Shown piece after piece: positions 1 to 31,836 of a DNA stretch of 31,836 nt (positions are counted from its first letter, which is position 1; each line of letters starts with the position of its first letter). The DNA lies in NCBI GenBank assembly GCA_024704765.1, contig JAKMXF010000079.1, positions 1-31,836 on the forward strand. The letters run 5' to 3'. The notes beneath the pieces were generated by a model. It had not been told where the DNA came from. It did not search any database and was given only the letters and a program-made list of their open reading frames with translations. The stretch is from Oopsacas minuta (lineage: Eukaryota > Animalia > Porifera). The position numbers and the translations under genes are program-made.

Positions 1-145
1 GCTAATAGGGCAACGAAATTAACATTATAATCCCGTTTGGGACCCGAAAGCTGGTTGCTAATAGAGCAATATTACTAATAAGCTAACTACATTGTATATG
101 AAAACGAAAACTTCCAAATTTATCTGGGAGGCAAGAAAAACTTTT

Positions 146-190
146 GGGGGGGCAACCGCCCCCCCTTGCCCCCCCGTAGCTACGTGCCTG
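146..190. mobile_element. Probable terminal region of a non-autonomous DNA transposon (MITE-like end)
   Basis: G/C homopolymer-rich tract GGGGGGGCAACCGCCCCCCCTTGCCCCCCCGTAGCTACGTGCCTG ending in ...CTG, typical of TIR element ends; the partner end is not seen in the window. Confidence 0.4.
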
Positions 191-199
191 CTTTATATC

Positions 200-261
200 A
201 GGTTCCATCAATACTAAAGTTCTTGAAAATATTTTACAGAACTTTAGTATTGATGGAACCT
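200..261. repeat. Near-perfect palindrome with 24-bp arms
   Basis: AGGTTCCATCAATACTAAAGTTCT (200-223) is the exact reverse complement of 238-261; the 14-nt loop itself contains the palindrome AAAATATTTT. Confidence 0.95.
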
Positions 262-380
262 AATCAGCCCTACCTTCCGACTGACCAGGACAAGTAAAGG
301 AGGACAGAAGTTACTAGCAGGAGGCTACATATAAAGTAATTGTTCTGAATATACATATATATTAAATACTTTTGTTTTCG

Positions 381-423
381 AAAGGAAACTTAGTAAAAAC
401 TAAGTTTTTACTAAGTTACCTTT
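381..423. repeat. Palindrome with 15-bp arms and 1-nt centre
   Basis: AACTTAGTAAAAACT (387-401) / AGTTTTTACTAAGTT (403-417), extended by AAAGG/CCTTT after one mismatch. Confidence 0.9.
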
Positions 424-817
424 GTGAATACAAACTTAGTTTTTGATGTGTAATGTTTCAAAAAACAAGTCTTTACTTAATTTTAGTAATAGCAATAGTT
501 AAATTTAAGTAGTTAGTTGATAGGGCCTGTCAGGCTTTTACTAGTCCTGGGGTAACAACTGATCCGGAACTGCTATGGCCGACTACAACTTGTCCTCCTT
601 TGCCATAACTTGCTCGACCGCTGTAATAGCCCTAGAATATACCCAATCACAAAATTTATATTATTGAATCTTAATTGTTATTTGTTTGTTTGTTTGTTGG
701 TCAAAGAAAGGATTTAATGTATGAAATTTTGAAATTGTAGCATAACTATGTATTAATCGTGTTTATCAAGGAAGTAAATAGAATTCAATAAAACTTCACT
801 AAATATATTGAACATGC

Positions 818-1070
818 TGAATCCGATTTTCACACTTTTGGATTAATCATATGTAGATTTATTGTTGTTTTTATGCATATAAGGTAAACAAATTATCCAA
901 ATCTCAAAATATTCGTACAATCTTGCTCTAAACGGCTACTCAGGGGATGATCTTACAAATTAATTCAAAAAATATATATGCCATATACGTATATTGGAGA
1001 ATAATGGATATCACGAAGCAACGAGCCTTTGGCTCGTACCTCCTATATCACAATCACAAAATACCTCCTA
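818..1070 (-). mobile_element. Diverged non-autonomous repeat (Helitron/Helentron-like), copy A
   Basis: 818-939 is an inverted homologue (roughly 75% by eye) of 4167-4291; short hairpin ACGAGCC-TTT-GGCTCGT at 1021-1037. Family assignment is inference. Confidence 0.45.
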
Positions 1071-1899
1071 TATTTCCAGGGTTTTTGGATTGTGAGTGTG
1101 CAATGTCTTGTATCCTTGTTGTAAGTAAAATTGCCATTATTTTGATGTTAGTGTTATGAAGATATAAAAGATAGTAGCAAATGTAGAGCATGTCCGAATG
1201 AACATGTTTGGAACAATGTAATATCGTAAATCTTAGAATACAAAACAATTTCAATTAATATTCAAGTCATATCATCTCTAATGGAGTAATAAATACGGTA
1301 GGACTCGAATAAGACATACTATTTCTTAGAAAAATTCAATAGTGAACAACAATATTTCTAGTACAAATTATTTGATTCCTAATTAATAGCTAATAATCTG
1401 GTGGAACTCTAATGAACTTACGATCTTTGACACAAACCTAACTACTCAAATCCGATGCAAAATTTCCAGATTTTTGCAAAATCTCTAAATGTTTGTTCTT
1501 ATTTTCTTTTATTTTCCTTTTATTGTCAAGATGTAATCACATTCACATCTTTGAACTGCCAAATCTACTTAGGTATTTATCCTCATGGTCACTGAGTTGA
1601 TATATTGATAAGTAGAATACTATGTCTATTATATATGGGGTACAATTTTAGGAAATCTTTATGCATATACTATCTTGCAACCAAATATCTAGCTTGATTT
1701 AACCATATTTTGAACCTATGATTCCTGAAAAATCTCTGTGACAACCTTACAGATTTCTCATGTCCTTGTTGTTTGAAGATTCATTGCACTCCTACTTGTC
1801 CTAGAAGATCTATCTCCCATCTAACATCTGAACGAAGTAAAGCTTTCCCACTCAAAATCATTAAGAAGAAATTATCTAATAATATTAAATGTTATAAAA

Positions 1900-3657
1900 G
1901 GATCGAGAAATTTCGCAAAAGCTGCTAAGAGAACTAGTCTACACAGCAAATTATATTTTTATCAAAGTTTCTTTAACAAATTTACATCCGATACATATTA
2001 CAATGACAATATACAAACATCAGCGACTAATATTTGAACAAATTTTATACACATAACAATAGACAGGGACAGATTGGACAGATTGTTACCGCGACACACA
2101 ACATTTGCTATATTATGCAACAGATGTATGGATTGGATTATCTAATCAACTATTGAGAACATATTATGTTCATGAAACAATTCATGAGTTCTTAAACCAA
2201 GAAACTAAGATTGATTAATAATTATTTCTCAAACGCACATTCACCTCAAACAAATCAATTCAACATATTCAATAAATTTGAAAGAAAACGTACAAAATAT
2301 TCAAAATATAGAAAAATAATAAAGGCATAGTACAATATTCATGATTTCATCTATTAGCTCAGAAACCAGAACTAGATGTACAAATCCCGAGTAAATGAAC
2401 CCAGAATGTAATATTTATTCTCATATACACTCAACTATCAACTCTAATCCATTCAACACCCCAAACGAAAAATGAACTATACGTATGTTTAATGAAATCC
2501 CAAATTTTACTTACAATTACAATATGTATACAATATTGGATTATTCCAAAGCAGATCCATAATTCTTCAACTTTGCACACAGAAATCCTATACACAGATA
2601 CATCAATCCAATAATAATGACACCATTATTTACCCACAACCATCCCCCACATTCCTGATTTTTGGTAACAATGATGAATCACTTTCATCTTTTCCTCTGA
2701 CATTATTCCAGAGGTCTCAAAGAAGATTCCACCGAGACTTACTCATTGAAGATGCTTTGCATACAAGTGCATACAACTGGTGAGTCCTAATAATTATTTC
2801 GAAGATAATATTGAAGTGTATGACAGAAAATATAGATGTTAATGACTAAGAAAATCCTTTAATCAAGACATAATGAACAGAATAACTGACCAAAAGAATT
2901 CTATATAAAAGAGGATAGACTCTTTTCCTCAAATTTCTTCGTTCTCTACATACAACTGAGTCGATAGTCCAACGTCTGCTGGGCCATATAAATAATATTA
3001 TTGTTCTTATTATTGTTTACAAACTAGTTTAAACTCTACTGGCAATTAACTAAACAAACTAGTGACAAATTTAATACAAATATGTGTTTACAATTTGTAG
3101 AACATTAAAACAATAAAACAAAAACAACAAAACCAGACGAAGACAGAATGTTACCACGACAAAAATATTTGTAGTATGGACGTATGATCTCAATTACTCT
3201 AGCAATATATCACAGATGAATTATTGATGATTTCGGATTCTATAACTGGAATATGTGCATAGCTAGCTTAACTGAAGTAAACCTGAATACCTCTGATTGA
3301 AACCTGAACCCCTACCAGATGACCATACAGCTTCTGTTAAAAGAATTATACTAATGTATATTCTGTAAAACAAAACGGTCATAATGACGAATGTAACAAA
3401 CAGAATATAAACTTTACAGCCATCATATAGAACTAACGTACTACTGGACAATACCCTAATATGTATATCATCTTTGTTAACATCAGTCAAACCTAATAAT
3501 AGACTTACAAATAGACATCTACAATTCAAACTAAAACAACTGATAACACAATTTACGCAAACAGTGACTTGTATGCTACAAAAGAAGTTGAGAAACCACC
3601 AAGCAAGAGTCACACAGTTAAACCATTCATCTAGTAATAATCATATGGGAAAGTAAA
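1900..3657 (+). pseudogene. Highly decayed Penelope-like RT relic
   Basis: A-rich, G-poor plus strand; frame-broken motifs in PLE order: ILDYSK..FNFA (about 2530-2580), DNIEVYDRK..RITDQK (2800-2900), QFVEH (about 3090), CSMDV.S..YSSNI (3170-3210), IDLQI...TIY (3500-3560). Many stops. Confidence 0.4.
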
Positions 3658-3659
3658 TC

Positions 3660-3890
3660 CTATCTTTTGGTATCCTGTGTTCTGGTATCCTGAGGTTCAT
3701 ACAGGGATTCGTTTTGAGTATATCTTATTTTGTTATGTTGCGACTCAATTGCTGTCCTCTATCTGATGTGCTGATTATGTTGGGTTTTCTTGAATATAAG
3801 ATATATCTTATTTCTGTGTTTCCAAGTTGTACTTGACTCTATGATTTGAGTTGTTAATTTGTGTCAAAGTTCGAAATTCTTCATTAAAGT
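3660..3890 (-). pseudogene. Small decayed PLE pre-RT fragment
   Basis: Minus-strand pieces NIISTSDRG (ADKG-like) and KIRYTQNESLYE; the strand skew flips at about 3657. Confidence 0.3.
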
Positions 3891-3947
3891 ATAATATTGC
3901 GTGTGATGCAAGAGAATTGCATCTATATTATTATAACACAAATTAAT

Positions 3948-4291
3948 CTATAACGAGCTGCTTTGCTTGCTCGCGCTGCGCGGCTTGCAAACACTTCGCA
4001 TCAGACTTGGCCCTTCATGGCTCGATTTAACAAAGTATAAAATTGCAAAAAGGAATTAATAAATAAATATTTCAATTATTTGTTTACTTCATCAAAACAA
4101 CAAAATTTAGGTATAATAAACTTGAAAATGCGAAATTCAGATTCAAACATACTTTGTTATCCCAAGGTAGCTTTTAAGAGCAAGTCTCTACGTATATTTT
4201 GAGATTTCAACTATTTGTTTACTTTATATTCATAAAAACAACAATAAATTTGCATATGAGAAACTTGACAATTCGTTGAAATTCGGATTCA
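3948..4291 (+). mobile_element. Diverged non-autonomous repeat (Helitron/Helentron-like), copy B
   Basis: GC-rich start TATAACGAGC...GCTCGCGC, followed by a segment (4167-4291) homologous to the reverse complement of 818-939. Confidence 0.45.
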
Positions 4292-5144
4292 ATTTACCTG
4301 ATTACCCCAATGTAATTGTTTGCTTTCTTATATCGTCAACAGAAGGATAGAATTGTGTAAACTTTAGACCACAAATCTATATGAATACTGACAAAATTCA
4401 GTGACATTTAACCGAATACTGCCGAGAGATATTCATTAGATTTTGAAGTAGCATTTTCTATCATCAATTTTACATAAAACAATCCAATTACCTCTCATAT
4501 TGATTGCGATTAAGTGATAAATAATAATTGGATAATTGATTCTTTCATTTCTACTATTTTAAGTTATCATTGCAGCTACACGAGTTGACCTAGATATTTT
4601 TTCTTTACACTAACCTATAAACCAAGAATATATCTATCATACGTAAAGAAATTAATTTGAAATCGTCATTGAGGCAGAAAATATGCATGAAATTATACTA
4701 GTTGTGATATTTATTGGCTACACCAAAAAAGGTAATGAATTATTCCCACTTGCAATTATAGATCAATTATATTACTGATTACTCAGGTTTCAACTCTATA
4801 GATTCCTCTAATTACTTAGTATTATTGAGAAGCAATTCAAATACAGTATTTCAATGTATTAGATATTCTATCGAATATTTATCAGCGTGTACCATGTGTC
4901 ATTTATGGTGGCCTATTAGTATATGTGACCCATATGACCCATTATATATGTTCCCACGAACATTAAAATAAGTGACTCGTGATGCAACAACTCATCCAAT
5001 AAAACAACAACAACAACAACAACAACAAACAGTGTAAATTCTCTCTCTCTTCTCTTCTCTTCTCTCCTCTCCTCTACAAACACCTCCAGGACTGCTAATC
5101 CCAATGAGTCTTTACCGTCCACCCAAGAATTATTCTCGCGTGTA

Positions 5145-5594
5145 TTGTGTGAAGTTACACCAAGCCTCTCTCCGCCTCAGCGCGCTGAATTTGACGATCT
5201 GGCAGCACAAGTATCGGAGTTGTCGCTCTCACATGGTGAGGTAACTGCTGGGATAAAGCGTGATGCAGAGGAAATAAAGTTAGACATGGCAGTAATGAGA
5301 TCTGCAATTGAAGCCCTCGGAAAGAACGAGCGTGATAAGGAGAAACTACAGGCAACTATTGCAAGACTTGAGTCAGCGGTTACCCAGCTTCGTGACGAGA
5401 ATGAACAACTGCTAGAGCAGCAAAGCAGAGATGTTACTGCACAGGTTGCACCGTCTACTGAGTCTCTACCATCATACGCATCTGCAATCAGGTCATGTAC
5501 CCTGAAAGTGAGTGTCAGCCGTGGTGATCCTGATGAATCTTATCACATCATCCGAGAGGCCTCGTGGAGGAACCAGAGATCTAAAGAAATGTGA
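5145..5594 (+). pseudogene. Inverted paralogue of the coiled-coil ORF, without a proper start codon
   Basis: Frame is open from 4983 to the stop at 5594 with no upstream ATG (track start is TTG); 4 aa differences from the minus copy in the core. Confidence 0.6.
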
Positions 5595-5630
5595 AGAAAT
5601 GTAGGTTAAAACTTAGAAAAAACAACTCAC
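5581..5630 (-). other. Putative 50-nt spliceosomal intron in the inverted-repeat spacer
   Basis: Minus strand TG|GTGAGT...TTAAC (branch-like, 5609-5605)...TTTCTTCACATTTCTTTAG|ATC; the acceptor coincides with the inner end of the left arm. Confidence 0.7.
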
Positions 5631-6307
5631 CAAAACCGGTCAGGCGGTTTGCACTGACTGGTTGATCTCAAGTTCCTCGCACGAGACCATCTCGGACAAG
5701 CTGGTAAAGACTCATCAAGACCGTCACGGTTGACACCCATTTTCGGAGTAGATGATCTGATCGGAGATACGAATGATGGTAGAGACTGAGTAGACGATGC
5801 AACCTGTGCAGTAACATCTCTGCTTTGCTGCTCTAGCAGTTGTTCATTCTCATCACGAAGCTGGGTAACCGCTGACTCAAGTCTTGCAATAGTTGCCTGT
5901 AGTTCCTCCTTATCACGCTCGTTCTTTCCGAGGGCTTCAATTGCAGATCTCATTACTGCCATGTCTAACTTTATTTCCTCTACATCACGCTTTATCCCAA
6001 CAGTTACCTCACCATGTGAGAGCGACAACTCCGATACTTGTGCTGCCAGATCGTCAAATTCAGCGTGCTGAGGCGGAGAGAGGCTTGGTGTAACTTCACA
6101 CAATACACGCGAGGATAATTCTTGGGTGGGCGGTAGAGACTCATAGAGATTAGCAGCCACCGGAGGGTAAGTAGGGAGAGAGTGAGAGAAAGAGAGAGAG
6201 ACAGAGGGTTGTTGTTGTTGTGATTGCGGGTCCGGCGGGTCCGGCGGTTCTGGAGTCGGGAATTGGGCGGGTGGAACCCTCCCCAAACATGGGAAGTATA
6301 TTCTCAT
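5627..6307 (-). CDS. 226-aa protein with Pro-rich N-terminus and central coiled coil, function unknown (gag/ORF1-like)
   Basis: ATG 4 nt after a strong splice acceptor; PEPPDPPDP motif, heptad-rich helix (LAAQVSEL...LLEQQ), C-terminal KPPDRF. No family recognised. Confidence 0.65.
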   Translation of the reverse strand: MRIYFPCLGRVPPAQFPTPEPPDPPDPQSQQQQPSVSLSFSHSLPTYPPVAANLYESLPPTQELSSRVLCEVTPSLSPPQHAEFDDLAAQVSELSLSHGEVTVGIKRDVEEIKLDMAVMRSAIEALGKNERDKEELQATIARLESAVTQLRDENEQLLEQQSRDVTAQVASSTQSLPSFVSPIRSSTPKMGVNRDGLDESLPACPRWSRARNLRSTSQCKPPDRFW

Positions 6308-6311
6308 GTTC

Positions 6312-6366
6312 CTAAATACAATATAGAATAAAAGATATGACTTAGATAAGTCGTGACAAAACTTAC
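6312..6366 (-). other. Putative 55-nt 5'-UTR intron
   Basis: Minus strand AAG|GTAAGT...CTTTTATTCTATATTGTATTTAG|GAACATG: consensus donor, pyrimidine tract and acceptor. Confidence 0.75.
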
Positions 6367-6467
6367 CTTAGAAAAAGTTTGATCCGGTGGTGCAGTCTGA
6401 ACAATCTTATATTATGGTGTATTTATGTGATAAAATTGTAAATAAATATTTGAATAAATCTTCTTCC

Positions 6468-6474
6468 TTATATA
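6468..6474 (-). promoter_or_regulatory. Candidate TATA box of the coiled-coil/hairpin transcript
   Basis: TATATAA(GG) on the minus strand about 100 nt upstream of the donor at 6366. AT-rich context lowers specificity. Confidence 0.45.
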
Positions 6475-6649
6475 CCTGACCTCACGCCTCTTGGGAGGTT
6501 TAGAACAAGTAGTAATACCAATTGTTAACGTAATTGTTAAAATATTTCCCCATATCTATTTTACTGTTTTGTGATGCATAAAGTGTTAATTATTTAATAG
6601 ACTTCAAGTGATGATTTGTCATGTATGATATAGTCCGTGTTGATTTTCT

Positions 6650-6958
6650 TTAGTTTTCTCCTCCAATCTGTTTCCTTGTTATCTCTGCAGTTGTAGGGTG
6701 TCGTATAGGAGCTGGGGGGTAAAGAGCTAGTACTTGCCATTTGATAGAGGGGCTGAGTTGGTTTTTAACGATGTTGTGCTTTTCTGCGTACTTGAGTGTA
6801 GAATTCTCAGTGTTAGCTATCCCTATGAGGACGTGTGGGTTGTTAGGCTCACCATTTGCGTTTTTCCCATAGTGCAGGAGGTACAGCATGCGTAGTCTTG
6901 TGCACGGTATAATGGGGTTGAGAGGTGTACGCTTGCGAGGGTCTCGTAATTGTTGCAC
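6650..6958 (-). CDS. GIY-YIG-like endonuclease domain of the PLE (frameshifted continuation of RT)
   Basis: PCT..MLYLL...VLIG...KYAEKH...WQVL...AEI...GEN-stop follows the PLE EN layout, preceded by C..TC.MC in the RT frame; one extra base at the G4 run 6914-6917 would join the frames. Confidence 0.6.
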   Translation of the reverse strand: MQQLRDPRKRTPLNPIIPCTRLRMLYLLHYGKNANGEPNNPHVLIGIANTENSTLKYAEKHNIVKNQLSPSIKWQVLALYPPAPIRHPTTAEITRKQIGGEN

Positions 6959-8241
6959 ATTCTGCAGGTGTAGGATGGACAGTGTATATAGTTATGGTTG
7001 TGGGTGGACTTTGGCATTTGGTAGCAGAGTTGTCCTTTCAGTAGCGCGAGGGGGATATTGGGGATAAGGTGGTAATCCGTGATCTCCAGGTGGTGTAGTT
7101 GGGATTTGGTTGGTCTGGTTTGGCTGTATGTATATTTGAGGATTGGCTTGAACTCAAAAGGCTCTTTATCTGTTCTAGTGGGGAAGTAGCATATGTTAAC
7201 AAGCTTGGTTGTAACGTCTCTGAGGTTGTGTCCCAGTCTTTTGAGGGATGGGAGATATCTGCGGAGGAGGTGGTCAAGTGCATCCGCTGGGTTCGTTGCT
7301 ATCTTGGATGCTCTAAAGGCGCTTGATTGGTACGTATTTTTGCACATTTTCCGTCTAGGGTGGTAAGATTGGGGATGTAGAAGTACCGGTTGTCTGTATT
7401 GTTGTGTAATTGGTTTAAAGGTCTTTGTTTGGGTGTCATAGATGCAGTCCTGAGTGGCATTGGGTGCTGTTTCTTTTAAGGTGTACGGTCCTAGTGGCAG
7501 GTCCATAACTGGGAAGGTAGCTGCCAGGTCGTCAAAGTAAATTGTGAGGACCAAATTGCCCGGAGGTGGACGGTAGTTGTTTAAGAGGTAGGCAGTGCAT
7601 AATCTAGCTAGTTCAGGAGCTATTGGTAGCCCCATGGGTATCCCTACGTTTCCTAGGTGGAAGAATTCATCACCGTTTGTTGTGAAGTTGAAGTTGAGGA
7701 GTTCTTTTAGGATTAGCATTTCCCTATCATGTCCTGGGATGAAGTGATAAAAAGCTGTTAAGACAAGGTCATGCGGGGTATTGGGATAGAAGGCCTCGAT
7801 GTCTGCGGTATATATGTGTTCCGGTGTTCCTGGTTTGCTTAGTTCGCTAATGGTCTCAAATATGTCCTGTGTAAGGTACGGGTGTAGCTGGATAATGGGT
7901 GTTATAATGTTGCGAATGGTTTTGCTAGCGCAGGAAGTAATGGTATTCTTGTGGTTGATGATGGGCCGGCTGATGTCAACTAGGTTTTTGGCTTCGTTGG
8001 TGTAGGTATAGATTTCCGGGTACTCTGTACTATGGGTTATGGAGGTTGGTTTATGAGTCTTGATTTTGAAGTACATTGTTGGTACTCGATCATCTGTGTT
8101 ATAGAGTTGTGTGTGTGGGTTTACTTGGTACAGTGCATGCTTCAGTTTGGAGATGGCGTTCATATACGTAATGGGGTGGACGTTCGTGGCTGTCTTGGCC
8201 AGGTAGAGTTGATACACCCTCATAACCGTGAAGGTCTTCAT
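6823..8241 (-). CDS. Penelope-like reverse transcriptase
   Basis: ADKG just upstream in frame, PTMYFKIKTHK, RPIIN, TADIEAFYPN, GIPMGLPIAPELA, YFDD, HPQSYHP: the PLE RT motif series. The frame opens at about 8295. Confidence 0.93.
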   Translation of the reverse strand: MKTFTVMRVYQLYLAKTATNVHPITYMNAISKLKHALYQVNPHTQLYNTDDRVPTMYFKIKTHKPTSITHSTEYPEIYTYTNEAKNLVDISRPIINHKNTITSCASKTIRNIITPIIQLHPYLTQDIFETISELSKPGTPEHIYTADIEAFYPNTPHDLVLTAFYHFIPGHDREMLILKELLNFNFTTNGDEFFHLGNVGIPMGLPIAPELARLCTAYLLNNYRPPPGNLVLTIYFDDLAATFPVMDLPLGPYTLKETAPNATQDCIYDTQTKTFKPITQQYRQPVLLHPQSYHPRRKMCKNTYQSSAFRASKIATNPADALDHLLRRYLPSLKRLGHNLRDVTTKLVNICYFPTRTDKEPFEFKPILKYTYSQTRPTKSQLHHLEITDYHLIPNIPLALLKGQLCYQMPKSTHNHNYIHCPSYTCRMCNNYETLASVHLSTPLYRAQDYACCTSCTMGKTQMVSLTTHTSS

Positions 8242-8641
8242 TATTAGTAGTCCCGGGCCTTTGTCTGCTGATAGAATTTGGAGGTTCTCCTTTTTTTAAG
8301 TTGGCTTTAAGGTTTTTAAGCAGTTGGTTGTAGCGGCTATAGGTCCTCTGCTCATATTTGGGGATTTGGTAATGAGTTAGAGGGGGGCTGTTATTGTCGA
8401 GCTCCAGGATTCCTTTGAACGATGTTAGGAAGGGGTTAGGGTGGTCATCTTGTGGGGTTTGAAAGGTGAGGCCATATTCTAGGAGTTGTTGGAGAATTGA
8501 TGCTGTATTAATGTTGCCTGTTTGGTGGATGAATATTGGCGGAGGTTTATATTCCCAGGTTGAGGGGATTGGTAGAGGAGGTGTTATACTGATGGCTGCA
8601 TGTTGGGTTCTGCCAGTTTGGTGTATAAGGTGATGGTGCAT
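8099..8641 (-). CDS. N-terminal part of the PLE RT protein (frameshifted)
   Basis: LLEYGLTFQTP matches the PLE N-terminal LL.KGL.F.P motif; removing one base from the T7 run at 8291-8297 fuses it to ..NLQILSADKG. The frame is open upstream to 8797. Confidence 0.75.
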   Translation of the reverse strand: MHHHLIHQTGRTQHAAISITPPLPIPSTWEYKPPPIFIHQTGNINTASILQQLLEYGLTFQTPQDDHPNPFLTSFKGILELDNNSPPLTHYQIPKYEQRTYSRYNQLLKNLKANLKKGEPPNSISRQRPGTTNNEDLHGYEGVSTLPGQDSHERPPHYVYERHLQTEACTVPSKPTHTTL

Positions 8642-8711
8642 GCTTTTGTCTAGTGGTGTCGTGTGTTCTATGCATAGGCGGCAATTATGGGAGAGGTATG
8701 TGTCAAGTAGG

Positions 8712-8746
8712 AGGGAAGGCGGAAGGGCACTTAGTCCGCCTTCCCT
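8712..8746. other. GC-rich stem-loop with a perfect 12-bp stem
   Basis: AGGGAAGGCGGA (8712-8723) / TCCGCCTTCCCT (8735-8746), 11-nt loop. Confidence 0.85.
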
Positions 8747-8780
8747 AAATGAAAAGGACCCTCTGAAGTTTGTGCCTGAT

Positions 8781-9662
8781 TCACCTTGATGGTAAATTCA
8801 TCACTGCGCCAGATGGGCTAGGTAGTATGTTGTGGGTGGGTGCAACTGCCATTATTGCATTGGGCTGTTCGTTCCTTTGGGCATGTCCTATTGGATGTTG
8901 AGCAGCCGAAGTGTTTGCGCTCATTTTTGGCCGTTCTATCTCTGCCCACATTTGGCGCACAGGGAGATTGCTTTGCAAGCGGTTACCAGCTGTGGATATA
9001 TCTTGGCTTGTTCTGATTGCGGGGGCCTTGTTGGGTGCAACTTTGTAGAAATTAGATCTTTTTTCAGGGTGGTTTGCCAGTGGCCATCCTTTGATTTCCT
9101 GGTGGTTTGGATATCCCTGGGTGATTGTATTGAAGGTTTCCACAAAGTGTTTTCTGAGGGCGAGTGGTAGAGTCTTGGTGTATTCTTCAAGGGATTTAAA
9201 TCGTGGTGCTATCGTGAGCTTATCTGTATATTTTTTGTCTGTGGTTGTGAAAATTGTGGCTGTTGTGAGGCATTTCGCACAGGGGTATTGAGTTGGTACC
9301 ATTGGTTTCAGGTTTGGAATTTTCTTTGGTTTCGCAGCGATGGGTAGTCTATCTGAGGCTGCTGCTGCATAACTTTGGAGTTTGGGTCCCGTTTTCCGAT
9401 CTAAGGGTTGGAAGAGTTCACTGTTCCTGATTTCAGTTTGTAAAAGTGTAGTTAAGAAGCTTCTGGCCATAGTGTTGGCGTCCATGTGGAGGGCTTGCAT
9501 GATTGTTCGATATGTATGGGAAGGGAACTCTGGTAGATTTAGGAGTGGTAGGTAGTTTTTTGGAGTGTGTTTGTGTTGTCCAGTAGTACATTTAGGCCAT
9601 AGGCCGTTAGTTGTTCGTTGTATGTTTTTTTTGTTCTGCATTGTTTTTGGCTTTTGCAACAT
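8781..9662 (-). CDS. PLE-associated ORF1b, 293 aa, unknown function
   Basis: Long open frame co-oriented with RT and sharing its skew; SYAAAA and a single CAKC motif; no family recognised. Confidence 0.6.
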   Translation of the reverse strand: MLQKPKTMQNKKNIQRTTNGLWPKCTTGQHKHTPKNYLPLLNLPEFPSHTYRTIMQALHMDANTMARSFLTTLLQTEIRNSELFQPLDRKTGPKLQSYAAAASDRLPIAAKPKKIPNLKPMVPTQYPCAKCLTTATIFTTTDKKYTDKLTIAPRFKSLEEYTKTLPLALRKHFVETFNTITQGYPNHQEIKGWPLANHPEKRSNFYKVAPNKAPAIRTSQDISTAGNRLQSNLPVRQMWAEIERPKMSANTSAAQHPIGHAQRNEQPNAIMAVAPTHNILPSPSGAVMNLPSR

Positions 9663-9689
9663 ATTGGCTTTCGTATGGTATGTCTAGTT

Positions 9690-10406
9690 CTAGTTGTTCA
9701 AAGGTGGCTGCCGCAAGCAGCCGGATATAGAATGATTTAATAGAATGTGGTGCATTAGTGAATCAATCGCTTGGGAGATAGATAGTTTTTGGGGGAACGT
9801 CAGTTTGTTTGGCTGTGTATCTTCCAGGTAGAAGTACTCCTCGGAATTCAGGATGTTATAGAGTGCGCAGTTATGTGGGAGGTTAGCTAGGTAGCTTCCT
9901 TCGCCACTTGTGATGTTATATGGAGGAGTTGAGCTAGGCGTTGGTTCGTCATTTGTTGTTATAGTTTTGGGGTTTGTACGGGCAGTGGGCTGTTTGGGTG
10001 TAATTTCCACATTAGGTGATGATTTGTAGGTTGTGGAAGATAGGTTTGCTGTGTGTTGTGAAGGTGGTTGCACTTTAGTTGATGATGTTGTAGGTTTGTA
10101 TGGTTTGTCAGGGCTTTCGTGCTCAGCAATGCTGAGGTTTGATAGGTTTGGAAGGTCATCAAAGAATTTGGATAGCCTGGGCGGTCTGTTGATAGGGGAG
10201 CCTGAAGTACGGTTTACAGAAGCGCTGGGAGTTGGCGTAGCCAGCAGCGGTCTTCTGGAAGGTTTAGCTGGTGGGACATTGGTGAGCCTTGGAGATTCAG
10301 AGGTTGTAACTCCAGTGCTTGCAGCTCCACCAGCGGTCGGTTGTGAGGGCTTCGCCTTACTAACCGCCGGCCGTTGGGAAGTGCGGGCAGGACGATGAGT
10401 AGTCAT
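9690..10406 (-). CDS. PLE-associated ORF1a, 238 aa, S/T/P-rich N-terminus
   Basis: ATG about 105 nt downstream of TATAAATA; same frame as ORF1b, separated by TAG-AAC-TAG. Confidence 0.6.
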   Translation of the reverse strand: MTTHRPARTSQRPAVSKAKPSQPTAGGAASTGVTTSESPRLTNVPPAKPSRRPLLATPTPSASVNRTSGSPINRPPRLSKFFDDLPNLSNLSIAEHESPDKPYKPTTSSTKVQPPSQHTANLSSTTYKSSPNVEITPKQPTARTNPKTITTNDEPTPSSTPPYNITSGEGSYLANLPHNCALYNILNSEEYFYLEDTQPNKLTFPQKLSISQAIDSLMHHILLNHSISGCLRQPPLNN

Positions 10407-10511
10407 TGCTTTTGCACTATTAAAAGTCGATTATTTTTGCAAGGTAAATAAGTTAATTGTAATAGTTCAGGGTGCAAATTTACAGAAGTGGAAAAATATA
10501 AAACTTTCGTG

Positions 10512-10519
10512 TATTTATA
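10512..10519 (-). promoter_or_regulatory. Candidate TATA box for ORF1a
   Basis: TATAAATA on the minus strand upstream of the ATG at 10406. Confidence 0.4.
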
Positions 10520-10529
10520 CACTTTTCAA

Positions 10530-11340
10530 CTGTACTGTTGTATTAGTTTTCAGCTTTGGAATGTGCCTGTCATTATGTCCATAGATTGCCTATTGATGTG
10601 TGTCTGTATTGTGTCAGTATTGTGTTATGTGTGTCTGCATTATGTGTGTTCTGGTGAGTAGTGGTGTGCTGCAATGTATTGCTATTGCAACGTATTGCTG
10701 TGTTGCAAAGTATTACTGTTTTGCAATGTAGTGCTGTTGCAGGATACATTGCAAAATGTTGTAGTGGAAATGTTATAGGTGAGATGTTATAGTAGGATAG
10801 TTGTAGGATATTGTTTATGTACTGTGTTATATTGCTGTTGTTGTAAGATTTATGTTGCAAATGTTGTTGTAGAAGTTATGCAAATGTTGTTGCTGTGTTG
10901 AAATGTATTGCTTATGTGTTGTAGTTTGCAAATGTTGTTGTGGAAAGTATTCTGTATTGCTATATATCTTTGCATTGTAAATGATGTTGTAGAAATAGTC
11001 CTGTGTTATAATGAATTGTTGTTGTATTGCTGTTATTTTGAGATTAATGTTGCAAGTGTTGTTGGAGTATTGTTGTAGAGTACTTTATTGTTTGTTGCTG
11101 GAGTGTAGGGCTGATGCTTGAATGTTGTGTAGTTGTTATGTGATTTGTTTGTGTTGTAGATGCTATATTTGTTTTGAAAAGAATGTTATATTATTTGTAC
11201 TCCTTGTAGGGGCTTTGGGAAAGTATATTGAGAGCTCTGAGGTGGTGTTTGCAAGCTGGTGTTCTCAAGCTCATTCGTTCAGAAGGGTAGATGTAGAGGA
11301 TATTTGTGTGAATATGTAGAAAGGTATATTAGTAGTATGA
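10530..11340. repeat. G/T-rich low-complexity tract with degenerate TGCAAATGTTGTTG repeats
   Basis: Motif recurs near 10750, 10857, 10880 and 10927 with further variants; C is only 3/60 in line 10861. Confidence 0.7.
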
Positions 11341-11420
11341 TCTTATGTTAATGGATAATAAAGTTTGCAAATTGGGGACCTGTTAGTTTTGCTGTATTAA
11401 TTTAAGCTAACTGTCTAAAA

Positions 11421-13745
11421 CGGGCTTGTCCAACCTTTTTTGTTCGCGGGCCAAATGAGGGCTTCTTTATCTACTTGAGGGCCGCACGACATTGGATATA
11501 TCAAGGTAGCATGATGTTATTTATTTGGGGATGGCGTTAATACGGATTATTTCAGAATTGAAAAATCACTACATGTATTATTTAATTATAGTAAACTTTA
11601 ATGATAAAGAACATATCTAATGGGATATCTGACTTTGTTTTTGTTTACACAAAGAGTCAATATCTGCTCGTACACTTGATGTCGCAATCCGTAATATTCC
11701 TGATAGATGAGTGTCTGTCAGGAGTGATCTAGACTTGCTTTTAACATTTTTCATCATTGAGAAAAGCTGTTCACAGCAATACGTGCTGCCAAATAAGGAA
11801 AGGAACCTAAGGGCGTGTTGCGATAAATTAGGAAATAGATCCGATGTAACATATTGACCATAAAATGTCAGAAGGTCATGCTCTGCAAAAGCTCTCTTTC
11901 TCTCCGAGTTATTTTGTATTTCAATTAGTTCCAGTTGGAACATTTCAGGAGCATTAGTGGCATCAGTTCCAAACGGATCTGCAAACAACTCCATTTCATC
12001 GAATTTGTCACTAAAATCAGAAATCTTAGTTTAAATTCATCGATTATGCTGTTGATCAGTGCAGAATACTTGTCATGATTCACTGTCTCACTTTTTCTTG
12101 AAGATAATGTTGAGAAATGTACCACCTTTTTCAAAATAAATTGTTGGTGGAATAATTGTAATTTGTTGATGAACGCTTTGACATGCTCATACAGGTTGTT
12201 AACGAATTGTTTTCTTCCTTGTAGTTTCAGATTTAAATCTGCGAGATACTTAGTTATGTCAACTAGAAATGCGAGATCATTCAACCACTGATCATCATCC
12301 AGAAAGCTCACATCCTTTCCCTTAATGGTCATGAATGTTTTTATTTCTTCAAGTAGTGACCAGTATCTGGCTAGAGTGGACGCTCTGCTGAGCCAGCGAA
12401 CTTGGCTAAAGTAAATAACATCGTTATAGTCTGATTCTATCTCTGCAAGAAACGCTTGGAATTGTCTGTGATTGAGTCCCTTCGACCTTATGAAATTGAC
12501 TGTATTGACGACATTTTCCATCACATGTTTCAGATCTAAGGTTTTTGCACAAAGTTGTTCTTGATGAATAATGCAGTGGTATGCCATAACAGGAGAGGTC
12601 ATTGATTTGAGCATAAGGCTAACAAAGCCTTTATGCTTTCCTGTCATCGTAGGGGCTCCATCGGTTGTTAAACCACTTAGTTTTTCATCTGCAAGTTTGA
12701 ATTTCGTAAACACATGTTTTACTACATTGAAAATATCTTGCCCAGTAGTTGTGCCTTTCATTGGACATAAGTCAAGCAGTTCTTCGATTATTTCGAAATT
12801 TTCTGTGACACCAAGTACAAAGATTGCCAGTTGAGCTGTGTCGCTAACATCGGTACTTTCATCAAGGGCCAAGCTGTAAAATTTGCAAGCATTGAGTCGT
12901 TTAATTAGTGAAATTTCAATGTTGGATGATAAATCATCTTCTCTTCTAGCAACAGTTTGATGTGACAGACTGATGCTCTCTACTATCGACTTCTTATTTG
13001 GGCATGCCACAGATGTAAATATGTCTAAGCAGTCTTTTACAAATTCCCCTTCAGACAATGGTTTTCCACTCTTGGCTATCGCTTCTGTTATCAGAAAGCT
13101 GATCTTTGTTGCTGTCTCAGAACTTAATTTAACGGCTTTGAAGAAAGATTGTTGACTGTTGATGCTATCCTTCAACAGGTTCACCCGATCGATTCTCACC
13201 TGACCTGTAAGCGTGTCAAATGTATCTGCATGTTTAGTAGAGTAATGTCGTTTGATATTATACTCTTTGAATACAGCTATCTTCTCCTGACATATCAAGC
13301 ACAATAAGTATTCGTTGTGTTCTACGACGAAAAAATCTAATGTCCATGAGGATTTGAAAACTCGACATTCACTATCAATTTTCCTTTTCTTTGCTTTAAT
13401 CACGGGAGTTGACATATTTGTTTTGTAGTTATTTTAATATTGTTTAAGATGGTTTATTATTTGGAATTTATATGAGCTGTTCGAGTTGAGAGAAACCCAG
13501 TTATGTGACAGATGATTACTCAATCAAAACTAAATTACAAAGTTATTTAAGGATTTTTAAGTTATTGAAATCACACTTTTCTGAAATTGGTTTCATTCAA
13601 TTTGGTTTTGCAATATTGGGTTTCTCTTAATTGAGTTCGCTCAAATAGGTTTCACTCAATTAAATATCGCCACCAACTGGTAACAGTTCCCGAGCATGTT
13701 GGCGGGCCGGATTGTGGCCCGCGGGTCGTAGGTTGGACAAGCCTG
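11421..13745 (-). mobile_element. hAT transposon, Buster/SPIN (GTF2IRD2-like) type, 2325 bp
   Basis: 16-bp TIRs CGGGCTTGTCCAACCT / AGGTTGGACAAGCCTG (1 mismatch) around a transposase; both flanks fit nnnTAnnn but differ (GTCTAAAA vs CTGTATCC). Confidence 0.93.
11617..13415 (-). CDS. hAT transposase of about 600 aa split by one frameshift
   Basis: CLIC...RHYSTKH zinc finger, LALDESTD, TTDGAP, HCIIHQEQLC, VRWLSR, CEQLFS; one extra base at the AAA run 12021-12023 restores RFSDFSDKFDEMELFADPF. Confidence 0.92.
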
Positions 13746-13864
13746 CTGTATCCACTGCTACTGGTATCCACTGAAACCTGTATCCACTGCTACCGATATC
13801 CACTGCTACCTGTATCCACTGCTACTGGTATCCACTGCTACCTGTATCCACTGCTACCTGTATC
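13746..13864. repeat. 16-bp minisatellite, about 7.5 units (CCTGTATCCACTGCTA)
   Basis: Seven full units plus a partial one, with alternating CCTG/CTGG/CCGA variants. Confidence 0.95.
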
Positions 13865-14010
13865 TAAATGTCAGGTGCACAACTAGAGGTGACTACGAGT
13901 ACACATGCCAAATTTGGTGACTTATCTTATAAAGGTGTCAACATTAGAGCGCAAACATATACATATATACTATATACACAACTATTTTAGAACCGCCGTT
14001 GTATTCTCCT
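13865..14010 (+). mobile_element. Possible DINE-1/HINE-like (Helentron-derived) element end
   Basis: Minisatellite followed by CATGCCAAATTTGGTGAC...GCGCAAACATATACATA, resembling the core-plus-microsatellite layout of such elements. Inference only. Confidence 0.35.
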
Positions 14011-14183
14011 GCATTATATACATAAGAGATCTGGCGCTTATTTAAGGAAACACTCTGTGTAACTTTAAAGATATTTATCCAAATTGATTAATTAATGTAT
14101 AACTAATACAATGGTGAGTGATAAGTCTACAAACATACCTGAGGGTTTACATTTGGTTAGGAGGATGGTCATCAAACAAATTA

Positions 14184-14549
14184 CTAAATACAACCCGGAC
14201 GCCATGAAGAGATGTACCTTTCTCTTACTTCTTCCATCTCTATTCCAATATTTTCAATCTGGCGTTCTTTTTCAGCTAATTGGTTCTCAAGCATTTCAAT
14301 TTTTTGTTGGTGTAATACATTCTGAGAGTTAGTGAAGCGTAGTTTCCTCTCTAGGTTGGACATTTTTCGATTCACATTCTATATTCTTCTTCTCAAACTC
14401 AAGAGTTTTCTGTGTTAGATCAAAATTTTTCGATTCCAATATTTCGATCCTGGCTTCGATTTGCTCAAATGTGGTCCCGAATTTTTTTCCCACCAATTCG
14501 GCAATTGTGTCTGATAAATCCTTGATGGAAGATTGCGGAGGCTTGAATC
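14184..14549 (-). pseudogene. Frameshifted coiled-coil coding segment (about 120 aa)
   Basis: FEQIEARIEILESKNFDLTQKTLEFEKKN shifts into MSNLERKLRF...QKIEMLENQLAEKERQIE; acceptor-like TTTTGTACTTTAG immediately upstream. Confidence 0.4.
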
Positions 14550-15299
14550 CTAAAGTACAAAATCACCATATCTTCAGAGTAAAAGGATTGTATACACGAA
14601 ACTATGGCATGAACCTTTTCTGGAAAAGGGATTGTGCAAACGAGTCGGGCATTATTTAATGGTTATATATTTCAGCAATGGATTGACGACAAGTGCTTGA
14701 ATTCATAAAAGCAAATTTTCTTTGAATGTGCCAAACTATTTGCTTAATAGCCAATTATTTGGAGAAATGGATCGCACATTGAGGCTTCTAAAAAGTTGCA
14801 ACTGTATCTGCGATTCTAATGCTGAAAGACTTAATGTTTCAAAGGAATTTTATACAAAAATATATATATAGTGGTAAAGTTGGCACGTTCCTGAGTCACA
14901 GTAGTGAGTATGGAAATTATATATTAGCCAAAACCTTAAAAACCTGACAACATTATATGATTATTGACAAATGATTCATGCAATTGTGCTTTATACCCCG
15001 AGTGTCAATGCCTTTGTAATTCATCAAAAATCAGATACCTGTTGATAATGAGTCAATCTGAATTTTAACAAAGTCTAAAGTGAAGTTAATCTGTTTCTGA
15101 TATATATAAACCATCCAGTAAAAGATAACACTTTCTACCTATTCTTAGTCGAGAAAAGTCTTTTGGTGCCAATGGCTTAGAGTATTATAAATTTGGATTC
15201 AATGCTTCGAAAATTTCGCGAAAGAAATTATGAAGAACGTATAACAGTGCAAAGTCGATTATTAGAACCATTTGTTATCCTAAAGGTTCTGTTCGGTTC

Positions 15300-15700
15300 A
15301 AACGAGTAGGGATAATTGAGTTTCAATCCAATCCAAAATCTATATAGTATTTCTATGGCAGATTTTGGATAGCCATTGGGTGAGTTATGACAACCTGGGA
15401 AATATATAAGTTCATATTGTATTGACTTATCCATGTAGGGTGTTTCCATCTAATGTCGAGTTGCAGATTCAAAAGTAAGATATTGTTGGAAAATTTGATA
15501 GGAAATACACAGGGGGTTATTCGCTTTCAGTAGGGAAAATTTACATATTTAAATCTTGTCAATGTATAGATTGAGAATGATTAGAAATATGTAGGTGTGT
15601 CCAAATCTACCATTGCTTTTTATCTAAATCAATTACATGAGTGTTGTACTATCTCAAAGTCTCACCAAATTATGTTAATATCCTGCCTTTGTAAATCATA
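15300..15700 (-). pseudogene. Decayed PLE RT thumb-region relic
   Basis: Broken motifs SIY, VNFPY/LKANNP and NGYPKSAIE in the order expected for a PLE. Confidence 0.4.
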
Positions 15701-16059
15701 TTTTTGTTGACCTAACATAGATTCCTATGAATATAATTTCAACCTTCAAAATACTATCAAACTTATACTGGGTAGTTCTAATGTTACTTTTTACAACTCA
15801 AGCCCAATTTATGTGAATTTTCATTAACTTTCTCTACCTAAACTTTGTGATGATACAGCAAAATTATAGGTTATAGAATATGAATAATGCAAAAGTATTT
15901 TGGTGTGAACAAAGGTTTCTCGCAATTTCCCACACTATACAGGATATTACTCTCATGACAGACTATCTAATATTGCTATTCTATAAATATTTATTCAGTG
16001 AAACTAAAAAAATACCAGCATTCCATTCTGTACCTTTGATTACTATGGTATGTAAAGCT

Positions 16060-16790
16060 AAATGTGACTACGTTGATGCGATGTTTAACTCAACCATTAT
16101 TCACGAGTCCACATCCATTCTCGAAGCCAGTTGCTCGTCAATTTGTATATTCAAGAAATTCATTAGAGTAGTCACACTTTCAATTAGCTCTTTTGGAGAT
16201 AGCAATGCGATTGGCTGGCTAGGGAATCCAGAAATTGGGTATTGATTAGGTAGATAAAATTTCCCTGACAATCTTTCAATTCAAGAAGAGAAACCATAAA
16301 CAAAAGAAAATGTGAACGATCACGAGTTGTTTGAGATCTAAGATTAGACACACTGTGACTTCCCGACCCATCTACACCATGTTTAACTATAAAGTTGAGC
16401 GGGTACATTAGGGGTTCTTCAATAGATTGTAAAGAGTGTGATGATACATCTCAAGAGATTTATGTGGTCAATGTAGTTGACTATTACTCCAATTGGATTT
16501 GAGACTGATGGGTATAATTGGAATGGAGTTTTAGTACTTGTAATATAGTCCTGATGTTTAAGAACTATTTGTTCAAGATTATATTCGACTGATCGTGGTG
16601 CATTGTTTATCTAAGCCGAGTACACGTCAAATGGTGGTTCTTCATATCTTAGGAGAACGTTGATAATTGTGGGTCGATTTCAAGTTTTTCTCCAATTATT
16701 CTACTTGCCAAATTGACATCTACTTTAGCATTTCGATTGCCCTCTTTAGTATCCAGAAATATTTCACTTACTTTATGAAGTGTAAGGTAA
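16060..16790 (-). pseudogene. Decayed Transib/RAG1-like transposase fragment
   Basis: YPLNFIVKHGVDGSGSHS parallels YPLKVRVSDGLDGSGCHR at 24.3 kb; followed by LLELKD and SPKELIE; many stops. Confidence 0.6.
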
Positions 16791-16804
16791 ATTTTACAGT
16801 TTTA

Positions 16805-18136
16805 CAGGGTGTTTCACAATTGATTCGTATTTTCTAAATTTGTTTATTATGCACCCATGCAATAATATCTGTGTATTTAAACTTGCAATCGTAATTAATC
16901 TTACAGGTTCTATTGAGTAATTATTTCATTCATCAATCGAAACATTTTATAGCTTCTATTTCCTATCCAAATTGGGCTAATTATTTGCATAATATAATGG
17001 TGAAAGAATACAGTATCATGATTCGCTCACAGGCTGTTGCATGCTACAAGCTGGCTCATATCAGAAGTTTGTGTCTCTTGAACTTGGAGTTAATATCCGT
17101 ACAGTTCAGCGTTGGTGGCGACTTTTCAAGAATGATTTGACATTAGAAAACAAATGGGGACGTGGCCGTAAATCGTCCATATCGAAAGTTGCCAAGATTG
17201 TAATTACTAAATCAATTGGCAAAAAACGACAGTCTGTACGTGGTCTATCCAAGAAATTAAAGTTGAAAGGTCATTCCGTATCTCAGAGTACAGTGTACCG
17301 TTATTTGACAAAAGAAAAAGGCGTAAAATCTTACAAACACCAGCGGCAGCCGTTAATAACAGAGAAAAACATGTCTTCTAGGTTAGAATTTTGTAAAGAA
17401 CGTGTCAATTGGACAGCAAATGATTGGAAAAACATATTGTTTACAGATGAATCACCGTTTGAGTTAAATCATCCCCCAAACAGGAAAAATTATTGTGTTT
17501 GGGCGAGAAACGCATTGGAAGTCGAGTCCGTTCAGATGGTGAAATTTCCAAAGAAAATTCAAGTATGGGGTATGATGTCACATCGTGCACTGTCGGAGTT
17601 ACATTTCATTCCCGTTGGACAAACTGTATCTGCAGAGTACTATGTTAGTGAGATACTGGGTAAAACTTTAATGTCTACAATGAACAGAAAGCGAGAAAGA
17701 GGCACAGTTGTTGAGAGGAAAATGTTAAAAAATATGTCCCGTGCGATATTTCAACAAGATGGCGCTCCAGCTCACACGGCAAACATGACACAAAATTGGT
17801 TGAGAAGTAACCTAAAGAGTTTTTGGGCGAAAGGTACCTGGCCAGCCAACTCTCCAGACTTGAGTCCCATTGAGAACATATGGTCCATTTTGAAAGATGA
17901 TCTAGATTCTATAGGTGAGTTTAAAGACATAAAAATGTTGGAAAATCGACTGAAAACAGCATGGTCCAATATTTCACCAGAGGTTTTGGACAAATTGATG
18001 GATGGAATGCCAAAACGAATCCATAAGTGTATTGAACTTAGTGGAGGATATATTGGCAAATAATTGTAGTAATATATCTAGTATTCTATTAGTTATGTAA
18101 TATTGTATAACACGACATCAATTGTGAGACACCCTG
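16805..18136 (+). mobile_element. Tc1/mariner transposon, 1332 bp
   Basis: 20-bp TIRs CAGGGTGT(T/C)TCACAATTGAT with 1 mismatch; TA on both flanks (16803-04, 18137-38). Confidence 0.97.
16997..18063 (+). CDS. DD37E Tc1-like transposase
   Basis: HTH N-terminus, LFTDES, FQQDGAPAH, WPANSPDLSPIENIW with 37 residues between the second D and E. The likely start is ATG 16997 with a 1-nt loss near 17048-17050; the track ORF starts at 17041. Confidence 0.92.
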
Positions 18137-18974
18137 TATATCACTAAAATTTCTGTGAAATAATTTGATATACACTAACATAGGGTTATATATATATATA
18201 TTTATTTTGTAGTTGACCTAATATAACACATTCCATACAACATATCCGAATCACAATATTATGCTTCATACAAGATTGGGATAAGATTTTTCAATAACTA
18301 AATGCGTTGCCTAGTAACTGGTATTCGTTATAGAAACATGATATTATTTTGAACACCCTATATATTCATGGATTATACAAAACGAAAAATATTGAATATT
18401 TTTGGAAATTGAATATAATGTCATAATTTTCAAATGCAAAGTCATTCACAAAATCTGACAGGCAAAAAAGAATTGTCTTTACTTAGAATCCCAGTAGCTA
18501 AAATTCAGCGGAAAATAATAACAATTGTTGAAGGTATAGCCTACTGAAATATTCACACAAAATAACGCACTGTGGAAGTCTAATTGGTATTTGAAAGGAT
18601 TTGCTTTGATTTGATTTGGATTTGAGTGCTACATACAAAATAATGCGATATGGCTCTTACAGGTTCTTGAATTAATTCTGGTGCGACAATAGTAGGATCA
18701 TCAATTACAATAATCCACAATCAAAAGTGTGTGAGTATATGCGTACATAAATATATATATTATACGTATACAATGTTAAAGCACAAAAGCATTCGATCAC
18801 TAACAGCATCTATACTAAGTACGTACATCAAACTAAATCTAATCACTCTGGTGTATAAATATCAATTGGTAATAAAGCAGAGAACAAGCGTGAAGAAGAT
18901 TCATTTATGTAGATTGACGGATATCGAAGTATCAGAACATCTCAGTTACAAGGGTGAATAATAATATAACAAAA

Positions 18975-20329
18975 TATTCGCAATTCTGAAATGGTCGAAT
19001 ACTTGTGTCCTTTAACTGTACATGCTATACTGTATGGAAAAGCCCGCGGTATTGATATTTTTGATGAAGTACAGAAAGTCTTATCAAAAGCTTCTTTACC
19101 GGTCACGAAACTGTCTCGAGTTACAACAGACGAGCGCAGTCCATGCTTGAAATAGGAAGTGGCTTAAGGGACAGTTGTCGCGGTAGTTAGCTGCTAATGG
19201 CCATGACGGGGTGATATGGTGCTACTGTATTATTCACCAGGAAGTTTTATGCGCAAAACACTTGTATTAACAACGTTAAGAAACTTATTGTTGATGCTGT
19301 GATTTTATCAGAGCTAAGGGAATCAACCATAGAGAATTCAAACATGTTTTAAAAGAGCTAGATTCAGAGTACGGTGATGTACTCCATTTCACTGCTGTTC
19401 GGTGGCTTAGTAGAGGAGCAGTTCTTAAGAGAGTGTGAATGTTACGCGATAAGATATCGTGCTTTATGGAGGAGAAGGGGAATAAGGTGCCTGAATTTCA
19501 AAATCGAGCTTGGCTCAGGGATGTAGCATTTTTGGTGGATATCACAACTCATCTAAACAGTTTAAATTCTGCTCTACAAGGTAAATGAAGCTTAATCATG
19601 AGCTTTTTGGCACCATATGTGCTTTTGAGGCGATGCTTAGTCTATGTATTTGAGGCGCAGCTCTCAAAAAACAACTTTTCACAATTTTCGGAGCTTCGAT
19701 CTATGGAAAATCCTGACGGAAAAGATATGCAAGGATGGTTTCAAACCTGATAGAAAAATTCAAAACTCGATTTGCTGATTTTAGAAGGGAGGGACAGAAA
19801 ATTATGTTCTTCACTCAGCCTTTCTGTTTTGATGTCCAGTGTGCTTCTGATGAAATTCAGCTGGAGCTTCTTGATCTACAAGCCATTACTAATTTGAAAG
19901 GAAAAGTTTAGGAAGGTAAAATTAGATGAGATATCCAAGAATCTCAGTATTTTAGACTTCTACAAAGTCCTACCAACTGATACATATCCATTTATTCTTG
20001 AACACGCAAGGAGGATGGCCAGCTTATTTGGGAGTACTTATACTTGTGAAGCCCTCTTCTGCAAAATGAAGTACACGAAGAATAGGTATCGTCAAATATG
20101 ACGGATGAACATCTACATGATGTATTGCGTATCGCATCAACTGAAATAGCACCTTGTATGGATACGCTTTTACATGGCACGAGACAATTTCACACATCAC
20201 AATAAAGTATGTATTTCAATTCATGTTATGGTAAACAATTTCATCAAGTCTTTCGAATTTTCATATACCTCGGGATTATGATCAAAAGTTACAAAGTAGC
20301 TCTCAAAGCAAAAAGTTTGAAGACCCCTG
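18975..20329 (+). mobile_element. 5'-truncated decayed Buster/SPIN-type hAT
   Basis: Broken motifs [31 protein letters not shown]; right TIR GTTTGAAGACCCCTG (20315-20329) followed by GTCTAAGG. Confidence 0.85.
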
Positions 20330-20443
20330 GTCTAAGGATATAAGTTGCTACGATGTCTGGACAAAATTCCCAACTTAGTTGATGATTCACATATACAAAC
20401 CATGATATGTTGGAAACGATGCAGATAAGGTGCTAGGACGTAT

Positions 20444-21068
20444 TGTCGAAAGATTTCTAGCCGAAAACATCTCGCCGAAAGGATTTCAAGCCGAAAATGT
20501 GATTAGATGTGTGTAACCAAAACAATCATATCGATACAAAAGGGGGGTGTATGGGTAAACAAACTATAATATTGATATCAAAAGGGGATGTGTATATGCA
20601 AAACATTGGATGATAGTTACGATCAAAACGAATCCGAGAAATAATGCCAATTCCCCTTCATTTATAGTCAGTATATATGCACTCATTCAACAGTAACTCT
20701 TCTCCTATAGCTAATGGTATCAAGCAGCCACATCCTCGAGAATTAACACTCAAAACAAACCATCCAACACTCCAGGAGGCCAAGATCAGATCATTAACTT
20801 GCCACGTCACGATCTTAACAAAACCAGGAAATAATGCCAAATTCTCTTCACTTATTTGTGAGTAAACTCAACTGACACCAATAATGTCGCTATTTTAAGA
20901 AATTCCAATTCAACATCATGCAACACTCATTCTATTGCTACTCTACATACTGAGCATGCACACTCGACTTTTTATATATGCAATACTGGTATATGTAAAT
21001 TTTGGGTATGATATCCTTTCGGCAAGATGTCTTCGGCTAGATGTCGTTCGGCAAGGTGGGCGGACACG
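20444..21068. mobile_element. MITE-like element with GCCGAA-repeat terminal regions
   Basis: 20444-20483 is an imperfect inverted repeat of 21014-21053, each containing three GCCGAA-like units. Confidence 0.55.
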
Positions 21069-21129
21069 GCAGAAAATCACTTCGTGGAGAAAAAATTTTA
21101 GAAGAAAGCGGTTACGCTGTTAATTTCAA

Positions 21130-21330
21130 CACTACAGTATATGAATGAAATAACAAATGCCCAAGAAAACCACAATTATGCACACAATAACACGTCTTTG
21201 GATAGAGCATACATTTGAAAGATGGAAACGCATATTTCAATGCGTTCATAGTGAAATTCGAATGGCTCATAAAATAGTCTGCACAATTATTGTTGCGCAA
21301 ACTATTTTCACAACATGGCAATAATTTTGT
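21130..21330 (+). pseudogene. PIF/Harbinger (HARBI1-like) transposase C-terminal fragment
   Basis: NAQENHNYAHN / TRLWIEHTFERWKRIFQCVHSEIR...CTIIVA fits YN.AH..TR..IE..FG.WK.RF. Confidence 0.6.
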
Positions 21331-22229
21331 AGCAACAATGAAGGATGATCCGAGGTGGATATAGAGAGTACAGATAATCCGTTAGCATCCGAAAAATTAC
21401 ACACTTGGCCGCTAAACTCACTCGATATCAATTTAACAAAATATATGTGAGTGTTATGTTAAGCATACTAATGTTAAATCTGGAATATATTAATAATAAA
21501 TGAGTAATTTAGTGAATAAATTAGTCAAAGAAAATTATTGTCAGATATATAAAAGGAATGGATAGAATTCGTGAGATAGAGTGATCGTTTTCAGATTCGG
21601 AAAAATTTGATTAGTGTAATATAATGGGAAACACCATTAGCCCTATCTCTTTACTTGGGTTTCTAAAGATGAAAGATGAATTTCTATTGCCCATATGAAT
21701 AATTATTGTCTTCAAGAAAGTATAGTGTATTCATGGCCAATGAAGGACAAACAGACAACAATTAAGATTCATATTGATAAAAACAATTAGAATCAATCTA
21801 TGTTATTATATTGAAATAGCTAAAGGTGCAAACTGGCAAACAACATGAAGTGTAATTAACTGTTACTTTTCATAATCAGTATAGTGAATTATCGAGAGAC
21901 AATGTAGGCGCAACAAAAAGGATTAAAATACATGAATCTATATTAATTAATATTTATCGTTAAATTAAGTTAGAATAAATATTTAACACACCTAAGTACA
22001 ATACTCAATTAAAAATATCTGTAATTTGAATAAGTTTGTATGAATATTCGGTATCCTGTATTGCTTTAAATAAGAGCCCAGGAGCTTATTGTTTTCGTGA
22101 CCAGAATATGCCGTGAAGAATTGCAGAATATATTAGTAATAATTTTTGCAATAATGTATGAAACATTACGGAGTTCGATAGAAAAATAGGAAATACCTAA
22201 ATCAATGCATATGTACTTAAATATTTCAC

Positions 22230-22420
22230 TGTTTGGGGTTGAAAATAACTGTCTTACCTAGGAGCTCATTGAAAAGATTAATGTTGTATATGGCAAAACA
22301 GGGGAGCAAAAGATAATGGCAAAATGGAACAACTTGACGTGGTTGCGAAATCGAAAGGAATGGTTGAAGCATAAGTGTAGAAAAACTGATCAGGGAAATA
22401 ATCTTGCAGAGTCTCTCCCA
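22230..22420 (+). pseudogene. Possible 3' fragment of an RTE-like LINE
   Basis: Broken L.YGK..G...LTWLRNRKEW resembles RTE ORF C-termini. Weak. Confidence 0.3.
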
Positions 22421-22608
22421 CAGCAACAATTCATACAAGAGAATATCTTCTAGGAATTATTCTTCCCCCAGGGCTTAGAGGTGGAGCGTGAACAAGGGCA
22501 CCAAGACGTGAGGATGGCTATCCATTCCAAGGGGACTCCTGATCTCTGTATAATCAGTGGCGGCGTTAGGGGGCGAGAATCCGTAAACTAATCACTCGAA
22601 AACCAGAT

Positions 22609-22665
22609 TGACGAATTGTAATGTCACTAATTGTAGGTCACGAATTGTAAGTCACGAGTTGTAAG
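22609..22665. repeat. 14-bp tandem array (GTCACGAATTGTAA), left half; resumes at 28739-28771
   Basis: About 4 units on the left and about 2.5 on the right of the insertion, in register. Confidence 0.85.
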
Positions 22666-25600
22666 CACAGTGGTACGAAATGGTTAAAACTTGGAAGTGG
22701 GTATTATTGTACTAGATAACGTATTAAACTATATTATTACATATGGGGAATCAAACCCAAGGGATCGATTGACGTGACTAGATTGTTTCTAAGTCTTAGG
22801 GTGTACAAGTAATGGCGTCATTATCACAGTAAAAATTATTTGGATGTTTTTTATCGATCATAATTAAGCCAATTTGTGAGCGATATGTTCAGAAATTGAA
22901 TGTTCTATGTTTTGATATTATTAACACTATCTAAGATACATTTTAATCAATTTATGTTACAACATTTCTTGTTGAAAATAACCTACCGTTCATTGATCTA
23001 CAAATTATAACGTAGTTATACTTAGTGAATTCACCAAAATATCTTGACAGCTCTTTAACTCAGATAGATCTGGCTCCGGATCGTTCTTGGTAATATTACG
23101 AAAGGATGCTAAAATTGGATCACTTTGAGAGATAAGCCTGACGAACACGTCTTTAACGTTGTCCTCAAAGTTAAATTTTCTTGAGAGTCTCTCACGGTAT
23201 CGCCTGAACAATTTACTACAAGATTCAAGGCCTTCTTCAGACAATTCTTCTAAGCCAAACCCATCATTATGATCTGCAAATATTTGTGGTGCATGGACTA
23301 GAAGTTTATGTAAAGTAGGAGTTACATGTGCCCATGAAAAATTGTTAAAATGGATTCGTAAGTCTCTCGGCATAAATTATCAAGGCCTTCAGTGTCTCCT
23401 TTCCTGTTGCTATTATACAATCCCAGGATAGCACTCAAATTATCAAAGATTGTAGTGACAACTTGATGTGTCTCTCGAGGAACAACCGTCAATATCCAAT
23501 AGAAAAATCTTGCACAGCATCATCGTTATGTGTGAAGCATCTCCGAACAACAAATCCGGTTGTGGTGGCTCCACCTTGGGCTGATGGTGTGTCAATGGAT
23601 ATATGAAGTTGTTCTTCAATGAGGCTAGTGCTAAATTTCTTGCCCCCAACAATTTTTGCCAAAGTTGGTGATTATTGGTGAATAGCACCACACTGTAAAT
23701 GACAAATCAATAATAGGAACCAACTAAATGTTCTCAAATATGTATGTAGAGGAGAAGCTGATATGAGATCTTTTCGTGAGATCGGTTTGACTGTTAAATT
23801 GAATCTTTGAATTGTTGGCAAAGATAAAATTTCTTCTTCATCAACCTCGCCAAATACATCACGTGCATCATGGATTGTTCTATTTAAGGGGATTGCCATT
23901 TTGAACTATGTAATATCGTGTATCTGTTTAAACGTTGCAGTATACATTTGGAAGTTAGCACCACCAGCACCGCTTAGGTTCTTTGGCATCTTAGTATCGA
24001 AATGAGATCTTATGATCTTGACCTCTACATTGCCATTGGGTAAACGCAAACCACTCTCTTCAATTGTTGAAGTTTCGTTATTCATTGATTAGTCAATCAA
24101 AAACTTGACATTTTCTTCATTTTCCTGAAGGGCTAATGGGGCAACTGGTTGAGTGCAAAATGGTGAATTCGGATGATGAGGTTTCCATAGGATATGATCA
24201 TTTGCATTTGTGATTACGTTAACCTTGAAACCAAATAAAATGAAGGTTTTAGTCGAGAGGTCAGGGTTAGATATAGTTTGCTGGTAAACTCGATGACACC
24301 CAGATCCATCTAAGCCATCGGATACTCGAACTTTCAGCGGATAGACAAGGGTATCAGGACTTAAGTTAAATACAATTCGTTCAACTGTATGGGTGAGTAG
24401 TCTGGTGTAAGAAATACCTACTCCACATGGAAATTCTCTACAAATTATACGCACCTCATCCAGCAAATTAATTTGAGCCCGATGTTTAGCTACACTATTG
24501 TAGACTGGTAACTTGAGATCTTCAGATAGTAACGTACGCCGAAGTTCTAAATACTTTGTTTACAGATCTCAAGGGAATGGAAAAGAAAGGCAGATTTATC
24601 AAGGATAATTGTGGATAGATAGGAAATAAGTCGCAAGAGTCTTGGAGATACATGCTCGTTTTCAGCGACTGATTCGAGGTGAGACTTAAGAGAAGAGAGC
24701 CGATTTCTCAAACCTTTGGTCGTTAAGTCAGCGAACGATTTCTTTTTTGAAAGATTGAAGTTTCTTCAAAGTTAATGGTTAATGAAGAAGAGGCACTTAA
24801 CCTAGGCTTCTTTGGCAGAGGACAGAAGCACATGGAATTCCAAGTATCAAGGTCCGAAAATTTATGAATAGAGGCTCTCTCTTTATGAATATCATTCAAC
24901 TTCAGACGAAAGAAATTCTGCTGATCTCGATCAAAACCATGAAGTGAAATAAATTGGTCGGCGATTGAACGGGTGCCAAGTAATTTATGCTCACAATAAA
25001 ACTGAAAAGCTTGAAGGTTGTACGTTTTCTAGATGATTAATAAATTAATTATTAATAATATTGTAAATACAGGGCAAAAGTAAGATTATATATATGCATG
25101 TTGTTTTATATGCTTATAAAATACATTCTGAAATCTAAGAACTAAGGAACTTTTGACGAAACTTTTTCTCACAGTAGTAGAGTGTTGATTTTTAATGGAA
25201 TCTTTGTAAAAATACGTAATGAGAACATTTATTTATATTAATTACAAGCTGAATTTTGTAAACACAAGCATAAAAATGTAAATAACTTTACGTTTTGATT
25301 ATATCGCTAAGCAACCATAATATTTAAATAAATTTTGAAAAGAGAATTTTTTAAAATATTGAATAAATTCAAAAAGTTGATATGATTGAAACTATATTTG
25401 TGCGAATTTTCGGGCACCTGGAAATTGTTGTATTTTATTGAGAATTAAAAATGCTATGTTATAAAACTCAGGAGACAACTTGACAGAACGCGACAGATGA
25501 AGTCATGAGACTTCGAATTTGAGTGACGACAGAAATATCCAACAGAAAATTTATCAAATTATTTGAGCTATTTTAAGGATTTATTATTTGAACTCCGCTT

Positions 25601-25906
25601 ATATAATCACTATAATAAGAGAGTAGTCGAAAATGCAATGGAATGAAGTCTTTGGAATGTATTAGTTGCTTAGATACTGGAATTTAAGTTCATTTATATA
25701 AATGAATATCTGTGGTTTTCAAGAATAATTTCTGAGCAAGAAATTGTAATGCTTATATACATTCCAGTTGCTCCTAAGCTAAATGATGGTTCATAACAAT
25801 TTTAGACATTTCAAGTAATTGGATATTTCTCTTTCCAATGAACTTTAAATGGTTACTAAATATCGGATTGAAATTTTGACCAATTTCCAGGGGGTGTACC
25901 ACTGTG
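22666..25906 (-). mobile_element. RAG1/Transib-like DNA transposon, 3241 bp
   Basis: Both ends begin CACAGTGGTAC (11-bp exact inverted match including the RSS heptamer CACAGTG) and enclose a RAG1-like transposase. Confidence 0.9.
23005..25000 (-). pseudogene. RAG1-like/Transib transposase pseudogene
   Basis: In order: KKSFADLTTKGLRNRLSSLKSHL (NBD-like), GLDGSG (D, 24308-10), PNSPFCTQP, HFDTKM (D, 23996-98), SPLH, GGATTTG, LHKLLVH (ZnH2), SEEGLES..KLFRRYR (E, 23224-26), QSDP. At least 3 in-frame stops and several frameshifts; the ZnC2 cysteines are lost (FQMY). Confidence 0.9.
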
Positions 25907-26184
25907 CAGACTGCATTTATAATTCTAATCATACATAGTGTAACACAATTTGAAAGATTGCGTTATTGATCAACCATACTCAGGTAATTACTCACTACCT
26001 TGGCCCCAAATGAAATTTTTGTTCACATCTTAATTATCACTGACACTTAGGCTGTGGATTATTATTAATAATTTTATACCACCTATATCTATACCTTTCT
26101 GACTTTAGGTTAATCTAATTCATCTTGAGATTCTAGACTCATTTTTGACTTAATTATTTCATATATGTATTAGCATATTGTCTA

Positions 26185-28260
26185 ATGGCAGATGAAACTC
26201 TCTTCTCGAATGATGATAACGATTCACCTATAAATTCTACTCCTCTTTCCTTGGTTGAATCAAATTCCGATAATTTTGGCATAACTTTAAAACAAGTTGA
26301 TGTGGATACTATTTCGCTAGATTCGGATTTCATCCTAAGTGATGCTCTAACTAATAAGCACAAATCTAGACCAGCTTGGTATGATAGGTTTTTTAAACCT
26401 GTGAACGATCAAACCATGCGCAAGCATAGATGTGTCGAAAGTGGCTGGATAGGTATGGCTCTACCTAATTCCTCACACAATCTCAAACGTCACTTTGAAA
26501 GTCTCACAAAATACAAAACATGTAGAGATCGATATTTGACGTGGATAAAAGAACGAGGACTCTTACAACTTGCACTAAAGGCAGTCATTAAGGGAGAGAC
26601 AAAGAAAAAATGTCATCTGAATCCCAGAAGAAAATTGATAAATTGTTAGCAGAGTTTATCATAGCTTCCGAAGTGCCACTTAGACTAGTTGAACTTCGGG
26701 AATTTCGAAATTTGCTTAACGAGTTGAATGCACGATACAAGGTGCCTTATAGACGCAAATTAAAAGATTCCCTCTTGACATCGATGTTCAAAGATAGTAA
26801 AGATGAATTATCTAGTCAATTTGACAAATGTCAATATGCTTCACTAACTATTGATGGGTGGTCAAGTAGACGACAACTAAGTATGTTAAGATTAGTTGTA
26901 AATTTCATTAATCAAAATGGAATGATGAGGAGCGAACTCTTCACTATCACGTTATTTAAAGGAAAACATACGGGGGGAACGGATCGCAGAGTTTACTCAA
27001 CACGCTGCAAAAGAATGGAATTTAAAACATAAGATTGTCCGCGTTGGATCCGATAACGCTGCTAATATGAAAAAAGCTTTCGATGGCGTTTTAGAAATTG
27101 AACATGAACTTGTAGAAATTGATATTGATGAAGGTGAGGATGAACTAGAACCAATTAATGAAATGATATTGAGTGACGCCCGAATCAGTATTTTTGAGTA
27201 TCCTTCAGATACGAATCTTAACTCTTTAACCTTAAAGCTTCGTGCAGCAGGTTTATTGCCCCTTTGGGGTAGATGTGTTTGTCATCTAATACAACTATCT
27301 GTGCATGACTTCATCCATAAACAATTAAGATCACACGGAAGTGTAAAAAAATTCATCATCCAGGCAACTCAGTTTGTAAATTGCTCACGAAAATCGATTC
27401 TATGCGGATAAATATTCCTGAAATACAAATTTACTCTGGACACCATGAATCAAACACGATAGAATTCAATGTATAAGATGCTCAAAAGCCTCTTAGATGC
27501 AGAAACCAAGGGATGTCTTAAATTTCTTCCATTCTTAAAGTATCCAATTCCTAAGAATTATGAATTAGCTATACTAAGAGAGGTAGTTGATGTACTAGAG
27601 CCGATCCATTTATTCACTCTTGAATTTGAATCAAGTTTGGAAACTAGTAGCATGGTAATCCCAGGATTAGAAGCATTATATGATCATTTTAATTCAATTG
27701 ATTCGGACCACGATAGTATGTCTCAGATAATGTTACGCTTAGTCCAAGAACAATTTCAGTACTAGGTCAGGATCACTTCATGATCATAGCCAACTGTGTT
27801 GATCCAAGATTCGCAACTAAGGCGCTATTCAAACAGAGCTCGTTGGAAATTTTGAAAAAGGTGATGAATATTATTAAACACCATGAACGGCAGTTATATC
27901 CGCTTACTTATTCTGTGAAACAAAAGCCTCCTTTAAAGAGAAAAGGTCTCTTTAATAATCTACCAAATTCTGAAGCAGTTGGGGCCTCGGATATAGCTAT
28001 AGAAGTTATTGAAAATGAACTGTTTTTTTATCTTTAAATCGGAAGCACGTTTGCTAAATCAAAAAATCGAAACTGACCCAATCAATTGGTGGCGGAGGAA
28101 TCAGAATAGAATGCCATTTTATTCCGAATTGCTGAAATTTATTCATTACCAACCCCATCAATTGCTGAAAATGAGCGAGTCTTCAGTATTGCAGGACGGA
28201 TTTGTCGACCTCATCGAGTTACTTTAGAATATCTACTCTTGAGATGCTTGTTACCCTAAA
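26185..28260 (+). pseudogene. Ac-type hAT transposase pseudogene
   Basis: BED-like WYDRFF..C...SSHNLKRH, VPLRLVE..F, LTIDGWSS, SDNAANM, RCVCHLIQL, TR*NSM, VDPRF, DPINWW, ENERVFSIAG spread over several frames. Confidence 0.85.
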
Positions 28261-28291
28261 GCATAGGTTACAACGTCAGAAGAGTGCGATG

Positions 28292-28327
28292 ACTAATACT
28301 ACTAATACTACTAATACTACTGATACT
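28292..28327. repeat. 9-bp tandem repeat (ACTAATACT)x4
   Basis: Four units, the last with one substitution. Confidence 0.85.
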
Positions 28328-28477
28328 TCACCTATTTACTGGATTTATGAGTGGATTATATTGAATCTTAGTTTATATTTCTCTCTAATTATAATCTATT
28401 TTACTAATAAAAATCACTTTCAGTCATATTACTGGGGTTGGGAGTCGGGACTTTGACTGGTTTGATACGTATTACAT

Positions 28478-28731
28478 CACGGATGTATCAACTAATTTTG
28501 AGTTGGCAAAACCAACTCATTTTATTGAATGAGTTGAAAGAGTTGAAATGAGTTGAATGAGTTAAATGAGTTGAAATGAGTTGGTTACATAAGCTAGATG
28601 GATTGAATGAATTGAATGAGTTGGTTACATCCAAATGAACGAGTTGAATGAGTTGGTGCAATAAAAATGAATGAGTTGGTAGAAAAAAATGAGCTGATTT
28701 TGCCAACTCAAAATGAGTTGATACAGCCCTG
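28478..28731. mobile_element. 254-bp hAT-like MITE
   Basis: About 48-bp imperfect TIRs (CA.GG.TGTATCAACT.ATTTTGAGTTGGCAAAA) and internal AATGAGTTG repeats; no matching TSD. Confidence 0.8.
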
Positions 28732-29009
28732 CACTGTGGTAAGTCACGAATTGTAATGTCACAAATTGTATGTATTCCAAATATTAGAAATATGAAACTA
28801 TATAAATAGGCAACACTTTCAGATTAAAATATAATCATTTGTAAAATTAATCATCCTTGTTAACTATTCATTAGTCAGTGCTCTTTTCTCCCTATCACAA
28901 ATATTCATGTGTAAGAGTTAGGACCCACTCACAGCTTCTTTTCCAAGAAACTTCGTGTGGCTACAGGCTCAAGTAATGCAATCAACTATGTTCAGGTTGC
29001 TATGGTAGG

Positions 29010-29900
29010 CTCAAATAGTGTGCCCAATGACATATTGAAGACAGCCAGAGAGGAGCCTACGCAAGTGGAGCTAGCTTAAGTACCTATTAGACACGAACGA
29101 GCGCAGGTTTCAGAAAGAATGGTTTAACGATTCGGTGTGGCTCGATTTTTCTCAAACACGTGACTCTGTGTTCTGTTATGTTTGCAGACATTTTGGCCTG
29201 GCAATGTGAGCTCAGTGTGGTGGACAACGGGGGTTCAGCAATTGGAAGAAGGCCGTTGAGAAGTTTTCCGAGCACAACTATTCGGAGACGCATAAGCACG
29301 CAGTGGCGGCCTGGATGCAGTGGAAACTGGGCGACACGAGGTATGCCACAGCTATGCTGAGTGACCAGAATGGAACATATAAAAGGAAACCGTCATACAT
29401 CGAACCAGTTGTGGACGTCGTATCGTTATGCTGTGAGTGGACTATCGCTCTCCGAGGGCATCGTAAGTCTGACGAGGAGCCCTCTCACATCAACAACGAA
29501 AATTTCTTCGTGATCCAAGATCTAGTAGTTCGGATGACCCTATTGTTGCTAGGAGGTTGCAGGAGGGAACACAAAAGTGAAATATACGCACCACAGCATC
29601 CAGGACAATGTTATCCATGCTGCTGCCGAGTAATCAGGTAGCAGAAAGCTGCTGAAATGAAATGAAATTATTACGCCATCATAGTTGATGAGTCTCGTGA
29701 TTCTGGCCACAAGGGGTAGATATCACTTGTGTTGAGATACGTTGTGCAGGAGGATGGGATCCACGGGAAGAACTTCATCAGAGAATCCTTTCTTGGTTTT
29801 GCAGCTTGTGGGAGTCTCTCCGCTGCTGGTTTGCGAGAAACTCTGCTAACAAGTCTTCGTGATAGTAAAATTGATCCTCTAGGTTGCGTCGATAAATTTT
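29010..29900 (+). pseudogene. Tip100/ZMYM1-type hAT transposase fragment
   Basis: TTF zinc finger WFNDSVWLDFSQ..FCYVC..GFSNWKK..H, ALRGH, AIIVDESRD, LRYV..ESFLGF; stops and frameshifts; 3' truncated. Confidence 0.85.
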
Positions 29901-31836
29901 CAGGTTGCAGCTTTTACCATTAGCATTTATTACCATATGTGATTTATGGCTTCCAAATTTAATTACTTATTATAATATCTACTGAAATAAAGGGCCTATA
30001 TCAATACACATCATTACTTAACGATATTTCAATATATGATCTCATCAATTTTACACTAATTAACTTACTGATGCAAGTTCGAAATCAACAATCAAGGACT
30101 GATTTGATCTATTTGGTGGAGGCAGAGCGTCGATTGCACATGACCTTAGGAAAGTGTCACGATCATTATGACTACCTCGAATAATGTCACTCATATTTCA
30201 AAAATACTCTGTGAAGATACCTATGTAGTAATGTATGATTAAACAACTACAAAAACTTATCATCGGTAGCTGTTCATGGTATTCAAAGGAAGCTCATTGA
30301 TTTTTGGGGAATGTGTTTTCTTGCCCTGGTCCCGATTGATTTTAGGAGCATCCAAAGGTCTGCAGAACAACCCCCTAATCACTCCAGTAATATATAGTAT
30401 GTGTAATTAGTAGAGTATTTTTGAGCTATCTAGCTACGAGTAAACTCTGTAACCGCTTTAAAATATATACGTGATGTAGGGCAAAAAGTGGTTATGATAA
30501 TATATTCTTTTAACTCAAAATATGACCCGTTTTTCCGAACTTATTGAATGACCCAAGTATATTCATTCTACAAATGCAACTAACATATTGATCAGAGTTG
30601 GACATATCATTTGCTAATATAGACAGCTTCTTCAGTTAATCTAAAGAAATCTTACTTTCTAATATTCCATTTTTGACTGTTATTTTTATTTGTAATTTTT
30701 AATTGTATTTTTTACAACACCTACTGAAATGTCTTTTTTGCAAATTGTGCAGTTTTGGAAGCTAGTGAGGCTCATGGGTGGCGTAAAGTGGAGCAACTGT
30801 ATCACCCTGAAATTGTCTTGCTTCATCTAGTGCCAGAGGGAAGAAGTATTGGAAATTCAAGAAACCTTTTAGCATTCTAATGATACATGACATAGATCAA
30901 AATCATTGAACATGCACTCAATATGTTTACGAGCGCGCATTGCTTACATGGTCAATCACAACGTTAGACATTTCCACTATTTCGCGGTGACATCTCCACT
31001 ATGACCGCTTCACGGCGAAACCTCAAATATGACCGCTTCGCGGTGACTCTAAACTAAGTACTTCGTGCTTTTTCGAATGAATCGAGAATACATTTTTTAG
31101 CTTATAATTAAATCAATTCGCTGCTTTCAATTACTTTACTGTTCCAAAATCCTAAAACGAATACATTCATGAAATTCACATAACAATTTTTCCTCTATTA
31201 CAAACATGCAAATCGCTCATCTTAATCTTTCTCATCATTAATAGATACTTCCTTAAGTTTCATTGAATAGCCCCCACCTCCGATGTCACTTCTCCATTTG
31301 ACATAGCTAGATTAGTAAAAAACGTTAATAATTAATATTTTTAGAAGTAGTTTATCTGAACCGCAAAAGAATCGACTATCATTCAGTAATGCAAATTCAG
31401 TGCCTCAATGTTGTTCTATAATTGAAGGAGCAGTGCACTTGGGATGCACTCTCTACCCTTCTTCGCACGTGCACAGTGGGCTTTTTGCTGGAAATAGCAT
31501 GAAACTTTACGCCCTCAGAATTGTATTTCTTTACTATCATTGAATTCATAATCGTTTCAAACCTAGAAATTAGTAATTTCATTCTGATTCAACAAGTAAA
31601 TTGGTTGTTATGGTGATGAATATTTCCGGCTTCTTGTAATTGGAATTTCTGTTGTGTGGTATATCAAAATCGATCAAGTTTCATAGTTATATTTTTAGCA
31701 CTTGTAACTAAGAAGAAAGAATTCCTTTACAATAATGAAACATTTATATTTCAAGTATCTTATTTACATCTTAAAATGTCGTTTGGTTTCTAACTTTCTA
31801 TTCTAAAACTAGATAAAACGCGATGACTATTTAGGA

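Follow-up and report, generated by a model that had tools for sequence, protein, structure and literature searches.

The window analysed here, a stretch of 31,836 nucleotides from the glass sponge Oopsacas minuta, contains on its minus strand an open reading frame followed by an inverted partial copy of its own coding sequence. The preliminary description took this arrangement for a candidate natural intron-spliced hairpin-RNA (hpRNA) gene, with siRNAs directed against a coiled-coil gene family or against the cargo of an adjacent retroelement. The locus raises the question of whether this is a gene of the host, and of what a hairpin RNA transcribed from it could act upon. The features considered are the following.

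4408..4411, no strand: TTAA target site, the outer transposon edge; the homology of all copies stops exactly here.
4412..4426, plus strand: right terminal inverted repeat (CCGAATACTGCCGAG), the same terminus following TTAA in other copies.
4427..4996, no strand: right subterminal region (F flank), with AATAAA at 4715-4710; 74-90% identical in full copies and in hairpin-less derivatives.
5016..5580, plus strand (sense on plus): F arm, the inverted partial copy of the coding sequence, delimited by alignments.
5581..5630, minus strand: putative 50-nt loop intron, GTGAGT .. TTTTAAC .. TTTAG, its signals read and compared among copies.
5627..6307, minus strand: ORF of 226 aa with its ATG at 6307, the accessory gene of the transposon (T gene), with a Pro-rich N-terminus, poly-Q and a coiled coil.
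5631..5663, minus strand: 33-nt tail that follows the sense arm only and codes for the last 11 residues, from sequence reading and comparison of copies.
5664..6221, minus strand: T arm, the sense arm, part of the coding sequence, delimited by alignments.
6312..6366, minus strand: 5′-UTR intron of 55 nt, with 4 nt separating its acceptor from the ATG; conserved at 85-91%.
6367..6445, minus strand: first exon (5′ UTR), with its start site placed from the TATA position; the least conserved segment.
6441..6598, minus strand: conserved promoter block, TATATAA at 6474-6468; 85-95% identical to the long-read copies L026-L028.
6607..13426, no strand: Penelope-like element and hAT transposon, outside the module, recognised by RVT_1 and hAT domains.

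An ungapped search of region 4000-8000 returned a single inverted repeat, with arms of 491 nt (5051-5541 and 5707-6197) that are 90% complementary. In gapped alignments the arms reach approximately 5016-5580 and 5664-6221; they consist of a core that is about 97% identical and of more diverged ends, and over their whole length they are about 90% complementary. In a minus-strand transcript the F arm would be the antisense 3′ arm. The final stem pair joins 5664 with 5580, so the loop measures 83 nt unspliced and would measure 33 nt if spliced; the 33-nt tail would be that loop once the loop intron is removed. The first description of an intron-containing loop between inverted arms was confirmed, with a spacer of 83 nt, an intron of 50 nt and the acceptor on the arm boundary, and the proposed loop of about 33 nt on a stem of 450-580 bp corresponds to arms of about 560 nt and, if spliced, a loop of 33 nt. 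The folding check named in the preliminary description was run: unspliced RNA from 6100 to 5150 folds at -816.5 kcal/mol, against -287 ± 6 for shuffled sequences (z = -82), unspliced reference sequences having been used for folding and searches throughout. This long inverted repeat can fold as one RNA, as is expected of an hpRNA. Its longest perfect Watson-Crick run is of 76 bp, and 37% of the F-arm 21-mers of the window recur unchanged in the T arm.

This arrangement recurs at two other loci of the assembly (C348 and C65) and in five contigs from independent long-read metagenome assemblies (L026, L027, L028, L029 and L031). Promoter, sense arm, loop intron and antisense arm follow one another in this order, with the same breakpoints, in every full copy found. 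Short-read assemblies are known to fail by producing palindromes, and contig C39 ends within an arm-like stretch; a false palindrome would nevertheless have to account for arms that differ by about 10% and carry arm-specific indels, and for the same spacer at three loci of the assembly and five of the independent long-read assemblies. The check for an assembly artefact was thus answered in the negative, and we consider the chance of one practically negligible.

The transcription-unit signals were compared among these copies. When the minus strand was read directly, TATA box, 55-nt 5′ intron and 226-aa ORF were located where they had been described. The TATA box is invariant, and the promoter block is still 84.5% identical in L029, though the arms of L029 are only about 70% identical. 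The 55-nt intron has the donor AAG/GTAAGT (6367/6366) and the acceptor TTTAG/G (6312/6311); most copies have GT as its donor, while L026 and L027 have GC, within AAG/GCAAG, the one donor change seen. The loop intron has the donor G/GTGAGT (5631/5630), the branch-like motif TTTTAAC and the acceptor TTTAG/ATC (5581/5580). The stop codon of the accessory gene overlaps its donor, and the claim that splicing recreates the stop holds in that TGA is read in both forms, as TGG TGA unspliced and as TG/A spliced. Donor, branch-like motif, pyrimidine tract and acceptor of the loop intron are kept in seven of eight copies (window, C348, L026, L027, L028, L029 and L031); the centre of the eighth, C65, is flipped, which leaves its loop without a GT..AG intron on the strand of the promoter. 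All 50 bases of the loop intron are identical between the window and L027, whose arms differ by 13-17%, and the splice signals are kept even in copies with arms 30-35% diverged. Among copies, conservation is highest in the promoter block and in introns 1 and 2. In none of six copies does a poly(A) hexamer occur after the stop codon and before the antisense arm ends; the first canonical poly(A) signal that a minus-strand transcript would meet is AATAAA at 4715-4710, and its position is kept in five of six. Published mean intron sizes are 194-341 bp, and the putative introns here are of 50 and 55 nt. The actin genes of this genome are mostly intronless.

What the copies have in common beyond the hairpin is a transposon end. 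Their shared homology boundary reads TTAA plus CCGAATAC.. in all of them, and the sequence beyond TTAA is different at each locus compared (window, C348, C65, C315, L027 and L031). The terminus after TTAA is common to C348, C65, C315, L027, L028 and L031, and hairpin-less deletion derivatives at C20, C44, C304 and C65:3771 have the same end. L027 contains a complete element of 7,175 bp with TTAA at 643-646 and 7822-7825. Its left end, CTGAATACGG, is the inverted counterpart of the right one; the two agree at eight of the first nine bases (CTGAATACG vs CCGAATACG) in a repeat that is short and imperfect. Put together, the two flanks of the L027 element give a single 50-bp satellite monomer. No exact match to the empty site was obtained in this satellite, and on reading its monomers a near-identical uninterrupted site, with TTAC or TTAA, was seen. 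The window copy has its TTAA at the sole preserved end. Segmental duplication as the origin of the copies was considered and rejected, their outside flanks being different.

About 1.1 kb separates the promoter from a transposase gene with the PF13843 domain (DDE_Tnp_1_7) in L026, L027, L028, L029, C348 and C65, and in a full copy the accessory gene is transcribed divergently from the transposase. The transposase ORFs of L026 and L027 are intact (791 and 798 aa) and under purifying selection (pN 0.27, pS 0.80); those of C348, C65, L028 and L029 are broken, as are all transposase copies of the family in the Oopsacas minuta assembly, and the window copy has none. With TTAA at both ends, short terminal inverted repeats, PF13843 inside and independent insertions, the family has the attributes of piggyBac elements, and the unit 4408-6606 is almost certainly the right-hand part of a piggyBac-type DNA transposon of this sponge. 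The transposases of L026 and L027 share 59% amino acid identity, with saturated synonymous sites, where their ends and hairpin modules are 83-91% identical at the nucleotide level; a speculative reading of this disparity is that the hairpin module may be exchanged as a cassette between transposase lineages.

Homology of the window copy to the others ends at 6606. Penelope-like and hAT elements stand where other copies have the intergenic region and the transposase gene, and window positions 13427-13745 match the far flank of copy L026 (79%). The window copy, which holds the sole intact accessory ORF in the Oopsacas minuta assembly, is a deletion derivative whose transposase part was replaced by these two elements. 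Other copies adjoin the transposase gene, satellites or other sequence, and the adjacent Penelope-like element is a later insertion. The hairpin was also considered as a component of a Penelope-like element (inverted pLTR-like structures, retained introns), and this was rejected, other copies having no such element.

These surroundings bear on the initial view of the locus as a host hpRNA gene of the Nmy/Tmy kind, silencing coiled-coil paralogues or the cargo of the neighbouring retroelement. Its architecture is like that of an hpRNA locus, the copies are found in repeat-rich DNA (satellite flanks L027 and L028), and the ORF evolves fast. The unit, however, lies inside transposon ends and is mobile with a transposase; instead of a free-standing host gene, we find a module within the TTAA/terminal-repeat limits of a transposon that carries an intact transposase elsewhere. 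Neither proposed target withstood comparison. The Penelope-like element shares no sequence with the hairpin and is missing beside other copies, while DNA and six-frame protein searches of the whole assembly matched transposon copies or fragments alone and no coiled-coil gene family; the search for single-copy paralogues of the ORF, run on the whole assembly as had been suggested, found none. A host hpRNA gene is in our judgement highly improbable. A separate target gene was not found in the assembly, the matches being copies of the same transposon, and the only possible target would be the transposon's own accessory gene, to which 23-37% of the antisense-arm 21-mers match perfectly.

The nature of that gene was then considered. 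Across copies, the accessory ORF encodes a fast-evolving coiled-coil protein of 180-260 aa. Against Pfam it gave sub-threshold coiled-coil matches alone (TSC22 and ADIP), against the protein Atlas generic coiled coils with scores ≤0.82, and in a profile search further copies of the same family and nothing else; the window has no Rfam match at the gathering threshold. The frame is open in copies 13-30% diverged, for which the probability of finding no stop under neutrality is 0.11, 0.04 and 0.008, and dN/dS is 0.6-0.75. It is very likely a real protein-coding gene, and the sense arm appears to be a coding gene kept open by selection, more than an RNA arm. As the F arm is also open, from 5037 to 5585, the two arms could be taken for convergent coding paralogues placed tail to tail, with their own promoters and 3′ ends that merely touch. 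Long open frames do occur in both arms of most copies, and gene callers give proteins on both strands. Still, neither a start codon nor a promoter block nor an upstream exon is conserved for the F arm, and the candidate ATGs in its flank differ among copies; that flank is the subterminal region of the transposon, present in arm-less derivatives as well; the F frame likewise lacks conservation at its C-terminal end, and repeated conversion from the T arm explains why that frame is open. Two such paralogues are very unlikely.

How the two arms have evolved bears on whether the hairpin has a function. Within one copy the arms are 86-98% identical and lineages differ by 17-35%; in a tree, arms pair by lineage with 99-100% support, and different subfamilies have only about 3% of 21-mers in common. 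Promoter, both introns and the open frame persist in copies 30-35% diverged. In closely spaced inverted repeats, concerted evolution is expected from gene conversion alone, without selection. The hairpin might be a tolerated relic, that is, one ancestral inverted duplication (by template switch, GATC microhomology and gap repair) that has been inherited since and whose arms gene conversion keeps alike; the accessory mRNA would then end near the spacer or bear an inconsequential hairpin, with no siRNA function. The arm ends share GAGATC/GATCTC at the junction, which fits a microhomology-mediated fold-back, the breakpoints identical in all copies indicate a single event, and the flipped centre of C65 indicates that the arms recombine.

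Numerous pair-breaking substitutions also speak for a relic. In favour of a maintained hairpin, unique arm differences of the G.U type, counted for a T-sense transcript, outnumber those of the A.C type (54 vs 31, p = 0.017), in counts that are not phylogenetically independent; L031 has 23 vs 11 toward G.U-compatible, and transcription-coupled mutation would give an equal bias. There are in addition 39 transversions, pair-breaking like the 31 A.C-type differences, and so many pair-breaking differences suggest that pairing is not tightly guarded base by base. On polarising the differences with outgroups, as to whether the F arm evolves faster, too many sites were ambiguous. Against a relic stands the conservation of intron 2 and its signals beyond that of the arms, down to a divergence of 35%; a conserved acceptor implies a downstream exon, here the antisense arm. 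Moreover, no full copy in at least five diverged lineages keeps the gene without the inverted arm, and no poly(A) signal precedes that arm. We give a tolerated relic appreciable weight, short of considering it probable.

Our preferred reading is of a transposon module acting on its own gene, in which the accessory gene would be transcribed through the inverted copy to the poly(A) signal at 4715-4710, the loop intron would be spliced out, and the RNA would fold into a duplex of about 560 bp with a 33-nt loop. The Dicer, Argonaute and RdRP machinery of the sponge would cut the duplex into siRNAs, whose perfect targets would be the accessory-gene mRNAs of the transposon itself, of the same subfamily. 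The hairpin would in this way act as a brake built into the transposon and dependent on copy number, or as a trigger of silencing. At least five intact Piwi-domain genes, genes with two RNase III domains and eight RdRP genes are present in the genome, and these Argonaute/Piwi, Dicer-type and RdRP genes would be the machinery that such a hairpin needs. Of seven sequencing runs with matching sequence, none is recorded as RNA. Logan contigs of runs X1, X4, X5 and X6, aligned to positions 3800-7300 of the window, are short and of unknown kind and cover both introns unspliced; the joints 6367/6311 and 5631/5580 are absent among 15 of 25 joints, and the contigs, DNA-like, neither support nor refute transcription. 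Their cover is even over promoter and introns and falls off sharply where the element ends, and the very high depth at 4151-4267 agrees with a repeat that is present at least 1,200 times in the genome. Differing ratios of unit to flank depth in X1 and X4 were considered as a mark of RNA and rejected, as even cover, edge drop and repeat depth are DNA-like.

The indirect evidence for one transcript across both arms consists of the conserved acceptor of the loop intron, the lack of a poly(A) signal ahead of the antisense arm and the strand-biased substitution pattern. A read-through hairpin transcript is rather probable, and siRNA production from the hairpin falls slightly below an even prospect; taken as a whole, the sequence of events from transcription to siRNAs against the accessory gene seems to us evenly balanced. 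That the hairpin has been selected for, beyond mere toleration, is doubtful. More speculative still, and in our opinion unlikely, is that an autonomous transposon family carries, as a conserved and continually homogenised module, a hairpin with a promoter and a loop intron of its own that is directed against the family's accessory gene. It would serve as an RNAi autoregulator that senses copy number, or as a subfamily-specific weapon or means of immunity; the latter is suggested by the small share of 21-mers common to subfamilies. A transposon triggering RNAi against its own conserved gene would be paradoxical unless the dose of that gene needs limiting.

Transposon-derived hairpins are known as accidents that hosts exploit for silencing, Mu killer being an example. 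In this family the hairpin has the look of a permanent component of mobile elements that encode a transposase; promoter, splice signals, open frame and arm complementarity were retained while a third of the sequence changed. Should the hairpin RNA be produced and diced, a transposon would be programming RNAi against its own second gene. That would mean self-regulation or subfamily competition, in an early-branching animal well supplied with RdRP, Argonaute and Dicer genes, and it would be nature's equivalent of the engineered hairpins with an intron. Should the RNA not be produced, the family is still a clean case of an internal palindrome in a DNA transposon that has undergone concerted evolution over a long time. 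The idea of a host gene aimed at a gene family is corrected as well.

Several known systems resemble this unit in part. Mu killer (Muk) of maize and the inverted duplications that silence Ac/Ds are partial inverted duplications of a transposon gene from which a long hairpin can be transcribed, the proposed substrate for siRNAs against the transposon family (PMC3440606; bioRxiv 10.1101/2020.01.07.897926). A partial inverted duplication of a transposon gene is found in this unit too. Muk is a rearranged immobile derivative, read through from a flanking host gene, which targets the transposase and serves as the host's silencer. Compared with Muk, the inverted copy described here lies inside elements that retain their two ends and whose transposase, in L026 and L027, is intact; its target would be the accessory gene and not the transposase; it has its own conserved promoter and loop intron, and it has persisted over many transpositions and in at least five diverged lineages.

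Drosophila hpRNA loci of the Nmy, Tmy and hp-CG4068 class are rapidly evolving, multi-copy and satellite-flanked (bioRxiv 10.1101/2021.08.05.454923). There, as here, a long inverted repeat is derived from a protein-coding gene. They are, however, host loci with non-coding arms that silence separate paralogous drivers in trans, whereas the present unit is transposon-borne, has functional coding sequence in one arm and has no separate target in the assembly.

The typical attributes of piggyBac elements (TTAA duplication, short terminal inverted repeats, DDE_Tnp_1_7 transposase) are all present in this family. Unlike piggyBac elements generally, it has a second, divergent coiled-coil gene with an inverted copy of itself, and between L026 and L027 the transposases have diverged much more than the ends and hairpin modules have.

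Plant ihpRNA vectors of the Smith/Wesley type reportedly combine a promoter, a sense arm, a spliceable intron as spacer and an antisense arm. The order of elements at this locus is the same, with putative splicing of the loop intron. Unlike those constructs, the arrangement is natural, its sense arm is an intact ORF whose stop overlaps the donor, and its arms are about 90%, not 100%, complementary.

Between positions 4000 and 8000 the window contains one inverted repeat, formed by 5051-5541 and 5707-6197 (491 nt ungapped, 90% complementary). Upon gapped alignment the arms widen to about 5016-5580 (the inverted copy, or F arm) and about 5664-6221 (the promoter-side sense arm, or T arm); their core is about 97% identical, the outer and loop-proximal ends being more diverged. 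All the signals listed in the preliminary description (TATA box, 55-nt intron, 226-aa ORF and 50-nt intron) are present on the minus strand, the ORF from ORF reading and the others as read in the sequence (slashes mark putative splice junctions):

6474-6468, minus strand: TATATAA box
6366-6312, minus strand: 55-nt intron 1, AAG/GTAAGT .. TTTAG/G
6307-5627, minus strand: 226-codon ORF (T ORF), from the ATG at 6307 to its end at 5627
5630-5581, minus strand: 50-nt intron 2, G/GTGAGT .. TTTTAAC .. TTTAG/ATC

As 5664 and 5580 form the innermost pair of the stem, the loop is 83 nt long, or 33 nt once spliced, and the intron 2 acceptor lies at the arm boundary. The proposed inverted repeat around a spacer intron, with its acceptor on the arm boundary and a spliced loop of about 33 nt, can thus be read in the window, splicing being putative. 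The fold of RNA 6100-5150 reaches -816.5 kcal/mol vs. -287 for shuffles (z = -82); this and all other folds and searches used unspliced reference sequences. The layout resembles that of an engineered intron-spliced hairpin. The intron 1 acceptor (6311-6313) lies 4 nt upstream of the ATG. Since it adjoins the start codon and a trans-spliced leader of about 37-44 nt is reported from a glass-sponge genome (PMC10282587), this acceptor could also be a candidate site for accepting a leader.

We searched the O. minuta assembly (61.46 Mb in 365 contigs, the window being all of contig C79) for further copies. The hairpin is present on contigs C348 (97% identical to the window) and C65 (87-93%), the latter encoding an ORF homologue, NCBI protein LOD99_10844 of O. 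minuta; C315 carries a fragment with a single arm, and a 99-nt piece lies at the end of C39. This piece (C39:63417-63515; L012:9818-9916) corresponds to window 5674-5772 at 100% and is joined to unrelated ORF-like sequence; either truncation of a copy or a join made in assembly at the contig end would explain it. Four other samples, assembled as metagenomes from long reads, also yielded hairpin copies (contigs L026, L027, L028, L029 and L031). It had been suggested that long reads might expose the inversion as an assembly artefact, but these long-read contigs carry the same hairpin. A false palindrome is ruled out by the 10% divergence of the arms, by arm-specific indels and by occurrence at eight loci.

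The homology of all copies ends at one point, window 4408, with TTAA followed by CCGAATACTGCCGAG, and the sequence beyond TTAA differs between all loci. L027 contains a complete element of 7,175 bp between TTAA 643-646 and TTAA 7822-7825, whose ends are inverted repeats (8 of the first 9 bases matching). When joined, its flanks give a single monomer of a 50-bp satellite, of which uninterrupted monomers have the sequence ..ACTCCTTACAGCTCCC.., one of them having ..CTCCTTAAAACTCCC... In full elements, a PF13843 (DDE_Tnp_1_7) transposase gene lies on the opposite strand, about 1.1 kb from the hairpin-gene promoter; L026 (791 aa) and L027 (798 aa) retain it intact, and the C348, C65, L028 and L029 versions are broken. 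Deletion derivatives with the same transposon end and no hairpin occur in C20, C44, C304 and at C65:3771. The element is a member of the piggyBac superfamily, all four tested features having been found, and the hairpin unit is its right-hand module.

Long arrays of the satellite surround the L027 element (L027:1-645 and 7827-12537), and an array of about 50-bp units at L028:8340-12885 contains repeated transposon-end motifs (12466, 12609). At the left end of L028 the terminal 39 nt are inverted between two TTAA sites, and the C65 copy has a second solo terminal repeat with TTAA about 150 nt beyond the first. In L029:1-5900 the transposase region, too, consists of an inverted duplication, both strands of which carry PF13843 fragments (964-2519 and 2909-4904), and a second hairpin-gene TATA box lies in opposite orientation at position 10.

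The window copy is without the transposase part: homology to other copies ends at 6606, beyond which a Penelope-like element (RVT_1) and then a hAT element follow, and window 13427-13745 matches the far flank of the L026 copy. The loss of the transposase part and this far-flank match indicate that the neighbouring retroelement is a later arrival and not a partner, so that its cargo, earlier suggested as a target of the hairpin, falls away. The window is a nest of transposons, which include:

11617-13415: hAT transposase (Spin-doc zinc finger, DUF4371, hAT dimerisation domain)
17041-18063: Tc1/mariner transposase (HTH_Tnp_Tc3_2, DDE_3)

The best-kept segments between lineages are the promoter block, intron 1 and intron 2. 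Promoter-block identity to the window is 92% in L027, 85% in L028 and 84.5% in L029 (the arms of which are about 70% identical), the TATA box being invariant among the lineages compared. Intron 1 is 85-91% identical between lineages; among splice dinucleotides only its donor in L026 and L027 has changed, from GT to GC (AAG/GCAAG). Intron 2 is identical to the window at 50 of 50 bases in L027 and at 84% in L028, and even L031, 65% identical overall, keeps its GTGAGT, TTTTAAC-like motif, pyrimidine tract and AG/ATC. Conservation of this acceptor would be expected only with an exon downstream of it, which here would be the antisense arm. Six copies are without any AATAAA or ATTAAA from the stop codon to the F-arm end; the earliest poly(A) signal, at 4715-4710, is kept in five of the six.

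In the window and L027 the T ORF retains both its ATG and an open frame, and the 163-codon arm region is open also in L028 and L029. With nucleotide divergences from the window of 13% (L027), 19% (L028) and 30% (L029), the probability of no stop under neutrality is 0.11, 0.04 and 0.008, respectively. A dN/dS of 0.6-0.75 in deep comparisons indicates weak constraint, as would be expected for a low-complexity coiled-coil protein; for the transposase, in contrast, pN is 0.27 and pS 0.80. For the F arm no start codon is conserved in the copies compared, nor is a promoter or an upstream exon, and the flank of this arm is the subterminal region of the transposon. Judged by these coding features, the sense arm appears to be a real gene.

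All full copies have the same breakpoints and, near the loop, the same single-base deletions specific to F, which shows that the duplication arose once. Within copies the arms are 97.6% (L029), 93.4% (L028), 92.6% (window), 90.1% (L027) and 88.0% (L031) identical, whereas identity between lineages is just 65-88%, and in a maximum-likelihood tree the T and F arms of L028 (support 100/100) and of L027 (99/96) pair with each other. This pattern points to repeated homogenisation. Of the antisense-arm 21-mers, 23-37% perfectly match their own T arm and about 3% those of other subfamilies; homogenisation would thereby preserve a Dicer-grade duplex. Passive gene conversion in a palindrome would give the same homogenisation, and the arms do recombine, as the C65 copy (C65:26104-28314; L010/L014) has a flipped centre, with spacer and inner arm parts inverted relative to the flanks. 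Arm differences lean to states compatible with G.U pairing in the T-sense transcript (54 vs. 31 unique, p = 0.017, counted as differences among copies that are not independent; 23 vs. 11 in L031), and 39 transversions between the arms also break pairs. Wobble selection and transcription-coupled mutation are both possible causes of the bias; as either would imply that transcription from the T side runs through both arms, the bias is weak evidence for such transcription.

The divergence of L026:1009-7720 and L027:647-7821 is the reverse of the usual pattern: ends, intergenic blocks and hairpin module are 83-91% identical, and the transposase ORFs, both intact, are 50-75% identical in nucleotides and 59% in amino acids, with saturated synonymous sites (pS 0.80). 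This mosaic suggests that the module was either exchanged among transposase lineages or held under strong constraint at the nucleotide level.

When the whole assembly was searched with the arm or the ORF, at the DNA level and in six-frame translation, no match appeared besides transposon copies and fragments, so that neither the paralogous coiled-coil gene family predicted as target nor the separate target that is a criterion for hpRNAs was found in it. A profile of six copies matched 18 of 1.8 billion representative proteins (E <= 0.001), and all the matches that were traced are additional copies with this same arrangement. The observation in the preliminary description stands, and its interpretation is corrected: from its sequence, the unit is best described as an accessory gene carried by a transposon, with a 3' arm that is conserved, self-complementary and putatively intron-looped.

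RNAi would be feasible as regards the gene set of the genome, which encodes at least five intact Piwi-domain genes and also genes that have two RNase III domains. It further carries eight RdRP (PF05183) genes (on C33, C348, C177, C313, C321, C221, C354 and C66), their uninterrupted frames being 2,061-2,671 aa long; one of them, at C348:19916-21649, and the C348 hairpin copy are about 30 kb apart. In contigs from sequencing runs that contain the unit, promoter, introns and arms are covered alike and cover ends at the element edge; they look like DNA and are uninformative on splicing. We consider that the hairpin transcript is probably made; that it yields siRNAs is a tentative proposal, and selection for the hairpin seems rather unlikely.

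Outside the element, window 4200-4270 forms the core of a short repeat that is very abundant and often occurs in small clusters at 141-bp spacing; a diverged second copy lies at 4069-4106. The assembly holds at least 1,201 first-look candidates, and run depth at 4151-4267 fits a repeat present at least 1,200 times in the genome; the summed depth of its contigs is 51,000-147,000 in three runs vs. about 8-10 for neighbouring unique sequence. Rfam gave no match for it.

Closest in kind are the Drosophila hpRNAs and transposon-derived inverted duplications such as maize Mu killer, in which a hairpin read from a flanking gene is reported to silence MuDR (PMC3440606). Unlike in both, the inverted copy described here is part of elements with two ends and, in L026 and L027, an intact transposase, the hairpin would target an accessory gene and is provided with a conserved promoter of its own and a putative loop intron, and the module has been carried via many insertions in at least five lineages.

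Follow-up and report, generated by a model that had tools for sequence, protein, structure and literature searches.

An old Penelope-like element copy in Oopsacas minuta probably belongs to a glass-sponge family with an upstream ORF1 and a likely −1 frameshift signal

The minus strand of a 31,836-nt stretch of Oopsacas minuta DNA (the window) carries, from about 11420 to 6650, what is probably an old, inactivated copy of a Penelope-like retrotransposon family of hexactinellid sponges; all features described below lie on this strand. Comparison with related copies moved the upper boundary, which a first-pass annotation had placed at 11345, to about 11420. The copy is dead because its ORF2 is frameshifted near 8300 and 6915. 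Other copies are scattered over many G000 contigs, a Vazella pourtalesii transcript is a member of the family, and family units are about 3.95–5.2 kb long. The family is a variant of the known Penelope-like element (PLE) kind, differing from textbook members in an extra ORF1 and a frameshift signal.

First, ORF2 bears out the assignment to PLEs made in the first-pass annotation. Pfam RVT_1, the A2 profile and hhalign place its N-terminal PLE motifs and RT at 6823–8503. The listed RT ORF (6823–8241) matched RVT_1 with an E value of 3.9e-8 and has the YFDD noted earlier (7539–7528); the GxKF/Y-like and DKG motifs of PLE/TERT-type RTs appear as GL(T/S)F and ADKGPG (ADKG at 8268–8257), and a thumb motif is also present. 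The true start of ORF2 is upstream of this ORF, at about 8755, the frameshift near 8300 being mutational, and the A2 profile matched 8503–8288 and 8325–6883. Alignment of A2 with canonical PLE proteins (A6) by hhalign gave a probability of 99% and an E value of 7.5e-18 over 542 columns, collinear from DKG through the linker to the GIY/YIG strands. In a profile search of 1.84e9 proteins, the first outgroups were proteins of 640–730 aa with RVT_1 and a C-terminal Pfam GIY-YIG, and the nearest ESM Atlas clusters carried HTH_animal, DUF8422 and GIY-YIG. The CX4CX2C linker (6981–6955; C547, C552 and C555 of P0002) is nearly invariant and aligns to CNxPRCxTC of canonical PLEs, matching the CX2-5CxxC linker 5′ of the EN in Neptune-, Nematis- and Naiad-type elements. 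A tree branch of 3.7 substitutions per site separates the family from its outgroup matches; together with the motif combination, this long branch sets the family apart from the nearest canonical RT–GIY-YIG proteins, in agreement with the divergence claimed at first reading.

The linker is followed by a divergent domain without CCHH (6650–6981, linker included), delineated by alignments, a model and a structure search and frameshifted in this copy near 6915 and possibly also near 6715. It had been called GIY-YIG-like, which holds for position, motifs and strand order but not for Pfam, Foldseek or domain-only hhalign. Its position is homologous to that of EN, its motifs read YLL, YIGxT, R..H and E.W, and its model (pLDDT 77.9) has the order β-β-α-β-α. 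A VIA-wide structure search returned the GIY-YIG chains 1ln0 (I-TevI, Z 4.1), 3mx4, 1ycz and 2wsh, all weak, and also 2lwf (Z 4.2) and 9u75, which we take to be GIY-YIG structures, with Z at most 4.2; GIY-YIG folds are thus over-represented among the weak matches. Pfam GIY-YIG matched none of 24 members, Foldseek with the domain gave no match, and hhalign with the domain only reached a probability of 7%. The CxxC between the GIY and YIG strands is absent in every member, and CCHH is present in the outgroup proteins. Together, the model and alignments weakly suggest a GIY-YIG-like domain. It could also be that the domain has lost its nuclease function, which would leave the family functionally EN-deficient and spreading mainly by priming from free or microsatellite ends and by tandem amplification. 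The missing CCHH, the variation of the expected Arg and Glu across the family, the Pfam result and the tandem arrays would all suit such a mode of spread, as would the (AAT)n tracts that flank the C24 and C41 copies, C41 beginning and finishing at one internal (AAT)n point. We consider this unlikely, as domain length and core strands are conserved over deep family divergence, many members retain Y-I-G-x-T and R..H, and copies have spread over so many G000 contigs. The preferred reading is a GIY-YIG-like domain that may act as a nuclease.

Upstream of ORF2, the first-pass annotation had listed about 530 aa in two extra ORFs (9690–10406 and 8781–9662). This coding sequence is present and belongs to the element, but as one ORF, not two: judging from tblastn with intact relatives, the two are fragments of a single ancestral ORF1 of about 450–480 aa. 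Its remnant (8731–10406) is interrupted by at least five frame changes, near 9750, 9640, 9555, 9030–9100 and 8945, and by several in-frame stops. Intact homologues occur in L022 (4487–5878, 463 aa), P0029 (480 aa), L025 and L026, and the Oopsacas copies C24 and C41 have open ORF1 frames of 451 and 450 codons. All well-preserved relatives that we examined (L022, L025, L026, L002 and C24/C41) have ORF1 linked to ORF2, and ORF1 is therefore part of the element; chance juxtaposition, which had been a concern, is ruled out. The protein consists of an S/T/P-rich N-terminus, a helical middle and C-terminal Cys/His motifs. Profile and structure searches, to which the first-pass annotation had looked for the identity of the upstream ORFs, gave neither a Pfam nor an NCBIfam match and only a poor fold model (pLDDT 51.8), and sequence comparison found no likeness to any described ORF. 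With its disordered N-terminus, helical body and Cys/His motifs, ORF1 may have a Gag-like, RNA-binding role.

Next, we examined how the two ORFs are joined. ORF2 is in the −1 frame relative to ORF1 in seven of eight translated junctions, and also in L026 and C24/C41; among the translated junctions, ORF1 of L023 is decayed and L004 is fused in frame. Frame relation and heptamers point to a U-rich −1 frameshift site at 8752–8758, read as U CCU UUU in the frame of ORF1. Only some members have the canonical heptamer, C CCU UUU (as in L026 and L002) or C CCU UUC; the others have U, G or C as first position or CAU/AAU as P-site codon. A 12-bp stem-loop, the presumed stimulator (8712–8746), follows 5–6 nt 3′ of the shift site, a spacing fixed in twelve A7 junctions. 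It folds with −22.5 kcal/mol (z −4.5, 0/200 shuffles), and 12/12 family junctions fold alike. Pairing extends to 90.3% of cells on A7, 7 of the 12 pairs have changes on both sides, and none of 500 shuffles reached the covariation score. Because ORF2 continues in the −1 frame after a U-rich site and a covarying 12-bp stem-loop, a gag-pol-like −1 frameshift likely joins ORF1 to ORF2. The N-terminal extension of ORF2 (8630–8755) has no start codon of its own; at 12 loci it is kept in the −1 frame 5′ of the first Met, and it includes both the conserved peptide REGGLxAxPPSL and, at 8683–8630, a zinc-finger-like CxxC-x12-HH motif.

ORF2 might instead be produced by splicing, reinitiation or internal entry, the hairpin serving otherwise or reflecting the encoded peptide. 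A donor-like site (AAG/GTGAAT) does lie where the listed ORF1b ends, for the C317 copy the RefSeq-style model P0021 links the pieces through predicted introns, and PLEs keep introns (PMC8557442). The stem-loop also overlaps coding sequence, and part of its conservation is therefore at the protein level. Against this, the −1 relation is found wherever both frames are readable, and in L026 the −1 frame opens directly 5′ of C CCU UUU, confining the shift site to a 10-nt overlap window. The two-sided changes in the stem and its fixed spacing also speak for a frameshift signal, as does the conserved N-terminal peptide of ORF2, in most members devoid of a start codon. We regard a route other than frameshifting as improbable and retain the −1 frameshift.

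The A/C-rich, G-poor tract of about 0.9 kb that had been described 5′ of the ORFs is present (10432–11420; G makes up 8% of the element strand, and the tract contains short tandem repeats), but its identity is that of a pLTR-like 3′ module. ORF-less copies of it with 80–87% identity occur in G000 contigs C50, C363, C332 and C302 and end at about 10432–10436, and in C338 and C358 its terminal portion sits 3′ of ORF2 sequence. The tract is the family's 3′ UTR module, positioned 5′ of ORF1 in the Oopsacas minuta copy. No direct repeat of it was found downstream of ORF2 in this copy, where the upstream module alone remains; the earlier report of no direct pLTR is thus correct for this copy but not for the family. 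The 467-bp repeat of C24 is an upstream partial copy that takes in the 3′ end of ORF2, L022 has 1111-bp direct repeats with 100% identity, and L026 is a perfect 5174-bp head-to-tail tandem, so that pLTRs from partial and full head-to-tail tandems, as in other PLEs, occur in the family.

Direct repeats of 1.1 kb in L022, the gag-pol-like layout with a −1 frameshift and the Cys/His motifs of ORF1 could also describe a non-PLE retroelement (LTR-like, DIRS-like or endogenous pararetrovirus-like), in which the L022 repeats would be true LTRs. We consider this very improbable. The left L022 repeat runs on into further 341-bp units with no defined LTR border, the C24 repeat includes ORF2 sequence, L026 is a plain array, and a hammerhead motif lies inside the repeat; all these repeats are of the tandem type. 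Pfam found RVT_1 alone in ORF2, with no protease, RNase H or integrase as in LTR retrotransposons and retroviruses, and ORF2 is collinear with RT–GIY-YIG proteins. The PLE assignment is retained.

The first-pass annotation had seen no hammerhead motif, a statement now overturned by a hammerhead-ribozyme-like motif of type I with a U3-A8 core variant in this very copy (10534–10481) and by others across the family. It comprises helix I UACAG/CUGUA, core UUGAAAA, helix II GUGUAU/AUACAC, then GAA, and helix III AGU/ACU, with cleavage predicted after U at 10486. L003, L005, L008, L015, L021, L022, L023 and L038 share this architecture, and 88.5% of cells in alignment A9 are paired, with a covariation score of 0.274 compared with 0.095 in shuffles (0/500). 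The C24/C41 copies have a canonical core, and related motifs occupy the equivalent place in L021, L022, L023 and the window subfamily. L038 has a canonical CUGAUGAG...CGAAAC core and matched Rfam HH9 with 18 bits (E 0.042; cut-off 52 bits). Rfam scans did not report the 10534–10481 motif, its MFE fold differs from the hammerhead fold, and family scores are below thresholds; because of these scores, the hammerhead of the terminal repeat, as in PLEs, is present at the level of the motif. Both the U3-A8 variant and a location in the pLTR have precedents among PLE hammerheads; the core covariant was described in the Cercyon element of Schistosoma (Cervera and de la Pena 2014, PMC4209133). Like those hammerheads, the motif is of type I, lies in terminal repeats on the sense strand and keeps the G10.1-C11.1 pair; the putative helix III in the family has 3–4 bp with a long loop (12–14 nt on a 3-bp helix), whereas PLE hammerheads have a minimal palindromic form of 1–2 bp (PMC4209133).

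Among known groups, the family resembles canonical PLEs with a C-terminal EN and a zinc-finger linker, which Arkhipova reportedly treated in 2006. Those of the Neptune/Nematis type (Craig et al. 2021, PMC8557442) were its best outgroup matches in the profile search and share with it GxxF, DKG, the RT core, the thumb motif (HPS...K), the CX4CX2C linker preceding a C-terminal domain (in the family only weakly GIY/YIG-like), the hammerhead in the terminal repeat, the partial-tandem (pLTR) organization and microsatellite-associated insertion. They differ in having a single ORF, as do Penelope/Poseidon elements, whereas every well-preserved member of the family has ORF1 and ORF2 with a −1 frameshift signal; in addition, the zinc-finger-like N-terminus and YFDD of ORF2 set the family apart, and, unlike the EN of these groups, its EN-like domain lacks CCHH and escapes Pfam GIY-YIG. 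The Hydra clade, whose C-terminal EN also lacks CCHH, is similar in this respect and in great divergence and aquatic non-bilaterian/invertebrate hosts, but by its published features combines DKT with a CxCX5C linker, an RWK motif and single ORFs in less than 3 kb (PMC8557442), compared with DKG, CX4CX2C, two ORFs and 3.95–5.2 kb in the family. Multi-ORF PLEs are also known, with an ORF1 separable by a frameshift with a pseudoknot (PMC8557442, Fig. 1 legend) and, in Chlamys-2_cBra, an upstream gag-like zinc-knuckle ORF (PMC8557442). The family shares this layout with Athena/Terminon and Chlamys-2_cBra; unlike it, Athena has no EN and attaches to telomeres, and Chlamys carries its EN N-terminally, together with an IFD and a CxC motif. 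The family has none of the Naiad/Chlamys features (N-terminal EN, CxC, IFD between RT3(A) and RT4(B)): its EN-like domain is C-terminal, the ORF2 N-terminus has CxxC-x12-HH and no EN, and the A-to-B spacing is about 53 aa, compared with about 66 aa in canonical outgroups.

These features allow us to propose a life cycle. An intact unit, to judge from relatives, consists of a short 5′ leader, ORF1 (about 450–480 aa), the likely −1 frameshift signal (U-rich heptamer, 5–6-nt spacer and 12-bp stem-loop), ORF2 (about 630–760 aa, from the zinc-finger-like N-terminus through DKG motifs, YFDD RT, thumb and linker to the GIY-YIG-like domain) and a 3′ non-coding module of 0.5–1.5 kb with tandem repeats and the type-I hammerhead motif. 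Copies would be arranged as partial or full head-to-tail tandems, and by this arrangement an upstream copy would lend its 3′ module to the next as pLTR and promoter region. If the hammerheads of both the upstream and the downstream module cleave themselves, read-through transcripts could be cut to unit length, leaving a leader of about 80 nt before ORF1. Most ribosomes would produce ORF1 alone, and the minority shifting to −1 would produce the ORF1–ORF2 fusion. The RT/EN protein could then nick the target (microsatellites for the C24/C41 copies), followed by target-primed reverse transcription of the RNA.

More tentatively, and with the odds clearly against it, the family may represent a deep PLE superfamily, undescribed so far and restricted to glass sponges, possibly with hammerhead-processed unit-length or circular intermediates. 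If true, such a superfamily would unite traits of EN-deficient multi-ORF elements (ORF1 and frameshift) with EN+ traits (zinc-finger linker and GIY-YIG-derived domain), and would provide a living link from autonomous PLEs to retrozyme-like rolling-circle mobilization.

As a separate observation on tandem organization, a 19.8-kb "circular" contig consists of perfect 5174-bp units at 226× coverage, which hints at episomal or rolling-circle copies.

The reverse transcriptase (RT) frame of the Penelope-like element (PLE) of the glass sponge Oopsacas minuta, a minus-strand copy at ~11420–6650, stood as first annotated: the ORF at 6823–8241 (minus strand) matched Pfam RVT_1 with an E value of 3.9e-8 and carried YFDD at 7539–7528. 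tblastn with intact relatives placed the start of ORF2, the RT and GIY-YIG-like gene, ahead of the listed RT ORF, near 8755, and located frameshifts near 8300 and near 6915. In base composition the sense strand of the element (A 36%, C 30%, G 13%, T 20%) is rich in A and C and poor in G, and the rest of the window differs. Upstream of ORF2, the two open frames of 238 aa (9690–10406, minus strand) and 293 aa (8781–9662, minus strand) had been taken as two extra ORFs. Both are real open frames, but the intact relatives used in tblastn showed them to be pieces of one gene, ORF1, whose homologous path in the window changes frame near 9750, 9640, 9555, 9030–9100 and 8945 and crosses stops. Because the ORF1 path is broken by frame changes and stops and ORF2 is frameshifted, the window copy is a dead, ordinary insertion. 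Its nearest relatives in the Oopsacas assembly (365 contigs, 61.46 Mb) share 66–73% DNA identity over the coding part and are likewise decayed. Each piece of a broken frame was searched separately, without building a consensus or repairing or joining sequences.

With the RT ORF as query, a word-based protein search yielded 26 relatives, among them intact ORF2 products of 629–760 aa from ENA and Logan assemblies. ORF1 preceded ORF2 in locus L022 (463 and 733 aa), in L025 (at least 423 aa and 629 aa, on a 3.5-kb contig) and in L026 (480 and 635 aa). Two intact copies of a sister subfamily in the Oopsacas assembly (G000), 99.4% identical to each other, had the same layout with ORF2 in the −1 frame: L038 (C24:~80340–84470, minus strand; frames of 451 and 760 codons) and L039 (C41:~86790–90900, minus strand; 450 and 732 codons). 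For one sister copy, the gene model (P0021) carries the name "hypothetical protein LOD99_6402 [Oopsacas minuta]". As the same layout recurs in L022, L025, L026 and C24/C41, ORF1 is an integral gene of the family. The first-pass annotation had considered that the upstream frames might lie beside the RT by chance, in which case other copies would lack them; linkage of ORF1 to the RT in six independent loci rules this out. One of the 26 relatives (P0024; EukProt EP00800, TRINITY_DN2925) is a transcript of another glass sponge, Vazella pourtalesii, and the family is therefore transcribed there.

ORF1 combines an S/T/P-rich disordered N-terminus with a helical body and has invariant Cys/His residues, including CX2C...HX2C near the C-terminus. 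Neither the ORF1 pieces nor intact ORF1 matched Pfam or NCBIfam; the AlphaFold model (pLDDT 51.8) was too poor for use, and Foldseek searches with it against PDB and ESM Atlas gave no usable match. Since family, Atlas and fold matches were absent and the model was poor, we infer only from position and motifs a putative Gag-like RNA-binding role.

The junction between the two genes is conserved in frame, sequence and structure. ORF2 lies in the −1 frame relative to ORF1 at seven of the eight translated junctions (ORF1 is decayed in L023, and L004 has an in-frame fusion), and the same relation holds in L026 and C24/C41. A U-rich site, N CCU UUY in most members, occurs a few codons before the ORF1 end; it reads U CCU UUU at the window junction (8758–8752, minus strand), C CCU UUU in L026 and L002 and C CCU UUC in L022. 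In L026, a stop immediately 5′ of the heptamer closes the −1 frame, so a shift there is confined to 10 nt. Downstream of the site by 5–6 nt, the twelve aligned junctions (A7) carry a stem-loop of 11–13 bp, which in the window lies at 8746–8712 (minus strand; −22.5 kcal/mol, z −4.5); C24/C41 have a stem-loop of their own at a different spacing. Across the 12 sequences, 90.3% of cells were paired and 7 of 12 pairs had changed on both sides, with a covariation score matched by 0 of 500 shuffles, and slid registers were only 58–71% paired. The ORF2-frame peptide between the shift site and the first Met (REGGLxAxPPSL..CxxC-x12-HH) is conserved and has no start codon of its own. Taken together, the frame relation, the shift site, the covarying stem-loop and the startless conserved peptide make a predicted gag-pol-like −1 programmed frameshift joining ORF1 to ORF2 the best reading.

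The 5′ tract (11420–10432, minus strand) has ORF-less copies on four other contigs at 80–87% identity, which end at ~10432–10436, 26–30 nt short of the ORF1 ATG. The terminal part of the tract sits downstream of ORF2 sequence in C338 and C358. On these two grounds, the tract is the 3′ module of the unit, placed upstream here as a pseudo-LTR (pLTR). The earlier statement that no direct pLTR is present holds for the window copy, in which no downstream tract was found 3′ of ORF2, but not for its relatives, in which PLE-type repeats occur. C24 is preceded by a 467-bp partial copy comprising the last ~175 nt of ORF2 and the 3′ UTR; L022 has 1111-bp repeats of 100% identity with a variable 341-bp array; and L026 consists of perfect 5174-bp units arranged head to tail. 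The module at 5145–6307 adjoins the PLE copy at its 3′ end and may account for the absence of the downstream tract, which may have been lost beside it. This module is an inverted repeat whose 149-aa ORF (plus strand) and 226-aa ORF (minus strand) encode near-identical coiled-coil peptides. On the other side, directly upstream of the tract, lies a hAT-like transposase gene (11617–13415, minus strand; two overlapping ORFs) with Pfam matches to a Spin-doc zinc finger and DUF4371.

Arrays flank the L022 element on both sides. Upstream of the intact element, L022:1–3750 holds 11 perfect 341-bp copies of a unit also found within its 3′ module, and downstream, at L022:9385–14202, an unrelated 283-bp unit is perfectly repeated at least 17 times. 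The contig of L026/L027 (ENA ERZ25072740, ctg120440_226x_c; 19,796 bp) consists, over the 15.4 kb examined, of perfect 5174-bp units only, at 226x coverage. Each unit is an intact family member, and we took the name suffix _c to mean circular; the units may represent a chromosomal array, an assembly loop or an episome.

The first-pass annotation saw no hammerhead motif, and we found one. The 3′ module of C24/C41 contains a canonical core, CUGAUGAG-CUGG...CCAG-CGAAAC, with a GUC cleavage triplet. In covariance-model searches, Rfam E-value scans of 12 loci reported no hammerhead, and only a 211-nt scan gave a match for the C24/C41 core, to HH9 at 18 bits (E 0.042), below threshold. Sub-threshold Rfam miRNA matches in the loci were judged to be chance. 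Sense-strand motifs related to the C24/C41 core occupy the corresponding position in L021, L022, L023, L026, L029, L024 and L016. In the window, the predicted motif lies at 10534–10481 (minus strand), and cleavage is predicted to follow U10486, which lies 80 nt before the ORF1 ATG. The core of the window subfamily reads UUGAAAA, the U3–A8 covariant of the C3–G8 pair that is known from PLE hammerheads (Cervera and de la Pena, PMC4209133). Folded alone, the window motif had a different structure as its minimum free energy fold. In the alignment of nine loci (A9), 88.5% of cells were paired, five pairs had changed on both sides, and the covariation score was 0.274 versus 0.095 in shuffles (0/500), with slid registers all far lower.

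An HMM built from ten family members and searched against 1.84 billion representative proteins gave 507 matches, and about the first 130 were fragments from within the family itself. Proteins of 640–730 aa were the first outgroups (E 5e-17 to 2e-11); they carry RVT_1, a C-terminal Pfam GIY-YIG domain and the canonical PLE motifs ADKGG, SRPIVSN, a CNKPRCxTC linker, NVIY..C..C..YVGET and KPxLN. Profile–profile alignment of family ORF2 (A2) with these canonical RT–GIY-YIG proteins (A6) gave a probability of 99% (E 7.5e-18) over 542 collinear columns, which start ahead of DKG, span the RT, thumb and CX4CX2C linker and reach into the GIY and YIG strands. ESM Atlas neighbours of the family protein P0008 were clusters with HTH_animal, DUF8422 and GIY-YIG (scores 0.96–0.97); a PDB sequence search with the RT ORF gave no match. 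An LTR-retroelement or endogenous-virus reading, which the ORF1–ORF2 arrangement might invite, was rejected, as ORF2 has no protease, RNase H or integrase in Pfam and is collinear with RT–GIY-YIG proteins. In a maximum-likelihood tree from a quick IQ-TREE search, in which P0005, P0007, P0019 and P0033 are partial proteins, a branch of about 3.7 substitutions per site separated the family from the outgroups (SH-aLRT 100%), and divergence within the family was deep. Under the motif diagnostics of Craig et al. 2021 (PMC8557442), the family has no IFD and two ORFs; it carries DKG, whereas Hydra has DKT and Naiad DKA, its full CX4CX2C linker resembles that of Neptune, Nematis and Naiad and differs from the CxCX5C of Hydra, and it lacks CCHH, as do Hydra and Chlamys.

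The C-terminal domain is conserved across the family and contains, in order, C..YLL, (Y/F)(I/L/V)G.T in many members and (N/H)R...HL in about half, followed by W(Q/E)(I/V)L, in which the W is invariant, and by a second conserved W with an acidic residue beside it. In the divergent members P0092, P0093 and P0065, the pattern YVGQxG...HRIKxH...ExKW looks like a classical GIY-YIG. An AlphaFold model from 24 sequences (pLDDT 77.9, pTM 0.69) has a beta-beta-alpha-beta-alpha order. Foldseek found no match to it in PDB, and an exhaustive VIA-align comparison with 48,161 chains gave weak scores only. The 39-row short list includes chains whose titles or known identity mark them as GIY-YIG: the catalytic domain of I-TevI (1ln0; Z 4.1, 67 residues at an rmsd of 2.7), R.Eco29kI (3mx4), the UvrC N-terminal domain (1ycz) and T4 endonuclease II (2wsh), along with 2lwf (Z 4.2) and 9u75, which we also take to be GIY-YIG folds, on grounds other than their titles. 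The GIY-YIG-like assignment of the first-pass annotation agrees with the fold order and the weak I-TevI match, but Pfam GIY-YIG matched none of the 24 members and the domain alone aligned with canonical PLE endonucleases (EN) at a probability of only 7%. On this evidence, we call the domain divergent, CCHH-less and probably GIY-YIG-derived, a putative nuclease of uncertain activity.

Among retrotransposon classes, PLEs stand closest to telomerase, and the survey of their diversity continues. The element class is already known, and it is the combination of traits that differs. EN-deficient Athena/Terminons and one Chlamys type are already described as multi-ORF PLEs, and PMC8557442 mentions an ORF1 frameshift with a pseudoknot, so the architecture is not a wholly new type. 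As judged from sequence, the family is distinguished as a PLE of C-terminal EN type that also has a conserved ORF1, a predicted −1 frameshift signal, a zinc-finger-like ORF2 N-terminus and a barely recognisable, CCHH-less putative nuclease domain, and its nameable hosts are so far glass sponges only. Known PLE architectures are thereby widened to a C-terminal EN type with a putative Gag-like ORF1, a predicted gag-pol-style −1 signal and a CCHH-less domain, which informs the gain and loss of endonuclease and accessory ORFs over PLE history. The Oopsacas genome paper reports 18% unclassified repeats and does not list PLEs (PMC10280926); part of that fraction is now classified. We found no literature link between PLEs and hexactinellids. 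The intact copies (C24/C41 in Oopsacas, and L026) provide material for tests of frameshifting, ribozyme cleavage and nuclease activity.

In the life-cycle model proposed here, the parts observed directly are the gene order, the homology and the RNA structures conserved at the junction and within the 3′ module. Transcription would start from the upstream module or run through tandems, and the hammerhead would trim transcripts to unit length. ORF1 would then be translated, with an occasional −1 shift yielding an ORF1–ORF2 fusion, and target nicking followed by target-primed reverse transcription could produce 5′-truncated and tandem copies. An (AAT)n microsatellite bounds both the C24 and the C41 copy, in keeping with the microsatellite-primed insertion reported for other PLEs (PMC8557442). 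In C41, both ends of the copy fall on one and the same (AAT)n-AGTAGTATAC point inside ORF2, which resembles the insertion of a circularly permuted unit.
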